NCBI GenBank assembly: GCA_963674945.2
Contig: CAXXWQ010000003.1
Coordinates: 1,024,001-1,088,000, forward strand
Length of the DNA stretch: 64,000 nucleotides
Source: an uncultured Desulfosarcina sp.
Lineage (GTDB): Bacteria; Desulfobacterota; Desulfobacteria; Desulfobacterales; Desulfosarcinaceae
Reading direction: 5' to 3'
The notes under the pieces: model-generated
Database searches by the model: none
Seen by the model: only the letters and a program-made list of their open reading frames with translations
Told to the model about the DNA's origin: nothing
Position numbers and translations under genes: made by a program
In this document: piece after piece, positions 1-64,000 of the stretch
How positions within the stretch are numbered: the stretch's first letter is position 1
How the letters are laid out: the number at the start of each line of letters is the position of its first letter

Positions 1-33
1 ATATTGTAAAAGTATACTAAATAGGAGATAATC

Positions 34-1590
34 ATGCAGTCGAAAAATCGGATCTTATTAATTGTGATGGCCTGTCTTCTTGCAGGCTGCGCCACCCTGC
101 CCACCGATTTCGAGAAGCCGACCTCCCATGCATTTTCCGACACGGACGATACGGAACTCGGACGATACGAATCCGCCCTGGCCGCAGACCATCCCGGACA
201 ATCCGGATTCCACCTGCTGAAAAACGGTTTGGACGCCTTCGTGGCCAGGGCGGCGTTGGCCCGTCATTCCCAGCGCAGTCTCGATGTACAATACTACCTG
301 TATCATGACGATCTGGTGGGGCGCCTTTTCACCGAAGAGCTGCTCAAAGCAGCCGACCGGGGGGTACGCGTTCGCCTGCTGGTGGACGACATGGACCTTT
401 CCGGCAGGGATCTGGGCGCGGTGATCATGGACAATCACCCCAACATTGAGGTGCGCATCTTCAACCCGTTCAGCCGAAAAACCGGAAGGCCTTCCCAGTT
501 CATCACCCGCATGGGATCAGTAACACGCAGAATGCACAACAAATCTTTCACCGTTGACAACCAGGTGGCGATTTTGGGTGGGCGAAACATCGGTGACGAG
601 TACTTCGATGCCGATCCCCATCTGGCCTTCACTGATCTGGACGTGATGGCCATCGGACCGGTAGCCAAACAGGTCTCATCGGCCTTCGACCTGTACTGGA
701 ACAGTGAACTTGCCTACCCGGCAACGGTGCTGCGGGGCAAGCCACCGACTGCCGAGGAGGTCGAAACGATTCGTAAAGAATTGAACGACTACGTGGCCAA
801 GCAGGCGGACTCCGTGTACCTCTCGGCCCTATTCGATTCCGACCTCGCCCATGAGATCCGCGAAAAGCGGGTTTCCTATATCTGGGGGGATGGGGAAGTG
901 TTTTACGATGAACCGGAAAAGATTCTTGCGGACAATAAGGAGAAAGAGTACCACCTGGCGCCACAACTGGCTCACTATTTTACCGGCGTCCAGGATGAGT
1001 TGATTATCTTTTCTCCCTATTTCGTTCCCGGCAAGGCCGGTACCAAGATGCTCACTCAACTGGCGGAAAGGGGCGTTCGCGTGCGGATACTGACCAACTC
1101 TTTGGCTTCCAACGACGTAGGTTTGGTGCATGCGGGGTATGCAAGGTACCGCAAGAAACTTCTTCGCGGCGGCGTGGAGTTGTACGAAATGAACAAAAAA
1201 TTGACCCGTAAACAGCGAAAAGAGAAAAAAGGCACCGGTGGTTCTTCCAAGGCCAGCCTGCACGCCAAATCCTTCGTCTTCGACCGAAAGCGGGTCTTTA
1301 TCGGCTCTTTGAACCTGGATCCCCGGGCTGTAATCCACAACACCGAGATCGGCGTGGTGATCACATCGGACAAGATCGGCATGGAAATGGCAGCCGTTTT
1401 CGACGCGTTTACCCATCAGGCAGCCTTCCGGCTGGAGCTGGTCAAAAACGACAACGGGTCCGAAAATCTTTTCTGGCATGGTTTGGTGGACGGAAAAGAA
1501 GAGACATTTACCACCGACCCCCATACCAGCTTCTGGAGGCGGTTGGGTATCGGTTTCCTGGGACTTTTGCCCATCGAATCACAGCTGTAG
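34..1590 (+). CDS. Phospholipase D family lipoprotein (ClsC/YmdC-like cardiolipin synthase)
   Basis: Two HKD motifs (HNKSFTVD, HAKSFVFD), lipobox LAGC, SD AGGAG upstream. Confidence 0.88.
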   Translation: MQSKNRILLIVMACLLAGCATLPTDFEKPTSHAFSDTDDTELGRYESALAADHPGQSGFHLLKNGLDAFVARAALARHSQRSLDVQYYLYHDDLVGRLFTEELLKAADRGVRVRLLVDDMDLSGRDLGAVIMDNHPNIEVRIFNPFSRKTGRPSQFITRMGSVTRRMHNKSFTVDNQVAILGGRNIGDEYFDADPHLAFTDLDVMAIGPVAKQVSSAFDLYWNSELAYPATVLRGKPPTAEEVETIRKELNDYVAKQADSVYLSALFDSDLAHEIREKRVSYIWGDGEVFYDEPEKILADNKEKEYHLAPQLAHYFTGVQDELIIFSPYFVPGKAGTKMLTQLAERGVRVRILTNSLASNDVGLVHAGYARYRKKLLRGGVELYEMNKKLTRKQRKEKKGTGGSSKASLHAKSFVFDRKRVFIGSLNLDPRAVIHNTEIGVVITSDKIGMEMAAVFDAFTHQAAFRLELVKNDNGSENLFWHGLVDGKEETFTTDPHTSFWRRLGIGFLGLLPIESQL

Positions 1591-1741
1591 GGATCTATAG
1601 TCTCCTGCTTTCGTCCAACTTTTTTTCTTTCTCAGGCGGTTATTCAAACCGTCAACTGCCTCTCCCGTAATTTTAAGAACCGGCAATTCTCATTATCAAG
1701 GCATTGAAATAAAAATGCTAATCATTTCAATGTCTATGTGA

Positions 1742-1758
1742 TTGGCACTATCTTTGCT
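1742..1758 (+). promoter_or_regulatory. Sigma54 -24/-12 promoter
   Basis: TTGGCACTATCTTTGCT fits GG-N10-GC, about 100 bp upstream of the ORF at 1856. Confidence 0.75.
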
Positions 1759-1855
1759 TTTTAATTCCTACGATAGGATTCTCTGTAACAACAATCTCGC
1801 AACAATCTCGGCAGTTATTCCATTGGAATGGAAAGAACATAAGGAGAAAAAAGAG

Positions 1856-2146
1856 ATGCGGAGCAAAAAAGCAATCAAATTGACGGTTTTGATCGCATTT
1901 GTCATGACGGCTCTCATTCCAGCATGTGTCCTTGCGGCGGAAACGGTAAGCATCGAAGGCGAAGTCAATGACAGCTTCCAGATTGTTGCCGGCAACGGCC
2001 AAGTCTACGAAGTTGCCAATACCACCAAGGGGAATGAATTGGTAGAAAATTACATCGGCGAGAAGGTCAAGGTTTCTGGGACGGTCGAAAAGGATGGAGA
2101 GGTCCAGGTAATCACCGTAATGACATTCCAGACGCTTGCAGAGTAA
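1856..2146 (+). CDS. Small exported hypothetical protein (possible OB-fold)
   Basis: SD AAGGAG before ATG 1856; signal peptide ending VLA-AE; beta-rich mature region. Confidence 0.75.
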   Translation: MRSKKAIKLTVLIAFVMTALIPACVLAAETVSIEGEVNDSFQIVAGNGQVYEVANTTKGNELVENYIGEKVKVSGTVEKDGEVQVITVMTFQTLAE

Positions 2147-2379
2147 GATGCATTGGGCTCTGAACGACGGCACCAAGTCCCCTGTCTTTCCCTTTTCGAA
2201 AACGGGCACCGTTTGTCAACAAGACTGGAACAACAAGATCCGATTTGAAAGCAAAGTGCGAACTGGTAGTTCTTCTTTTGCTACGATCGTCTTATCCAAT
2301 CTCACACAGGAGATCGTCAGGCCTCAAAGGCTGTCTACGATAACAGACACGACTGATAAAGATTCAAGGAGAATAAGCA

Positions 2380-2733
2380 ATGAATTGGAAATTCTGGAAG
2401 AAAAACGGTGCAACGGATATTGAAACGACCAGGGCAAAAAAACTCGGAAAACCCAAGGAACTTCCACAGGCAGTGGGGCGTAAAATGGTAGTCGGCCTTC
2501 AGGTTGACCCGGATACGGTATGGGCGCTAAAGTACGTAAGCCGCCCTTTGAACAACCAATCCCACATCCATGAGTTTCGCCTGTTTCATCCTGGACAGGC
2601 AAACCGGGAAGGATTTGCCGTTAAGGATTGGAATTCTTTGGATGCCAGCCCGGATCTAATACTTTACGAAGGGTGCTATGATAAAAATGAAGAAACGGTG
2701 GATCTGTGGCCCACAAAAAAATCAGCGGCGTGA
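2380..2733 (+). CDS. Hypothetical protein
   Basis: 117-aa ORF with SD AAGGAG. Confidence 0.7.
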   Translation: MNWKFWKKNGATDIETTRAKKLGKPKELPQAVGRKMVVGLQVDPDTVWALKYVSRPLNNQSHIHEFRLFHPGQANREGFAVKDWNSLDASPDLILYEGCYDKNEETVDLWPTKKSAA

Positions 2734-2801
2734 TCCATTGATGGTTCGAGACCAAATTCCCCATTGCATTGAAAAAGGCGGCCTTCACGATTGGTAAATT
2801 C

Positions 2802-4343
2802 TCAATGATAACCGGCCAGTCCTTGGGAAATGGTTTCAAATTTCACAATTCGATCATAGTGCTCCACCGGCAAAGTGTCCGAAAGTTTGGCTGACGTGCT
2901 CTCCTCCGGACGTTGTGCCAACGACCATCCGCAAAGCGAATGGCTTGGATATTCGGTCATTGGCCGGACATCCAGAAGCACATCAGTGCTTTCATCATTC
3001 GGGTTGGTTTCGGGCGCACGGCATCCGGTTTGAGTACAACCAATCAACCGGCCGAACATCTCTACCTGGTCACCCTCCAGCCAAAATGGCCTCTGTACCG
3101 TCTGTTTCTCGACGAACACGGTTTTATTGCCGTTCAATTCAATCTTTTTAAAAGGATGATGATAACTCAGAGCCGGTCTGAGGACGGCAAGGCGATAACC
3201 GACCCGTAACCTGACACATGAAAAATCGATCAACGGCCACAGCGCGGCAGCGAAAGAGAGGCTGTCCCCTTTTCCGGAAACACGGTAGCGTGAAGGATCA
3301 ACCCCATTGGAAACCAGGATCTGGCCCAGTTCTGCAATGGTCGCCGCCGGACCAACGATCTGCATGTGCCGAAGATACCCCGTGGGGGTAATATCTTCGT
3401 AGCCTTCCTTGATTTCATTGGCACTTCTTCTCCTCGCGCCGGCCCCCTGGAACTGGTGGCGAAAGGTGAACGTGCAATAGTTGATAGGCAGTTTGATGGA
3501 TCGTTCCAGGGCGTATTGGACAAGTGCCAGGGCAGTCAACTCACTCTCCAATACGGTGACCTGGGGACCATGGACAAAGGTATATCCTCTTTCTATCAGA
3601 CGTCTGACATTAAAAGGAGTACAGCGAATCTGGTGGAGGTTGAGAAAATTCACCCCCATTTGTTCCAAGTCGGCCATCAATTGCCTGACCGTGTCGAGAT
3701 CTTCCGGAATCGCCGGAATTTCCACGGTCACCCGCCCAATTGCCCCAAGGGCTTTCGAAAGTGCATCCAATCGGTAGTGATTGGCGCTAAGATCGAAGCG
3801 GATCTCATCGAGCCCCGCTTCTCTGAGCTCTTGGATCCGCTGTCTGGTGACCAGAAGGCCATTGGTATACAGCCAGGTGTAAACGGAATCGCCCATTTGT
3901 TCTTTGATCACCCGAAGATAGGAAAGCAGGCGCTCGAAGGTTAGCAACGGTTCTCCTCCGCTGAAACCGACACCCTTGATATGAAATCGGGATACATAGG
4001 CCGCATAATCAACGGGATCCTCGAATACGATCGTATTGGCCATGGGCTGCCCCGGATCGTCCTGGGCGGTGGGACAATAAAAACAGCGTGCATTGCAAAT
4101 GCCGTTGATAAAGAGACAGGACCACTGTCCCCGACCACACAGACTGCACCCGGGAGAAATGGCGTGGGTAAACAGCTTTGTCTGTGAATAGGCCCACCTC
4201 GAAGGGATATGGCTGGTGATTTGATCCACCAGCGACTTCCTGGCGCTTTCGGCTGCCGCGATTTCATCGGGAGGAAGCCATTTCATCCGGTCATATACCG
4301 CAGCATAGGCGGCAGGATCGGCCAACTTTGGTATGGTCGCCAT
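2802..4343 (-). CDS. Radical SAM protein (COG2108-like)
   Basis: CNARCFYC, upstream PGCSLC, SGGEP, YTNG, LDEIRFD. Confidence 0.88.
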   Translation of the reverse strand: MATIPKLADPAAYAAVYDRMKWLPPDEIAAAESARKSLVDQITSHIPSRWAYSQTKLFTHAISPGCSLCGRGQWSCLFINGICNARCFYCPTAQDDPGQPMANTIVFEDPVDYAAYVSRFHIKGVGFSGGEPLLTFERLLSYLRVIKEQMGDSVYTWLYTNGLLVTRQRIQELREAGLDEIRFDLSANHYRLDALSKALGAIGRVTVEIPAIPEDLDTVRQLMADLEQMGVNFLNLHQIRCTPFNVRRLIERGYTFVHGPQVTVLESELTALALVQYALERSIKLPINYCTFTFRHQFQGAGARRRSANEIKEGYEDITPTGYLRHMQIVGPAATIAELGQILVSNGVDPSRYRVSGKGDSLSFAAALWPLIDFSCVRLRVGYRLAVLRPALSYHHPFKKIELNGNKTVFVEKQTVQRPFWLEGDQVEMFGRLIGCTQTGCRAPETNPNDESTDVLLDVRPMTEYPSHSLCGWSLAQRPEESTSAKLSDTLPVEHYDRIVKFETISQGLAGYH

Positions 4344-4352
4344 TCAGTGTCC

Positions 4353-4556
4353 TCAATTTCGTTCCGCGGGGTCTTCTTCGTCCAAATCCGGATCCAATTC
4401 GTCCTCCACAAAGGCATCCCGATCGCTATCTCGAAAATGCCCATCCATGAGGAATCGGGGGTCGAAATCGATGCTGTCTTCAAATCCGCAAGAAGAGCAG
4501 GCGTTTTCGTACGGTTTCAACAATGTCCCGCAGATACGACAAATTCCATGGTTCAT
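4353..4556 (-). CDS. Small Zn-ribbon protein with acidic tail
   Basis: CRICG-x9-CSSCG then D/E-rich C-terminus; start overlaps the stop of the decarboxylase gene. Confidence 0.7.
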   Translation of the reverse strand: MNHGICRICGTLLKPYENACSSCGFEDSIDFDPRFLMDGHFRDSDRDAFVEDELDPDLDEEDPAERN

Positions 4557-5845
4557 AGGATCTTCCTCTCGTGTCCTTGAATGTCAGCCTCATCGGTCAG
4601 CAGTAAGATACACCCGTCGTCGTCCAAGACCGCCACCCGCCAAAGCGCCTTGATGAACCGCTGCCGCAGGCTATAGGTATATGCACCCTGGGTCGGGACC
4701 ATCAAAATATCTCCCTCGCAGATATCCGTTCCGAGATAGCTAAATCCCCATACATCATGGGGCGTGCACAAGGAGCCGAAAATATGGCAGGGCCGTTCCA
4801 TAAGGCCGCTTCTCGTCAAGTTCAGAACGGGAAAATAATCGCTTTCGAACCGTTCCCACCCCACCGCGTTGGTGCCACCGTCGGTAATCACCAGATCCGT
4901 GGCCTTACGATCGACGACCCGTAAAAGAAGATGCATGGCATCATTGCAGATCCAGCGTCCGGGTTCAAAACAGATGCGGCAGTCCGAAAGTCGGGGTAAT
5001 TCCTTCCGGATGGCATCGGCAATCCGGTCGGAGAAAATGTCGATACTATTTGCCGGATTGAGCAGATAGCGGCCAGATTCACCGGATAAGAGCCATTCTC
5101 CCTGGGGAGGCCAGTACCCGCCACCGATATCGATGAATCTGCATGCCTCCCAGAAATGATCCGGTATGGAAACGAGCCGCCGTCCCAATCGGTTGAGAAA
5201 TTCGATCTGCCTGTCAGGGGTAAGATTCCAGGAACAATGGAATTGGAGACCCTTGAACATCAGGTGTGGATCTTGCCTGATCTTCTCGTAAAGATCCGGC
5301 AGCGTCTCCAAGGGGATTCCGAATTTTCGCCATAGCCCGGTAGATTCGATATTCAACCGGATTCCGACTCCCATTGATATTTTCTTATTCGCCAATATCG
5401 TCGCCAACCGCAGACATTCACCGAAACTGTCCAACAACACGGTGACCCGATCCCGGTGGGCGGCAGCCAGTTCCAGTTCCGCATCGGTTTTACCCGGCCC
5501 GCTGAAGATGATATCTGTTGCACCGAGGGTCAGGGCGACCTGCAATTCCAACCCGCTGGAGACGTCCAGTCCATACTCCTGTGAAAGCAGGACGTGTGAG
5601 ACATAGGGCAGGTTGTTGCTTTTCATGGCATAGTAGAAGCCGGTTCGGGGCAGTCGGGTTTCAAAGGCCCGCCGAAATTGGACGGCGCGCTTTTTCAACA
5701 CGGCTTTCTCGATGAGATACAAAGGTGATCCGCAAGCGTTTACGGCATCGGTAAACCGCTGTCGATTGTCTATGAAGTCGGCCGAGAATTTTTCTATGAG
5801 ATCGGCCGGCAGCGGAATCGGAGCGTCAACCAGGTTTATCTTCAT
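4553..5845 (-). CDS. PLP-dependent decarboxylase, Orn/DAP/Arg (fold III) family
   Basis: YAMKSN PLP lysine, SGPGK, KFG, DIGGG, EPGR, GAY. Confidence 0.88.
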   Translation of the reverse strand: MKINLVDAPIPLPADLIEKFSADFIDNRQRFTDAVNACGSPLYLIEKAVLKKRAVQFRRAFETRLPRTGFYYAMKSNNLPYVSHVLLSQEYGLDVSSGLELQVALTLGATDIIFSGPGKTDAELELAAAHRDRVTVLLDSFGECLRLATILANKKISMGVGIRLNIESTGLWRKFGIPLETLPDLYEKIRQDPHLMFKGLQFHCSWNLTPDRQIEFLNRLGRRLVSIPDHFWEACRFIDIGGGYWPPQGEWLLSGESGRYLLNPANSIDIFSDRIADAIRKELPRLSDCRICFEPGRWICNDAMHLLLRVVDRKATDLVITDGGTNAVGWERFESDYFPVLNLTRSGLMERPCHIFGSLCTPHDVWGFSYLGTDICEGDILMVPTQGAYTYSLRQRFIKALWRVAVLDDDGCILLLTDEADIQGHERKIL

Positions 5846-7119
5846 TGAATGTCCACCTGGAGTCGATTGGCCAACCGCTCACACTGGTGTGCTGGATGGT
5901 CTTGGCCATGGGGCATGAAAAGCACATGCCCCAACAGCCATGAATCATAGTCGTCAGGCGGCATGGTGATCACGTGGCCGGGTTGACAAACCATATGCAG
6001 TTGTCTGACGTTTTTCTCATTTGCAAGCGCTTTGGTGTTGAAGCCTTTCAGTACGCCGCCGCGATGGGCGTGAAGACGAAAGCCGATCAAAGGTTCGTAG
6101 AAAACAGGGTCGCTTGGTCCACTGGATCGTTGTGCCGCCATATCGATGGTCAGCCCCAAGATGTCCAAGCCCGCGGCTTTTTCCAGAAGATACGGCAGGC
6201 AGTCGCCTCCCGGCCTGGGTGTCATCTCGATAAGCATCGGACGGCCGTTTTGGACGATGAAATCCACCATGCAAATACCGCTTTGAATCCCTATCACGGT
6301 GGCAGCCTTTTGCAGCAGGTCGGCCATGTGGCCTTCATGACCGGCCGGCGTGCGGCAGAGGGCATACGCCGACGCCGTGCCAAAGGGGCGACGATTCATC
6401 CTGATCTTGCGCGTCGTCCGCAAAATGGTGGCATTGGACCCGCTAACGACGAAGTCGCAACTGAATTCCGGGCCGCTGATCCACTGTTCGGCCAACATAC
6501 GATAGCCCCATGAGAAAAACGTCTCGAAAATCGGATTGTCTCTCCTTGCGGCCAGGCCGTCGTCGATCATTGCAAAGCCCGCTTCACATTCTGCCGGCGT
6601 TCGACACAGACAAACCAATTCACTGCCGCTGCCGCAAAATGGTTTGAGAACAACGCCTTCCGGGCACTTCTCCAGGAAGCGGATGATATCCCATTTCTCT
6701 TTGACCGGTCTTGCCATGGGGCAGGAAATACCGTTTTGATGCCAGATTTTTTTGGAAATATATTTGTCCCTGCTGATCCGGACGGCCTCTAATGAAGGGT
6801 ACGGCAGATGAAAATGGGCTGCCAAATTGGCGGCCGTTTCCATGGACTCGCAATCGAAACAGGCAATTCCGCAAATATCCATCCCCCACCTGGCCAGGTG
6901 GGCGTCGATGGCCAACGTTGCTCCGGTATCATCGGCCGGGTTCCAGAGAATCTCTTCACCGTTGGCCGGTGTCGGCTCCTTTGCGGCGCGGCGGACCATC
7001 GTATCGGTAAGAAAAATCACCTGCCGGGGACGGGCATTTCGGATCCGGTCGATATAATCCGAAGTAGTACCCACAACCAGGACCCGGTTGGTATTATGCG
7101 AAGGCGAAGGAGTGATCAT
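5842..7119 (-). CDS. ATP-grasp ligase (L-amino acid ligase-like)
   Basis: RDKY, VLKP-x2-GSGS, EQWISGPEFS, IEMTPRPGG; start taken at ATG 7119, overlapping the GNAT end. Confidence 0.85.
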   Translation of the reverse strand: MITPSPSHNTNRVLVVGTTSDYIDRIRNARPRQVIFLTDTMVRRAAKEPTPANGEEILWNPADDTGATLAIDAHLARWGMDICGIACFDCESMETAANLAAHFHLPYPSLEAVRISRDKYISKKIWHQNGISCPMARPVKEKWDIIRFLEKCPEGVVLKPFCGSGSELVCLCRTPAECEAGFAMIDDGLAARRDNPIFETFFSWGYRMLAEQWISGPEFSCDFVVSGSNATILRTTRKIRMNRRPFGTASAYALCRTPAGHEGHMADLLQKAATVIGIQSGICMVDFIVQNGRPMLIEMTPRPGGDCLPYLLEKAAGLDILGLTIDMAAQRSSGPSDPVFYEPLIGFRLHAHRGGVLKGFNTKALANEKNVRQLHMVCQPGHVITMPPDDYDSWLLGHVLFMPHGQDHPAHQCERLANRLQVDIQ

Positions 7120-8062
7120 GGAATTGTTGTGGCACGTAGGATGGCAAAGCGGCAGGTTGCCGGTTGAGCACATACAATGGTCTGGGCGTCAGACGAAAAC
7201 GCTGTTTCCAATTGAAATCTCCGCAAAGAAAGTCAACGGTATCAAAACGTTGCCGGCACGACCATTCCAGGTGGTGCATATTGAGAACCTTTGCAATGCC
7301 TGGAAATTGCGGACTGGTTCCGCCGGTCAGCAGGGTGTACGAACGGTTGAAGATCGCCCCCATATCGACGGCGGCAATTTCTCCCCCAATCAGGATCGTC
7401 GTGATCCGCAACATCTTCGCATCCCATAGGAAGGCGGCCAGCATTTCGAAGGATCGAAGAAACCGTTCATCGAAAAAGTAGGAATTCTCTTTGAATGCGT
7501 TCAGATTCAGTTGAAAAAGGGTCTCAAGGTCCGCCAGGTGATTGAACCGGAAAGAGAGTTTCAAGGCCTTCACGTTCTCAATATCACCAAGTAGCTTCTT
7601 CCTGGATTTCCCCGGAAAAACGCCTAGGAATTGATCCATGCGAAAACCATGACGCGGCGGATGAAAAAGGTAACCGGTCTCATCCGGATGGACATCATCG
7701 ATTTCGCCCATACGTTCAGACCAGTTTAAATAGCGCAGGTGAAGCGGCCCCGGAACCGATTGCAGCAGTGTATCTAACGCCTCGGGCGTTTTCGCGATCA
7801 GTCGATTCTGCTCCAACCACGTCTTGCCCTGCCAGGTATCTCCCGGGAACTGGACGTAATTTTCGGCATCTGAATTCCAGCAAAGAGGCAAGAAACCGCG
7901 GACGGCACCTCTGTTGACGGCCAGAAGAAAAAACAGCGGGCGGGCATAGAATCTGTGAAAACAATAGCGAACAGGCCAAAGATCAAACAAACCGATCGCC
8001 GGCCAGTATTTTTGCCACGCCACACGGCACTCGTCCGGATCGTTGATGACGATACTCTTCAT
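7094..8062 (-). CDS. GNAT/FemAB-like (CelD/BcsL-type) acyltransferase
   Basis: GFLPL, KSRKKL, VDFLCG-x3-WKQRF; start moved to ATG 8062 because a sigma54 promoter lies inside the longer ORF. Confidence 0.78.
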   Translation of the reverse strand: MKSIVINDPDECRVAWQKYWPAIGLFDLWPVRYCFHRFYARPLFFLLAVNRGAVRGFLPLCWNSDAENYVQFPGDTWQGKTWLEQNRLIAKTPEALDTLLQSVPGPLHLRYLNWSERMGEIDDVHPDETGYLFHPPRHGFRMDQFLGVFPGKSRKKLLGDIENVKALKLSFRFNHLADLETLFQLNLNAFKENSYFFDERFLRSFEMLAAFLWDAKMLRITTILIGGEIAAVDMGAIFNRSYTLLTGGTSPQFPGIAKVLNMHHLEWSCRQRFDTVDFLCGDFNWKQRFRLTPRPLYVLNRQPAALPSYVPQQFHDHSFAFA

Positions 8063-8217
8063 CGTACCGGCCGAAAGCCTGCGGATCTTGCGTTTGTCCC
8101 CTTCATTTATCTTCCTTTCCCAGGCGTTCTCCCAAATTGCCACCGTGTTCTCGGTGACACGAATTCGCCCTGGCGATTCGATCCGGTAATTCGGATTGCT
8201 GTAAGTCACCACTGGCT

Positions 8218-8234
8218 GGCAAAGCTTGTACCAA
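8218..8234 (-). promoter_or_regulatory. Sigma54 -24/-12 promoter of the GNAT/ATP-grasp operon
   Basis: Minus strand TTGGTACAAGCTTTGCC fits GG-N10-GC; a sigma54 activator gene is adjacent and divergent. Confidence 0.7.
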
Positions 8235-8515
8235 AACGCCAATCGACCGAACAAAAAAATATCTACATTGATTACAATATGTTGACAAGTTATTACGTCA
8301 GTGGACAATCGTAATTACGGTATTATTTTACCGATAAAGTTATTATAGGTATTATGATACCGATCTAATATTGCATAGAGATGAGAATGGTTTGATTTTG
8401 AACCTATTTTCCATCCCATTCACCAAATAATATTGCTTTTTTTCAAATATATGCATAGTTATTGGCAGGTAATTTTAAAATGGTATAATATTTCCGATTT
8501 TGAAGAGAGTAGACC

Positions 8516-9946
8516 ATGCTGATTCGTTTGGCCTGTGCAATAAAGGAAAAGGCGGTCCGTTCAAAAATAGAAAGGAAGATGGCCGATCTGGACATCCAGC
8601 TCCGGGTGTTCAGGCCCAATCACTTCTCATGGCAGGCACTGGCGAGAAGCTGTTCGGACGTTTTTGTCGTCAGCAGTTCATTGATCCCCAGGCCAGTGGA
8701 ATCGAGTATCGCCTTGCTCAATGACCTGCCCGAAAATCCCGTTACGATCGTCCTCCATGACAACGAATCTTCGGAAGCCCATGCCAAGTTACTGGCCTCG
8801 GGCATCGATGTTGTCCTCTACACCGGCATTCCGGTCGAAAGCCTCATGGAAGCCATCGAGAGCACACTGGATTCACGCCGCCAATACTTTTACACGGACC
8901 GGTTCGATCGACGGGGAAGATTTCTTCCCCGACTCAATGATTTTGAATCCAACAGCAGGGCGATGCAGGCATTTTTGGAAGAAGCCCGGCAAATCGTCTC
9001 CAGCGACGCCAGCCTGCTGCTTCAGGGTGAAACCGGTGTTGGCAAGGAGCACCTGTCAAAAGCCATTCACGCCGAGAGTCACCGTTCTTCGGGACCGTTC
9101 ATCGCCATCAATATGGCCGCCATTCCGGAGCAACTCATGGAAAGTGAATTGTTCGGCCATGAACAGGGCGCTTTCACCGGCGCCATGCGTTCCCGGCGCG
9201 GTGCCTTCGAATTGGCCCACGGCGGGACAATATTCCTGGACGAAATCGGGGAGATGCCGCTGCAGATGCAGATCAAATTATTGCGGGTACTCCAGGAACT
9301 GGAGTTCACTCCGATCGGTGCGGAAAAACCGGTCTGGGTCGACATCCGGGTGATTGCAGCAACCAATAAGGACCTGGAAGCGGAAATCGAGAAGGGAAAC
9401 TTCAGAAAGGATCTTTACTATCGGCTGGGCGTAATTACGCTCACCCTCCCCCCCTTACGACATCGGAAAGAGGATATTTCCAATCTGGCCAACCATTTTC
9501 TGACCATGCACAACCAAAAAATCGGAAGAATGATCAAGCAATTCTCCCAGGAGGCGATGGATGCCCTGATCGCCTACCACTGGCCCGGGAATATTCGAGA
9601 ACTGATGAATGTAATCGAACGTGCCGTTTTGTTGTGTAAATCAGATACGATCTCAATGGATGATCTTCCCAACGCGTTTCATCGGCAACTGCCGATGGAT
9701 GCTACCCTGCCGTGCGCATCAATTCCCCTTACCCCGGAATCTTGGGATGGAAAGACGCTCCCCCAGGTCCGCAGCGCGATGATCGCTTGGTTGGAAAAAC
9801 AATACCTAACGATGGTATTGAGAAAAACCGGTGGAAAAATCGCAGAAACCGCTGCAATCGCCGGCATCCACCCAAGAGGCCTTTATGCGAAAATGCGGCA
9901 AATCGGACTCGACAAAGCCGATTTCAAATCCAACCGACCGTCATAG
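8516..9946 (+). CDS. Sigma54-dependent enhancer-binding protein with receiver-like N-domain
   Basis: GETGVGKE, ESELFGHEQGAFTGA, FLDEIGE, WPGNIREL, C-terminal HTH. Confidence 0.93.
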   Translation: MLIRLACAIKEKAVRSKIERKMADLDIQLRVFRPNHFSWQALARSCSDVFVVSSSLIPRPVESSIALLNDLPENPVTIVLHDNESSEAHAKLLASGIDVVLYTGIPVESLMEAIESTLDSRRQYFYTDRFDRRGRFLPRLNDFESNSRAMQAFLEEARQIVSSDASLLLQGETGVGKEHLSKAIHAESHRSSGPFIAINMAAIPEQLMESELFGHEQGAFTGAMRSRRGAFELAHGGTIFLDEIGEMPLQMQIKLLRVLQELEFTPIGAEKPVWVDIRVIAATNKDLEAEIEKGNFRKDLYYRLGVITLTLPPLRHRKEDISNLANHFLTMHNQKIGRMIKQFSQEAMDALIAYHWPGNIRELMNVIERAVLLCKSDTISMDDLPNAFHRQLPMDATLPCASIPLTPESWDGKTLPQVRSAMIAWLEKQYLTMVLRKTGGKIAETAAIAGIHPRGLYAKMRQIGLDKADFKSNRPS

Positions 9947-9971
9947 TATTATCTATCCGTTTAATAGAAAC

Positions 9972-10035
9972 GATGGAGCGAAGCGATCGCATCATTCGAC
10001 GTTGGACGTTCGATGTTCAATGTTCGACGTTTAAA
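9972..10035. repeat. Dispersed intergenic repeat: GATGGAGCGAAGCGA core plus TTCGATG-type heptamers
   Basis: Near-identical to 25727-25790. Confidence 0.85.
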
Positions 10036-10037
10036 AA

Positions 10038-10583
10038 TTAACTAGTGGCAACAAGGCGCTCCCCTTCCCTCAGTGCCTTGACATTCAATTCCCGCATCCG
10101 TCCGCGGTACCGTTCTTCGATAAGACGATCCAAACTCTCAAGTTTGACAATCCCCGTATGTTTGGAGATGGCACCGAGGGCGATGATGTTGGCCACGCCC
10201 ACATTGCCCAGTTCGCGCGCCCTTTGGACAAATGGATATCCAAAAAGTCCTTTTCTCTTTTCCGCCGTCACCAAGTCAGAATCATAAAAAAGTCGGGTTG
10301 CCGGCGTTACGACCCCATGAATCTTCTCCAAGGATACTTGCGTCAAAACCAGGGCCACATCCGCCTGCAAGACCTGTTGAAAGAGAATCTCCGAATCATC
10401 GACGATGACCTCGGCCATGGAGAAACCACCCCTGGAGGCGATACCGTAGGAGGCCGTCTGGACCACATTCTTCTTCTCCAACATGGCCGCATTGGCAAGC
10501 AGGATACCGGAAACAACCAGGCCCTGGCCACCGGAACCGGCCAGGACCACCTCATATCGATGTTTTTCCATCTTATGGTTCAT
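10038..10583 (-). CDS. korC: 2-oxoacid:acceptor oxidoreductase gamma subunit
   Basis: AGSGGQG, SYG-x3-RGG, ANIIALGA. Confidence 0.88.
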   Translation of the reverse strand: MNHKMEKHRYEVVLAGSGGQGLVVSGILLANAAMLEKKNVVQTASYGIASRGGFSMAEVIVDDSEILFQQVLQADVALVLTQVSLEKIHGVVTPATRLFYDSDLVTAEKRKGLFGYPFVQRARELGNVGVANIIALGAISKHTGIVKLESLDRLIEERYRGRMRELNVKALREGERLVATS

Positions 10584-11416
10584 CCTTTTCCATCCGAGCT
10601 CGAATCCATGGCCTTTTGCCGTATCTTCTCATACCGGGAGTGAAAGTCCGTTTCATCACGGTCCACCAGGGTGCCGAAGGGGAAAAAACCTTTGGCGATT
10701 TCTTCTTTTCGGCCTTCAAACGCCTTTACGGGGATTGCCATTTTCTTAAGCCACCGAAGCATTTCAGGAGCGGATCTCATATCGTTCGCACGACCGAAAT
10801 GGGTGGGGCAGGGGCTGATCACCTCGACAACGGAAAAACCTCTTTTGTCCAACGCTCGCCGGATGCTCTTTTCCAGCTCCCGCACGTGATAGACCGTGGC
10901 ACGCGCCACATAATTGGCACCGGCCACATCGGCCAGAGCGCAGATGTCCAATCCTCGCTCGGGATTGCCGTGCCGACTGGTCTGGGTGATCATGTCCGAA
11001 GGGGTGGTTCCCGAAACCTGGCCGCCGGTCATGCCGTAATTGAAGTTATTGACGACAATGGCCGTAAGATCCATGTTTCTCCTCGCCGCATGGAGAAAAT
11101 GGTTGCCGCCGATGGTGACCCCGTCCCCGTCTCCCATCAGCGCCACCACATGAAGGTTTGGCTTGTACGCCTTGATACCGGTGGCAAAGCAAAGCGCCCG
11201 TCCGTGGGTCGTGTGGAGCGCGTTGGTCAAGAGGTAATCGTCGGTCTTTCCCGTGCAGCCGATACCGGTGACGACAACCGTATCCTTGACCGCGTACCCG
11301 AGGGATTCAAATGATCGAAGCATCGCACCCAAGGCAACGCCGATACCGCACCCCGCACACCACATATGCGGCAATGCTTCTTGTTTGAGATACTTCATTC
11401 CCCGTGGGTAGCCCAT
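10580..11416 (-). CDS. korB: 2-oxoacid:ferredoxin oxidoreductase beta subunit (TPP-binding)
   Basis: WCAGCG, GIGC, HGRA, GDGD, YGMTGGQ, SPCPT. Confidence 0.92.
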   Translation of the reverse strand: MGYPRGMKYLKQEALPHMWCAGCGIGVALGAMLRSFESLGYAVKDTVVVTGIGCTGKTDDYLLTNALHTTHGRALCFATGIKAYKPNLHVVALMGDGDGVTIGGNHFLHAARRNMDLTAIVVNNFNYGMTGGQVSGTTPSDMITQTSRHGNPERGLDICALADVAGANYVARATVYHVRELEKSIRRALDKRGFSVVEVISPCPTHFGRANDMRSAPEMLRWLKKMAIPVKAFEGRKEEIAKGFFPFGTLVDRDETDFHSRYEKIRQKAMDSSSDGKG

Positions 11417-11439
11417 TACCTCCCCCCTTATTTCTCGTT

Positions 11440-11478
11440 AGTGTCTGTCCAGGAATAGGCCATTTTTGGATGTGCACT
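11440..11478. repeat. Short palindromic element, ends-only form of the 41198-41339 element
   Basis: AGTGTCTGTCCAGGAAT...ATTTTTGGATGTGCACT resembles both termini of the longer copy. Confidence 0.6.
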
Positions 11479-11480
11479 CG

Positions 11481-12623
11481 TCACGCTTTCGGTGCGTCGA
11501 TGACGTCCAATATATCTTGGGGCGAGATGATCTGCCCGTTGCAGACATTCACCCGCCGGATATCCGCCGTCGGACCGAGAACTTTGCGTACTTCACCGGC
11601 CATCTGACCTTCGTAGTTCATCTCCGGCACGACCACCATCGTTGCCTTTCGCCCATATTCCAAAACCGCACTTTCCGCAAAGGGCCATAGGGTAATCAAC
11701 TGCAATACACCAGTCTTGACCCCCTTCTTTCGAAGTACCATGGCCGCCGCACGACTGGCCCTGGTCGTGATACCATAGGCGATCAGCAGAATCTCTGCGT
11801 CTTTCGCATGGAAAGCCTTGGTAATCACGATCTCGTCAAGATGGCGTTGAATCTTTCTGTGCAGTTGCGACACCCGCCATTTCGCGTTGTCCGGATCGTT
11901 GTTGCTGTATCCATCCATACCGTGCATGGAACTGGAGACGTGGAACACACAATCGTCGCCATAGGCGGCAAGAGGTGCGATGCCGTCTTCGTCCGGAGCG
12001 AAGGGCCGATATGCTTCCGGTCGGCAACCGGCCGGCTTTTTACGATTCACCACCTCGATGGCCCCCGGCGGCGGAATCACGATGTTTTCACGCATATGCG
12101 CCACCACCTCGTCCGGTGCCACCACCACCGGCACCCTGTATTTCTCCGCAAAGTTAAAGGCCGTCACCGCCACCGAGAAACACTGCTCCACCGTTGCCGG
12201 ACAAAGGGCGATCAGACACTGGTCCCCATGGCGGCCCCAGCGCAGTTGCATCACATCGGACTGGGCCGGTTTCGTCGCCAGCCCCGTGCTCGGCCCGCTG
12301 CGCTGAACATTGACCACCACGCAGGGGACCTCTGTCATGATGGCCATCCCCAGATTCTCCTGCATGAGGGAAAATCCCGGGCCGCTGGTGGCCGTAAATG
12401 CCTTGGCACCGGCCAAAGAGGCCCCCACGATGGCGCCCATGCTGGCGATCTCATCTTCCATCTGCATGAACATGCCACCGATGCGGGGCAATCTTTTGGA
12501 ACAGACGGTGGCGATCTCCGAAGAGGGCGTGATGGGGTATCCGGCAAAAAAACGTGCGCCAGCGTAAAAAGCGCCTTCGGCAATGGCCTCGTTTCCCTGC
12601 AGCAATGTTGGTCGAGGTTCCAT
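11481..12623 (-). CDS. korA: 2-oxoacid:acceptor oxidoreductase alpha subunit
   Basis: GNEAIA, GYPITPSSE, QMEDE, TATSGPG, QRSGPSTG. Confidence 0.92.
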   Translation of the reverse strand: MEPRPTLLQGNEAIAEGAFYAGARFFAGYPITPSSEIATVCSKRLPRIGGMFMQMEDEIASMGAIVGASLAGAKAFTATSGPGFSLMQENLGMAIMTEVPCVVVNVQRSGPSTGLATKPAQSDVMQLRWGRHGDQCLIALCPATVEQCFSVAVTAFNFAEKYRVPVVVAPDEVVAHMRENIVIPPPGAIEVVNRKKPAGCRPEAYRPFAPDEDGIAPLAAYGDDCVFHVSSSMHGMDGYSNNDPDNAKWRVSQLHRKIQRHLDEIVITKAFHAKDAEILLIAYGITTRASRAAAMVLRKKGVKTGVLQLITLWPFAESAVLEYGRKATMVVVPEMNYEGQMAGEVRKVLGPTADIRRVNVCNGQIISPQDILDVIDAPKA

Positions 12624-13633
12624 TTTGGTTTCCTTTCAATTTGCCAAAGGGGTCGGTCAACCACATGCCTGCGTTACGACCCTGCTACGATTCCATCCAT
12701 ATTTTAACGGCCCTTAGGCCATTGATCCACTATAACGCCTGGAAGGATAATTTTGCCACCTTTTCTAAAGCGCGGCAATAAGAGTCTGCGCCCAAAATTG
12801 CGAAAAGTCCCGCGCGGATTGGCTTAACAGGGTCAAACATTATTTGATTTAATTTGACCATTCTATGTAGGCAACGCACTCCCCGTAGCTACTGAACATT
12901 GAATATTGGTCCGGGTGGCCGTTGTAAGTTGTTATCACAAGTTTTATTGGCACCTGTGGCATTCATATACCCTATACTAATTGCAACTTTTGGTAAACTT
13001 GTGATGACTCAGCCGTGTATCTGGCGTCCGGGCCAATTGAAGATACGATTTTTTAATCTGCAGAATGGAATAAAAATAGAGCGAAAGGAATTCGATGTGT
13101 ACGAAAAAATCAATTTTTGAGATTCGGTTCAGATTATTTTTATAATCTGTACCTCGGGGAATAATGGCGGACCACAAGATATGGTATGGGTAATTGTCGC
13201 CTTGAAATCAAGAAATCTGGCGAAAGCGTAATTCCAAATAGCGAACCAGATTTTTCAATGGTTCTATTCTCGGCTGGCCAACTATAACTTTTCATGAGAA
13301 ATACAGAAAATATTCCTGGGTTGAAACCAGTGGTCCCCCGAAATGAGCACTATTGGCAATAGTGCTTGGCCGATATCCTAAGCATGCCTGCAGTTTTTGC
13401 TGTTTCGCGATATTGTCCATATAACACAATTGAAAGCTCCAACTGTGTGACCCAACCTTTTGACAAATATATTGCCCTTTAGTTGGTAAGATTGTTTACT
13501 TCTGATGGGTGAATTTGGGCCAAAATTGATCCATTGACGGAATATCCAGAGGCTTCCTGGTCGGGAGCGCTGACAATTCGAACGATCCCTTGGGAAACGA
13601 GCTTACGCGAGATGGCCCTTACAACGGGAGGAT

Positions 13634-15289
13634 TTACTTTTTCTCGGCAAGATGATTCATGGCCACATACCCGAAGGTACAGGATGGACCTAAGGTGGAT
13701 CCCGGCCCCGGATAAGTCTGCCCCATAACGGAAGCTGAATTGTTACCAGTACAATACAGTCCCTCGATCACCGAGCCATCTTCGCGCAATACCCGGGCAT
13801 GTTCATCGGTAAGCAAACCACCCTTGGTTCCCAAATCTCCCGGATAAAACCTGATTGCGTAAAAAGGCCCATTTTCAAAGGGAGCGAGATTGGCGTTGGG
13901 TAGAACCCGGGGATCGCCATAGTACCGGTCGTATATATCATTGCCCCGTTTAAAATCATCATCGAGGCCCTGTTTCGCAAAGCTATTGAATCTCTTGACG
14001 GTCTTAACCAGATTTTCTTCATTGATGTTGCATTTATTGGCAAGTTCTTCAATCGTGTCGGCCTTCACAATGGTGCCGTCTTTTATGTATTTTTTCGGTG
14101 TTAGACCTGGCATCATCATTCCGAACATGTACTTGCGGCGATGTTGTTTACTTATGATCAGCCATGAAGGAATTGCACCACCAACTTTCGCTTCTCGGTC
14201 CAGTATAGCACGGCCAAAATCAACATAAGAAGTGGATTCATTGACGTAACGTTCACCTGAGTGGTCAACCAGTATAGTACCAGGAAACGAACGGTCATTA
14301 ACTGAAAACATGACTTTCCCATCCATGATGTAAGAACCGCCCCACCAGGCTTCGTCCATCAAGGCCATTGCGCATCCGATCTTCTCACCGATCTGATGGA
14401 TATCGCCGGTATTTCCGGGGCTGGCGGACGTCCAGTCGGCTCCGACAGGCTGATGCTTGCGCCTGTATTCATCGCCCTTAGCGAAACCGCCGGCCGCCAG
14501 CAGGATGCCCTTTTGGGCCTGAACGTTTACCAGTTTTCCTTCCTTTTCAATTACGAGGCCGACGGCGCGACCGTCTTGTATAATGATATCTTTCATGGGA
14601 CATTCTAACCATACCGGGGTCTTGTAATTGGATTGCAGAATATACATCAGCTGCCCAACCAGACTCCTTCCGATGCCAAGGGGATACCTTCCGGTTAAGG
14701 TCCAGCCAATGGCGATTCCCAGTATCTTCATGGCGGTCGTAAAACCTTTCCAGGTTTGGAAAACAAGGGGCAACAGATATGCATTGGCTGATTTGACCGG
14801 AACATTCGGCGCACTCGGCACGCCATTAATCGTTTTTAATAGCTTGCCGAGTTTTTTTCCGTTAAAAATCTCACCTTCGATACATCGGCCAACCTTACCG
14901 CCAGGTTTTTCCGGATAATAATCCGGATAGAATTCGGCCCGCACCCATTCAAAGCCGAAGTCCCGTAACATCTCAACCATCACCGGAGCATTTTTAACAT
15001 AGGCCTCTTTTCTTTCTCTGGAACTGGCCGGTCCGACATCATGGATAACCGCCTCCATGTATTTCAGAGCTTCTTCTTCCGAATCCAGAAGTCCCGCTTC
15101 TCGCATCAAAAAGTTGTTGGGTATCCATAGTCCGCCGCCGGAATATGCACTGGAACCACCCCACTTATCCATCTTTTCAGTCACGAGGGTTTTCATACCG
15201 TTTTTTCCAGCGGTAATTGCACCGGTAAGAGCCCCCGCACCACTTCCCACTACAATAACATCGTAGGTTGAATGCCAGTTATTGCTCAT
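13634..15289 (-). CDS. kstD: 3-oxosteroid Delta1-dehydrogenase-like flavoprotein
   Basis: VVGSGAG, GGSSAYSGGGLWIPNN, YPDYYPE-x-PGG, NESTSY, GDLGTKGG, YPGPGSTLG; SD GAGGAG before ATG 15289. Confidence 0.82.
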   Translation of the reverse strand: MSNNWHSTYDVIVVGSGAGALTGAITAGKNGMKTLVTEKMDKWGGSSAYSGGGLWIPNNFLMREAGLLDSEEEALKYMEAVIHDVGPASSRERKEAYVKNAPVMVEMLRDFGFEWVRAEFYPDYYPEKPGGKVGRCIEGEIFNGKKLGKLLKTINGVPSAPNVPVKSANAYLLPLVFQTWKGFTTAMKILGIAIGWTLTGRYPLGIGRSLVGQLMYILQSNYKTPVWLECPMKDIIIQDGRAVGLVIEKEGKLVNVQAQKGILLAAGGFAKGDEYRRKHQPVGADWTSASPGNTGDIHQIGEKIGCAMALMDEAWWGGSYIMDGKVMFSVNDRSFPGTILVDHSGERYVNESTSYVDFGRAILDREAKVGGAIPSWLIISKQHRRKYMFGMMMPGLTPKKYIKDGTIVKADTIEELANKCNINEENLVKTVKRFNSFAKQGLDDDFKRGNDIYDRYYGDPRVLPNANLAPFENGPFYAIRFYPGDLGTKGGLLTDEHARVLREDGSVIEGLYCTGNNSASVMGQTYPGPGSTLGPSCTFGYVAMNHLAEKK

Positions 15290-15326
15290 ATTTTTATGTC
15301 TCCTCATATTCATTTTAACGGGTTGA

Positions 15327-16307
15327 TCAAGACAAGCCAGAAACCCTGGCGTTCGATTCATACCCTTTTAAAAGTTCTTCCGGAACCGCTGTGATCAGTT
15401 CTTCCATTGTCCAGGGATGATTATCTTTTTTGATTGTGTGGATCGGGGCGGGATCAGACCATATGGTTATCCTTCCGGAGGCGGTAATATCAAAAACGGC
15501 GCCACTGATAGTGGCCGCCTCCTCGGTGGCCAGATAGGCTAAAAATGGCGCCAGGTTCTCAGCAGGGCCGTGATCCTCTTCAACCTTCCTGACCCTTTCT
15601 TCATCGATCGTAACACCGGCGTTGCTCAGTTTCTTTATCATCGACTTAAATTCTACAAAATGGCCCGGGGAGGCCGCCTGGGGGCAAATCGTGTTGACGG
15701 TGACACCGGTGGGATATAAATCCTTGGCCGCCGCCTTGCTCAAACCGACAATCCCGGCATTTGCCGCGCTATAGGCGAAGAGTCCCGGCAACCCGATGAA
15801 CGCCATAGATGAGATATTGATGACGCGTCCAAATTTTTGCTCAATCATGAATGGAACCGCGTGGTGCATACAATTGTATGCGCCTTTCATCTTTGGAATC
15901 GTCTGGTAGTCCCAATCCGCTTCGGTAGTGTCCGTCAACATGCCAGTTCCCAATCCAGCAGCGTTGTTGACCAGAATATCAACCCTTCCGTATGTATTTA
16001 TCGCTTTTTGAATCATCTGACCTGCGGTGTCGTAGTCAGCGACATTTCCAAAAAAAGGGACGGCTTCACCGCCTTCCTCTTTTATTTGTTGCGCAGTACC
16101 CTCAGCGTCTCCTCGCATGGAAAGATATTTTTTATTTTCCTCTTCGCTTAAATTCGGGTCTAATACTATGTTCTTTTTGTCAAGTGGTTTACGATTGTTG
16201 GTCACCACCTTCGCTCCCTCGCGAGCCATACCGATGGCGATCCCTCTACCGATTCCTTGTCCGGATCCTGTGACCACTGCTACTTTTCCTTCGAGTTTTT
16301 TACTCAT
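15327..16307 (-). CDS. SDR family oxidoreductase
   Basis: TGSGQGIG, VNNA, NISS; YSAAN in place of YxxxK. Confidence 0.88.
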   Translation of the reverse strand: MSKKLEGKVAVVTGSGQGIGRGIAIGMAREGAKVVTNNRKPLDKKNIVLDPNLSEEENKKYLSMRGDAEGTAQQIKEEGGEAVPFFGNVADYDTAGQMIQKAINTYGRVDILVNNAAGLGTGMLTDTTEADWDYQTIPKMKGAYNCMHHAVPFMIEQKFGRVINISSMAFIGLPGLFAYSAANAGIVGLSKAAAKDLYPTGVTVNTICPQAASPGHFVEFKSMIKKLSNAGVTIDEERVRKVEEDHGPAENLAPFLAYLATEEAATISGAVFDITASGRITIWSDPAPIHTIKKDNHPWTMEELITAVPEELLKGYESNARVSGLS

Positions 16308-16332
16308 AATTATCCCTTATTAAATATACCGC

Positions 16333-17262
16333 CTATACTGAGTCGCCAAGGCTGGTGGTGAATTTAAGAATTTTCCCCATATGGAGGACCTCAAATTCCA
16401 TGACACCGGCAATTAGAGGTAATTTATTTGATAAAAAATCATATAAATCGCCATTGTCTTGAAACATTGTCCTAAAGTAGATATGCCAATGTCCCGTAAT
16501 CAGACTTACATACATCGCCATATTTTGTTCTAATAACTCATTGGCCGCGAGGTGGATTGTGTCTGGTTTGGACTTTATCAGTACAGCAACCCCAGTTTTA
16601 TAACCCAGCACAGTTTGATCAATGGAAGTAAAAAGTTTGATGACTCCATCGTCCAATAGTCTTTCTAAATTTACTTTCGCTGTAGTATTACTGCAGCCAA
16701 CCGTTTGGGCCAGTCTCGTTATGGTTTGTCTTGGGTCCTGCTGCATTGCCTTGATGATTGATTGATCAAGCGTGCTGGGAACATATATGGTATTTTCGAG
16801 GGTAGTTGCCGGTTTTGGTATGGAATGTTTCTGGGACTTCGCCACCCACTGATAGCAGTGCATGATTTCGACATCTGTAATATCAGGAATGTTCGCCAAA
16901 CCTTCTGACATGAAGTCTCCCAAGACAAAAGAATCCTTAAGGTATGCCCATGCAAGAATGTTAAATCGGCCTGCGGATAGAAAAACGGACTTGATCTCCT
17001 GCAAGTACGCCAATTGTTTTGCTACGACTTCAGCCTCTCCCGGGGTAACCTTAATTCCCATCAGAAGCGGGAAATGATTGCCCCTATGGCCTTCGTCACT
17101 CACACAGTATATCTTTAGAATGCCGTTATCGATCAGCCTCTGCATGCGGTAACGGGCTGCCGATCTTGTCATTCCAATTCTTCGGGCAAGCGCTCGAACC
17201 GGTTGCCGGGCATCCTTGTTTAGCTCCTCAATAAGTCTTAGATCAGTCTCATCGAGCGACAT
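16333..17262 (-). CDS. Lrp/AsnC regulator with tandem-duplicated architecture
   Basis: Two HTH+RAM units (LDETDLRLIEELNKDAR; LDQSIIKAMQQDPR). Confidence 0.85.
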   Translation of the reverse strand: MSLDETDLRLIEELNKDARQPVRALARRIGMTRSAARYRMQRLIDNGILKIYCVSDEGHRGNHFPLLMGIKVTPGEAEVVAKQLAYLQEIKSVFLSAGRFNILAWAYLKDSFVLGDFMSEGLANIPDITDVEIMHCYQWVAKSQKHSIPKPATTLENTIYVPSTLDQSIIKAMQQDPRQTITRLAQTVGCSNTTAKVNLERLLDDGVIKLFTSIDQTVLGYKTGVAVLIKSKPDTIHLAANELLEQNMAMYVSLITGHWHIYFRTMFQDNGDLYDFLSNKLPLIAGVMEFEVLHMGKILKFTTSLGDSV

Positions 17263-17326
17263 CTATTGTTTCCTCTATCAAGTTAAATAAAAATAACTCA
17301 CATAACCTTGTACACTCTTTTTTTCA

Positions 17327-18622
17327 TTAAAAACTTAAATTAAAACCCACTGCGAATGTATTAGAATCTGCCTCTATTTTTTGTTGAGATCCAATGGGAC
17401 TATGATTGTTTACAGCCGACACAACCAAACTGTGATGAAAAGCGAGTGTCACATTGAGTGTTGGCTTGATGTAATAGGTCGCACCTATCCCAAGACTTTT
17501 TGAATCAAGTTTATTATCCAAGTCAGATTGCAATTCATCCGGCAAACCTTTTTTTGAATAAAGATATCCAATGCTGGCCAGCAATTTTTCCGGAATTACG
17601 TTGTACTCCAGTCCAACGCCGGCCTCCCAGCCGTTCCCGATATTTTGTCCCTTTTCATCAGACCAGTCCGTTCCCTCGTTATAGTAGAAAATGAAACCGG
17701 TCTCGACTCTCCACCGTGGCGTAATATGATAAGACACGCCGAGTGCAATATCTTGAGGAATTGTTTTATCCGCTTTTGTTCCATCTACATCCGTAAAAGT
17801 GCCATAGAGATCCTTGCCATCATTAATTTCTTGTTCCAACTCCATCTTGGTATAGTACGAATACCGAAAACCGATATTCAGCCCTTCCGATGGTGCGATA
17901 TTCGCTCCGACGATAAACCCATAGCAGCCACCGGATAGACTCATATCCAGTTCTTCGGTAGGCTGCTGCACACCATTGAGAAATGGCGTTACCTTCGCAT
18001 CACTACCGCCGATGGTGTGGACATATCGCAATTGCCCCGCAATGGAGAGCATGTCGTTTACGGCATATGCTGCGCCTATCGAAAAACCGGCTCCAAAAAA
18101 ATAACCACCGAATTCCGATGTAACATCTACGTCCTCTATGGGAATTCCTTGCTCTAATGCCGGCAGAATCGCGCCCAACATAACTCCCATATAATCGGAA
18201 AAAGGAAGTCCATCATCATGAGATCCGGCACCGCCGCCGGTCATGATATCAAAACCGAACATGTAGGCCATTTTTTCTTTTTTATACGCCACATGCAAAT
18301 TCGGAAATATCGGCGTAAAAATATAGGAATTATAATTATCATGAGGCAGCTCCGGCGTTGAATCCTTGAAATTTAGCCAACTGTAAAAAGACTGGTTGCT
18401 AAATCCAATATGTGTGCCGTCTTTCATCCTCACAACCCCAGCAGGGTTATAAAAAACAGCATCAACGTCGGTCGATGCATATCTATTTAGTGTTCTGATC
18501 CATTCAGGACTTTGGTTAGGGTTTGAAATGAGGCCGCCGGGCCCCGCACCTGCAAATAGTTTTGTTGTAAAAAACAATGTCATTGCCACAAGGGCCACTG
18601 GCAATAAAATCTTTTTTACCAT
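17327..18622 (-). CDS. FadL/TodX/OmpP1 family outer-membrane transporter for hydrophobic compounds
   Basis: Signal peptide, AVFYNPAG, amphipathic strands, terminal Phe. Confidence 0.85.
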   Translation of the reverse strand: MVKKILLPVALVAMTLFFTTKLFAGAGPGGLISNPNQSPEWIRTLNRYASTDVDAVFYNPAGVVRMKDGTHIGFSNQSFYSWLNFKDSTPELPHDNYNSYIFTPIFPNLHVAYKKEKMAYMFGFDIMTGGGAGSHDDGLPFSDYMGVMLGAILPALEQGIPIEDVDVTSEFGGYFFGAGFSIGAAYAVNDMLSIAGQLRYVHTIGGSDAKVTPFLNGVQQPTEELDMSLSGGCYGFIVGANIAPSEGLNIGFRYSYYTKMELEQEINDGKDLYGTFTDVDGTKADKTIPQDIALGVSYHITPRWRVETGFIFYYNEGTDWSDEKGQNIGNGWEAGVGLEYNVIPEKLLASIGYLYSKKGLPDELQSDLDNKLDSKSLGIGATYYIKPTLNVTLAFHHSLVVSAVNNHSPIGSQQKIEADSNTFAVGFNLSF

Positions 18623-19537
18623 TCGAATTCTCCTTCGATATCAATTTCAGATTTCCTTTGGCTTGAATGGACTTCATTGCCAATTTTTCTGGCCTCGAAA
18701 AATCCCACCCTGTCTCGCCGGTACCCTGTCCTTGGATAGGAAAGGAACCAATATCGTAATAGGACCCGAAACAAGGAACCTACGCTTTAAACAAAAAGCT
18801 AAAAGTCATATAGGCTATTTATTTTATTTAAGTCAACCTATTTATAAATATATTTGCCGTTCTGATTAATATTTTGGGTATAAAAATGCTATTATAAAGA
18901 CAATATCAATAAAAACGGCCGAACTGGGTAATTGAAAAAGGTGAAGTGCTAAAACTGGCAAGAGCGACCATCATGATAATCCGAATAATGCAACATTTGG
19001 CATCGCAAATCTTGTGTTTGTGGATAATCGGGGTAAATCATTGCCCCAGGAAGTGTTTTAAAAAGCAGCAACAGAGTTGAAGAAAAGCGACCGTCGCGAT
19101 GATAAAAGAGTGGCTGTCCAACTACAGTTGTCTGGTTGGCATTGAGCGCCTGAAACGAGCCGGAAATGATTGCCACGTCTATACCACATATCTTCAACCC
19201 GACAACGGTTTCCATAGGATGCCAATTCGTCCAGCCTTTCGGGTCCGCTGCATTAGTTCCGTACATTACTTTCTGAATTTGCTCTTCATCTGTCTTGAAG
19301 AAACGATTTTGTCCTTACATTCTACATGTTCTGATTCACAATCTTGGCAAAATAAATTTCCATTTGGAAGGATCTTTTACGTTTGCAGATAAGAGATATT
19401 TTAGCACCACATCTGGCCAATACGCTGTAAACAATTTAATATTAAAGTATTTTTTTCTTATTTGAAACGAAATCAATAATTGACATTTAACTTCATTGAG
19501 TCTACAGAATATTTCTATATGGAAAAAAAGGGATGAA

Positions 19538-20086
19538 ATGATGAAAAACAATCTGCAAGAAATATCATCTCCAGAATGGACCGCTCGTTTTATCGGTAAC
19601 TTCCGGAAGGTTGAGTTTCACCTCGCCAACTCAGGGATTCAAAAGAGCGAGGGGGCTAAAAGGATGTTGGAAAAATTTTTCATTAAGAGCAATAATCCTG
19701 GTCTGATTGCAGGCAGTCTCGCCTTCTATGCGATAGGCAATATTCTATTTAACCGGCCAAACATCAGCATGGGAGATCTGACGAAGGAGCTTTTACTACC
19801 GCCCGCAACCACCAATCGCCTGGTCGCCTGGTGGGTCGACAATGACTTGGCTGAACGATTATCTGATCCCAACGATAAGCGCGTCGTTCTGGTGAGAATG
19901 ACCGATCATGGTAAAAAATTTCATGAAATAACAGATAGAATCGCCGTCAGGAGAATGCAGTCTTATTTTGCTGAATTCACCTTTGCAGAGGTTGTTCTAT
20001 TAAATTTGCTATTGGAAAAGCTCTTGCTAAGGTTTGAAAATAGCCCAGTGGATTGGTTTGACGATAGCGAAGATGAACTTGCTTGA
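19538..20086 (+). CDS. MarR family regulator
   Basis: ISMGDL...PATTNRLV...DPNDKRVVLVRMTDHG. Confidence 0.8.
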   Translation: MMKNNLQEISSPEWTARFIGNFRKVEFHLANSGIQKSEGAKRMLEKFFIKSNNPGLIAGSLAFYAIGNILFNRPNISMGDLTKELLLPPATTNRLVAWWVDNDLAERLSDPNDKRVVLVRMTDHGKKFHEITDRIAVRRMQSYFAEFTFAEVVLLNLLLEKLLLRFENSPVDWFDDSEDELA

Positions 20087-20173
20087 AAGCGAGATAGGCA
20101 GATGGAGGACCTTTGCTAAGTTGGATCAGATGATACCGGTAAAAAGCAATATCAGATTAAAGGAGGATAAGAT

Positions 20174-20911
20174 ATGGAATTAGGTACGAGTCGTAACTTT
20201 TTGGGTTTTGATGAGAATCTTCTTGCATACGTTGATTCATTTTCTTCACCCGAGCCCAAAGTGCTGGCCGAGCTTCGCCAGGAGACGCTTGATCATCCAT
20301 ATGCCATTTGTCAGGTGACCCACCGGCAGGGACTATTTTTGCAGCTTATGGTAAAGGCAACAAAAGCAAAACGAGTTTTGGACGTGGGGTCTTTCACCGG
20401 ATACAGCGCTCTGTGTATGGCGCTGGCAATACCGAAGGATGGATGGCTTGTCGGTATGGAAATCGATGAAAACAATGCCAAGATAGCGCGTAAGTATTGG
20501 GAAAAGGCCGGAGTGAGTGATAGGGCGGACATGCGTGTCGGTCCGGCAGCCGAAACCATGCAATCCTTACTGGATGAGGGACATGGCGAGACCTTCGACC
20601 TCCTGTTTATCGACGCTGATAAACCCGGCTATCCGAATTATTGGGAATTGGGAATGAAACTGGCTCGTCCAGGGGGAATGCTCATCTATGATAATACCCT
20701 CTTCTCCGGTTCGGTTGCGGTAAAAGGTGAAGAAGCAATGCGAGAAAAGTTAGCGAGAATCTGGCCGGAACAGATGCTTGATACCATGGTCAAGTTTGGA
20801 ACGCATACCCGTGAGTTCAATGAGAAAATTAGTAAAGATCATAGAGCAGACATCTTGATTCTCCCATTCGAAGATGGATTGACGATTGCTGTCAAAAAGC
20901 CCTTGGATTAA
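20174..20911 (+). CDS. Catechol/caffeoyl-CoA-type O-methyltransferase
   Basis: VLDVGSFTGYSAL, FDLLFIDADK, YDNTL; SD AAGGAGG. Confidence 0.92.
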   Translation: MELGTSRNFLGFDENLLAYVDSFSSPEPKVLAELRQETLDHPYAICQVTHRQGLFLQLMVKATKAKRVLDVGSFTGYSALCMALAIPKDGWLVGMEIDENNAKIARKYWEKAGVSDRADMRVGPAAETMQSLLDEGHGETFDLLFIDADKPGYPNYWELGMKLARPGGMLIYDNTLFSGSVAVKGEEAMREKLARIWPEQMLDTMVKFGTHTREFNEKISKDHRADILILPFEDGLTIAVKKPLD

Positions 20912-20987
20912 TTAATTATTTGCACCCGACATCTTTGAATTAACCAACTTCACTTTTCGATCCAACAATGGGAAAGTCATTTTATGG

Positions 20988-21248
20988 ATGATTCGTCTAT
21001 TGGAAAGAATCGCAATCGAACCTAACAGTCATTTGGGGATGCCACCGCTTCAGGCGGTCGATCTGGTAGCTAAACTCGGGTGCCAGCACATCAGTATCTG
21101 GTTAAACTCGCCAGGGCCCATCAATCCATACAACTACCCGCAAAGCTCGCTCAGAGACGACGCCTCCCTCAGGCAAGATATGATCACTATGATGCGCGAT
21201 AGCCGATCTATCCCAAGCGACATCAGTTCCTACACCGATACAACATAA
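20988..21248 (+). pseudogene. Truncated sugar phosphate isomerase/epimerase (xylose isomerase-like TIM barrel), N-terminal fragment
   Basis: GMPPLQAVDLVAKLGCQHIS...SLRDDASLRQDMI resembles the family N-terminus; ends after 86 aa. Confidence 0.55.
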
Positions 21249-21757
21249 CAATACCGAATCCCCATATCAAACCGAATACAGATACATCAGATGAGCACAA
21301 TTAAGCATGTTCGAAAATTCCCAGAGCTAAGTGGCTTATGCCAACTTGGTAGGGTCTGGTGATATCGGTTGATTTTTCAATTCGATATTATCAATTCTTT
21401 GCCTGTCTTTTGTTTGCCGATCCAGAACATGGGATAATTTTGAAAGGCAGGGGCTTGAAAACAGGCCATTGTGGTAATATTTTAATTTTACTGTTCTTTT
21501 GCGGCAAAAGCCGTTTCGCTTTACTTTCGATCCGCTCGAAAATACGCGATACGCCTTTCTTATTCCCCGCCTGTTTTGGCTCATCTTCAATGCCCCAGCC
21601 GCATTATTTCAGTGTTTCACGCTATTTACGGATTTGGTCATCGTCGACCGTCATTTAGACGTTCTCTCGTCGGCGAGTGGCTTAATGAAAAACCATTGAT
21701 CAGGAAACGCGCCGATGATCGCGCCCTGTGATGTTTCGAACCACGAGGAGGCGTACC

Positions 21758-22273
21758 ATGAATACCACCAATCATAAAACCGGAAAATATGGAATCACGA
21801 TTGCCACCGTTTTGCTGACCACCCTGTTCATGACGATCCTGGCCATGGCCGGTGATTACCCGGCCCTGCAAAACGTCAAGAAGGTAAAAACCGTATTTGA
21901 CGTGAGCCAGGGTTCTCCACAGCTTGCCAACATCGTCTTCTGGGCCGTTAAGAATGTATACGAGGACCCGAGTGTCCGCTCTCTACCGGAGCCACCGCAA
22001 ATTGCAGTTGTGTTTCACGGCCCGGCTGTTAAAATGATCTCGACGGATCGAAAGGATTTCAAAGCAAAAGATGCCAACGCACTGGATGATTTTGCCAAAA
22101 CCATCCGACAGATGAAAGCGGACGGTGTAAAGATCGAGGCGTGTGACTACGCAATGAAGGTGTTGAATGTGGATCCGGCAACGATACTGCCGGAAGTGGA
22201 TCGCGTTGACAACGGATTCATCTCCATCGCCGGGTATCAGGCGCAGGGGTACTCGTTGATCACCATCAATTAG
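21758..22273 (+). CDS. Exported DsrE-family protein
   Basis: Signal peptide, KTVFDV, AVVFHGPAV, KIEAC, YQAQGYSLI; SD GAGGAGG. Confidence 0.8.
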   Translation: MNTTNHKTGKYGITIATVLLTTLFMTILAMAGDYPALQNVKKVKTVFDVSQGSPQLANIVFWAVKNVYEDPSVRSLPEPPQIAVVFHGPAVKMISTDRKDFKAKDANALDDFAKTIRQMKADGVKIEACDYAMKVLNVDPATILPEVDRVDNGFISIAGYQAQGYSLITIN

Positions 22274-22315
22274 TCTGGATATAATTGATCACCTTGGGAA
22301 CATGGCGAATGGGGA

Positions 22316-23512
22316 GTGAAAGCGGAAGTGGCAGACAAGGAGCGCAAAAGATCATCGCGTAGGAGAATCATCGTTCGATTGCTGGTGCTGTTGGTGCTTG
22401 CCGCCACTGCAATCTGGGCCTTTCGATACCTTACGAGGCCCGAACCGGTTGCGGTGGCAGTCAAGCCCGTAACCCGGGGAAAGGTCGAACGCACGGTGGC
22501 CAACACCCGGGCCGGCACGGTGAAGGCGTGCCGGCGGGCAAAACTTTCTCCCAGTATCGGCGGGCAGATTGCATCGCTTCCGGTTCAAGAGGGAGACAGG
22601 GTCAAATCCGGACAACTGTTGCTGGAACTGTGGAACAAGGATCTCGTGGCCCAGATGCAGCTGGCCGAGCGTGAAGTGACCGCCGCCCGTTCCCACGCCC
22701 GATCCGTTTGCGCCCGCTCCCGTATCGCTGCGAAAAACGCCCAACGCTTCTCCTCCCTTCTCGAGTCCAAGGTGGGAACCATCGAGCAGACGGAAAATGC
22801 CATCGCCGAGGCAGATGCATTGGCGGCCGAATGTGAAGGGGCCCAAAATGCCGTCGGCGTCCGCGAGGCGCAATTGGCGGTGGCCACGGCAACATTGGCC
22901 CGTACACGTCTGACCGCCCCTTTCGATGGGGTAATCGGCGAGATCAACGGAGAACGATTCGAGTTCGTCACCCCCTCTCCCCTGGGCGTACCCACACCAC
23001 CGGTGATCGATATCATCGCCTCGGGTTGCTACTATGTCATCGCTCCCATCGACGAGGTGGATGTCGCCGGCATCCGCATCGGTATGCCGGCGCGCATCAC
23101 CATGGACGCCTACCGCGATCGGATCTTTTCGGGACGGGTGCGCCGCGTGGCCGACTATGTCCTGGACGCGGAAAAACAGGCCCGCACCGTGGATGTTGAA
23201 GTAGATTTTTGCCGGCCCGAGGATTACAAGGCGCTTTTGGCCGGCTACAGTGCGGACATCGAGGTGATTCTGGACGCCCGCGCCCAGGTGCTGCGGGTGC
23301 CCACCGAAGCGGTAACGACGGACCTTCATGTTTTCGTCTTTTCGCCGGTAAACGGCAGCGTCAGCAGGCGACAGATTCGAACGGGCCTTTCCAACTGGGA
23401 CTTCACAGAAGTAACAGAGGGACTTGCACAGGACGCGTTGGTGGTGGTCAACATCGATGCGCCCGACTTGAAAGATGGTGCTGCGGCGATTCTTATCGAG
23501 GACACCCCATGA
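22316..23512 (+). CDS. Periplasmic adaptor (MacA/HlyD-like)
   Basis: N-terminal TM, GGQIASLPVQEGDRV, LTAPFDG, IDEVD. Confidence 0.9.
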   Translation: MKAEVADKERKRSSRRRIIVRLLVLLVLAATAIWAFRYLTRPEPVAVAVKPVTRGKVERTVANTRAGTVKACRRAKLSPSIGGQIASLPVQEGDRVKSGQLLLELWNKDLVAQMQLAEREVTAARSHARSVCARSRIAAKNAQRFSSLLESKVGTIEQTENAIAEADALAAECEGAQNAVGVREAQLAVATATLARTRLTAPFDGVIGEINGERFEFVTPSPLGVPTPPVIDIIASGCYYVIAPIDEVDVAGIRIGMPARITMDAYRDRIFSGRVRRVADYVLDAEKQARTVDVEVDFCRPEDYKALLAGYSADIEVILDARAQVLRVPTEAVTTDLHVFVFSPVNGSVSRRQIRTGLSNWDFTEVTEGLAQDALVVVNIDAPDLKDGAAAILIEDTP

Positions 23513-23514
23513 TT

Positions 23515-23639
23515 GACGGCTTCGTAAAAAGTCCGATATCTGCGTTGCGCTTCACCCCTCGTCACTGCGACGTATCCAACCATACGCCTCCTTCCTCGGG
23601 GCGCGCAATCCTTGATCTCGGGCTTTTTTCGAAGCCGTC
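23515..23639. mobile_element. MITE-like element with terminal inverted repeats
   Basis: GACGGCTTCGTAAAAAG ... CTTTTTTCGAAGCCGTC; a matching end lies at 61341-61358. Confidence 0.7.
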
Positions 23640-23666
23640 TGAAGTCCGACATTTTGCGAGTTCGTT

Positions 23667-24343
<677 letters not shown>

Positions 24344-24347
<4 letters not shown>

Positions 24348-25549
24348 AAAACACAGATACGTTCCGATTTTGTTATGGTGCCTTGACCGGCTACCCCTTG
24401 CGTTCCGGATTGATGGTGCTCGCCATGGCCATCGGCGTGAGTGCCGTGGTACTCCTCTCCACCCTGGGCGAGGCAACCCGCCATTACGTGAGCGGTCAGT
24501 TCAGCACATTGGGCACCCATTTGTTGATCGTCTTGCCGGGCCGCTCGGAAACCGTCGGTGGCCCGCCGCCAATGATGGGGCAAACCCCACGGGACCTTAC
24601 CCTGGCCGATGCCATGGCCTTGTGGCGAATCTCCGCCGTTCGCCGTGTGGCTCCCGTGGTGGTCGGCTCTGCACCCGTTTCCGTCGGCAACCGTCAAAGA
24701 GAGATCATCATCATCGGTTCGACCTCGGAGTATCTACCCATTCGCAATCTTGATCTTGCGTCAGGGCGGTTTCTTCCCGGTGGCGACATCACCCGCGCCG
24801 AGGCGGTATGCGTACTCGGGGGTACTGCGAAAAAGGAGCTTTTCGGCACCCACTCGCCCCTGGGCCGTTTCGTTCGCATCGGCCAACGCCGTTTCAAGGT
24901 GATCGGCACCCTGGCCGAAAAGGGACAATCATTGGGCGTGGACATCGGTGACATCGCCATCATCCCCGTTGCCTCGGCAGCGGCCATGTTCAACACCGAG
25001 ACCCTGTTCCGAATCGTGGTCCAGGCACGGAACCGTGATGCCATACCCCGCGCCCAAAAAGATATCTCGCGCATCATCAAAGACCGTCATGATGGGGAGG
25101 ACGATGTCACCGTGGTGACCCAGGGTGCCCTGCTGGCCACATTCGACCGAATCCTGCGCACACTTACAATGGCTGTGGCCGGTATTGCGGCCATCAGCCT
25201 GGCCGTGGCCGGCATCCTGATCATGAATGTCATGCTTGTGGCCATCTCCCAGCGGACGGCCGAAATCGGCCTGCTCAAGGCCGTGGGTGCCACCGGCCGA
25301 CAGGTATTGACCTTGTTTCTCGTTGAATCGGCGCTGCTCTCTCTGGCCGGCACGCTCTTTGGTTTGATGGTAACGGTGTTGGGCATTCTGGTACTGCAAC
25401 GGTTCTTTCCCCAACTTCCCATGGTGGTGCCCCTGTGGTCGCCGACGGCAGCCACCGCCATGGCCCTGGCGACCGGCATCCTCTTCGGCATCCTCCCGGC
25501 AAGAAGGGCGGCGCGCCTGGACCCGGTGGTGGCACTGGCGGACCGGTAG
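24344..25549 (+). CDS. ABC permease (MacB/FtsX-like)
   Basis: TM, periplasmic domain, 3 TMs; RTAEIGLLKAVGA; PARRAARLDPV. Confidence 0.92.
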
Positions 25550-25606
25550 GGGACTGTTTGCTTAAGAGGCTTAAAACCGAATGAAAAACAAGAACCATAG
25601 GGATAT

Positions 25607-25790
25607 AAACGCCGAACATCGAACTTCCAACATCGAACATCGAATAAGGAATTCTATCCTTTCTTAAAATGAAACCCAATTCTCTTATCATGCCTTGAAA
25701 TGGCGAAAGTACTATTTAATGAAAAAGATGGAGCGAAGCGATCGCATCATTCAAAGTTGGACGTTCGATGTTCGATGTTTGACGTTTAAA
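25607..25790. repeat. Intergenic element with inverted heptamer arms and GATGGAGCGAAGCGA core
   Basis: AACATCG-type heptamers at left, complementary CGATGTT-type at right; right part matches 9972-10035. Confidence 0.8.
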
Positions 25791-25804
25791 AGTGTGATCT
25801 CATC

Positions 25805-27004
25805 ATGCTAATCCGTGACGGCATCCATCTTGCCCTGGGCGCGCTGATCGGCCAGCGGCTGCGAACCATTCTCACCATTATCGGCATCGCCGTGGGAATT
25901 GCCGCCGTCGTTCTACTCACCTCCCTGGGTGAAGGCGTCCACAGGTTCGTGCTGGGAGAATTCTCCCAATTCGGTACCAACCTGATCGCCGTCACCCCCG
26001 GGAAAACCTCCACCACCGGGATGTCCGGTGCGGTAATCAGCAACGTCCGCCCGCTCACCATAGAGGATGCCGAAGCTCTGTCGACGATTCCCCGTGTCCT
26101 TGCCACCGTGCCGGTGGTCCAGGGCAATGGCGCCGTGGAGTTCGGACGACGCAGCCGACGCACCTACGTATTCGGGGTAAATGCCGACATGCCCAGGGTA
26201 TGGCAAACGCCCGTGGCACAGGGACGTTTCTTGCCCGATGATCCAGCTGGAAGTGGCAGGGCCCTTGCCGTATTGGGCAGCACGGTAAGCCGGGAATTGT
26301 TCGGTGATGACAATCCCTTGGGCCGTCGCATCCGGATCGGTGGGGAGCGGTACCGTACCATCGGTGTCATGGCCGCAAAGGGACAGATGCTGGGGTTCGA
26401 CCTGGACGACGCCGTCTACATTCCCGCCTCTCGGGCCCTGGCCATGTTCAACCGGGAAAGCCTCATGGAAATCGACATCCTCTTTGCCACCGGCAGTTCT
26501 GCCGATCGCATTGCGGCGGCCATCCGTGAGAAATTGATTGACCGTCACGGCAGTGAAGATTTCACCGTCGTTACACAGACCCAGATGTTGGACGTACTGG
26601 GTTCGATCCTGGGAGTTCTGACGCTCGCAGTGGGTGCCATCGGCGGCATTTCCCTCGTGGTGGGTGGTGTTGGTATCGCCACCATCATGACCATCGCCGT
26701 CCGCCAGCGCCGTTCGGAAATTGGTTTGCTTCGGGCGCTGGGCACCTCGCGGCGCTGGATTCTTGTTCTCTTCGCCATGGAGGCGACCCTGATGGGTGCC
26801 ATCGGCGGCGTTGCCGGGGTGGTCATGGGTGGCCTCGGGGCCTGGCTGCTGGAAATCATCGTACCCAACCTGCCGACGCACACCCCCGTCTCCTATGTGA
26901 TACTGGCGCTGAGCATTGCTTCGGTGATCGGCCTCCTATCCGGCATCCTGCCCGCTCGGCACGCCGCCCGAATGGATCCCATCGAGGCACTGCGTGCGGA
27001 ATGA
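25805..27004 (+). CDS. ABC permease (MacB/FtsX-like)
   Basis: Paralog of 24344-25549; PARHAARMDPIEALR. Confidence 0.92.
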   Translation: MLIRDGIHLALGALIGQRLRTILTIIGIAVGIAAVVLLTSLGEGVHRFVLGEFSQFGTNLIAVTPGKTSTTGMSGAVISNVRPLTIEDAEALSTIPRVLATVPVVQGNGAVEFGRRSRRTYVFGVNADMPRVWQTPVAQGRFLPDDPAGSGRALAVLGSTVSRELFGDDNPLGRRIRIGGERYRTIGVMAAKGQMLGFDLDDAVYIPASRALAMFNRESLMEIDILFATGSSADRIAAAIREKLIDRHGSEDFTVVTQTQMLDVLGSILGVLTLAVGAIGGISLVVGGVGIATIMTIAVRQRRSEIGLLRALGTSRRWILVLFAMEATLMGAIGGVAGVVMGGLGAWLLEIIVPNLPTHTPVSYVILALSIASVIGLLSGILPARHAARMDPIEALRAE

Positions 27005-27202
27005 CTCTTTCGAAACAGCCATAATATTTATGTAAAAGTTTTCCTAACTTCCCATCTTCTGATTCAATACAAATCGACAGACCCTCTCCGAAAATAGTTA
27101 ATATTTCCTTATTTTACAATTCCTTATACACACTCCAGCGAGTTGGCCCGATTCTTGATATTCGCCTCGGGTAGAGAGAAACAACCATTCATAGAGAAAG
27201 AA

Positions 27203-28936
27203 ATGAAACGAAAGCACACCACCGCCAAATTATTGATCATCACACAAATCGTAGCAGTATTTTCCATCTGGACACCGGCCGTTGCTTCGACCATCCCGAA
27301 AACGCCGGATCTGTTTTCCTGGTTGGCGTCGCCCGATCCATTCATTGGGCAAATTTCACCGATGAATGGGGATTTCGATCTCGATCAGGTCATGCGATTT
27401 TACCAAAAGGTAGGGGTTTATCCCGTCTGGACCGGCCCTTCCGGCCTCTTGTACCAAGGGAAGACGTTGGTAGAGACCATTGCGAATGCGCCCCGGGCAG
27501 GATTCATAACGGCCGACTACCTCCCCCCCGATCCCGAAGCACCCATTCACGGAATTCGCTATCCGGGATCGACCGCGGCGCCCCACATGCAGTTGGATGT
27601 GATGCTTACCGCAGGCCTGATCCGGTATGCGACACACCTCTCCCAGGGCCGGGTAAACCCGGAAACGCTGTCCGGACACTGGGTGGCCCTTCGCCGTTCA
27701 GCCATCCGTGACATCCCTGCAGAATTGGCCATCGCCGTTCGGCAGGGCCGACTCGTGGCGTATATCGAATCACTCCATCCGAGGACAACGGCCTACGAAA
27801 AGCTGCGAGATGCCCTGAAACAATACGAAGTCATCGAACGGGCGGGTGGATGGCATATGATCGAACCGGGTCCATCCCTTCATACGGGTGACGTCGGTCC
27901 CCGGGTGGCGGCCCTTGTTCGTCGGCTTTGCGCCACGGGAGACATTTCGGACCAAATACCCCCGGATTATAAAATATTCGATGAGACGGTGGCGGAAGCC
28001 GTCGGTCATTTCCAACGACGGCATGGCCTGACGGCCGATGGCGTGGTCGGTAAGCAAACCTTGGGGGAACTGAACGTCTCCGTCCAGGCACGGATCCGAA
28101 AGATCAAACTCAATATGGAGCGCTGGCGCTGGTATCCGGACGATCTCGGCGATCGCTACATATGGGTAAATATTCCCTCATTTGCACTGAACGTTGTCGA
28201 TGGTGACCGGACCGTACACACCTCGCGCGTCATCGTGGGGAAGAGGAGCCGCAAGACCCCCATCATGTCAGGGCAAATGACATATCTGGAGGTCAATCCC
28301 TATTGGAACATTCCCAGAAAGATTGTCCGAAAAAACATCATACCCAAAGCCGCCGCCGATCCGGCCTACCTGATACGACAGGGCATCCGGGTCTTCGAGA
28401 GCTGGGATGAACAGGCACGGGAATTGGATCCATTGGCAATCTCCTGGGAAAAGCTGTCCCGGAACACGTTTCCCTATCGCCTCCGCCAGGATCCATCCCA
28501 ATTGAACGCCCTGGGTCAGGTCAAATTCATGTTTCCCAATGCCCAAAGTGTTTACATCCACGACACACCGGGAAAAAACCTGTTTGATCGCCGCATCCGA
28601 ACCTTCTCATCGGGATGCGTCCGTCTGGAAAACCCCATTTGCCTTGCCCAGTACCTCCTCAAAGACCAGGGATGGGACCGCCGCCGCCTGGAATCGGCGG
28701 TTGCCAATGAAAAGCGCAAAACCATCATTCTCGACAATCCCATAAACGTGCACCTGGCCTATTTTACCGCCTGGGTGGATCAGACGGGACAGGTTCATTT
28801 CGCAAAAGATATCTACGACCGGGACCGGCGCCTCCTGCTGGCCATGGAGGGTGCCGCGTCGAAAACGATACGATGTGAAAACGAGGAAGGCAAAGGCACC
28901 ATGCTGGCAAAATCGGATACGGCCGGCCACCTGTAG
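27203..28936 (+). CDS. L,D-transpeptidase (YcbB/LdtD-like) with PG-binding domain
   Basis: FQRRHGLTADGVVG, NMERWRW, VNIP, YIHDTP, SSGCVRL. Confidence 0.92.
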   Translation: MKRKHTTAKLLIITQIVAVFSIWTPAVASTIPKTPDLFSWLASPDPFIGQISPMNGDFDLDQVMRFYQKVGVYPVWTGPSGLLYQGKTLVETIANAPRAGFITADYLPPDPEAPIHGIRYPGSTAAPHMQLDVMLTAGLIRYATHLSQGRVNPETLSGHWVALRRSAIRDIPAELAIAVRQGRLVAYIESLHPRTTAYEKLRDALKQYEVIERAGGWHMIEPGPSLHTGDVGPRVAALVRRLCATGDISDQIPPDYKIFDETVAEAVGHFQRRHGLTADGVVGKQTLGELNVSVQARIRKIKLNMERWRWYPDDLGDRYIWVNIPSFALNVVDGDRTVHTSRVIVGKRSRKTPIMSGQMTYLEVNPYWNIPRKIVRKNIIPKAAADPAYLIRQGIRVFESWDEQARELDPLAISWEKLSRNTFPYRLRQDPSQLNALGQVKFMFPNAQSVYIHDTPGKNLFDRRIRTFSSGCVRLENPICLAQYLLKDQGWDRRRLESAVANEKRKTIILDNPINVHLAYFTAWVDQTGQVHFAKDIYDRDRRLLLAMEGAASKTIRCENEEGKGTMLAKSDTAGHL

Positions 28937-29046
28937 AAAGACTTCTCATCCATCCGACCAATGCGCAAGAAAAAATCCGTGTCCAGAGGACCCGGCTTTG
29001 GGCTCCCTTTGGAAAGGGAAATGCCCTGCGATCACGGTAAACGCAA

Positions 29047-29179
29047 CAGGAGTCAGAAGCCAGAAATTCAGGAGCCAGAATTTATCTGAAGTCGCTTCGC
29101 TCCATCGATTGAAAATGAGATGGATCGAGCCGAAGGCGAATACCTGATTCTGAATTCTGACTCCTGATTTCTGGATTCT
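29047..29179. repeat. Intergenic element with inverted heptamer arms (CAGAAGC/TTCTGAC type)
   Basis: Contains TCGCTTCGCTCCATC, the reverse complement of the core at 9972 and 25727. Confidence 0.75.
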
Positions 29180-29266
29180 TTGTGGGGTCGAGTGGGCATC
29201 AGAAATATGAACAATTGATGTTTTTGGTTACCGATCGGCGACATATGGATTATACTTATCCCCACT

Positions 29267-30595
29267 ATGGATTGGTGGTTGATCGCAAAAGTGGCTTGGG
29301 GTGCCATTGGCTTCGGATTGGTGTTTCTGATGCTGATCATCGCATGGCGGGCCCGCAATATCGTCTCCTGGAACCGGGATATTCGAAAGGAGCTGAGAAG
29401 TCTGGCCAAAGAGGCCGAATCGGCATCGGAGGCCAGACGCGCCGGTATTGCCCGGATTCAGGAAAGATGCGATGCCATTTCCCGCACTCTTTCTCCTGCG
29501 GGTGTGGTCGGGGTCGAACAGTTGCATGCCTATATCCGCTCCATCGCGGCCTGTTCTAACCCGGATTCCACGCGCCCCGAACTCCAGGTGTCCTTAGGGC
29601 ATCTCATCAAAAGCATCGACATCTCCCTGTTTCGCTTTGACCGGATCATCCGACGTCCCGGTTTTCAACGGTTGAAATCCATCAACATCAAAACCGTCCG
29701 TAGTCTCTATCATTGGTCGGAGACACTGATGAAGCGACCGATGGTCCGTTGGCTTGTGGCACATCGGGACCAAATCGGGCCTTTCGGCTTGATCCGTCTG
29801 GTTGTCCTGCCCGATCCCATTTCATTGCTTCTGTTTCTCTCCCGGAAGATCGTCATCCTCGTGCTGATGAGAAACCTTTTGGTGGACATCACCCTTTTCG
29901 TTGGGAAACTGGCGTTGAACGCATATGACCAAAGTGATGGAAAACCGACGATGGAGGACGCCGAAATGCTCGAAGAGACCTTGATGGCGATGTCTCGTGT
30001 CGAAATACCGCCACAGACGGACCAGGACCCGGCAATCGCAGAAATTCGAAGGCAACTCGTCGGATTCTCCACCATCATGCTTTCTCCGCCCGCCTGGCGG
30101 GATGTAACGTCCGCTGTAGTCAAAGCGGCAGAGAACATCGCCGTCAAATATTTCCCCGATTCCGACCATCCCGTGGAAGAGGCCACCATCGGAGCCTTGC
30201 TGGATCGTTCCAGATCATGGCTGAAAACCCTGGGCAAGGGAGACAATATCACGATCGTCCGGTATATCTACAAGACGCGCCTCGAAACCATTTTTCAGGC
30301 CAAAGACGTCACCGATCTGGTCCTCACCCCCACGGTACGCAGCATCATCCGAACCTCTTTCGGCGCCTACGGTTGGCTCAAATGGCCCCTTCGCATCTAC
30401 CGCCGGGTCAAACGGTTCACGATTCCCCGGCTCGCCATGGACCTTGGCTGGTTCTTGGGGAAAAAATCTGCATTGGTATTGCTCTACGGCAGTGCGTTTG
30501 ACCATGCCTGCCGGGAACTGGAATGGGTGTACCGGATGTCTGCCGCTGCCGATGGTACCGCAAGAGAGGATCGATCCGACGATGATTCCGTTTAA
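29267..30595 (+). CDS. Hypothetical membrane-anchored protein
   Basis: 442-aa ORF with N-terminal TM helix. Confidence 0.7.
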   Translation: MDWWLIAKVAWGAIGFGLVFLMLIIAWRARNIVSWNRDIRKELRSLAKEAESASEARRAGIARIQERCDAISRTLSPAGVVGVEQLHAYIRSIAACSNPDSTRPELQVSLGHLIKSIDISLFRFDRIIRRPGFQRLKSINIKTVRSLYHWSETLMKRPMVRWLVAHRDQIGPFGLIRLVVLPDPISLLLFLSRKIVILVLMRNLLVDITLFVGKLALNAYDQSDGKPTMEDAEMLEETLMAMSRVEIPPQTDQDPAIAEIRRQLVGFSTIMLSPPAWRDVTSAVVKAAENIAVKYFPDSDHPVEEATIGALLDRSRSWLKTLGKGDNITIVRYIYKTRLETIFQAKDVTDLVLTPTVRSIIRTSFGAYGWLKWPLRIYRRVKRFTIPRLAMDLGWFLGKKSALVLLYGSAFDHACRELEWVYRMSAAADGTAREDRSDDDSV

Positions 30596-30647
30596 TCCAT
30601 CGTACTTCACCAAGGAATCACGACGATGGTTTCGATGCGATCTGTTA

Positions 30648-32282
30648 TTAGAACACACGATGCACGATCCGTCCATCGAACAGCGTCATCTCCGCGCCGG
30701 CAGTATGGATCCGCTCTGGCGCCGACGTCAGGATGTTTTCGGAAAGAACCGCAAGATCCGCTTTTTTCCCGACCGCAATCTTTCCCAGGTCGTCGGCGCG
30801 ATGCACGGACGCAGGAGTCGCGGTGTAGGCACGAAGGGCCTCTTGGACGGTGACACGATTTTGCGGATACCATCCCTTTTCAGGGGTTCCGTCGGCTCGC
30901 TGCCGGGTCACCGCGGCATGGATTGCCGGCAACGGATCAGGATCGCACACCGGGCAGTCGGAACTGAACATCACCGGCACGGTTGTGTCCAACAACCGGC
31001 GAAAGGCATAGGTCCACCGGCCCTTTTCCCCCACTGCCCCGTCGATCAGGTTCATGTCCAGAATCATATTGGCCGGGGTTACGCAAAGCGCAAGATTCAA
31101 CGATCGCAGTTCATGGGCGTCCTCGGGCCGAATCATCTGCACGTGCTCGATGCGATGGGAAAGATAGGGGCGGGAACGACCCGTTTGCAGCCGCCGGGAC
31201 GAAAGACTGCGGAAAAGCCTGACGAGCTCGCGATTGGCGCGATCGCCAACGGCATGGACCATGACGGAAAGCCCCGCATTTTCCGCTTTTTCAACATCTG
31301 CGGCAAGATCGCCCATGTTCACCAAAGGCATACCGCAGCCGGCATCGAGAAAGGGGTCGATCATCCAGGCGGTGCGTGCCCCCATTCCGCCATCGGAAAA
31401 GAACTTGACGTGTCCGACACGCAATCGATCGTTGCCGAAACCGCTTCGAAGACCAAGCGCAATGATCCCGTCGAGGGCTTCCCCGCTCAGGGAAACCCAC
31501 GTTCTGAGGCCAAGGCGGCCTTCCTGGTCGAGCCGCTGGAACATCTGAAAGGCCCGGGCACCATCCTTGTCCGCCATCAGTCGGACGTCGTGAATACCGG
31601 TGATCCCCCGCCGGTGAAGGGCGGCGGTGGCATCCTCAAAGGCGGCAAGAAGTCCATCCGTATCCGGCGGTCCCATGGCCCGCCGCAATAAATTGATGGC
31701 CAGTTCCCGAAGAATGCCGGTGGGTGCTCCTGTTTGGTCGCGCTCGATCCTGCCTTCGGGCGGGTCCGGCGTGTTCGCATCGATACCGGCCGCCTGGAGG
31801 GCAACGGTGTTTGCCGCCGCCAGATGCAGGTCGCAACGCCACAGCAGTACCGGATGGTGGGGGGCTGCCCGGTCCAGTTCCTTCCGTGTGGGCATACAGG
31901 GCGCTGTCCAGTCCGTTTCGTTCCATCCCTGCCCCGTGATCCAGCGCCCATGGGGTGTGGTTACGGCGGCATCACCGACGCGACCCAAAAGCTCCTCGAT
32001 ACACGTAACATCATCGAGTTTGATGCTTTGTCGATTGACGGCCCATTCGTAAAAATGGATGTGGGCATCGATGAACCCCGGAACGACGAGCCGGCCACCC
32101 AGATCGATGGTTTCGGTATGGGCATCGGCCAAGGCGAGAAGATCGGCATTGCTGCCCACGGCGACGATGGTGTCACCGCCGACGGCCAAGGCCTGTGCTG
32201 CCGGCGACGCAATCGCCTGGGTAGCGATGGCGCCGTTGTAGAGAATGATGTCCGGAAATGAGGGAGAACAAGCCATGGCCAT
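30648..32282 (-). CDS. Amidohydrolase 3 (YtcJ-like)
   Basis: PGFIDAHIH, HAVGD, HRIEH, SSDCPV, GKKADL; exact start uncertain. Confidence 0.9.
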   Translation of the reverse strand: MAMACSPSFPDIILYNGAIATQAIASPAAQALAVGGDTIVAVGSNADLLALADAHTETIDLGGRLVVPGFIDAHIHFYEWAVNRQSIKLDDVTCIEELLGRVGDAAVTTPHGRWITGQGWNETDWTAPCMPTRKELDRAAPHHPVLLWRCDLHLAAANTVALQAAGIDANTPDPPEGRIERDQTGAPTGILRELAINLLRRAMGPPDTDGLLAAFEDATAALHRRGITGIHDVRLMADKDGARAFQMFQRLDQEGRLGLRTWVSLSGEALDGIIALGLRSGFGNDRLRVGHVKFFSDGGMGARTAWMIDPFLDAGCGMPLVNMGDLAADVEKAENAGLSVMVHAVGDRANRELVRLFRSLSSRRLQTGRSRPYLSHRIEHVQMIRPEDAHELRSLNLALCVTPANMILDMNLIDGAVGEKGRWTYAFRRLLDTTVPVMFSSDCPVCDPDPLPAIHAAVTRQRADGTPEKGWYPQNRVTVQEALRAYTATPASVHRADDLGKIAVGKKADLAVLSENILTSAPERIHTAGAEMTLFDGRIVHRVF

Positions 32283-32320
32283 GACGCAACCTGCCAATCA
32301 ATGAAATGACAAGATAGGGG

Positions 32321-33358
32321 TTACAATAAAAATCCCTCGGGAAAGGGATCGTTCCCATCGACCACGAACCGGTGATATCCGGTAATCTGGGCATTTCCCC
32401 GGATCTGCCCCACGATGCCGGTATACGGTCCGATGGCAACGGTTTTGATAATACGTCCCTCGAAGCGGGTACCCAGAGGGCCGGTATTGCCATAAACGTC
32501 GCCGACGCCCAGCATCCCTTTGTGGAAAAGCAGGGCCATCTTGGCCGTCGTGCCCGTACCGCACGGGGAGCGGTCCATGTGGGACTCGCCGTAGATAACC
32601 ACACCTTTGCCGCCGTCTTCTGAGCCATCCTCATCGTAAAACTCGGTGACATCCACCGTGTTGACTTCCGGCCGTTCGGGGTGATGGACCGAAAGGGTTT
32701 TGTTGGCGGCATCGATGATGGCCATTCCCAGGGAAATCAGCTTGCGGCTGTTGGCGGGAATCAGTTCCATGCCGATGGAACTGGCAGACACCATGGCGAA
32801 GAATCCACCCACGCAGACCAGGTCGACGGCAATGGTGCCGAAATCGGGAACGTGGATCTTTTGATCTGCATCCAGGACGAATGCGGGTACCATGTCGATG
32901 GCCACGGATTCGACACGGCCGGCGGAGATCCGGGTGTGGGCGTCCAATGGGCCGGATGGCGTGTCCACGGTGATTACCGCCTCGCCGGTTTCGGCCGACA
33001 GGATCCCGGTTTCGATGAGGGTGGCCACGGCACCGATGGTGGCATGACCGCACAGATACGGATAACGTCGGGCATCCATGTAGAACAGGCCAAACGCCCC
33101 GTGGTCACTGACCGGCGGAGTGAGAACGGCCGCCATGATGCCGCGGTGCCCCCTTGGTTCACGGGTCAGCAGTTTTCGAATGTGGTCGAATCGGGATTCA
33201 AAATGATCACGCTTGGCCTTCATGGTGTCACCCGGAAGGCTGTCGAATCCGCCGATCAGCAAACGGGTGGGCTCGCCCTGGGTATGTGAATCAATGGTGA
33301 CGATGTGGCTCTGGTAGCGTTCCCAAAACCCCTTTTCTATGCGTTGGTGAATCTCCAT
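32321..33358 (-). CDS. Proline racemase/hydroxyproline epimerase family enzyme (two-Cys)
   Basis: DSHTQGEPTR, EPRGH, LCGH, DRSPCGTGT. Confidence 0.92.
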   Translation of the reverse strand: MEIHQRIEKGFWERYQSHIVTIDSHTQGEPTRLLIGGFDSLPGDTMKAKRDHFESRFDHIRKLLTREPRGHRGIMAAVLTPPVSDHGAFGLFYMDARRYPYLCGHATIGAVATLIETGILSAETGEAVITVDTPSGPLDAHTRISAGRVESVAIDMVPAFVLDADQKIHVPDFGTIAVDLVCVGGFFAMVSASSIGMELIPANSRKLISLGMAIIDAANKTLSVHHPERPEVNTVDVTEFYDEDGSEDGGKGVVIYGESHMDRSPCGTGTTAKMALLFHKGMLGVGDVYGNTGPLGTRFEGRIIKTVAIGPYTGIVGQIRGNAQITGYHRFVVDGNDPFPEGFLL

Positions 33359-33504
33359 AAAAATCTTTTCTACGCTGGTGCCTGAATTCCTCAGTACCTA
33401 AATCCATATGTATGGTGACACATTGTGATCAAAAATGAAGCCACCACAGTGACGATCTATTTTGCTTTCTTTTCTCTGTGTCCTTGAGGTGAAAGAATAC
33501 GTCT

Positions 33505-34605
33505 TCACGACCTGGCAATGAGATGGCAATGGTGCGGGGCAACCTGTACGCAGACCGTTTCGCCGATTTTGTAGATGTGGGTCCGCATCATGCTGATCAC
33601 GTGGATTTCACGGTGCTCTCCCAGTTCGATGAAGTAGCTGACCTCTCCGCCCATATAGCTGCGATCCTTGATTTTCCCCATGAAATGGTTCGTCCCTTCT
33701 TCGGGTTGAAATTCCGATTGGGGAAAGGCATCGAAACGTTGGGCGCGGACGACCATTTCCACGTGGTCCCCTTTGGTGAACCCACCCTTGTTCTGCGCGA
33801 TCAGCGTGTCTCCGGTTTCGATTCGGACGCGGACATGGTCATCGTCCACGTCGACGACATTTCCTGCGATGAAGTTGGAGTGCCCGAGAAAGTCGGCCAC
33901 GAAATGATTGGCCGGCTCATTGTACACCCATTGGGGGGTGCCTTCCTGCTGTTTTCTCCCGTCCTTCATCACGAGAATCTTGTCGGACATGCTCAGCGCT
34001 TCCCGCTGGTCGTGGGTCACGAAGATGGTCGTCACGCCGAGCATCTGCTGGAGATTGTCCACCTCGCGACGCATCTCTTCCCTCAGGTTCTCATCCAGGG
34101 CCGAAAGCGGCTCGTCCATGAGCAGAACATCCGGTTCGATCACGATGGCGCGCGCCATGGCGATGCGTTGCTGCTGCCCGCCGGAAAGCTGGCTGGGCAT
34201 GCGTCGTTCCACACCGGGCAGGCGCACCATTTCCAGGGCACGAGAAACCTTCTCCCTGATTTCATCTTTCGAGACTTTGCGATACTTCAGGCCGAAGGCC
34301 ACGTTGTCGAAGATGGTCTTATGGGGAAACAGGGCATAATTTTGAAATATCATGCCGAGGTTTCGCTTGTGAATGGGCATATCGTTGACACGCTTTCCGT
34401 TGATCCGGATCTCCCCCTCGGTGGGTTCCTCCAGTCCGGCCACCATGCGCAGCAAGGTGGTCTTGCCGCAACCCGACGGCCCCAGCAGGGTGACCAGCGT
34501 GCCCTCTTCGATATCGAAGTCCATCTTCTCGACCGCAGTAACGCTGCCGAATCGTTTCATTATGCCCTTAAACTGTACCATTGGCTGCTTTGTGCCGTCG
34601 GCCAT
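33505..34605 (-). CDS. ABC importer ATP-binding protein (PotA-like)
   Basis: GPSGCGKTT, FQNYALFPH, LSGGQQQR, C-terminal TOBE-like domain. Confidence 0.93.
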   Translation of the reverse strand: MADGTKQPMVQFKGIMKRFGSVTAVEKMDFDIEEGTLVTLLGPSGCGKTTLLRMVAGLEEPTEGEIRINGKRVNDMPIHKRNLGMIFQNYALFPHKTIFDNVAFGLKYRKVSKDEIREKVSRALEMVRLPGVERRMPSQLSGGQQQRIAMARAIVIEPDVLLMDEPLSALDENLREEMRREVDNLQQMLGVTTIFVTHDQREALSMSDKILVMKDGRKQQEGTPQWVYNEPANHFVADFLGHSNFIAGNVVDVDDDHVRVRIETGDTLIAQNKGGFTKGDHVEMVVRAQRFDAFPQSEFQPEEGTNHFMGKIKDRSYMGGEVSYFIELGEHREIHVISMMRTHIYKIGETVCVQVAPHHCHLIARS

Positions 34606-34682
34606 ACTGCCTGTCTCCTTCTATATTGCCTCACGCACCACGTCGCCCGTGTCAACGATCACCCGACCCGTAAGGCAGGTGG

Positions 34683-34716
34683 TTTGGATATCCGGCCCAT
34701 CGGCCGGATATCCAAA
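34683..34716. other. Perfect 15-bp stem-loop after the solute-binding protein gene
   Basis: TTTGGATATCCGGCC-CATC-GGCCGGATATCCAAA; probable mRNA stabiliser or partial terminator. Confidence 0.7.
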
Positions 34717-34758
34717 AGCAAAACGCTTACGGATGTAATGCGGTAGTCAATCGTTCGC

Positions 34759-35922
34759 TCAGCTACCGGCTTTGATTCGATCCCACTTCTCGGTCCACTC
34801 CACCTGATGCGCATTCCAGTATGCCGGATCGGCGAACAGATAGCCGTCCAGTTTGCCGGTGGGATCGAATGCCGGCATCTTTTTGATCTTCTCGGTCAGT
34901 TTGACCTTTGTCGGATCCAGGCTGGGTGGATAGTTCTGTCCCTCGGCCACCGCAATGGCCGCGGCCGGTTCCAGCATGAAGTTGAGCAGCTTTTGGGCGA
35001 CGGTAAGATCGGTGCCCTTCAACACGAAGAGATATTCCATCCAGGAGTAGGTACCCTTGGGGGAGAGATAACCGATGGGATGGCCTTCCTGCTGCAACGC
35101 CGCCACGCGCCCGGACCATGCCACCGTGGCATAAATCTCCTCGTTTGCCAGAAGGCTCATCAGTTCGGCCCCGGAACTCCAGTACTTCTTGATCAGGCCG
35201 CGCTGCTCGCGAAGTGCGTCCCACACGGCTTTCAGGTCCTTCATATCGTTGGGGCTCTGTGCCGTGTGCAACGCCGCATACCACATGTTGGTTCGAAAAT
35301 CCCCTCCCCAACTGCCCAGTTTTCCCTTCAGCGTCTTGTCCCACAGCAGGTAAACCCCCAGCTTTTCCGCCCTCTCCTTGCTGATGTGCTTGGTGTTGTA
35401 GGCGATGCCGGTCTGTCCAAGATCATAGGGAACCGCGGACAAGGTCCCCTTGGTGATTTCGCGCAAGGGTTTGATCATGGAAGGCATGACGTTTTTCAAA
35501 TTGGGAATTTGGGATTCATCCAACACCGTCGAAAATCCCAGATCCACATACCGGGCATAGTCGAAAACGGCGCTCAAATGGGCGATATTGAATTCTCCAC
35601 CGGGCGGGAAAGAGGCCTTGACGCGGGTCAGGTAGGAGTTCATATCACCGAACTCTCCATCGATCACTTCGATGCCCGTCGATTTGGTAAAAGGCTGGAA
35701 GGCATACTTTCGGAAGGCTTCGGAGACCGAACCGCCCCACCCGTCGAATCGGATGGATTTGGCTGCCCATGCATCCCTGACGGCGCCAGCGAAGGGCGTG
35801 CCGACCACGCCGAGGCAAGCACCGGCCATTGTCAGGTATTTGAGGAAACAGCGCCGGCTGATTTTGCCTTCCTGATATGCTTCGCGTGCCCGTTTTAGTT
35901 TCTCCGTTGTTACGATTGCCAT
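34759..35922 (-). CDS. Tat-exported solute-binding protein (PotD/PotF-like)
   Basis: SRRCFLK twin-arginine signal, GWGG, GIAYN, AWSGR. Confidence 0.88.
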   Translation of the reverse strand: MAIVTTEKLKRAREAYQEGKISRRCFLKYLTMAGACLGVVGTPFAGAVRDAWAAKSIRFDGWGGSVSEAFRKYAFQPFTKSTGIEVIDGEFGDMNSYLTRVKASFPPGGEFNIAHLSAVFDYARYVDLGFSTVLDESQIPNLKNVMPSMIKPLREITKGTLSAVPYDLGQTGIAYNTKHISKERAEKLGVYLLWDKTLKGKLGSWGGDFRTNMWYAALHTAQSPNDMKDLKAVWDALREQRGLIKKYWSSGAELMSLLANEEIYATVAWSGRVAALQQEGHPIGYLSPKGTYSWMEYLFVLKGTDLTVAQKLLNFMLEPAAAIAVAEGQNYPPSLDPTKVKLTEKIKKMPAFDPTGKLDGYLFADPAYWNAHQVEWTEKWDRIKAGS

Positions 35923-35944
35923 GGGGTCTCCTTTCGGCTGCGGG

Positions 35945-36742
35945 TTAAGGTTTTTCTTTTGAAAATTTTCGGGTCAAATAACCGGCCAGAAGTGGTGTTG
36001 CGATGGTCAAAACGATCATCACCGCACCCAACGCATTGATTTCCGGGCTGATGCTGTTTCTCAACATGCTGAAGATTTTCACCGGAACGGTCTGATTCTG
36101 TGCGGTGGCCCAAAACAAGGTGGCCGTAATATCGTCGAAGGATATGGTAAAAGAGAACAGTGCGCCGGCTAAAATCGCCGGCAACAAAAGGGGTAGCGTC
36201 ACATCCCGAAATGTCTGGAACGCATTTGCGCCCAATGTCTTGGCCGCCTCCTCGTACTCTTTTTTGATTCCCACCAGTCGTGCCTGGACGATGAGAAGAA
36301 CGTAGGGAAGCGTCAACACGACATGCCCGATCAACAAAAGGGCAAAACTCTTCGGCTGCTGAAGCCATCGCAAAAAAAGCAGCAGGGCGACACCGAGCAC
36401 CACCTCCGGGATCATGATGGGCGCCAGCAGCAGGGTGTTGAGGGTGTTCTTGCCCGGAAATTCGAAACGAATAAATGCCAACGCGGCAAGGATGCCGATG
36501 GTCGTTGCAATCAAGGCGGTCAAGGCACCGAGAAGCAGTGAATTTTGAAACGCATCGATGATGGACTCATTTTGGGCGAGTCTGATGAACCAGCGGAAAC
36601 TGAACCCTTCCATGGGAAAAATGCCGAACTGCTTTGGATTGAACGCCAGGACAATGACCACCACGATGGGAACAAACATGAACACGTATACGAGGATCGT
36701 ATAGAGTCGAATCAGTGACCAGCCCGGCGAGAAGTGCTTCAT
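35945..36742 (-). CDS. ABC permease (PotC-like)
   Basis: EEAAKTLGA loop, ISFDD, PEINALG. Confidence 0.92.
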   Translation of the reverse strand: MKHFSPGWSLIRLYTILVYVFMFVPIVVVIVLAFNPKQFGIFPMEGFSFRWFIRLAQNESIIDAFQNSLLLGALTALIATTIGILAALAFIRFEFPGKNTLNTLLLAPIMIPEVVLGVALLLFLRWLQQPKSFALLLIGHVVLTLPYVLLIVQARLVGIKKEYEEAAKTLGANAFQTFRDVTLPLLLPAILAGALFSFTISFDDITATLFWATAQNQTVPVKIFSMLRNSISPEINALGAVMIVLTIATPLLAGYLTRKFSKEKP

Positions 36743-36745
36743 CGG

Positions 36746-37612
36746 TTAGTTTCCTTGAAAACTCTTGAAGATCTGGTTGATCCCCAGGTATCGGTTGTAG
36801 GTCCACACGATAACAAACAGCAGGGAGAGCAGAATCACACTGATGGCGGAACCAAAGGGCCAGTCCAGGGTGCCGATGACCCGTTTGAAGATGAGGTTGG
36901 CGATCATGTCGTTTCCCGGTCCCCCCAAAATCATGGGCGGCAGATAGGTGCCCGCGGTCAGAACGAAAACCAGCAGGCAACCGGCGCTGACACCGGGAAG
37001 GCTCAATGGCAATGTGACCTCACGAAAGGCCTGCCATTCGGTGCACCCCATGCAACGCGCCGCCTCGAGCAGACTCTTGTCGATCCCCTCCAGGCTCACA
37101 TAGATGTTCAGGATCATGAAGGGCAACAGGTACATGAGCAGTCCCATGAGTACGGTGAACTCGTTGTACAGCATGGAGATGGGCGTTTCGATCAGGCCGA
37201 TGTTGATCAAAACATGGTTGATCAGTCCCGAATCCCCCATGATATTGATCCAACTCATCGTTCGGATAATGAAGCTGACCCAGAAGGGGAGCATGATCAG
37301 GAGAAGAAAAACCTGCTTGTACCGGCTCTGGCTGCGGTAGAAGAAATAGGCGGGAATATAACCCATGACCACACAAAGAATGACGGTTTCAAATGCGACA
37401 CGGATCGTTCGGATGAGAATTTTCGGGTAGAAGAAGTCTTCGAAAAACTTGGCGTAATTGCCCAGCTGAAAAGCGGGGATATCCGCTCCGCTGGGTGCAC
37501 GCAGCCAGAAGCTGTAAACGATGACGAAGCAGACGGGAATCACCAGCAGTAGAAAAACGGCGCTTAAGGAGGGGGCCAGCAATGCCCAGGGTTTCCATCT
37601 GTCAGATTTCAT
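36746..37612 (-). CDS. ABC permease (PotB-like)
   Basis: PFWVSFIIR, LLEAARCMGC, DWPFGSA. Confidence 0.92.
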   Translation of the reverse strand: MKSDRWKPWALLAPSLSAVFLLLVIPVCFVIVYSFWLRAPSGADIPAFQLGNYAKFFEDFFYPKILIRTIRVAFETVILCVVMGYIPAYFFYRSQSRYKQVFLLLIMLPFWVSFIIRTMSWINIMGDSGLINHVLINIGLIETPISMLYNEFTVLMGLLMYLLPFMILNIYVSLEGIDKSLLEAARCMGCTEWQAFREVTLPLSLPGVSAGCLLVFVLTAGTYLPPMILGGPGNDMIANLIFKRVIGTLDWPFGSAISVILLSLLFVIVWTYNRYLGINQIFKSFQGN

Positions 37613-37834
37613 GCTTCCCAATCCCGGATAACGAAGTGTGATTCTCTCATAGAAAGTACCCTCGAGGTGCGTATGGTTGACATGGAGAGGATAAGATCTT
37701 TGCGCGTGAAACAGATATCGGAAAAATCAACCATGTCTGAGCGGGTACCGGTAATGGAACCCTACCTGCCCATCTTAAAGTTGTCAAGCTGCCCGCATCC
37801 TCCTTTTTGTTGGGCAGCGTCTTCATTTCTGTTG

Positions 37835-38620
37835 TCATCTGCCATCTTCCGCCGGCAGTAATTTGGAAAGTATACGGGCCGTTTGAACGACCTTGGTCGC
37901 ATAGGCGGCGATGATATGGTCGCCGGAATGCTGCAAAACCGAAAAATCGAAGGATACGGCGCCGACCCCGCTGCCGACGACGGGATCCACCAGTGGCGCT
38001 CCGATGGCCAGCAGGCCGGGAAGATACTCTTCTTCGGAAACGGCATATCCAAGGGATTTCGCCGCCATCAAATCTTCCAGCAATGCCTTTTTGTCCACGA
38101 TGGTTTTGTCTGTCCTGGCCGTTAACGTCAAACGATCGACGACTTCGGCCATCTGTCCGGCCTCGAGGCTGGACAAGTACGCCTTTCCCAGAGCCGTATT
38201 GTGAAGGCAGTGCCTGGAAGCGTCGGGCAGGCGGTAAGTAAGGGTCTCTTGTGCTTCCCGGTGGTAGAGACGCCGGATCGTACCGTCCACGATCAATGCC
38301 ACATCGATGCTGATATTGTTCTCATCGTGAAGCCTGTCCACCGTCGTTTTGATCAGCCGCAGACGATCGGTGGCCTGAATCAGATTGGTACAAAAAAGCA
38401 TGCATAAAAGTGTCGGTCTGATTTTTTTGGTCTTCGGCTCCTTTTCCAGATACCCCAATGCCACTAGTGTATTGATGTAGCGATAGGTCGAGGTCATGTT
38501 CAGCCCCAGTGTTTTGGCAATTTCGCTTTGGGTCAGCACCGGTGTCTCGGCATTGAACAAGGACAGAATTTTCAGCCCTTTTTCCAGAGACTTGGAAAAG
38601 TAGTATTTTCCTTTTGACAT
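37835..38620 (-). CDS. IclR family regulator
   Basis: SLEKGLKIL HTH, TALGKAYL, GYAVSEEEY-x2-GLLAIGAP. Confidence 0.92.
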   Translation of the reverse strand: MSKGKYYFSKSLEKGLKILSLFNAETPVLTQSEIAKTLGLNMTSTYRYINTLVALGYLEKEPKTKKIRPTLLCMLFCTNLIQATDRLRLIKTTVDRLHDENNISIDVALIVDGTIRRLYHREAQETLTYRLPDASRHCLHNTALGKAYLSSLEAGQMAEVVDRLTLTARTDKTIVDKKALLEDLMAAKSLGYAVSEEEYLPGLLAIGAPLVDPVVGSGVGAVSFDFSVLQHSGDHIIAAYATKVVQTARILSKLLPAEDGR

Positions 38621-38640
38621 TGCCTTCGGGGATGTTTTAG

Positions 38641-38682
38641 ATTTCACTATTATGGAAAATAAATTACTATAATAGTTAAAAT
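38641..38682. promoter_or_regulatory. Candidate IclR operator and divergent promoter region
   Basis: Imperfect palindromes TTTCACTATTATGGAAA and ACTATAATAGT between iclR and the KamA-like gene. Confidence 0.45.
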
Positions 38683-38736
38683 GCCATATTGTCAATCTTT
38701 TGTCAAAGGATGATTTTGGCTTGCCGGGAGAGGGTC

Positions 38737-41199
38737 ATGGAACAACAAGAAACCGTTTTAACTGTCGAATACGGCAACTCGGAACAGGTGAACCGGGTGG
38801 CGCTTTCCGAACTGATGGCGGCGCTGACCGACTTCCTCGATCATTTCGTCACCAGGACATTCGTCGGACCGGCGTTTTTCGAAATCATCGAAGCCGGTAT
38901 CGGTCCCTCCAGAATCCAGCGGTTGCTCACCGCCTGTGGATACCCCAAAGATCCAAAGGGGTTTTTCGACAACTTGCTATCACAACTCGGACAGGCCAAT
39001 GGAACGAAAACGATCGTTATCAACGACGTCGTTCTGCCCCATATGCTGCTGGTGGCCATGATGGAGGTAATTCTACCCGGTAACCGCTTCGTCTCCATCA
39101 AGACCGTCGAACAGCTGGAGAAGGAAACCAACACGAAGATACCCGAAGCGGATCGCAACGACATGCAGCAGGTGCTCGACACGTACCCGGTTCGGCTGAG
39201 CATGCACACCATCCGGCAGATGCGGGTATCGGCAAATGTGGCATACCAATACATGCCTTTCGTACAGGAGTTGGATCCCGCCGGACACACCAATACCTGG
39301 ATCGGCCAATTCCATCAGGGGCTTTTGGAACAGATGTACCAGAACCGGGTCATCTTCCTGCTCAACATGAGCTGCCCGGTCTATTGCCGGTTCTGTTTCC
39401 GCAAGCACAAAGAGTCCCGCAACGAGGCAAACCCCACACCTGGCGACGTAAATCAAGCCGTCGCGCACGTGAAAAATTCGCCGACCATCAAAGAGATCGT
39501 AATCACCGGCGGCGACCCCTTCATAAACCACAAAAACATGGCTACCGCCATCGATGGCCTGATGGAAATCGAACACGTACAGTCCCTGCGGCTGGCGACG
39601 CGGTCCATCTCCTATTATCCGCACATGTTTTTGTCCGACGACGGTGCACTGCTGCGGTATCTCAAACGAAAGAGCCTGGAGCTTCAGGAACGGGGCAAAC
39701 GGATGGAAGTGGCCACCCATTTCATTCATCCCGATGAAATCTCCCCCCAGAGCCTGATGATCATTTCCGACCTGGTGAAAAACGGAATCGCCGTGTATGT
39801 CCAGACCCCGTTCTTGAAAGACTGCAACGACAAGGGACCGGAGTTGGTCCGGCTGTTTGGAATGCTTCGTGGCGCGGGTGCGGAGCTTCATTACATCTAT
39901 ATTCCGTGCAGCCCCATCCATGGAAACACCATCTACTGGGCGCCAATCGCAAATGGCCTTGCCGCAGGCAATTACCTGCGTGCCCATCTGTCCGACCGTG
40001 TGATCCCGCGGATCTGCACGGCGACGCCCATTGGCAAGATGGACTGGCACACCAGCGGGTGGGCCGTGGAACCGGTTGCCGGCAACGAAAACTTCATGTG
40101 GATCAGAAGTCCTTACACACCGGACTACTTCAAACGGTTCGCCCCCATTGCCAACGAGTTGGAAAACATCCGCGTAAACGCAGAGGGGACCATCGATATT
40201 CAGTATATGGCCCGAATCGGAGACGAGTCTTTGTTTCTCGGTCCTCGTCCCGTCGAAGCAAAAGGCGGCCGGATCCGAAAACAGGAAAACAAGGATGAAG
40301 TGACGCCCCTTTTGCAAACATGTTCCGGCATCGCAACATCCATCGTCCCGACCGGATCCGAATCCATCGCAAGGGTCCACGAAACAAGGGTCGAAATCGA
40401 TGCCGCGGCAACAGATGAGGATATCGCCTATATCCGTCGAGACGCTCATATTACCGATGTGGTGATTGTTTCCCGAACAGATGCCATCGACGTGCTGAAT
40501 GGCGTCAAACGGATCGTCCGGGAGTTGGAGCAGATCCCCCATGTGAACGCGGTACGGCTTCGCAGCCCCCATTTCAATTCTTTTCCGGGACGATACACGC
40601 CGGCCGTCGTCGATGCCCTCGGTGCGATGAACCGGCTGACCATGGTCAACCCGCTTCGCCTGGAGATCGAGGCCCAGTTTCTGGTGGCCGATGAAGTCGG
40701 CCCCGTCCATGGGCGGCTGACCCGGCAGTTGAATAACAGGGGAATTACGGTCTATTGCAACACACCGTTGTTGGGTGGAATCAACGACACGCCTTCGGCC
40801 ATCCATGAACTGGCCTATGCCTGCCGCCAGGCCGGAATCGAATTTCACCACCTCTATGTCGCCGGACTGGCCGTCCAGGAGCAGTGGAACGGCAAACACC
40901 CGGTGCACCTTTCCGACGTCATCGACATCGCCACACGGGTGCGCCGCGAGGGCAGCGGACGGGAGATACCCCGTTACATTGTCCGCACCATCCTCGGCGA
41001 GGTGGATTTCGGACTTTCATCGACCATTGAAGGGCGGGGGCCCGACCTTTCCGTCAAACTGATGCCCTACGATCTGGCATATTTCGACCGTATGGCAAAG
41101 GGTTTTGCCTGGCCATCCGGAGTACAAACCGATTCTGACGGAAAACCCATCGTTGCCGTTACCGGCCTGCGAAAAAACACCGATTTCGCACTATGTTAG
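38737..41199 (+). CDS. Double-length KamA-family (2,3-aminomutase-like) radical SAM protein
   Basis: CPVYCRFCFRK, TGGDP, LRLATR, THFIHPDE, QTPFLKDCND, PIGK; a second degenerate KamA-like repeat in the C-terminal half. Confidence 0.88.
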   Translation: MEQQETVLTVEYGNSEQVNRVALSELMAALTDFLDHFVTRTFVGPAFFEIIEAGIGPSRIQRLLTACGYPKDPKGFFDNLLSQLGQANGTKTIVINDVVLPHMLLVAMMEVILPGNRFVSIKTVEQLEKETNTKIPEADRNDMQQVLDTYPVRLSMHTIRQMRVSANVAYQYMPFVQELDPAGHTNTWIGQFHQGLLEQMYQNRVIFLLNMSCPVYCRFCFRKHKESRNEANPTPGDVNQAVAHVKNSPTIKEIVITGGDPFINHKNMATAIDGLMEIEHVQSLRLATRSISYYPHMFLSDDGALLRYLKRKSLELQERGKRMEVATHFIHPDEISPQSLMIISDLVKNGIAVYVQTPFLKDCNDKGPELVRLFGMLRGAGAELHYIYIPCSPIHGNTIYWAPIANGLAAGNYLRAHLSDRVIPRICTATPIGKMDWHTSGWAVEPVAGNENFMWIRSPYTPDYFKRFAPIANELENIRVNAEGTIDIQYMARIGDESLFLGPRPVEAKGGRIRKQENKDEVTPLLQTCSGIATSIVPTGSESIARVHETRVEIDAAATDEDIAYIRRDAHITDVVIVSRTDAIDVLNGVKRIVRELEQIPHVNAVRLRSPHFNSFPGRYTPAVVDALGAMNRLTMVNPLRLEIEAQFLVADEVGPVHGRLTRQLNNRGITVYCNTPLLGGINDTPSAIHELAYACRQAGIEFHHLYVAGLAVQEQWNGKHPVHLSDVIDIATRVRREGSGREIPRYIVRTILGEVDFGLSSTIEGRGPDLSVKLMPYDLAYFDRMAKGFAWPSGVQTDSDGKPIVAVTGLRKNTDFALC

Positions 41200-41339
41200 T
41201 GTCCGTCCAGAAATAGGAAAATTTGGTCGAGATCGAGGCGCACGAAAAATTTTACCGCAGACATTTGTTGATATTTCGAGGAAAAAATTTTTCGCGCAAC
41301 AAAGATATCGGGCAAATTGGACATTTCTGTATGGTCACT
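41198..41339. mobile_element. MITE-like element with imperfect terminal inverted repeats
   Basis: AGTGTCCGTCCAGAAAT ... ATTTCTGTATGGTCACT; overlaps the stop of the upstream gene. Confidence 0.6.
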
Positions 41340-41353
41340 TGTTAGGAGGCGTG

Positions 41354-42019
41354 ATGTACTACCCATTCTGTCTGTTTGGCCATAAAATCGATCATCGCCC
41401 CGTGTTTACCGGTCTTACGGGCGATCCGTTCGTCGCGGATCTCTCGCCGGACAGCCTGTTTCTTACGGGAATGGACGTACGGGACCAGAGGGCTTTTCAG
41501 CACCGTCTGGAAAACGAAATGGGGACGAAGTACCAGTGGGGATTCGCACCCTATCTGGAGCGGCGCGATGCCCTGCTGAAAGATTGCCCCCAGATGGTGG
41601 CCGAAAGACGATTCATTCACCTGGGACTGGATGTCATCGTGGCCTTGGGAACGCCTCTTCATGCACCACTGGATGCAATCGTGGCCGAAAGCGGATATGA
41701 GCGTGGAGAGGGGAACTACGGTGGATACGTCCTATTGCGTCATACAAGTGCCGGTTTCAAGACCTTTTTCAGTTTTTATGGCCACCTTCGCAAGGATCAC
41801 CTGCCGACAGAGGGTACCGTCTTTCCGGCGGGGACACAATTTGCCGAAATCGGCGATTTCCACGAAAACGGCAACTGGTTTCATCATACCCACATTCAGG
41901 TGATCACTGAAAGGGGCATTGATGAAGGATACCTGTCAAAAGGGTACTGCTCACGAGCGGACCTTTGGAAGATCAACGATCTGTGCCCGTCCCCCCTTCC
42001 CCTTTTCAAGCGGGGATAA
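41354..42019 (+). CDS. Stand-alone M23 peptidase-domain protein
   Basis: HLGLD, GNYGGYVLLRH, FYGHL, ENGNW-x-HHTHIQ; SD AGGAGG; no signal peptide. Confidence 0.8.
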   Translation: MYYPFCLFGHKIDHRPVFTGLTGDPFVADLSPDSLFLTGMDVRDQRAFQHRLENEMGTKYQWGFAPYLERRDALLKDCPQMVAERRFIHLGLDVIVALGTPLHAPLDAIVAESGYERGEGNYGGYVLLRHTSAGFKTFFSFYGHLRKDHLPTEGTVFPAGTQFAEIGDFHENGNWFHHTHIQVITERGIDEGYLSKGYCSRADLWKINDLCPSPLPLFKRG

Positions 42020-42087
42020 CAGGTAATCTCTTGCGCCGTGCCCTGTCCGGCGTTCCATCGATGCCGGCAAGGCACGACCACCGCGCC

Positions 42088-42306
42088 TTACTCGCCGGGG
42101 ACATACGGTACATCCGTTCCCCACCACCCCTCATCGATGGATTGCTTCATGGTCTCCTCCGAAGGATTCCTGTAGCCCCACCAGCTGTATTTCATGTGGT
42201 CCCAGTTTTTGTACATCTTATCGTGTTTCGCAAACTCGGACACCGTTCCGGAACTGCAGCTTGCTACCAAAAGCGCCACGCCCAGAAGAAAAAACAGTTT
42301 TTTCAT
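42088..42306 (-). CDS. Small lipoprotein
   Basis: MKK, hydrophobic core, VASC lipobox; SD AAGGAG. Confidence 0.8.
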   Translation of the reverse strand: MKKLFFLLGVALLVASCSSGTVSEFAKHDKMYKNWDHMKYSWWGYRNPSEETMKQSIDEGWWGTDVPYVPGE

Positions 42307-42630
42307 GACCTTCTCCTTTCTCAGTTGACCATTTTTCTGCCGTACCATCCTATTTTGTACTTTGATAATGCGATTGTAAGCCGGGGGTGAAGAGCTTCGC
42401 TTACATGGAAAAAATTATTCATTTGCCGGTCAATGTCAAGCCTGCCATTTTCTCGACAATAGGCCATGGTCTCGACGGCGAACGGCATACCATCTCTTTT
42501 TAAACCATCCATAATACATCGACAATATTATTCTTTTCCCAACGCCAAAAAAAGGCTCAATATTTGCTGATTTTCGGCGATAGCCATAGGTAGGGTGGAA
42601 AAAACAAAGAGGACGAACGCAAAGGTACCA

Positions 42631-43302
42631 ATGAAGATTGATTTTCAAAGAGTACGATTATTTCGAACCATAATTTGTATGCTGCTCATGGGTCTCTTAT
42701 TTGCTGCTTGCTCCCATGCCCCCAATCGCACGCATCCTCAATTTTCCACCTATCACCAATCCATGACGGAACTTTTGGTACTGGTGCCCGAAATTGATAT
42801 CTTCGAAAAGATGCCCGATGGCAGTTGCCTGCTACATGATGTGGAAAGCAAAAAAAGCCGGCGGCAGGCACAGGACGCCATTTCAGGACAACTGGTGGCG
42901 CGCCGCTTTGCCGTTGAAAAGGCGAACGACGGTTTGATGCAGACATCGGAAGTAAAGGACGTTACCTCACTTTTCAAATCGGTAAACCGCGCCATTCAAC
43001 TGCACGTTTTCGGTCCGCAACCCTTCCCCGTAAAGGTACAACATTTCCAATACGATCTGGGACCGGTGGACAAACTCCTTCGCACCCATGGTGCCGATGG
43101 GTTGGTAATCGCCCTGGGTTATCAAACCGGTGAACGTCAGCCGACCCAAAGCTGGTTGAGTATCGCCCTCGTCGAACCCCAAGGACGAATCATCTGGTAC
43201 GGTGTCTTCGGCGACCACGAGAAATACGACCTTGGAAACCCCATGGGAACTGCACAAATCGTGGCACGGGCCATGGAAGGTCTTCCCGGGGGAGGATCAT
43301 GA
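42631..43302 (+). CDS. Hypothetical lipoprotein
   Basis: FAAC lipobox-like; overlaps the next gene by 4 nt. Confidence 0.7.
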   Translation: MKIDFQRVRLFRTIICMLLMGLLFAACSHAPNRTHPQFSTYHQSMTELLVLVPEIDIFEKMPDGSCLLHDVESKKSRRQAQDAISGQLVARRFAVEKANDGLMQTSEVKDVTSLFKSVNRAIQLHVFGPQPFPVKVQHFQYDLGPVDKLLRTHGADGLVIALGYQTGERQPTQSWLSIALVEPQGRIIWYGVFGDHEKYDLGNPMGTAQIVARAMEGLPGGGS

Positions 43303-44411
43303 CGAAGCACAAAAGATTCATTGTGCCGGTGATCCTGCTCTTGGCGTGGGCGGCACCGTCATGGGCGCTGGACAGAACGGTGATGAACGATTTGTCGCCA
43401 CGAATGCGGCGTCTGGCTGAACAGGAACAGGCCATACTCGAACAGCAAAATCTTTTTTTCGACGATGCGACGGTGAATGATTTTCTGGTGCAAGTGGCCG
43501 GTCGCCTGTGGAAACAGTTGGAAACCGATTTGAAATCACCCACGGTGAAGATCGTCATGGATCCTTTGCCAAACGCCCAAGCATACCCCAACGGATTATG
43601 CCTGATGACCACCGGTATGCTCAGCCATCTGGAAAGCGAAGAGCAATTGGCCATGATCCTTTCCCATGAAATGATTCACTATGCGCGTCAACACACACCG
43701 TTGCTTTATGAAAAGCTAAAAACCGGCACTCGCGATTTGGATCCAACAGATCCCCGCTTCCATCCAAGATCCACAGACAATTTCGCGGCGGCAACAATCG
43801 ATGCATTGGAAAAACAAGCCGATCGCGAGGGTTTGGCCCTTTTTGAGGAAGCCGGATATTGCCTGTCCATCTTGTTGGAACAAGTGTCCAATCTCGAAGA
43901 TCAATCACACGGCAATGGCTCATCCGAGGTATTGAAAGATTTGAGAGCCCGTATACGAAAGATGAGGCCCCATGGCGGTGTAAAAGACAAAGAAAAATGT
44001 CAGAAACCCATGGGGGGATCGAATCAGGGAATCTTTCTTGCCCGTATTGCCCCCGTCTTGTTGGCCAACGCGCAAGTAGCCCTGGCACGCGGCGAATACC
44101 AGCAGGCGGATCGAAGCGTCTCCATGTATCTCGCGCTGGTGCCCGATGATGCCCGCGCCAATTTTATCAAAGGGGAAATTCTGAATCGTGCAAACGCAGT
44201 CAAGAAAGAAGACTCCGGTCTGTCGTTTTATGAAAAAGCCCTTACCCTCGATCCCAATTTTCCATTGGCCCATCGGGCCCTGGGCGTGCTTCATTTCAGG
44301 GCCGGCCGCTACAAAAGAGCAATTCCCTACTTCGAGTCCTTCTTGGCCCTGGCACCCGATGACCCTTCGCACCTTTTTATCCAAGGATATCTACGAGAAT
44401 GTCAAAAATAA
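43299..44411 (+). CDS. M48 metallopeptidase with TPR repeats (BepA-like)
   Basis: Signal peptide, PNAQAYPNG, LSHEMIH, EKQADREG, C-terminal TPRs. Confidence 0.88.
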   Translation: MTKHKRFIVPVILLLAWAAPSWALDRTVMNDLSPRMRRLAEQEQAILEQQNLFFDDATVNDFLVQVAGRLWKQLETDLKSPTVKIVMDPLPNAQAYPNGLCLMTTGMLSHLESEEQLAMILSHEMIHYARQHTPLLYEKLKTGTRDLDPTDPRFHPRSTDNFAAATIDALEKQADREGLALFEEAGYCLSILLEQVSNLEDQSHGNGSSEVLKDLRARIRKMRPHGGVKDKEKCQKPMGGSNQGIFLARIAPVLLANAQVALARGEYQQADRSVSMYLALVPDDARANFIKGEILNRANAVKKEDSGLSFYEKALTLDPNFPLAHRALGVLHFRAGRYKRAIPYFESFLALAPDDPSHLFIQGYLRECQK

Positions 44412-44962
44412 TAGACCACGCCGCCAAGATGGCCATGTTGGTAACAACTGCATTGATACTGTCTGCCTGCGCCGGCCCCTGGGAGTCGGTTCCCGACACA
44501 CTGAGTACACCCCGATGGTCCATCTCACCACCCAAAGGGTGGATGCACCTTTCCATGCCGGGATCCCAGATGCTGTCCAAGGATGGTCCATACCTGGCGT
44601 ATATCTTCATCCAGGCAAGACCCCTTGCCCGGGGTTTCCGGTATACCAAACAAAAATTACGATCCGACATGCTTCCCCACGAAGCGGCCCAATTGATCGC
44701 GGACAATATCCGTTTTGATCCTGCCATCCGTCAATTTCAGTTACTGGACAGCTGCCCGGCAACGGTCGGTGGCCGAGAGGGGTTTCGTCTGGCGTACTGC
44801 TACCGGGATTCCAATGATGTTACGATAAAGACCATCTACTACGGGACCATATTCCAGGGCCATCTGATCAATCTTCGGTACACCGCAACACAGCGTCACT
44901 ATTTCGATAAAGAGATCCGCGCCTTTGCCGACGTGTTCGAAAGTCTTACTCTGATCGGATAA
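44399..44962 (+). CDS. Lipoprotein (possible PsbP/DcrB-like fold)
   Basis: LSAC lipobox, SPPKGW. Confidence 0.7.
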   Translation: MSKIIDHAAKMAMLVTTALILSACAGPWESVPDTLSTPRWSISPPKGWMHLSMPGSQMLSKDGPYLAYIFIQARPLARGFRYTKQKLRSDMLPHEAAQLIADNIRFDPAIRQFQLLDSCPATVGGREGFRLAYCYRDSNDVTIKTIYYGTIFQGHLINLRYTATQRHYFDKEIRAFADVFESLTLIG

Positions 44963-44991
44963 AAAAATGCGCTCACCGGGCGATAGGTCGA

Positions 44992-45429
44992 TCAGCTCTT
45001 AACGATCTCCGGCTTTGCGTTTTTCATCTTTTCTTTGATTTCGTTGATGTACGGCATCACGTAGTGCTGTTTCCAGGAAGGCGCCGTTTCAGAAATCAAG
45101 TTCAACGATTCCATTGCCTTGTGATATTCTTTCTTTCGAAAGTAGGCTTGGGAGAGATACCAGAGCGCATGCATCTCCTTTGGATATTTCGTTAATTTCT
45201 TTTTGCACGCCGCGATTACGCCGTCCAGATCGTCTTTGTCGAGCAACTCGACGGCCTTTTCTTTGAATGTATTAACGACCCGGTCTTCATCGACGGCCCT
45301 CTTTAAAAGACGCACCAAAATGGCGATGCCGATTAGACCAACGGAAAAAATAATGAGGATGAAAACAAACAGCCATTTGATCTGTGTCGTTTGGGTTAAA
45401 AGATCTGTTAATAACAATGCACCATTCAT
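44992..45429 (-). CDS. Membrane-anchored TPR protein
   Basis: N-terminal TM, ALWYLSQAYFRKKEYHKA. Confidence 0.75.
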   Translation of the reverse strand: MNGALLLTDLLTQTTQIKWLFVFILIIFSVGLIGIAILVRLLKRAVDEDRVVNTFKEKAVELLDKDDLDGVIAACKKKLTKYPKEMHALWYLSQAYFRKKEYHKAMESLNLISETAPSWKQHYVMPYINEIKEKMKNAKPEIVKS

Positions 45430-45583
45430 TGGAACTCTCTCTCTTTTATGTAACGAAGAACAGATGGTCCTGCCTACAGACCAACCATCTTATATTTTCG
45501 GTATTTTCATCAAAATCTGAAAAACAAATTCCATATCTTTCGATTCAAACCGTAGCGTTTCGATCATCGGCTTTATCCTGGAG

Positions 45584-45599
45584 TGTGATCCGTCTCACA
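45584..45599. promoter_or_regulatory. CRP/FNR-family (HcpR-like) binding site
   Basis: TGTGA-TCCGTC-TCACA, perfect TGTGA-N6-TCACA between divergent genes. Confidence 0.55.
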
Positions 45600-45709
45600 T
45601 TTTTCGTCGAACGCTTCGTGTATGATCTGTTGCCAATAACGGTTCCATTTTCCTTTGATCAGGTAGCGATTATTTCAACAACCCGTTCCATAGGAAACCG
45701 TGAAACGCC

Positions 45710-46819
45710 ATGAAGTGCAACCTGATGCTGACCCAACGGTGTAATCTGAGATGCGGCCACTGCAATATCGACAAGGGATCGAGAACCATGTCCCTTTCCA
45801 TTGCAAAAAAGGCGATTGATTTCATTTTCAACCGTGCGCGCAAGGATGAAATCATCGATGTGGGTTTTTTCGGCGGAGAACCCCTGCTGGCCTTTGATCG
45901 AATGAAAGAGATCACCAGATACATCCAGGATCATGGTGATTTCCATCCGGATCGCTTACGGCTCTCCATCATCACCAACGGGACCCTGTTTTCCGACGCC
46001 ATCGCCAGGTTCGCAGGCGACTGCAATATCCGATTTGTCATCAACTGTGATGGGCCACCTGAAATCCAAGACATTTTTCGACGCCCCCTCACCGGCACAA
46101 ACGGATCGTCCGTGCTGGTTTCCCAGACAATAAAGCATGCCCTTGAAGCCTTGGATCGGGTAATGGTCAATACCGTTTTTCACCCGGCCACATTCCTCAT
46201 GCTGCCCCGGATCGTGGAATATCTCTCCGGTATGGGCGTACGGCACATCTGCCTCAACCCGGACTATTCCGCCCAATGGATGTCGCCCCACCTCAATCAG
46301 CTGCCCACCATATATCGGCAGATTGCCTATGAATACGTTCGTTTCAGAAAAATCGGCACACCCCACTTTATCAGCCTTATCGATGACAAAATCATCGTGA
46401 TCCTTCAAAACGGCTACTCGTCCGAACAAAGGTGTCAGATGGGAAAGACCGCGCTCGCATTTTCGCCCGACGGGGGAATCTATCCATGTGAACGGCTCTT
46501 GGGGAAGGCAGGCAAATGTCACCGAATCGGCCATCTGGAATCGCGTATCGAATGGGACAGGATCACTTGTCGCCCCATGCCCACGTCTCCTGTAAATGCA
46601 TCCTGTGAGACATGCGGCGTCAGTGACTATTGCAAAAACTGGTGCGGGTGCACCAATTTTTTCGCGTCAGGATTCTACAACCGGATCAATTCCTTCGTCT
46701 GCGCATCCGAAAAAGCGGCCATCCGCGCTGCATTCTTTGCCTTACAGGAGTTGGGAGACAAGATCTTCGAAAAAAATTGGAACCGCGCTGACGGTCATTT
46801 TCGTAATGGGGATGATTGA
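45710..46819 (+). CDS. Radical SAM/SPASM domain protein
   Basis: CNLRCGHC, FFGGEPLL, TNGT; SPASM CQMG...YPC...CETC-x5-C-x3-CGC. Confidence 0.9.
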   Translation: MKCNLMLTQRCNLRCGHCNIDKGSRTMSLSIAKKAIDFIFNRARKDEIIDVGFFGGEPLLAFDRMKEITRYIQDHGDFHPDRLRLSIITNGTLFSDAIARFAGDCNIRFVINCDGPPEIQDIFRRPLTGTNGSSVLVSQTIKHALEALDRVMVNTVFHPATFLMLPRIVEYLSGMGVRHICLNPDYSAQWMSPHLNQLPTIYRQIAYEYVRFRKIGTPHFISLIDDKIIVILQNGYSSEQRCQMGKTALAFSPDGGIYPCERLLGKAGKCHRIGHLESRIEWDRITCRPMPTSPVNASCETCGVSDYCKNWCGCTNFFASGFYNRINSFVCASEKAAIRAAFFALQELGDKIFEKNWNRADGHFRNGDD

Positions 46820-46825
46820 AAATCG
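46793..46825 (+). repeat. Direct repeat copy 1 (3' end of the rSAM gene)
   Basis: 31 of 33 nt identical to 50481-50513. Confidence 0.85.
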
Positions 46826-47214
46826 TCGATTATCGACCCGCAAGCTCGTGTCGATATTCATCGAGCAAAATTTTCATTACATCCTTCTCATTCTGTTTTC
46901 GCAATAAATACAGACAAATAAGATGTTGACACGTTAGTTGTTATGATATATTGATTTTAAACAGATCACTTTCAAGTTCTAAATCGTAACTTCTTGTCTA
47001 CTCTCCTGTAAGTGTTGCGTTCTGTTGCTCTTTTCTTAACACCTCAACTTGTTTTCTCTTTGATTGTAATTTCCGGAAAAAGTTATCGACACGGGCCATT
47101 TCGAGTCTCCTTTTAAATTTCATTGCGCATTTCGATGATGCCACACCCGTCGTGATCGGCATTGGCTTCAACGGCAAAAACTGTTTGCATATACGCTATC
47201 ATCGGAGTGACAGA

Positions 47215-50200
47215 ATGAAGACAAGATCCCCAACAATCGCTAAAGTAACCCGTCCTATTCCCACAGGGGTGTATCCCAGAAAACGCCTGTTTGATTTGTT
47301 GGACCGTAAGCAAACCTATCCGGTCATTTGGATTTTGGGACCGCCCGGATGTGGCAAGACCACGCTGGTGACCAGCTACCTGGAAACAAAAGAATCGCCT
47401 TGCCTGTGGTATCAGGCAGATGAGGGCGAAGCTGACCCGGCAACCTTTTTTTACTACCTGGGACTCGCTGTCAAAAAAGCCACGCCCCGGAAACGAAAAC
47501 CGCTGCCTCTTTTGACACCGGAATACCTGCCTGGCCTGCCGACTTTTACCCTGCGTTTTTTTGAAAACATCTTCTACCGTTTACAGGCTCCCTCTTTCAT
47601 TGTTTTTGACAATTACCAGGAAGTGCCATTGGCGTCACCTTTTCACGAAGTAATTCGTCACGGGCTTTCCAATATCCCAAACGGAATTCATGTAATTTTG
47701 ATCAGCAGAAGCGGGCCTCCCCCGGTTTTAATTCACATGCAGGCCAATAACCGGATGGAAATGATCGGGTGGCAGGATCTTCGTTTGACCCTGAAAGAGT
47801 CGAATGACATCGTCAAACTTCGGGCACGGCATGAGGTTTCGACGGAAACGATAAAGCATTTACACACCATCACCGATGGATGGGTGGCTGGCCTGATGCT
47901 AACGATAAAGACCGCAGCGTTGGAAAAGATTGACCCGCATGCGTTCGATACGATTTCAGCAGAACGAGTTTTTGACTACTTTACCGGTGAGATTTTTGAC
48001 AAGGTTGATGAAAAAATCCAGAATTTTTTGCTCAAGACCGCACTTTTCCCCAAAATGACGGCAAGCATGGCAAGACAATTAACGGGTTTTGAATCTGCAC
48101 ATCGTATCCTTTCTCAATTGAATCGCAATAACTACTTCACTGAAAGACGCTTTCGCAGCAGCCCTGCTTTTGAGTATCATCCTTTGTTTCGAGCGTTTCT
48201 CTTATCCCGTGCGGAAGAAACATTTTCCACAGAATTTCTTTCGGACTTGCGCCGGCGTGCAGCCATGCTTCTTGAAGAAGATGATCAGACAGAGGCTGCC
48301 ATAGATCTTATGCGTGATTCCGGTGACTGGGAAAAAATGATCTCATTGATCCTAAAACACGCACCGGAAATGCTGGCCCAGGGCAGAAATCTTTCTCTGC
48401 AGCAATGGCTGTCCAATATACCAAAAGATATTATCGAGACTACTCCCTGGATTCTTTATTGGATGGGATCCTGCAACCTTCCATTTGATCCTTCAAAAAG
48501 CCGACGCTTTTTCGAAAAGGCTTTTACACTATTCAAAAAGCAAAAGGATGCAGCCGGAACGTTTCTGTCCTGGTCGGGGGCTGTCGATTCAATATATTTC
48601 TCTTGGGAATTTAAGCAGTTTGATAAATGGTTTCATGTGCTCGAAGAGGTTATGCAAACCTTTGAGAAGTTTCCTACCAGGGAGATAGAGGGACGCGTGG
48701 CAACAAATATGGTGCAGGCATTGTACTTTAGGCAACCACAACACCCTGAAATGGAGTCCTGGACGAAACGAGCGCTTTCATTGGGACGGGACAACAAGGA
48801 CGTAGAAGACCAAGTACGAACCTTACTTCATGCTGCACTTGATGCGGTGTTCAAAGGGGGGATCCCAAAAGCAATACCTTTTTTAGAGTCTCTACATGAG
48901 TTGACAAAGTCCTCGAATGTCTCGCATTTGGATCAAATAGCGGCAAGACTGGTAGAAGCGGACTGCTATTTGTTTAATAGTTCATTCAAAAAGGGCATAA
49001 AGGCCGTATCTGAAGGCTTGCAATTATCCCAGTCAACCGGCGTCCATATTATGGATTCTATGTTGTTGGGAAATTTAACTGAATTTGCCCTGGAAATGGG
49101 TGATCTGAAGGCCGCCGGCAATGAAATTGAAAAGATGTTTTCTCTTTTAGGCGATGCTGCACCATTTCTGAAGTCCTTCTACCATTTCATAAAAAGCAGA
49201 TTAGCCTTATTTCAAAACAATCTTGCCCAGGCCGCGCATCATGCCAGGTTGGCTTCTGACCTTGCCGGAAAGATCGGACTTGGCGTTAACACGGGATTAT
49301 GCTGGCTAAGGGAAGCGATGATTCTGTACCAGTCCGGAAAGTATCAGCAAGGTACCCGGCTTCAAAAAAAGGCGTTGGCGATTGCACGCCGTTCAAAAAG
49401 CAGAGTGATTGAAAGCAAAGCTTTGTTGACGGCGGCCTATTTTGCCCTGGACCGGAGAGATAAAACATCTGGTTTGAAGTTGCTTCGCAAGGCACTGGCT
49501 ATGGCCAAAGAACTGCAATATTATTTCAGCCCCGATGATGACGCGGCAGTGACGGCGAGAATCTGCGCCATCGCCCTGGAAAATGGAATCGAGGTGGACC
49601 ATGTGCAAAAAATCATCCGGAAAAGAAACCTTGTCCTGGACGATCCCCCCCTTCATCTGGATAACTGGCCCTGGGCCATACAGATATATACCTTGGGTCG
49701 GTTCGATATGGTTATCGATGAAAAACCTTTTACATTCCTCAGAAAAACGCAGAAGAAACCCCTTGAAATGCTCAAGCTGATCGTTTCCTTTGGAGAAGGA
49801 CAAGAGGTTGGCAAATCACAACTGAGCGATATCCTCTGGCCGGATGCGGATGGAGATAAGGCACAGCGATCTTTTGACACCACACTTCACCGTCTTCGCC
49901 AACTTTTGGGTCATGAAAAAGCGATTCATCTCCGAGACGGCAGATTATCCATCGACCAGCGTTACTGCTGGGTGGACAGCATGGCTTTTGAACACATTCT
50001 GAAACAGGCTGAAAATTGTGCTGGAAAAGAAGACAGAAAGAACACTATCCAATTACTCGAGAACGCCGTTTCATTATACAAAGGCCCGTTCCTTGCCGGA
50101 GAAACGGATGAGTCATGGACCATTTCCCATAACGAGCGTTTGCGGAGCAAATTCTTACGCTGCATCGAAAAGCTTGGAAATTACATGGAAGAAAAAGGTG

Positions 50201-50415
50201 ATTTGAACAGGGCGGTCGATTGTTTCCGGAGAGCAATCGAGGTAGACCATATGGCCGAGATGTTTTACCGGCGTCTGATGATCTGCTTGAAACAACTTGG
50301 ACGCAAAACCGATGCGCTGTCTGTATATCAACGCTGTGAAAGGACACTTTCATCCAGTCTTGAACTCGAACCTTCCCAGGAGACCAAAGCAATAAAACAG
50401 TCTCTGTACGAATAG
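47215..50415 (+). CDS. MalT-like ATPase-TPR regulator with C-terminal SARP/BTAD domain
   Basis: GPPGCGKTT, VFDNY, TDGW-x-AGL, YHPLFRAFL, LWPD, LHRLR, LYKGPFL, YRRLM, LEPSQET. Confidence 0.9.
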   Translation: MKTRSPTIAKVTRPIPTGVYPRKRLFDLLDRKQTYPVIWILGPPGCGKTTLVTSYLETKESPCLWYQADEGEADPATFFYYLGLAVKKATPRKRKPLPLLTPEYLPGLPTFTLRFFENIFYRLQAPSFIVFDNYQEVPLASPFHEVIRHGLSNIPNGIHVILISRSGPPPVLIHMQANNRMEMIGWQDLRLTLKESNDIVKLRARHEVSTETIKHLHTITDGWVAGLMLTIKTAALEKIDPHAFDTISAERVFDYFTGEIFDKVDEKIQNFLLKTALFPKMTASMARQLTGFESAHRILSQLNRNNYFTERRFRSSPAFEYHPLFRAFLLSRAEETFSTEFLSDLRRRAAMLLEEDDQTEAAIDLMRDSGDWEKMISLILKHAPEMLAQGRNLSLQQWLSNIPKDIIETTPWILYWMGSCNLPFDPSKSRRFFEKAFTLFKKQKDAAGTFLSWSGAVDSIYFSWEFKQFDKWFHVLEEVMQTFEKFPTREIEGRVATNMVQALYFRQPQHPEMESWTKRALSLGRDNKDVEDQVRTLLHAALDAVFKGGIPKAIPFLESLHELTKSSNVSHLDQIAARLVEADCYLFNSSFKKGIKAVSEGLQLSQSTGVHIMDSMLLGNLTEFALEMGDLKAAGNEIEKMFSLLGDAAPFLKSFYHFIKSRLALFQNNLAQAAHHARLASDLAGKIGLGVNTGLCWLREAMILYQSGKYQQGTRLQKKALAIARRSKSRVIESKALLTAAYFALDRRDKTSGLKLLRKALAMAKELQYYFSPDDDAAVTARICAIALENGIEVDHVQKIIRKRNLVLDDPPLHLDNWPWAIQIYTLGRFDMVIDEKPFTFLRKTQKKPLEMLKLIVSFGEGQEVGKSQLSDILWPDADGDKAQRSFDTTLHRLRQLLGHEKAIHLRDGRLSIDQRYCWVDSMAFEHILKQAENCAGKEDRKNTIQLLENAVSLYKGPFLAGETDESWTISHNERLRSKFLRCIEKLGNYMEEKGDLNRAVDCFRRAIEVDHMAEMFYRRLMICLKQLGRKTDALSVYQRCERTLSSSLELEPSQETKAIKQSLYE

Positions 50416-50480
50416 CAAATTGTAAGAAAATCCAAATGTATTGAGTTTGTCTGCAAGCTCACACGTGGGACCGCGTGGAA

Positions 50481-50513
50481 GGTCATTTTCGTGAAGGGGA
50501 TGATTGAAAATCG
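50481..50513 (+). repeat. Direct repeat copy 2 (relic of an rSAM gene 3' end)
   Basis: With its upstream flank translates as WDRVEGHFREGDD*, versus WNRADGHFRNGDD* in the intact gene. Confidence 0.8.
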
Positions 50514-50947
50514 GCGTGGATAACGCTTGACAAATACCAATCGTTTCTTATCCTACATCTAATACCACTATGTGGTATTCCTTTTCGTAAATTATTGACC
50601 CTTTTTTGTTCATAGCACATTTTTGCACGTGAGAAATTGGTATTCATTGTAAGTTCAGATTTCGTATACAGAGCACGTTCCCGTCTGGTTATGCAACCAA
50701 CCCATCACCCTGCGTATTATCGATAACAATATAGACACCGTGTTCTTTGGTAACCATTGATCGATTCAACCATTTGTATTTGCGATCATTCCTTTTCTCA
50801 GGACTGAGCCGAACGTACAACGTGCACCAATGCAGCCTGTTTTTTTGCTATTCGTTGGCGTTCAGCAAATGTCTTGCCGTTGTCTGATTGTATCGTATGT
50901 TCTTCCCCACCCTATCCAATAGGCCCTTAAAATGGAAGGAGAATGAA

Positions 50948-53176
50948 ATGAATATTTTATTCCCACATATATTTCGCCGCAACAATCTGACGCCTGTAAC
51001 AAAATATATTGTCCCGGCCGTCGCCGTTGTCTCTTTGATCTCTTGCGGTGGCGGTGGTGGCGGCGGTGGTGTCAAGAGCACCCCGCCACCTGTCACCAAA
51101 AACCTTTCCGCCGCTGATCTTGTCATCGAAACCGATAACCCGCAAATCGGCTATCCAATGAAAGTATCGGTAACACTTGCAGCAAATGAGGCCACCACCA
51201 ATGTGAGTGTTTCCGTGTTTGCCATCGATAATAATGACGACCCGGAGGCGGAAATCCGCCAGATTCCGTTAGGCTCCGAAACGATTGAGCGACTGGATGA
51301 AGGTGCACGCTCCTATGCGTTGAATGTCAACGTCCCCTCCAGCGTCGAAATTCCGGGCAATTATTTTATCGCGGCAATTATCGATCCGGCGGAGGAACTG
51401 CCTGAAACCAATGAGGACGACAACGCCGTGTACATCGAGACAGTTCTGTATACAGGGGACCCCAATATACTGCTTTCGGAATTGGTACTCGATCGTACCG
51501 CCTTGATCATCAATACCGACACGTACGAAAAGCAGGTGACCGGAACGGCAGGAAATGTCCACAATGCGGATGCGGGTGGGACGCTTACCGTGGGGGCCAA
51601 TGGTCTGGATGTGGACGAAACGGTCGATATCGAAGCCTTTGCCAAACTGCGTCTCATGCGTTCCGACAAGGGCACGTCCCACGATGTGCCACTTTATTTG
51701 TGGAACTCGGAAGCCAGTCGGTACATCAACGCCTATGGCATCGATCCCGAAACGGGAACGGTTCTGGGAGCAGCGGAATGGCTTCCGTTGGGAAGGTTTG
51801 CGCCCCAGTTGGTGGAGAGGGTGGGTGAAGATGTAACCCTCAACGATGTGAAGCGTGACACGACACACCTGAATTTTTATTTTCCCGGAAAACTGGGACG
51901 CGAGCTCGAACAGGCCATGCGGTACCCAGCCGTTGGTTTCGGACTGCCCACCGCGCCTCCCCCGGATCTCACTCCCGAGGCGATCGAGGAGTTGCGAATT
52001 TTTTTACGGGGCCTTCCTTTCAGCGGCGTCATCGGCGATGAAAGCGAAGCCATGAAGGTGATGGATTTTGCCGTTTGCGTTGAAATCAGGCCTGTCAATG
52101 GAACCGTTATCGATTCATTGACGGAAGACAACCAACGCTGCGCCCCACTGGCAATTTTCCTGCCTCCAATCAAATCATCCCCGCCGCCACCGGAAACCGG
52201 CGGATTCGAACCGCAATTTTCCACCCCATCAAACCCATTGACGGCCGGAGACGGCTTCGGGACGAGAGGAGGAGGAGCTGCATTCGGCTACGGCCTGGAT
52301 TTCGGTGCGACTGCGACGGCCGACAACCGCGGCTATATCGAGGAGCTGCGAGGGACTTTGCCGGTAAGCATCTTTAGCTCAGATTTCGACTTCATGAATG
52401 TCACGGTTCGGGCACAGATAGTACCGGAATACGCGGGTAAGCCGGCGGGTGAGGAATCGGAGTACAGAGTGGAACTGCGTTTTCTGAATCAATTGTTGTA
52501 TGTCAGAAGTTATCCATCCGGTTCCGTAAAGTTGAGCATCAGTTTTTCGAAGGAAGCCCCCCCACCGGAGGAAGATAAGATTCCCAAGCAATACTTCATC
52601 GGACCGGTTCCGGTCGATGCGGGGGCGTCGGTGGCCGGCAACTTCGGCATTGAGTATGAATTCGGTATACGGAAACAGCTCGATGATACCTATGGCGCAG
52701 AACCGCCTGAATTGGACTTTGGAAATTCGGTCAGCCCGTTTGCCAATGTCGATGCGACGCTCTACGCAGGCGTCGGTTCCAGCCTCTATTCGGTCGGAGT
52801 CGAGGGCGTGCTGACCCTCCTGGACGAACGACTGGAGCTTTTCAGCGGTACCCAGATTGAGGTTTTCGATCGCGGATACGATAGTGGAATCGCCGAGTTC
52901 ATCATTACCCAAGGCCAGGAAATTACCAATATTTTTTCCGGTCCTGAAGGGGCGCTGAATCTTTATGCCAAGTACTCGGTTCCAAAGATTGTGACATGCA
53001 GTTGGGGGTTCGTCAAAGGCAAGTGTGTTAAAAGCAAAACGATCAAGGCGACCAAAAACATCTGGCGCTCGGGTGCGCTCTTCGAACTGAGAGACATTCT
53101 CTATGAGGACGAGGATGTGGCGTTCGACGTGGTCAAGATGGATGGTCAGGGGCCCATGTATTTCGTGAAGCCATGA
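50948..53176 (+). CDS. Large lipoprotein: CARDB/Ig-like domain and C-terminal amphipathic beta-sheet
   Basis: LISC-G8 lipobox and linker; GNYFIAAIIDP-x5-ETNEDDN; alternating beta-strands at the C-terminus. Confidence 0.8.
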   Translation: MNILFPHIFRRNNLTPVTKYIVPAVAVVSLISCGGGGGGGGVKSTPPPVTKNLSAADLVIETDNPQIGYPMKVSVTLAANEATTNVSVSVFAIDNNDDPEAEIRQIPLGSETIERLDEGARSYALNVNVPSSVEIPGNYFIAAIIDPAEELPETNEDDNAVYIETVLYTGDPNILLSELVLDRTALIINTDTYEKQVTGTAGNVHNADAGGTLTVGANGLDVDETVDIEAFAKLRLMRSDKGTSHDVPLYLWNSEASRYINAYGIDPETGTVLGAAEWLPLGRFAPQLVERVGEDVTLNDVKRDTTHLNFYFPGKLGRELEQAMRYPAVGFGLPTAPPPDLTPEAIEELRIFLRGLPFSGVIGDESEAMKVMDFAVCVEIRPVNGTVIDSLTEDNQRCAPLAIFLPPIKSSPPPPETGGFEPQFSTPSNPLTAGDGFGTRGGGAAFGYGLDFGATATADNRGYIEELRGTLPVSIFSSDFDFMNVTVRAQIVPEYAGKPAGEESEYRVELRFLNQLLYVRSYPSGSVKLSISFSKEAPPPEEDKIPKQYFIGPVPVDAGASVAGNFGIEYEFGIRKQLDDTYGAEPPELDFGNSVSPFANVDATLYAGVGSSLYSVGVEGVLTLLDERLELFSGTQIEVFDRGYDSGIAEFIITQGQEITNIFSGPEGALNLYAKYSVPKIVTCSWGFVKGKCVKSKTIKATKNIWRSGALFELRDILYEDEDVAFDVVKMDGQGPMYFVKP

Positions 53177-55044
53177 AAAAAGACAAATCAATTCAGCATT
53201 GGTGGATCATAGTCTGCGTAGTGCTGTTTCTTGTTGTGCTCGGCATTCTATGGACCCGGCAATCCGTTGTGGACGTTTCAGTGGCACCGGTCCAGCACCC
53301 CGCGTCGGATGGACACGGGACGGCTACGGCCGATGCATCCTTCGCGAGGTTGCAGTGGCGTGTTGGAACCGCCCAGCAGTACCAAGTGTATTTCGATGCC
53401 ACCATGCAAATGAACGCGGCCGGCACCGATGGAACGCAGGTCATTCGTGTCCGGATGACGTGCCTGTTGGAAATGCAAACATTGGAAGTCAGCGACAAAA
53501 ATGCATTGGCCGGCATGCGCTTGTCCGCCGTCGATTTACGGATCGGGGGCGTCGCCGACCCGCGTACCAACCAGGCACTGACGGAACCATTCCGTGTACA
53601 TTACGCCTTGGAAGGATTTCCCGAAACATTTGTGTTTCCGGCGGGTGTGACCGCCAAACATCGCGGCATGCTGGAAAACCTGGTCCGGACCTTCCAGGTG
53701 ACCATGGAAGACGAAGAGACCTGGGTCGCAAAGGAGTCGAATGCATCGGGCGCCTATGAGGCCACCTATCGGCGAGTGGCACCGCTTCGGGTAGAGAAGA
53801 ACAAAACGAACTATATCGGTTTGTCATCTGCAGCAATGGACCAAGTAGCCAGGACCACTTCCACGGAAAACTTTCAGATCGATCCGCAGCACGATTGGAT
53901 CGCTGCCATGACCGTCGACGAGACCCTGCGAACCGACGGTAATGGTGGCGTGGGAATGAAGATCACCAACCGGGCGAAGCTCACTTTGCAATCTGCGATA
54001 CACAACGTATCCCCTGATTCCTGGAATTTTGTTGCCGCGGCGCCGCCGCCGGAAGAAACCGAGGCGCCGAGGCCCATACCGACTATTTCAACGCAAGAAG
54101 CGCATCAGCAGATCCTGGAAGCGGTAACGGAACTGGATTTGGCCATGGAAGGCCGCATTGCATGGATCCATCGGTTGCAGGATCTGCTTCGTGTCGACGA
54201 TTCCCTTCCCCCCTTGCTGTTGGCGGAGATGAAGGCCCAGGACCTGAGCGATCGAACCAGGGCCGACCTCTATCTCGCATTGGAACTGGCCGGCACCGAA
54301 TCCGCCCAGACCGCTCTGGTTTCCGTGGTCGAAGATCCCGATTGGTCCACACAGGACGCCATGCGTGCCATTGTCGCGCTGGCCGGCGTGAACCGGCCCA
54401 GCGGTCAGACGGTAGCAGCCTTGTGGGATACGGTGGAGAACGTGCCGGCGAGTGAAGATCGACAGCAACTGGCGAGCACGGCGACGCTGGCCCTGGGAAG
54501 TCTCGGCAAGACCATGAACGCCGCGAATGACCCGGACTACCCGGAGCTTAGAGGACGGTTGCTTGATGGTGCGCGGACTGGCCTCGGGTCCGATTCTGCT
54601 GCCGAACAGCGAACGAACTATGTTCACGCCATCGGCAACACGGGCGACATCTCTTTGGCAAACAGCCTCATTCTCTTTCTGGATGACGAGACACCGTCTG
54701 TTCGGCGCGCTGCCGCATTGTCATTGGGACGGCTGGGAGCGGACCGGGTCGCCGATGAACTGATGTTTCGCATCGACTATGAGAAAAACAGCCAGGTTCG
54801 CGGTGCGATTGCCGAATCGCTGGTCAATTGGAAGACGCCATCGGTATCCGCCATGGCGTCGATACGTAACCAGATTCGCACGGAGCCCGATGAGCACACC
54901 CGCTACAGCATGGCCCGCTTTCTCGGTGCCAACCTGAACGAATTTCCGGAAAACAGGGCTGTCCTGGAGGATCTGATGCGAACGGAACCATCGAAGCGAA
55001 TCCGCCGGCGTGTTGCGGAAACACTGGCAACGGCTTCAAGATAG
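53173..55044 (+). CDS. Membrane-anchored vitellogenin-N/MTP-like protein with HEAT-type repeats
   Basis: N-terminal TM, beta domain, helical repeats (LELAGTESAQ, LALGSL, HAIGNTG, VRRAAALSLG); 4-nt overlap with the upstream gene. Confidence 0.75.
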   Translation: MKKDKSIQHWWIIVCVVLFLVVLGILWTRQSVVDVSVAPVQHPASDGHGTATADASFARLQWRVGTAQQYQVYFDATMQMNAAGTDGTQVIRVRMTCLLEMQTLEVSDKNALAGMRLSAVDLRIGGVADPRTNQALTEPFRVHYALEGFPETFVFPAGVTAKHRGMLENLVRTFQVTMEDEETWVAKESNASGAYEATYRRVAPLRVEKNKTNYIGLSSAAMDQVARTTSTENFQIDPQHDWIAAMTVDETLRTDGNGGVGMKITNRAKLTLQSAIHNVSPDSWNFVAAAPPPEETEAPRPIPTISTQEAHQQILEAVTELDLAMEGRIAWIHRLQDLLRVDDSLPPLLLAEMKAQDLSDRTRADLYLALELAGTESAQTALVSVVEDPDWSTQDAMRAIVALAGVNRPSGQTVAALWDTVENVPASEDRQQLASTATLALGSLGKTMNAANDPDYPELRGRLLDGARTGLGSDSAAEQRTNYVHAIGNTGDISLANSLILFLDDETPSVRRAAALSLGRLGADRVADELMFRIDYEKNSQVRGAIAESLVNWKTPSVSAMASIRNQIRTEPDEHTRYSMARFLGANLNEFPENRAVLEDLMRTEPSKRIRRRVAETLATASR

Positions 55045-55335
55045 TACTCAGATGCTACGCTTGCCGGATTTTGTGGGAATGCCATTCTCAAGGAAAAGGC
55101 CGTATCGATAAAAGTGAAGCGTAAAAAAAGGCAAGCTTGCGGAAAAATGAGCATAACGCACAGTAACGATTTTTTAATCTGCAAAGCGGAACGAAAAATA
55201 GAGTGAAGAAAGTTTGACTTTGGCCAACCATTATTCCGATGCAAATAGATCAACCTAATTGAAAGAAATGCAGGTCCGCTACGACGATGGCATAACAGCA
55301 AAGAAGCCATCATCGATGCAAGTGAGCTATTATTG

Positions 55336-55857
55336 TCATTTTTCTGGAATTCCCGCCTTGTGATACGCTTCAAGAAGGCGATTTTTTTGTTCTATATTAT
55401 TAATATCCAATTCTTCAATTCGCGCCGTCGAATAAGTTGGTTTAATCCGCAAAACTTCAGCGGCAGCTTCACGTGCTTTTTTCTCATTACCCAACAACTG
55501 ATATGTACACGTTAATCCCGAATAGGCAAAGAGATAATCCGGGTTGCGTTCTATGGCCTTATTCCACAATGGGATTGCCTTTTCATATTGGCCGGACAAC
55601 GCATAGGACCAAGCCAGATTGTTCAAATAATTGACCGGTGTGATGGGATTGAGGCGGATAGCCTTTTCCAAAAGGGGGATCGCTTCATCATAGCGTCCCG
55701 CAAACCTAAGCACCAATCCATAAAAGAAAATGGAACTTGCAGAGTTCGGGCTTAATTCGACAGATTTCTGCATCTCGACAATGGCATTTTCGTATTGTTT
55801 CCTTAGCATAAATACGCAGCCAAGCAATCGATGTGAAGTGGGATCTTGACCAGACAA
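55336..55857 (-). pseudogene. 5'-truncated TPR protein (C-terminus typical of adenylate cyclase-TolB-TPR proteins)
   Basis: TPRs ending LLEAYHKAGIPEK; no credible start or SD. Confidence 0.6.
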
Positions 55858-55981
55858 GTCTGCAAAAATGCATCAGCGTGACATTTGGACTCAAGACGCG
55901 CACCTTAAAAATCTACCAAGAGTAAAATATTTTTCAAAAACACCCTCATACCAACTTCAGTCCCCAGCAGACCGCCAATAG

Positions 55982-56051
55982 AGGAATCGGTATTCTATTG
56001 GTAGAATACCGGCAGGTGACACATATTTTGTTCCGGTGGCACCCCCCTTCA
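55982..56051. repeat. Structured direct repeat copy 1
   Basis: Matches 57721-57787; hairpin CGGTATTCTA-TTGG-TAGAATACCG. Confidence 0.8.
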
Positions 56052-56234
56052 GTGAAAGGGGTCAAGTCTGCTCTTAACTCATATAGAGATTGTGGAGTGA
56101 ATCTGCTCTCAATAGTCTTTATACTGCACAAGCTGAAATTATCTGTTTGTATCCCTACGATGGATGTTATCAAGACGTCTGTAGAATATCAATGTTGGGG
56201 CTGACGAAATCAGAGGGCACATCCAGCTATTTGA

Positions 56235-56549
56235 TCATGCGGCATTCAAAGGTTGGATTTGTGATAGTTCTTTACTATATCGTTGTTCTGAGTCCCAAAG
56301 GTCCCATGAATGTTGCACATTCAACCAGAATTCGGGTGAATTTCCAAAAAGGCGTGACAATCTGAGCGCCATAGCAGGGCTGATAGCTCGTCGTTCTCTT
56401 AAAATTTCATTTATTGTCTGGCGTGATACGCCCAAAGCGTTTGCCATGGAGGCCGTGTTAAGATCATAGTCCGGCATGAAATCCTCTCTGAGCATTTCAC
56501 CGGGATGAGTCGGTTTGATTTCTCGCTTTGTTGTATTAGGGATCGCCAT
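56235..56549 (-). CDS. higA: HigA antitoxin
   Basis: PTHPGEMLREDF, GVSRQTINE, MALRLSRLFGNSPEFWLN-x-Q. Confidence 0.95.
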   Translation of the reverse strand: MAIPNTTKREIKPTHPGEMLREDFMPDYDLNTASMANALGVSRQTINEILRERRAISPAMALRLSRLFGNSPEFWLNVQHSWDLWDSEQRYSKELSQIQPLNAA

Positions 56550-56560
56550 TTTTTCAATCC

Positions 56561-56712
56561 TTAAGGGTAATCGGTTATCTCAACATCGTAGGCATCACCT
56601 TCGATAAAACGGAAACAAATTCGCCACTGGTCATTTATCGATAAGGGATACGTTTTGATTTGCCAGTAATAAATAATCTTTGTGTTTCTTTATCGGCAAA
56701 TGTTCTTATCAA
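56561..56712 (-). pseudogene. higB: HigB toxin with internal deletion and frameshift
   Basis: N-part LIRTFADKETQRLFITGKSKRIP joined out of frame to C-part SINDQWRICFRFIEGDAYDVEITDY. Confidence 0.85.
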
Positions 56713-56779
56713 AAGCCAGCTGAAAACAATCACGTGACAGTTGTCAAGTGACAAAGTAGTATCATGTTTAACGGGCTTG

Positions 56780-56837
56780 TCCCAACAATCGGCTGTTTCC
56801 GAACTCGCTTTGCTCGCCGCAAAGCCGCACGTTCCAG
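56780..56837 (+). other. attC-like recombination site (58 bp)
   Basis: TCCCAAC...GTTCCAG with inner imperfect palindrome; inner 44 nt differ at 3 positions from 60714-60771. Confidence 0.7.
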
Positions 56838-57013
56838 CAAAGTTACTATATTGAATAAGTAACACCTTTTCAAATTTCTGATTTTAAAATTTCCAGCACC
56901 CAGCCGCCGAAATCGTTCACAACAAATACCATCACTGTAATGACCGGGCACCGTCGATCCGCAAGCTTGTGTGTCGGCTGTTGCAAGGGGCTTGGCTTGG
57001 TCCGTCACCAAAT

Positions 57014-57044
57014 AAAAAGGCCGACTGCTGACAGCAGCCGGCCT
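57014..57044 (-). terminator. Rho-independent terminator of the TPR gene
   Basis: Minus strand AGGCCGGCTGCTG-T-CAGCAGTCGGCCT followed by a T run. Confidence 0.75.
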
Positions 57045-57069
57045 AACTTTTTGATCTACTGTTTTTTAT

Positions 57070-57582
57070 TTACCGCTCCAGTTCCGTTTCCAGCGCATCC
57101 TCCACATGCATGTGCTGGGTCTGCCAGATGTTGTTCTCGTTCATGTAGGACTCCAGATTCTTGTTGCCCAGATGTGCCACCATTTGAGCGTCCGCCTGCG
57201 CTTCTTCCGAATTCTCCATATTGGTGTGCAATGTCGCCCGGCTGTAATAAGCGGCACCATATTCCGGATCCAGCTCGATGGCCCGATCGAAATCGGACAG
57301 GGCACGACCATATTCTCCCCGCTTCTCTTCCACCAGCCCGCGCATATGAAAGGCACGTGCATGGTCCGGGACGATGGCGATGGCACGATCGAAATCCGCC
57401 CAAGCCTGGTCCAGAAGATTCAATTTGAGATACGCCGCCCCGCGGCTGAGGTACGCTGTTATGTTATGGGCGTCATTTTCCAAAACGTGTGAAAAATGAA
57501 CGATACTTTCGCCGTAATGGGATCGGGCAAATTCGCGCATTCCCAATTCCATGAAATCGTTTACAATAGAATTGTCTGCCAT
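57070..57582 (-). CDS. TPR repeat protein
   Basis: SD AAGGAGG before ATG 57582; TPRs AYLSRGAAY, AFHMRG, AYYSRA. Confidence 0.88.
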   Translation of the reverse strand: MADNSIVNDFMELGMREFARSHYGESIVHFSHVLENDAHNITAYLSRGAAYLKLNLLDQAWADFDRAIAIVPDHARAFHMRGLVEEKRGEYGRALSDFDRAIELDPEYGAAYYSRATLHTNMENSEEAQADAQMVAHLGNKNLESYMNENNIWQTQHMHVEDALETELER

Positions 57583-57720
57583 GTTCTTACCCTCCTTTTC
57601 CGTTCGCCGAAGATGGTCCTGGTAAAAGCCGTAAAATCTGAATTCGACGATGGACAGTGTTTTTCGCTCTGGTCTTAAAGTTAAGAATTCAATGGAAATT
57701 TTCAACTGCCGGCACCATGA

Positions 57721-57787
57721 AGGAATCGGTAGTCTATTGGTAGGATACCGGCAGGTGACACATATTTGGTTCTTGTGCCCCCCTTCA
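57721..57787. repeat. Structured direct repeat copy 2
   Basis: Matches 55982-56051. Confidence 0.8.
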
Positions 57788-57981
57788 TAACCCGCAACGA
57801 TTCGAAGGGATAGAATTTCCAAATCACTGTAGCTTCGTATATTGAAGAACGCCATGGAACCTTCTTCATTTTCGCTGAAAATTTTGTTGGTTGGATATCT
57901 CCAAATTGAGTATATCCTAAAAACCAAATGTGGAAAGTTTGGCCGATTACCCCACCCTCAATCGCAGCATTTTACACCATC

Positions 57982-58052
57982 TGACCCGCGGTCAATTATT
58001 TCTTGACAGATGACTTGCGGTCAACTACCGTCTAATAAATGACCCAAGGTCA
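57982..58052 (+). promoter_or_regulatory. Sigma70 promoter overlaid by three palindromic operators
   Basis: TGAC(C/T)-N3-GGTCA at 57982, 58011, 58040 (29-bp period); TTGACA-17-TACCGT at 58003-58031. Confidence 0.75.
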
Positions 58053-58194
58053 ATTAAGTATCGGCTTGGGGGCTGAAAACACCAGTTATTGGGAGTAATA
58101 CCCAACAATTTCCTTTTATTGGCGACCCTATCTGACTCTCGGCTCGTTGGCCTTCAGTTTTTTATAGAGAACTCATTTTTTATTTATTCAAACT

Positions 58195-59692
58195 CAATGT
58201 CGTTAACTTAACCGATCGGCTTGTACTGAGGAAAATATATGCGCGGTTTCGCTTTGTGTTTGCGCGGATATTTTCTCCCCGGCCTAATCGGTTCAACGGT
58301 TCTTTGAAAAATATATTGCAAATCGGCGATCAATCGTTTGATCATCCTTTTCGTATCGAGAAACAGCAAGACGATCACACCTTTACTTTTTGACAGCGCC
58401 TGGGTGAAATTGATCTGGTATCGGTGTTTTTTATCCACAATGTCATTGTCCATCTGGTCTTGGACAGGAAAAGCCATCATCCAGACCAGGTTTTTGGCGA
58501 AAATCTTTGCGTGAAAGTCTTGATACACAGACAGCGCAGATTGGCCAGAAAAGTTTTCCAGTTCCATCCGGCATTTGATGATTTTGTAATCCTCTTCCAC
58601 TGGCCATCTTTTGTGGTAAAGATCGCTAAACAGTTCGATTGGATATGTTCCCTTGTCAATCAGCGAAGTCATTAGCACGGCAACCTTCCCATCGTTTTCA
58701 ATGCGGATCAGACGAAGTTTTAAAGGGGTTGTGTCCAACCCCATCTGTTTGCATTGGGAAACGGAGGTAGGATGAACAGGCACGGTAACAATCTTTTCCG
58801 ATAGCCCGGAATGAAAAAACTTACGAACGACTTTCCATTTCGTACAAGACACGCGGGCACAGAAGTTGGCCTCCATGGAAAGGATCAGGTTAAAAAGCCA
58901 CCATGCCGGGTACCCCCTATCGAGAAGGATCAAATCCTTGGGCATGACGTTTAGCATGTGTTGCGCCGCCAGTTCGCGTTCACCGATACGTTTGGGCTTG
59001 ATAAGGGCATCGACGGTCATTTTGTTGAGGACATCGAAAAGCTGAGAAACCCTTGCCATGGGAGATGGCGCACCCTGACGAACGTTCCAAACGCCAAAAT
59101 GCTGGGCGACATCATCCGTCACCGGCAATTTTGTTGTAGAACCGTCAATGGCCAGCAACCGGAACCCGAACCACAACTTGGGACGAAAATGCTTTTCAAA
59201 ATAGATGATTAACTGTAAATTCAATTCAACAAAGGCTTCATACTTGAGCTTCATTCGCGCTTTTGTTAAAGCTGCTTTCGATACGACCCGTCTTGCCACA
59301 TCGAAGCGGCATAATGTCTTGAAGAATCTATCCAGTTCGTCCTGGTATGAACCTTTGACAAGGTTGATGAGAAAAACGATCAAGACATGAAACGGAAGTT
59401 TTCTATTCCGTGTGAAATCGTTCTTGTTTTTTCTGTGGCGAGCGATGAAGTCAGGAGAGGAGATAATTTCTCTTATAAATTCAATTGTTTTGGCACATAC
59501 ATTGAAAATCAGGTTTCGTGCCAAAGTTACCAAATTTCTCGCTAATTTTCGACATGGTATGCTCCTTTTGATTATATAACTGGCTGTTATTATTGAAAGT
59601 GAGTATACCATGTCGATCCACCTAATACAACATAATTTGCAATATATTTGATATGTTATGCCGTTTAACTGCTTCTTAAGTTAATGGCATTG
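58195..59692 (-). mobile_element. IS4 family insertion sequence (1498 bp)
   Basis: 17-bp TIRs CAATGTCGTTAACTTAA and CAATGCCATTAACTTAA; 10-bp duplication TATTCAAACT at 58185-58194 and 59693-59702. Confidence 0.95.
58208..59611 (-). CDS. IS4 family DDE transposase (start uncertain)
   Basis: AIDGS, DRGY, Y-x2-R-x3-E-x6-K (YHKRWPVEEDYKIIK). Confidence 0.92.
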   Translation of the reverse strand: MVYSLSIITASYIIKRSIPCRKLARNLVTLARNLIFNVCAKTIEFIREIISSPDFIARHRKNKNDFTRNRKLPFHVLIVFLINLVKGSYQDELDRFFKTLCRFDVARRVVSKAALTKARMKLKYEAFVELNLQLIIYFEKHFRPKLWFGFRLLAIDGSTTKLPVTDDVAQHFGVWNVRQGAPSPMARVSQLFDVLNKMTVDALIKPKRIGERELAAQHMLNVMPKDLILLDRGYPAWWLFNLILSMEANFCARVSCTKWKVVRKFFHSGLSEKIVTVPVHPTSVSQCKQMGLDTTPLKLRLIRIENDGKVAVLMTSLIDKGTYPIELFSDLYHKRWPVEEDYKIIKCRMELENFSGQSALSVYQDFHAKIFAKNLVWMMAFPVQDQMDNDIVDKKHRYQINFTQALSKSKGVIVLLFLDTKRMIKRLIADLQYIFQRTVEPIRPGRKYPRKHKAKPRIYFPQYKPIG

Positions 59693-59752
59693 TATTCAAA
59701 CTGGTATCCCTAAAAAGGATAGCAGTTTTAAAATCTAAAAAAGGAGGGAAAA

Positions 59753-60478
59753 ATGGCTGCAAACAATCAATTTGGATTGAAAGATTTAATAACCATGTTG
59801 AAAGAATCAAAGGTGGCAAAAAAGTTTGTACCAGTCATTGATAACCACAAAATTGTTGCAGAAAAAACTGCTTTATTGGTGCTTGACATGAACTATGTTT
59901 GCGCACATCGGGACTATGGGGTTGGCCCTCAATTATGGAGTTCCATTGGCGTGTCTGATTATTATTATGATCGAATAGACAATGATGTAATACCGAATAT
60001 TCAGAAGCTGTTGTTTCTTTTCAGGAAAAACAATCTAAAAATTGTTTTCACTACAATGGGTTGTGAGCAGGAAGACATGTCTGATTTACCGGAAACCTGG
60101 CGTAAAATTTATAAAATGATCGGTTATAACGCAAGCAGACCCGGAACAAAAGAGTTTGAAATCAGAGATGAAGTGAAACCATTGGAGAGTGAACCCGTTT
60201 TGCTGAAAAAAACTTTCGGAGCGTTTTCCAATTGTGACCTGCATGGAACATTGCAAAAAATGGGCGTTGACACGCTGATCATAGTTGGTGTTGAAACCGA
60301 TTGCTGTCTATATATAACCGCAATTGAAGCCAATGATAGGGGCTATAAGGTCATAGTACCCGATGACGCATGCACAACATTAGGACTCACAGGGCATAAA
60401 ATGGCACTGTATACATATGGTAGACTATTCTTTTTCAATGTTAAAACAACCGATGAACTTCTTGAGAAAATGCTCTAA
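59753..60478 (+). CDS. Isochorismatase/cysteine hydrolase family protein
   Basis: ALLVLDM, KKTFGAF, GVETDCC, DAC; SD AAGGAGG. Confidence 0.9.
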   Translation: MAANNQFGLKDLITMLKESKVAKKFVPVIDNHKIVAEKTALLVLDMNYVCAHRDYGVGPQLWSSIGVSDYYYDRIDNDVIPNIQKLLFLFRKNNLKIVFTTMGCEQEDMSDLPETWRKIYKMIGYNASRPGTKEFEIRDEVKPLESEPVLLKKTFGAFSNCDLHGTLQKMGVDTLIIVGVETDCCLYITAIEANDRGYKVIVPDDACTTLGLTGHKMALYTYGRLFFFNVKTTDELLEKML

Positions 60479-60713
60479 AGAAAAGACCCAACAGATTATT
60501 ATCACAAGATTTATTGGCACCAGTACGTATCTGGCATATCTATTTTAATATCAAGTATAAAGATAGTAGGGATTATCCCAAGCTCCATAGACAGGCAAAG
60601 AATTGATAATAACGAATTGAAAAATTAACTGATATCAACTGACCCTAACAATTTGACAGGAGCAACTTAGCCCCCGTAGCTACGTAACTTAAAATTTTAA
60701 GACTGGTGGTTGG

Positions 60714-60771
60714 CGGTAACGTGCGGCTTTGCGGCGAGCAAAGCGAGTCCGCCAACAGCCGATTGTTAGCC
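60714..60771 (-). other. attC-like recombination site (58 bp)
   Basis: Minus strand GGCTAAC...GTTACCG; the TAA of the upstream ORF lies within the inverse core. Confidence 0.75.
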
Positions 60772-61239
60772 AACTTTCATTTTATGAGCAACTTCAAGCA
60801 TATCTGATAAGTATTTACCTCTATCAGATGGACTATATTTTACTTTTTGTAATTTTTCCTTATCTTGATCAGGCATGCGATCGAAAAGGTGGATGTTATG
60901 CATCATAAACCACCCGCGATAGATTCTCAAAATTGGTGAAATTTCACCAGTCAGGCGCTGATATATTCCAACAGCTTCTCATAGTAACAATTCCGTTTGC
61001 TTTGGCCTAAATTTATACGTCTGATCTGGGTCTCTATCAGCATGTTTGAAGAAATTCTCTGCCTCATTCATTGATTTTATAAAGTCCTTCTTTTTTTCAG
61101 GCTTTATCAAATTTTCTACAAGCCACTCTTTTACAAAAACTGGATCATTTCCACGACCCTTATTAATGTCTCGAAGCACATTATAGGCTGCTGCTGTGAG
61201 AGTATGAATAGATACTGGGTCACTAAAATTAAAATATAG
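60766..61239 (-). pseudogene. Cassette-borne hypothetical gene, 5'-truncated with internal stop
   Basis: Frame DPVSIHTLTAAAYNVLRD...NFFKHADRDPD...ELLL*EAVG...KMKVG*; TGA at 60979-60981; AT-rich. Confidence 0.7.
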
Positions 61240-61368
61240 GGAATACCATCAATGACCAGCCCTCTGATAGCGGTTCTGGCGGCGGCTTTTTCATCAACAG
61301 CTTTTTTTAAAGGTCGTTTGGCTATCTTTGTTCTGGAAAAGCTTTTTACGAAGCCGTCGAGTTTGCCT

Positions 61369-61677
61369 TCAATCTTTCTTCACCTTACCACCGGCTTCCC
61401 GAAACCGGTCGCTGATCGTCCCGGTGAGCTGTGCCGCGGATTCGAGAAGCACCGCAACATCTTCCTGCCCGTTTTCCCGGGCCGCCTGTGCCCATTTCTG
61501 ATAATCCTCGGCATGGTGATCGTTGTGGTCGATCCAGTGATCCAGAAGTTTGGTCAGCTTTTCAGAAAAGCTCATGGTTGAATGGCCGTGGGCGTGTCCG
61601 TGGTGGTGGTGAGAATGGTCATGATCGTGGTCGTGATGATGATCGTGATTGTGGTCATGGTCGTGGTGATGAGACAT
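61369..61677 (-). CDS. His-rich putative Ni/Co-binding protein
   Basis: HD/H-rich N-terminus, then KLLDHWIDHNDHHAEDYQKWA helical domain; SD GGAGG. Confidence 0.8.
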   Translation of the reverse strand: MSHHHDHDHNHDHHHDHDHDHSHHHHGHAHGHSTMSFSEKLTKLLDHWIDHNDHHAEDYQKWAQAARENGQEDVAVLLESAAQLTGTISDRFREAGGKVKKD

Positions 61678-62077
61678 AAGGGCCTCCGAATCTTCGATTT
61701 ATTAAATGGGAGCTATCGTGTGGGTTCATACATCAATCCCTTGATCCGTGCAACACGAGACGAAAATTTCATCGGGATTACAGCCTCTGTGATCTAACGG
61801 ATATACAAGGCAATTGAGGGATCAAGGTCGATGGAGGAGGAATGAAAAGGCAAGTCCTGTCTCGTCCCTCGTTCCGCATCCTTCGTCCATCCTTCTCAAC
61901 CCCTCAGATTGATGGCAAATTAGGAGGCAATCAAAAACAGCGAGGCCAAAAAGCAATCACCAGAGGAATCGCTTGCCTCCAACGGCCAGGAAGGCTAAAA
62001 ACAATAGCTACGACCGAAAGGAATTCGAAAGGACACTTCGAAGGCCATGTAATGGAACATCAGATGTCGAAAATACC

Positions 62078-64000
62078 ATGAGCCGAAACAAACCATTGAA
62101 AATCCGGACACTCCTGTTGATTGCCGGCCTGGTTGGCCTGCTTTCCGGGGCCACTGTGGGTTCGTTTTTCGCCCTCACCCGGGACCTTCCCCAGATACGG
62201 GAACTGGAAAATTTCGAACCCTCCGCGGTGACCCATATCTATTCGGCGGACAAGGTCCTGCTCGCCGAACTCTTCCTCGAAAAACGAACGCCGATCCCTT
62301 TCAAGAAGATTCCATCCCACCTGAAAGATGCCCTGATCGTCACCGAGGACCGACAATTTTACATTCACGGCGGGATCGATCTGAAGGGAATCATTCGGGC
62401 CATCGTCAAGGACATCATGGCGGGCCAGTTCGTGGAAGGAGCCAGTACCATTACCCAACAGCTGGCCAAGACGCTCTTTTTATCACAGGAAAAGAAAATT
62501 TCCCGCAAGATCAAGGAAGCCCTGCTCGCCATCCAATTGGAAAAGCGATACACCAAAAACGAAATCCTCACACTGTACCTGAATCAGATCTACTTCGGCA
62601 GCGGCACCTACGGCGTGGAGGCGGCCTCCCGGCGCTACTTCGGCATTTCGGCGTCGCAGATGGACCTCGCCCAATGCGCCCTGATTGCCGGCCTGCCGAA
62701 GGCGCCATCCAGGTACAGCCCGCTGGCCAATCCGGACCTGGCCGAAAAACGGCGCAATCTGGTTCTGCGCATCATGAACGATCAGGGCCTCATTACGGAC
62801 GAAGATTACCGAATGGCCAAAACCGAGCCGGTCTTGAAGGATAAGAGCCCGACGAATAAAGGATCGGCATCCTATTTCGTGCAATATATCAAACCGGCAC
62901 TGGAGGCGGCCGTCGGTCCGAGCATGCTGTACAAGGGGGGGGTAACGGTTCATACGACACTGTCCCACAGTTTGCAGACCGCTGCTGAAACGTCGCTGAA
63001 AAAGGGGTTAACGGAAATCGGCGGGCGAATGACACGGCCACCAGAAGAGAACCGATCCCCCCAGGGCGCCCTCGTGGCAGTGGACGTGAGAACCGGCGGC
63101 ATCGTCGCCATGGTCGGCGGCGAGGATTTTTCCGACAGCGCCTTCAATCGGGCAACCGATGCCCGTCGCCAACCGGGATCCGCCTTCAAACCCATTATTT
63201 ATGCCCTTGCCATCACCCGTGGCTACACCCAGGCAACCCTGGTACTGGATGCGCCGGTGGCCTTTACGAGTGGGGATATGAAACAGGATTGGCTGCCGGA
63301 AAATTTCTCAAAGACGTATCAGGGAGAAATTACCCTCCGTCAGGCCCTGACACACTCCGAAAACATTCCCGCCGTCAGACTGGTGGACCAATTGGGACCA
63401 TCTGCCGTGGTGCAGTTCGCACATAAACTCGGAATCGATTCTCCCCTTGCCCCCAACCTCTCCATCGCACTGGGGACAGCCGACACCAACCTTTTGGAAC
63501 TGACCGGTGCATACGCCGTCTTCGCCAACGGGGGAAATCATATCACACCCTTCGGCGTTACTGAAATCGTCGATCGAGACGGTGTCTTATGCTGGCAGGC
63601 CAAACCGTCCGTCCGTCCGGTCATGTCCCGTTCCCAGGCGGCCATTATGGTGGACATGCTGCAAGGTGTCGTGGAGGAGGGAACGGGAAAGGGTGCAAAA
63701 CGGCTTGCATTTCCCGTGGCGGGCAAGACCGGAACGACGAGCGCCTACAAGGATGCCCTCTTCGTCGGATTCTCTCCGGTTATCGCCGCCGGCGTGTGGG
63801 TGGGAATGGACGATAATACGACGCTCGGTGAAATGGAAACCGGCTCCAGGGCCGCACTTCCCATCTGGGTCGACTTCATGGCGTCCACCTCGTCGCAAAC
63901 CCCTTTGATGTATTTTGACATTCCGGATAAGATGGAAAGAATTTGGATGAACCCCAAAAGTGGAAGGCTGGCACCCCATGATGCCGATGGTGCGGTGAAT
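62078..64000 (+). CDS. mrcA: Class A penicillin-binding protein 1A (runs off the window end)
   Basis: Own translation: N-terminal TM, EDRQFY-x-H-x-G, GASTITQQLAK, RKIKE, YLNQIYFG, QPGSAFKP, KTGT; missing from the ORF track because there is no stop in the window. Confidence 0.93.
   Translation, partial: MSRNKPLKIRTLLLIAGLVGLLSGATVGSFFALTRDLPQIRELENFEPSAVTHIYSADKVLLAELFLEKRTPIPFKKIPSHLKDALIVTEDRQFYIHGGIDLKGIIRAIVKDIMAGQFVEGASTITQQLAKTLFLSQEKKISRKIKEALLAIQLEKRYTKNEILTLYLNQIYFGSGTYGVEAASRRYFGISASQMDLAQCALIAGLPKAPSRYSPLANPDLAEKRRNLVLRIMNDQGLITDEDYRMAKTEPVLKDKSPTNKGSASYFVQYIKPALEAAVGPSMLYKGGVTVHTTLSHSLQTAAETSLKKGLTEIGGRMTRPPEENRSPQGALVAVDVRTGGIVAMVGGEDFSDSAFNRATDARRQPGSAFKPIIYALAITRGYTQATLVLDAPVAFTSGDMKQDWLPENFSKTYQGEITLRQALTHSENIPAVRLVDQLGPSAVVQFAHKLGIDSPLAPNLSIALGTADTNLLELTGAYAVFANGGNHITPFGVTEIVDRDGVLCWQAKPSVRPVMSRSQAAIMVDMLQGVVEEGTGKGAKRLAFPVAGKTGTTSAYKDALFVGFSPVIAAGVWVGMDDNTTLGEMETGSRAALPIWVDFMASTSSQTPLMYFDIPDKMERIWMNPKSGRLAPHDADGAVN

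Follow-up and report, generated by a model that had tools for sequence, protein, structure and literature searches.

Radical SAM/PLP aminomutases act, to our knowledge, on few substrates (lysine, glutamate and arginine), and on the KamA scaffold it is the pocket residues that set specificity; in lysine 2,3-aminomutase (LAM), the acidic residues D293 and D330 grip the lysine side chain. An uncultured Desulfosarcina sp. encodes a protein in which two KamA modules follow one another, the first with neither of these acids and the second without the cofactor motifs, and the locus raises the question of what such an enzyme acts on and what a module without cofactors contributes to it. We addressed this by sequence comparison in a window of 64,000 nucleotides, i.e. 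the whole stretch of DNA that was analysed, and in related genomes, and conclude that the protein belongs to a real, conserved and uncharacterised family of KamA-type enzymes for which a specific substrate can be predicted.

An intact and a cofactor-less KamA module in one chain

The tandem gene and the parts of its product are as follows.

38737–41199, + strand: tandem KamA-type radical SAM/PLP enzyme, 820 amino acids (AA), supported by the best 120 homologues listed
38737–39093, + strand: N-terminal extension, residues 1–119, no family match; 7 of 119 columns at least 95% conserved
39094–40251, + strand: intact KamA module, residues 120–505, matching PDB 2A5H; 151 of 381 columns (residues 120–500) at least 95% conserved
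39373–39402, + strand: CxxxCxxC motif (C213, C217, C220) and R222, the equivalent of LAM R134; 227 of 227 sequences
39910–39912, + strand: S392 at the LAM D293 position; register from the 2A5H and sister-family alignments
40021–40023, + strand: A429 at the LAM D330 position; family alignment (n = 227)
40036–40038, + strand: K434, predicted to bind PLP, in a loop that has two residues fewer than in LAM; 227 of 227
40327–41196, + strand: cofactor-less KamA module, residues 531–820; family alignment and profile comparison

The first-pass annotation had described a double-length KamA of about 820 AA, which agrees with the 820-AA open reading frame and with the six NCBIfam KamA-type models, all of which match it in two stretches. 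Its wording, twice a normal KamA, is accurate for the two modules but leaves out the poorly conserved N-terminal extension of some 120 AA, for which the best Atlas score was 0.83 (a lead only). The best 120 homologues listed, query included, are 794–839 AA long and, the query apart, 69–76% identical; in the homologue listing, family members are frequently annotated as lysine 2,3-aminomutase in their source records. Conservation was read from 227 distinct full-length members (239 before removal of duplicates). Two candidate natural split forms were rejected, one (G033) being an apparent split at a 100-N assembly gap and the other (G003) a frame break near residue 587–590.

In translation, the first half reads CPVYCRFCFRK (C213, C217, C220, R222), YIPCS (S392) and PRICTATPIGK (A429, K434), and the second AVRLRS, YCNTPLLGGIND, EFHHLYV and IPRYIVRTILGEVD (E755). 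The cysteine triad, the arginine and the PLP lysine that had been assigned to the first repeat are invariant across the family (227/227), as are G258 and G259 of the GGD motif, in which D260 is found in 216 members and Glu in 11. Compared with LAM of Clostridium subterminale (2A5H) and AblA, the tandem protein retains CxxxCxxC, GGD, the PLP lysine and the equivalents of R134, R198/R202 and H230/Q258; it differs by Ser for D293, Ala for D330, a lysine loop two residues shorter than the GGGGK loop of LAM (in both halves), the N-terminal extension and the fused cofactor-less second module.

Pfam recognised the radical SAM core alone in the 820-AA protein, and 2A5H, matching residues 198–433 (E 1.7e-17), was the sole solved relative at E ≤ 0.1; its alignment sets R222 opposite R134, S392 opposite D293 and A429 opposite D330. 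None of the NCBIfam cut-offs was reached, whether for the broad KamA family (TIGR00238, 149.9 bits against 199.2, as expected of a divergent homologue), LAM/AblA (TIGR03820, 146.9 against 525.4), the glutamate 2,3-aminomutase Eam (TIGR04368, 138.3 against 650), arginine 2,3-aminomutase (TIGR04468, 140.9 against 600) or EpmB (TIGR03821, 124.9 against 369.3). Eam, arginine 2,3-aminomutase and EpmB share the KamA scaffold, but are single-module enzymes. Judged by score, the tandem protein is none of these three and not LAM/AblA either, and its predicted pocket also sets it apart from LAM and from Eam, which has a Lys/Asn pair where the tandem protein has Ser/Ala. EpmB clusters with efp and epmA, according to the accessible part of PMC2821294, and neither gene is among the annotated recurring neighbours of the tandem gene.

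The second module derives from KamA and is conserved

The second repeat had been reported to lack the cysteine triad and to carry Glu at the lysine position, and indeed it has neither triad nor GGD, with Glu or Asp at the lysine position in 226 of 227 members (E755 in the query). Its derivation from KamA, on which the first-pass annotation depended, proved sound: alone, this half finds single-copy KamA-like proteins among 1.84 billion representatives (E 8e-11), and profile–profile comparison gives E 7e-34 against the first half and E 9e-35 against ordinary KamA, each with 99.9% probability, the match to the first half extending through the common C-terminal tail. Conservation of 95% or more in 59 of the 290 columns of the module, with R546, H548, D574, R607, R736 and S740-G741-R742 invariant, shows that it is kept by selection.

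The proposed active/inactive tandem design, one cofactor-bearing and one cofactor-less module, holds across the family. The SG motif of LAM is kept in the second module (S740-G741) and not in the first, which has S419-D420 there; for this reason we think it likely that the second module replaces the partner subunit of the LAM dimer, supplying residues in trans, and we infer that the two halves would pack like the two subunits of that dimer. The fusion likely arose by internal duplication, although this is not firm: the halves were not resolved as sisters in a tree without the single-copy sister family described below (support 51), and grouped in a quick tree that included it (SH-aLRT 94, with a long branch to the second half).

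The many invariant polar residues kept in the second module would also suit a ligand-binding regulatory domain, and the failure of every KamA-type model to reach its cut-off, TIGR00238 included, would suit some other PLP-radical chemistry, such as epimerisation or elimination. We nevertheless consider either reading very unlikely, as every aminomutase cofactor- or carboxylate-binding position that was checked is invariant and the genomic context, described below, asks for interconversion of α- and β-amino acids.

Both lysine-gripping aspartates are replaced

The first-pass annotation read YIPCS and PRICTA as the loss of both LAM aspartates, and the family alignment bears this out: of 227 members, none has Asp at either position, the D293 position being occupied by Ser (219), His (6), Arg (1) or Glu (1) and the D330 position by Ala (223), Pro (2), Gly (1) or Ser (1). 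A search for shorter proteins returned mostly fragments, plus a single-copy short-loop KamA family (P0339–P0378, ~375 AA), which has one module but shares the short T-x-x-GK loop and the C-terminal tail of both tandem halves. In this sister family, Asp stands at both pocket positions in 7 of 22 proteins and at one alone in 0 of 22, the pairs including D/D, E/S, I/A, M/V and others. Since these seven proteins keep Asp/Asp, the alignment register is sound in the short-loop context and the Ser/Ala pair of the tandem family represents a real substitution. Asp420 is near-invariant in the tandem family (226/227) and Gly in 27 of 27 comparison proteins; it could act as a substitute acid.

A conserved import cluster with a candidate operator

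In the window, the tandem gene and the gene of an M23-fold protein diverge from iclR, a PotABCD importer, a racemase-family gene and an amidohydrolase-3 gene. Neighbours are listed with their counts in 120 loci, many of which are short.

37835–38620, − strand: IclR-family regulator (Pfam IclR), divergent from the tandem gene; 40 of 120 loci
33505–37621, − strand: PotABCD-type ABC importer with two permeases, binding protein (34759–35922) and ATPase (Pfam, NCBIfam)
32321–33358, − strand: proline-racemase-family protein in which both catalytic Cys are present, along with a motif of its own, YMDARRYPYLCGH; 46 of 120 loci
30648–32297, − strand: amidohydrolase-3 protein, candidate deacylase; 47 of 120 loci
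41354–42019, + strand: M23/LytM-fold protein, candidate amide hydrolase, containing the motifs HLGLD and HxH; 66 of 120 loci
38646–38676, no strand: two palindromic boxes of ACTATWATAG type, lying between the tandem gene and iclR, candidate IclR operator, from conservation across loci

The importer binding protein is found in 56 of the 120 loci and is 68.5% identical to one encoded right after ablA-ablB in another locus (L142). Of 29 genomes with the M23-fold gene, 26 also carry the tandem gene. The racemase-family and amidohydrolase genes are present in non-carriers too, and therefore need not act on the product of the tandem enzyme.

In the stretch read at 39 distinct iclR-flanked loci, two operator boxes are present in 32, one in 4 and none in 3. 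A scan of the 7.08-Mb genome gave a single copy of the perfect 11-mer. Allowing one mismatch, the pattern has four matches in the window, a number equalled or exceeded in 8 of 100 shuffles and hence not significant by itself, so that the candidate rests on conservation across loci. The same box precedes iclR in G201, a genome without the tandem gene, and the exact box was not found at the iclR locus of another (G125).

The tandem gene accompanies ablB in place of ablA

The tandem gene is present in 19 of 24 genomes of the genus, in 44 of 201 sampled genomes of the order and in 2 of 301 genomes drawn from the phylum, both inside the order; the named hits among the best 120 listed are mostly Desulfosarcina and other Desulfobacterales, with one Anaerolineales. 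Across the 201 genomes of the order (17 families), it is carried by 27 of 31 genomes with ablB versus 17 of 170 without, counts that overstate independence since the genomes are related, many of them also being incomplete. The two genes lie within ~12 kb of one another in 19 of the 27. Within the genus, 11 of 11 ablB genomes carry the tandem gene and ablB is found in 0 of 5 non-carriers. As to the four ablB genomes of the order that lack it, two have contigs with ablB, importer and amidohydrolase that end near the expected site of the gene, a third has ablB behind a Lys/Arg/Orn importer and carries a class-III aminotransferase, and the fourth has canonical ablA-ablB. Canonical ablA above cut-off was found in 0 of the 27 ablB-positive carriers. 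Outside the order, ablA adjoins ablB in 9 of 10 loci, and 0 of those 10 genomes have the tandem gene.

At the loci themselves, ablB occurs in 15 of 120, in three arrangements, and all 13 scanned products exceed the TIGR03827 cut-off; Lys/Arg/Orn binding proteins above cut-off adjoin ablB in three loci. The genomic partnership with ablB that characterises LAM/AblA is thus seen in the order but not in the source genome (98.7% complete), from which ablB is absent, as it is from 8 of 19 other carriers of the genus; hence ablB is dispensable. Among five further carrier genomes, just one has ablB, and this is partial.

Nε-acetyl-β-lysine, the product of ablA-ablB, is a common osmolyte of methanogens. 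In its canonical synthesis the ablA step comes first and that of ablB second (accessible parts of PMC11337218 and PMC9049628). The tandem system shares with this pathway the combination of an aminomutase and a TIGR03827 acetyltransferase; it differs in that the tandem enzyme replaces ablA, among hydrolases and a racemase in a regulated import cluster, and in that the order of steps is predicted to be reversed or catabolic. The loss of both acidic residues, taken together with a conserved import cluster linked to an acetyltransferase, leads us to propose that the tandem enzyme is on balance probably an Nε-acetyl-lysine/Nε-acetyl-β-lysine 2,3-aminomutase, serving in scavenging in the source genome. 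The new specificity claimed by the first-pass annotation would accordingly stand as likely, with the qualification that context favours a lysine derivative, Nε-acetylated, over an unrelated amino acid.

That the enzyme does not use lysine is not proven, because the co-occurrence pattern equally fits an ordinary lysine 2,3-aminomutase whose pocket has been rewired and which would replace AblA, operating with AblB in the normal order of osmolyte synthesis and without AblB on β-lysine released by a deacetylase, to give lysine. Such an enzyme would account just as well for the company of ablB and the exclusion of ablA; in 7 of 120 loci the gene directly upstream, in the same orientation, is ablB, a further TIGR03820 match at E ≤ 1e-120 is absent from 16 of the 27 ablB-positive carriers, and D420 is at hand as a possible new acid. 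We still regard it as rather unlikely, as both aspartates are lost in 227 of 227 members even though some sister proteins combine this loop with the full pair, and as a plain lysine enzyme would be redundant in L108, L121, L126 and L142, where a KamA above the lysine-aminomutase cut-off lies beside the tandem gene. These four metagenome loci also argue against simple replacement of ablA, the last of them having a complete ablA-ablB pair followed by the binding protein noted above.

An alternative that keeps the neutral pocket is a 2,3-aminomutase for another substrate with a neutral side chain, e.g. Nδ-acetyl-ornithine, another ω-N-acyl diamino acid or a D-form supplied by the racemase, which has both catalytic Cys and a motif of its own. 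An ornithine aminotransferase is encoded near three loci (L108, L121, L212), which makes the chain length of the substrate unsure, and the AblB proteins linked to the tandem module mostly fall outside the group in which the 11 ablA-linked ones lie (unfinished quick tree, support 85) and differ at a few columns. Against this, every acetyltransferase scanned over its full length exceeds the cut-off for β-lysine acetyltransferase, in L142 a binding protein of the same family is encoded after the canonical ablA-ablB pair, and in L160 the importer has a lysine 6-transaminase-like gene next to it, so that we consider a substrate other than acetylated lysine distinctly improbable. A proline or hydroxyproline substrate was rejected, since the racemase-family protein, which is also under the dehydratase cut-off, scores below all ProR and HypE cut-offs and since PLP requires a primary amine.

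Importer cargo and an alternative breakdown set

The binding protein was found in 42 genomes, 14 of which lack the tandem gene. In four such genomes (G186, G201, G210, G125), the importer is joined to a complete set of class-III aminotransferase, 3-oxoacid CoA-transferase subunits A and B and an ArgE deacylase, and in a fifth to a partial set at a contig end, with a thiolase added in two of these five loci. Two of the aminotransferases were scanned, and their best model, PRK06917, stayed under its cut-off. At no less than 60% identity, the aminotransferase is present in 7 of the 14 importer-positive non-carriers versus 1 of 44 carriers. An N-acyl-β-amino acid is suggested as the cargo because the set fits transamination, CoA activation, thiolysis and final deacylation, and from their distribution the tandem enzyme and the transaminase set look like alternative routes for one cargo.

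Aminotransferase, CoA-transferase and deacylase chemistry is also that of the β-lysine pathway of Pseudomonas B4, and the order of the breakdown set matches yodT-S-R-Q of the B. subtilis cluster yodT-yodS-yodR-yodQ-yodP-kamA. In comparison with these systems, it is in genomes without the tandem enzyme that their set accompanies the same importer; there, the β-amino acid would be broken down via transamination. YodT is assigned to the class III family, with locus tags, in the accessible part of PMC6522883. The source genome yielded no close YodT-like protein, no BKACE and, at E ≤ 1e-40, no lysine 6-transaminase.

Proposed reaction and implications

For the acetyl-lysine mutase that we favour, the first module would bind [4Fe-4S]/SAM and, on K434, PLP, with R222 holding the substrate carboxylate, and an azacyclopropylcarbinyl radical shift would move the amino group between C3 and C2, along the lines of the standard PLP radical-shift mechanism outlined in the accessible part of PMC9105233. 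A neutral Ser/Ala pocket, possibly with Thr430, would accept an uncharged acetamide instead of the ε-ammonium group, while the second module would likely take the role that the partner subunit has in LAM. In the source genome, the IclR-controlled importer is predicted to take up Nε-acetyl-β-lysine, which the tandem enzyme would convert to Nε-acetyl-lysine, with the amidohydrolase and/or the M23 protein then releasing lysine and acetate. Relatives with ablB may also synthesise the osmolyte by this reaction, in reversed order, acetylation first and isomerisation second. Acetylation of α-lysine by AblB is possible, given that, in an E. coli reporter, Nε-acetyl-lysine was obtained with the AblB-family protein O34895 (accessible part of PMC12549914).

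The full proposal, in which a single chain forms an asymmetric pseudo-dimer with an Nε-acetyl-lysine 2,3-aminomutase activity not described before, and sulfate reducers use it to scavenge the osmolyte through a dedicated transporter and, with AblB, to make it in reversed order, seems to us evenly poised. Our literature search, whose coverage excluded most subscription journals, found neither a tandem KamA nor an acetyl-lysine aminomutase, and neither is described in the accessible parts of PMC2821294, PMC9477430, PMC6522883, PMC3958899 and PMC12361552.

If true, acetylated lysine would join the short list of radical SAM/PLP aminomutase substrates, and the locus would provide candidate genes for the anaerobic fate of a methanogen osmolyte, comprising an importer, a regulator with its operator, a mutase, hydrolases and an alternative transaminase route. 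The fusion of a live and a dead module may also prove to be a natural tool for probing the role of the partner subunit in LAM, an enzyme reported to show negative cooperativity (a title cited in PMC3958899). Finally, an enzyme that accepts a neutral side chain may help to make β-amino acids.

Further features of the loci

The acetyl-lysine reading accounts neither for the racemase and the N-terminal extension nor for the need for two hydrolases or the presence of an ornithine aminotransferase near three loci. Also against it, binding-protein copies that are more distant lie beside racemases of other families (L201, L202), which hints at a D-amino-acid cargo.

Single-copy KamA proteins

Besides the tandem KamA, the 820-aa enzyme that joins an intact module to a cofactor-less one, the source genome (G000) encodes two ordinary single-copy paralogues:

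G000:C4:579619-580995, single-copy KamA paralogue, outside the window
G000:C4:2301067-2302134, single-copy KamA paralogue, outside the window

Both carry Asp at the two pocket positions equivalent to D293 and D330 of lysine 2,3-aminomutase (2/2), and the first scores 479.8 bits against the lysine 2,3-aminomutase model TIGR03820, below its cut-off.

Proteins P0339-P0378 form a KamA family with one module of about 375 aa and the short lysine loop; one of its members is named from a Patescibacteria-group genome. Its pocket pairs vary (D/D, E/S, I/A, M/V and T/L), and the family may hold further aminomutase specificities. A KamA at locus L161:6036-7298, nearest to glutamate 2,3-aminomutase (550 vs a cut-off of 650), has Gln and Thr at the pocket positions and is adjoined by a proline-racemase-family gene. 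At L027:9086-11014, downstream of a tandem KamA, NMT1-type ABC genes precede a 349-aa KamA, which is followed by a CntK-like gene of the histidine racemase family (score below cut-off).

Neighbours of the importer

Racemases are recurrent neighbours of the PotABCD-type importer. In the window, 32321-33358 encodes a member of a proline-racemase-family subgroup with two catalytic Cys; it scores below every named cut-off, and its motif YMDARRYPYLCGH is exact in 30 of 56 sequences. Versions of the binding protein that have diverged further (66-67% identity) have their own neighbours at L201:5610-6329 and L202:6107-11718; one set of neighbours includes an Asp/Glu racemase, the other an enolase-family racemase, DUF1611, a saccharopine-dehydrogenase-like protein, an M20 peptidase and arginase.

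At the following loci, from genomes without the tandem enzyme, the importer is joined by an aminotransferase, CoA-transferase A/B and an ArgE deacylase, with a thiolase added in two loci, a candidate operon for anaerobic acetyl-β-lysine degradation:

L179:14209-19000
L177/L196
L204:3452-12768
L206:12877-17700
L203

Other genes

MttB-family methyltransferase genes lie near the cluster in 5 of the 120 tandem KamA loci (L026:19776-21221, L050, L062, L108 and L121). In the window, 41354-42019 encodes a stand-alone M23-fold protein; among NCBIfam models it best matches PRK06148, in the middle section of that model. Another radical SAM ORF of the window (45710-46819, 369 aa), with CxxxCxxC near its N-terminus and a Cys-rich C-terminus, bears no relation to the tandem KamA finding.

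What the first reader, a model, noticed from the sequence alone, without database searches (positions are those of the whole stretch)
50948..55044. Apparent split bacterial vitellogenin/MTP-type large lipid-transfer protein
Seen: two coupled genes (4-nt overlap), a lipoprotein and an N-terminally membrane-anchored protein. The second reads LTEPFRVHYALEG...ENLVRTFQ...ESNASGAYEATY...VEKNK, then LELAGT...LALGSL...HAIGNTG. From memory, this follows the motif order of the Vitellogenin_N beta domain and alpha-superhelix shared by vitellogenin, apoB and MTP, but the protein stops before the lipid-binding sheets. The lipoprotein ends in amphipathic strands (FIGPVPVDAGASVAG; VSPFANVDATLYAGVGSSLYSVGVEGVL) that recall those missing sheets. 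Inference: the two chains assemble one lipid-transfer module tethered to both membranes or the surface, a possible envelope lipid-trafficking system distinct from Mla, Lpt and AsmA. The LLTP family is best known from animals.
Basis: partly seen in the sequence, partly recalled or inferred. Interest (0 to 1): 0.82.

Follow-up and report, generated by a model that had tools for sequence, protein, structure and literature searches.

The report
Split bacterial vitellogenin/MTP-like lipid module
Two neighbouring bacterial genes encode the front half and, most likely, the lipid-pocket back half of the animal lipid carriers (vitellogenin, MTP, apoB), so a design described as an animal invention seems to exist in bacteria as a two-piece envelope machine, although binding of the two chains and of lipid is untested.

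Summary
Observation confirmed; interpretation largely supported. Gene B (53173-55044) is a true homologue of the N-terminal module of large lipid transfer proteins (LLTP): Pfam Vitellogenin_N over cut-off, its beta domain alone finds only lipovitellin in the PDB, and Foldseek ranks 11 LLTP chains first (E 3e-17 to 2e-7). The last 300 residues of lipoprotein A (50948-53176) form an all-beta domain whose best structural matches are the lipid-binding sheets of MTP and vitellogenin (Foldseek ranks 1-4; Z 8.4 but rmsd 14-17 A) and which carries LLTP motifs N20-N22 in order. The two models tile the animal proteins end to end: MTP 31-615 plus 613-882; bee vitellogenin 19-775 plus 776-1135. This domain, not the whole lipoprotein, is B's partner across Myxococcota, Planctomycetota and Pseudomonadota (91 of 102 B-positive myxobacterial genomes); no fusion was seen, and orphan B copies exist. 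Tethering to both membranes holds at most for this clade. Eight literature searches listed no description; this scan noted the same system in at least eight other genomes.

The parts
50936..50941 (+). Shine-Dalgarno-like AAGGAG, 6 nt before the start of gene A
   Evidence: sequence
50948..53176 (+). Gene A, 742-aa lipoprotein carrying the LLTP-like sheet domain at its C-terminus
50948..51046 (+). A residues 1-33: lipoprotein signal ending in LISC (Cys33), followed by a Gly/Pro linker
   Evidence: lipidation itself is inferred
51101..51451 (+). A residues about 52-168: CARDB-like Ig domain (weak)
   Evidence: PF07705 E 0.028, below cut-off, on 109-160; PF07705 precomputed on some homologues and E 7e-5 to 3e-4 on three relatives, one of them over cut-off; borders approximate
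51455..52177 (+). A residues 170-410: conserved region of unknown fold, restricted to the close clade; invariant Cys377 and Cys398
   Evidence: no PDB sequence match better than E 0.84; not modelled
52238..52558 (+). A residues 431-537: seven shorter strands, C-sheet-like; N20-like motif at 511-518
52586..53140 (+). A residues 547-731: long amphipathic strands, A-sheet-like; N21-like hairpin at 549-557 (Gly552 invariant in the close clade) and N22-like motif at 597-617
53173..53176 (+). ATGA overlap: start of B and stop of A (translational coupling inferred)
53173..55044 (+). Gene B, 623-aa membrane-anchored LLTP N-terminal module
53194..53259 (+). B residues 8-29: hydrophobic helix (signal anchor or signal peptide), followed by a disordered linker to about residue 55
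   Evidence: cleavage not tested
53356..54024 (+). B residues 62-284: N-sheet (half beta-barrel), 11 strands with central helix 161-173
54091..55038 (+). B residues 307-622: alpha-helical superhelix, 17 listed helices

Best explanation
A and B are the two halves of one LLTP lipid-binding module. B is exported and held in the inner membrane by its N-terminal helix; outside the cytoplasm it presents the half barrel and the helical clamp. The C-terminal domain of A supplies the two sheets: its short-strand sheet packs on B's helical domain, the far half of its long-strand sheet docks on B's half barrel, and the hydrophobic faces of the two sheets close an MTP-sized pocket for one or a few lipid molecules. 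The pair most likely picks up lipid at a membrane surface and holds it or hands it on, while the changeable N-terminal parts of A-type proteins (here a lipid anchor, an Ig-like domain and an unknown domain) set where it sits. Shown by computation: homology of B (about 0.97), best structural and motif match of the A domain to the LLTP sheets (about 0.85), genomic coupling. Inferred from the MTP and vitellogenin structures: the heterodimer (about 0.8), the pocket and lipid binding (about 0.65), the compartment, and any transfer between membranes (about 0.3).
For: B: PF01347 over cut-off; deep profile hits lipovitellin E 2.6e-9 over both domains, MTP and apoB E 0.0014; beta domain alone hits only lipovitellin; model pLDDT 92; Foldseek ranks 1-11 are MTP, lipovitellin, bee vitellogenin, apoB. 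A domain: model pLDDT 88; Foldseek ranks 1-4 are MTP and lipovitellin, E 1.8e-4 to 0.03, probability 0.89-1.00, next row 0.23; VIA-align over 48,161 chains ranks MTP first (Z 8.1, the only Z >= 8) and vitellogenin second; 236 residues align with MTP 614-881, the lipid-binding domain being 604-884 (PMC6717300). The two alignments abut: MTP 8eoj 31-615 and 613-882; vitellogenin 9enr 19-775 and 776-1135. Strands alternate hydrophobic and polar. N22-type pattern in 25 of 73 partner domains (shuffles mean 5.8, max 14) and 110 of 120 close homologues; N20-type in 10 of 73 (mean 0.5, max 3). Coupling: A upstream of B in 21 of 23 loci, the other two beginning inside B; 91 both, 11 B only, 3 partner only, 196 neither among 301 Myxococcota genomes; B next to the partner in 12 of 12 further Planctomycetota genomes that have it; tree distances of 73 pairs correlate at 0.875.
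Against: Superpositions are poor as rigid bodies: A domain rmsd 14-17 A, TM-score about 0.2, Z 8.1-8.4, close to the level the tool calls common, with outer-membrane barrels at Z 5-6.4 just below; B rmsd 12-15 A, and HEAT/ARM repeats outscore LLTPs on Z because of the helical half. The A domain has no sequence match in the PDB or to Pfam LLTP C-terminal families (0 of 38 members; PF19444 and PF09172 not on any partner gene in 5 genomes). The motif patterns were written after seeing both sets, and the sequences are related. The model has no helix between the sheets, which vitellogenin has. No fused ORF among 85 B and 82 partner ORFs. Six myxobacterial B copies, picked because no partner was listed, have none in 11-18 kb. 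32 of the 150 listed B matches had no listed partner within 2.5 kb (lists truncated). No lipid-metabolism or transporter gene is conserved next to the pair.
Confidence: 0.6

Rival explanations
1. B is a private, membrane-anchored folding or loading factor. It binds the amphipathic sheets of A-type proteins only while they fold outside the cytoplasm (and may load lipid on them), then lets them go on to the outer membrane or the surface, as membrane-anchored lipase foldases do for their lipases (recalled) and MTP does for apoB.
For: B keeps one architecture (about 600 aa, N-terminal anchor) while partners range from about 280 to 4,000 aa and include LamG/PA14/TSP3 adhesin-like proteins that probably work outside the cell. 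MTP's barrel and helical domains are reported to chaperone apoB (PMC6717300).
Against: In animal LLTPs the same two parts are one chain and the sheets are permanently clamped; the alignments abut without gap; exposed hydrophobic faces would need a new cover after release.
Confidence: 0.17
2. The module is a docking clamp. B anchors varied surface or periplasmic passenger proteins through their sheet domain; the pocket is collapsed or filled by a structural lipid, and no lipid is moved.
For: The sheet domain behaves as a cassette on unrelated passengers: CARDB, DUF4214, C-type lectin, LamG; no transporter or lipid enzyme is conserved nearby; many paralogous pairs per myxobacterial genome.
Against: Minimal partners of about 280-300 aa carry no passenger (L027, L029, L086), so the module must do something itself; hydrophobic faces are conserved along both sheets.
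Confidence: 0.13
3. The A domain is not an LLTP sheet pair but a membrane-inserting beta structure (outer-membrane barrel or pore-forming hairpins), and B is its chaperone or inhibitor; the MTP match is analogy between curved antiparallel sheets.
For: Barrels follow at Z 5-6.4, some with rmsd 3-6 A over the long-strand sheet; high rmsd to MTP; no sequence-level hit.
Against: LLTPs rank first in three searches and cover the whole domain in order; it would be a coincidence for the neighbour of an LLTP front half to match best the missing back half; N20-N22 motifs; strands of 17-28 residues; a terminal Phe, Trp or Tyr in only 12 of 82 partner ORFs.
Confidence: 0.07

Closest known systems
Microsomal triglyceride transfer protein large subunit (MTP-alpha; PDB 6I7S, 8EOJ)
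   Same: Half barrel, 17-helix clamp and a two-sheet C-terminal domain of about 280 residues; B aligns with 31-615 and the A domain with 613-882; works in an extracytoplasmic compartment.
   Different: One chain in animals, two genes in reversed order here; no PDI partner seen; B has a membrane anchor and A a lipobox plus 400 extra residues; the N-barrel disulfide is absent; lipid binding not shown.
Lipovitellin / vitellogenin (PDB 1LSH; honey bee 9ENR, 9ENS); Pfam PF01347 Vitellogenin_N
   Same: Best sequence match for B; LLT motifs N1-N8 recognisable by eye on B and N20-N22 on A; B aligns with 9ENR 19-775 and the A domain with 776-1135.
   Different: No large funnel, vWD or CTCK domain; far shorter; membrane-tethered rather than circulating; no helix between the sheets in the model.
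Apolipoprotein B-100 N-terminal beta-alpha1 region (PDB 9BD1, 9E9R)
   Same: B matches it by Foldseek (E 3.5e-11) and weakly by profile (E 0.0014).
   Different: No beta-belt; the A domain model did not list apoB among its top rows.
HEAT/alphaRep repeat proteins (PF13646), the name databases give B
   Same: B's helical half matches them best by sequence and Z.
   Different: They cover only residues 300-623; the beta domain is LLTP-specific.
Bacterial envelope lipid transporters Mla, Lpt, AsmA-like/TamB, Lol (recalled)
   Same: Exported, membrane-tethered, beta-rich with hydrophobic faces.
   Different: No Pfam or NCBIfam match to them; LptC and LPD-3 appear only as low rows (Z 5.2; E 0.42); no ABC transporter is conserved nearby.

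Membership tests
LLTP superfamily (vitellogenin, MTP, apoB, apolipophorin) | Vitellogenin_N / LLT module detectable by profile | tested here: met
   PF01347 47.3 bits, cut-off 24, residues 366-575; profile A3 against lipovitellin 78-506, E 2.6e-9
LLTP superfamily | N-terminal half beta-barrel round a central helix (13 strands in MTP) | tested here: met
   11 strands of 3 or more residues and helix 161-173; only LLTP rows span residues 59-610; beta domain alone hits lipovitellin; strand count is two short of MTP's
LLTP superfamily | Alpha-helical superhelix of about 17 helices after the barrel | tested here: met
   17 listed helices at 307-622; MTP has 17
LLTP superfamily | C- and A-sheets forming the lipid-binding domain | tested here: inconclusive
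   Absent from B; A 431-731 matches them best and bears N20-N22-like motifs, but rmsd is 14-17 A, Z 8.1-8.4, and there is no Pfam or PDB sequence hit
LLTP superfamily | Module encoded as one polypeptide | tested here: not met
   Two ORFs, sheets first; 0 fused ORFs among 85 B and 82 partner ORFs; a search of longer proteins with the partner profile listed none with PF01347 among 105 (weak test)
LLTP superfamily | Conserved disulfide in the N-barrel (MTP Cys174-Cys194) | tested here: not met
   B has only Cys15 and Cys97; no column of the 130-sequence alignment has Cys in 10% of rows
LLTP superfamily | Sheets clamped by the helical domain and docked on the barrel, enclosing a cavity | not testable with these tools
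LLTP superfamily | Binds or transfers lipid | not testable with these tools
   Needs experiment; amphipathic strands only
LLTP superfamily | Enters the secretory pathway | tested here: met
   N-terminal hydrophobic segment in 111 of 118 B proteins, lipobox in 92 of 114 close A proteins; simple patterns, no dedicated predictor
Outer-membrane beta-barrel (for the A domain) | Closed barrel of membrane-length strands ending in an aromatic beta-signal | tested here: inconclusive
   Terminal F/W/Y in 12 of 82; barrels match only in part and rank below MTP; model coordinates could not be inspected
Plain HEAT-repeat protein (database name of B) | Repeats account for the whole protein | tested here: not met
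   Residues 62-284 are an LLTP-type beta domain

The most novel reading that the evidence does not exclude
The pair is an undescribed bacterial lipid-transfer machine that moves lipid across or along the cell envelope, here spanning it with one anchor in each membrane, and the animal LLTPs (MTP, vitellogenin, apoB) arose by fusion of such a two-gene bacterial module, front half to back half, at the very joint seen here.
Probability: 0.3. Interest if true: 0.93.

Novelty: new variant of a known kind. Interest (0 to 1): 0.8.

Why it matters
LLTPs are described as animal proteins whose emergence is linked to multicellularity (PMC12214520, passage seen). A two-gene version spread over several bacterial phyla, and present in about a third of sampled myxobacterial genomes, would move the origin of the yolk and lipoprotein fold back to bacteria and suggest that it began as two chains. 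It would also add a candidate lipid-handling system to the Gram-negative envelope that is unrelated to Mla, Lpt and AsmA-like proteins, and give a small, two-piece model in which the lipid pocket and the clamp can be studied apart. It can be tested directly, since cultured myxobacteria probably carry it.

Tried and rejected
Sequence searches of A against PDB, Pfam and NCBIfam gave nothing beyond a weak CARDB match. PF19444 (MTP_lip_bd) and PF09172 (Vit_open_b-sht) did not hit any partner gene in 5 genomes at E <= 10. The close-homologue profile of B found only HEAT repeats in the PDB; the LLTP hit needed the deeper profile. ESM Atlas: A's first hit is an unnamed lipoprotein cluster; B 55-300 gave Vitellogenin_N clusters at 0.86, a lead only. 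A metagenome locus scan with the deep alignment could not run (no conserved stretch). A fused A-B form was sought in fetched loci and among longer proteins and not found; long open frames around B in GC-rich genomes were upstream read-through, not fusions. A third conserved gene was sought in 23 loci plus the window and not found. Promoter and terminator scans gave chance-level counts (4 against 3.8; 6 against 6.3). 'Plain HEAT-repeat protein' was rejected.
Full report
1. Observation. Gene A (50948-53176, 742 aa) and gene B (53173-55044, 623 aa) lie on the + strand and share ATGA. A begins with a lipobox-type signal (LISC, Cys33; pattern in 92 of 114 close homologues that start with Met), B with a hydrophobic helix (111 of 118). 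Both have many homologues (199 and 152) and coding-type divergence. The own genome holds one copy of each domain.

2. B is an LLTP N-terminal module. Pfam Vitellogenin_N scores 47.3 bits (cut-off 24) on residues 366-575, beside HEAT repeats; by hand count 90 of the 120 listed homologues carry PF01347 in the database, mostly under the name 'HEAT repeat protein'. Because helical repeats can match by analogy, I tested the beta part. A 130-sequence profile hits lipovitellin 1LSH 78-506 at E 2.6e-9 and MTP and apoB at E 0.0014, below 23 HEAT-repeat entries. The model (pLDDT 92, pTM 0.82) has a membrane helix, a loose linker, 11 strands round helix 161-173, and 17 helices, as MTP has a half barrel at 21-297 and 17 helices at 298-603 (PMC6717300, parts 1-3 of 8 read). 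Foldseek ranks 1-11 are MTP, lipovitellin, bee vitellogenin and apoB (E 2.9e-17 to 1.7e-7; TM 0.29-0.38, rmsd 10-21 A). In the wide VIA-align search HEAT/ARM proteins take ranks 1-15 on the helical half; the LLTP rows (Z 13.8-17.0) are the ones that span residues 59-610. B ends where the lipid-binding sheets begin. It lacks the family's barrel disulfide.

3. What travels with B. In 23 loci from GTDB genomes, A lies directly upstream of B in 21; the other two begin inside B; no third gene is conserved. B-like genes occur in 102 of 301 genomes of the phylum of a Myxococcota record. A profile built only from close homologues of A found weak matches to A's C-terminal part beside B in 21 of 29 of these loci, and after iteration in 29 of 29, and in 2 of 5 further loci of one planctomycete. 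A profile of this domain (38 rows, 21 of them from those myxobacterial loci, so partly circular there) matches 94 of the 301 genomes: 91 have both, 11 only B, 3 only the partner, 196 neither (compared by hand). Of 150 listed B matches, 118 have a listed partner within 2.5 kb: 89 upstream, 21 downstream, 8 divergent. The reverse test is nearly independent: in Planctomycetota the partner profile found 12 of 150 further genomes, and B lies beside it in all 12. In the phylum of a gammaproteobacterial record, 5 of 350 further genomes have B, and all 6 copies have the partner next door. Trees of 73 pairs agree (Pearson 0.875, Spearman 0.56), as expected for genes inherited together; this does not show contact. 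Against strict pairing: six myxobacterial B copies chosen for lacking a listed partner have none in the fetched 11-18 kb, nor has one relative's 11.5-kb contig. No ORF holds both domains. The conserved partner is thus a domain of about 280-300 residues. What precedes it varies: almost nothing, lipoprotein plus CARDB-like domain as here, or thousands of residues of LamG, PA14, TSP3 and Ig domains.

4. The partner domain looks like the missing sheets. It has no PDB or relevant Pfam sequence match. Its model (A 411-742; pLDDT 88, pTM 0.71) is all beta: seven shorter strands, then long strands of 17-28 residues, with alternating hydrophobic and polar faces in most strands. MTP's lipid domain is a six-strand C-sheet plus a six-strand A-sheet twice as long. 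Foldseek against 350,542 chains ranks MTP, MTP, lipovitellin, MTP first (E 1.8e-4 to 0.03; probability 0.89-1.00; next 0.23). VIA-align against 48,161 chains ranks MTP first (Z 8.1, 199 aligned, rmsd 13.9) and bee vitellogenin second (Z 6.4, tied with unrelated rows); the second look gives Z 8.4, 236 aligned, rmsd 17.3 against MTP 614-881. These are order-and-topology matches, not tight superpositions (TM about 0.2); I infer that the two sheets splay apart when folded without B, but could not inspect coordinates. Two facts raise my confidence. First, the two independent alignments abut on the same chains: MTP 8EOJ 31-615 (B) and 613-882 (A); vitellogenin 9ENR 19-775 (B) and 776-1135 (A). Second, the published LLT motifs (PMC1783640: passages, and parts 1 and 3 of 3 of supplement 2) divide between the genes: N1-N8 are recognisable by eye on B, and N20, N21 and N22 fall in order on A at 511, 549 and 597; N9-N15 were seen only in part. 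For N22, Pro1, Gly12, Val13 and Gly21 are in register without gaps. A strict N22 pattern occurs in 25 of 73 partner domains (200 shuffles: mean 5.8, max 14; 62 of 1,500 genome windows) and 110 of 120 close homologues; a loose one in 53 of 73, 49 at the same column; a strict N20 pattern in 10 of 73 (mean 0.5, max 3), not including A itself, which fits only the loose form. The patterns were drawn after the fact and the sequences are kin. Gly552, invariant in the close clade and 31 of 38 in the wide set, sits in the first turn of the long sheet, where MTP has its conserved Gly746; that pairing is my inference.

5. How it most likely works (0.6). B is exported and anchored in the inner membrane; A is exported and lipidated. 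A's sheets take the place that the C-terminal domain has in MTP, clamped by B's helices and docked on its half barrel, and close a pocket for one or a few lipids. The pair picks up lipid at a membrane and holds it or passes it on; the passenger domains of A-type proteins set the site. Homology and gene coupling are computed; complex, pocket, lipid, compartment and direction are inferred. Rivals: B as a private folding or loading factor that releases A (0.17); a docking clamp for surface proteins with no lipid traffic (0.13); a membrane-inserting beta structure with a chaperone (0.07).

6. Comparison and membership. B meets the sequence and fold tests of the LLTP N-terminal module. The pair fails two features of the animal family, single chain and barrel disulfide; the sheet domain is a best match but formally inconclusive; cavity and lipid binding were not testable. 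So B is an LLTP homologue, and A+B probably work like a split MTP, without being a canonical member.

7. Distribution of this copy. B's beta domain was found in 3 of 40 relatives, and in 1 of 24 genomes of the same genus, there as a 167-codon frame beside a partner frame. None of 400 other genomes of the own phylum passed E 1e-20 (3 candidates scored per genome). The nearest named relatives are gammaproteobacterial assemblies at 55-60% identity, and A and B are richer in G+C (0.54, 0.58) than the genome (about 0.51) and the upstream gene (0.47). Horizontal gain is plausible, not shown.

8. Novelty. Eight searches (listings only) showed no description of bacterial LLTPs or of the partner domain; subscription papers and bioRxiv supplements were out of reach. 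PMC12214520 (12 of 25 matching passages seen) ties LLTP emergence to animal multicellularity. Databases do already place PF01347 on many B proteins. This scan has noted the same system in at least eight other genomes (read after the co-occurrence work and before the models); none shared words with B. Those notes are not support. Verdict: real, a new variant of a known kind, interest 0.8.

Noticed in passing
L111-L116 (Myxococcota genomes G637, G669, G618, G561, G580, G659): A subfamily of B without a partner gene nearby; in 5 of 6 it lies directly downstream of a dnaA-like gene on the same strand (dnaA recognised from the sequence, not scanned). A partner encoded elsewhere, or a function alone, is open.
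   Followed up: partly
L106-L109 (for example L107:1062-12911): The sheet domain lies in the middle of 3,900-4,000-residue frames directly upstream of B; the one scanned holds LamG, PA14, PD40, TSP3, Ig and aspartyl-protease-like domains.
   Followed up: partly
P0396, P0397: Proteins of 1,477 and 1,542 aa with a C-type lectin domain and Cys-rich repeats match the sheet domain weakly (E 7e-6, 1e-4).
   Followed up: no
L068, L069; G564:C52, G552:C9: Two B paralogues about 3.6 kb apart behind one partner gene; in L081/L092 the reverse, two partner genes before one B.
   Followed up: no
window 51455-52177: A residues 170-410 are highly conserved in the close clade (many invariant Pro, Gly, Trp, two Cys) but match nothing known.
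   Followed up: partly
window 47152-50415: MalT-like AAA/TPR regulator with a C-terminal BTAD domain, 532 bp upstream on the same strand; a TTGACA-16-TATCCT site lies at 50527-50554 (chance-level count). Not found conserved beside the pair in other loci.
   Followed up: partly
window 55336-59611: Downstream on the - strand: a short TPR frame, an HTH_3 antitoxin-like gene (56235-56549), another TPR gene and a DDE transposase (58208-59611); a mobile-looking neighbourhood.
   Followed up: no
window 38689-41199: An 836-aa radical SAM protein whose C-terminal half looks by eye like a degenerate repeat of the N-terminal KamA-like half (label recalled; Pfam matched only 229-290).
   Followed up: no
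L096 / L110 (G879, same genus): The only congener hit has a 167-codon B frame next to a 299-codon partner frame, so the pair may be decaying or misassembled there.
   Followed up: no
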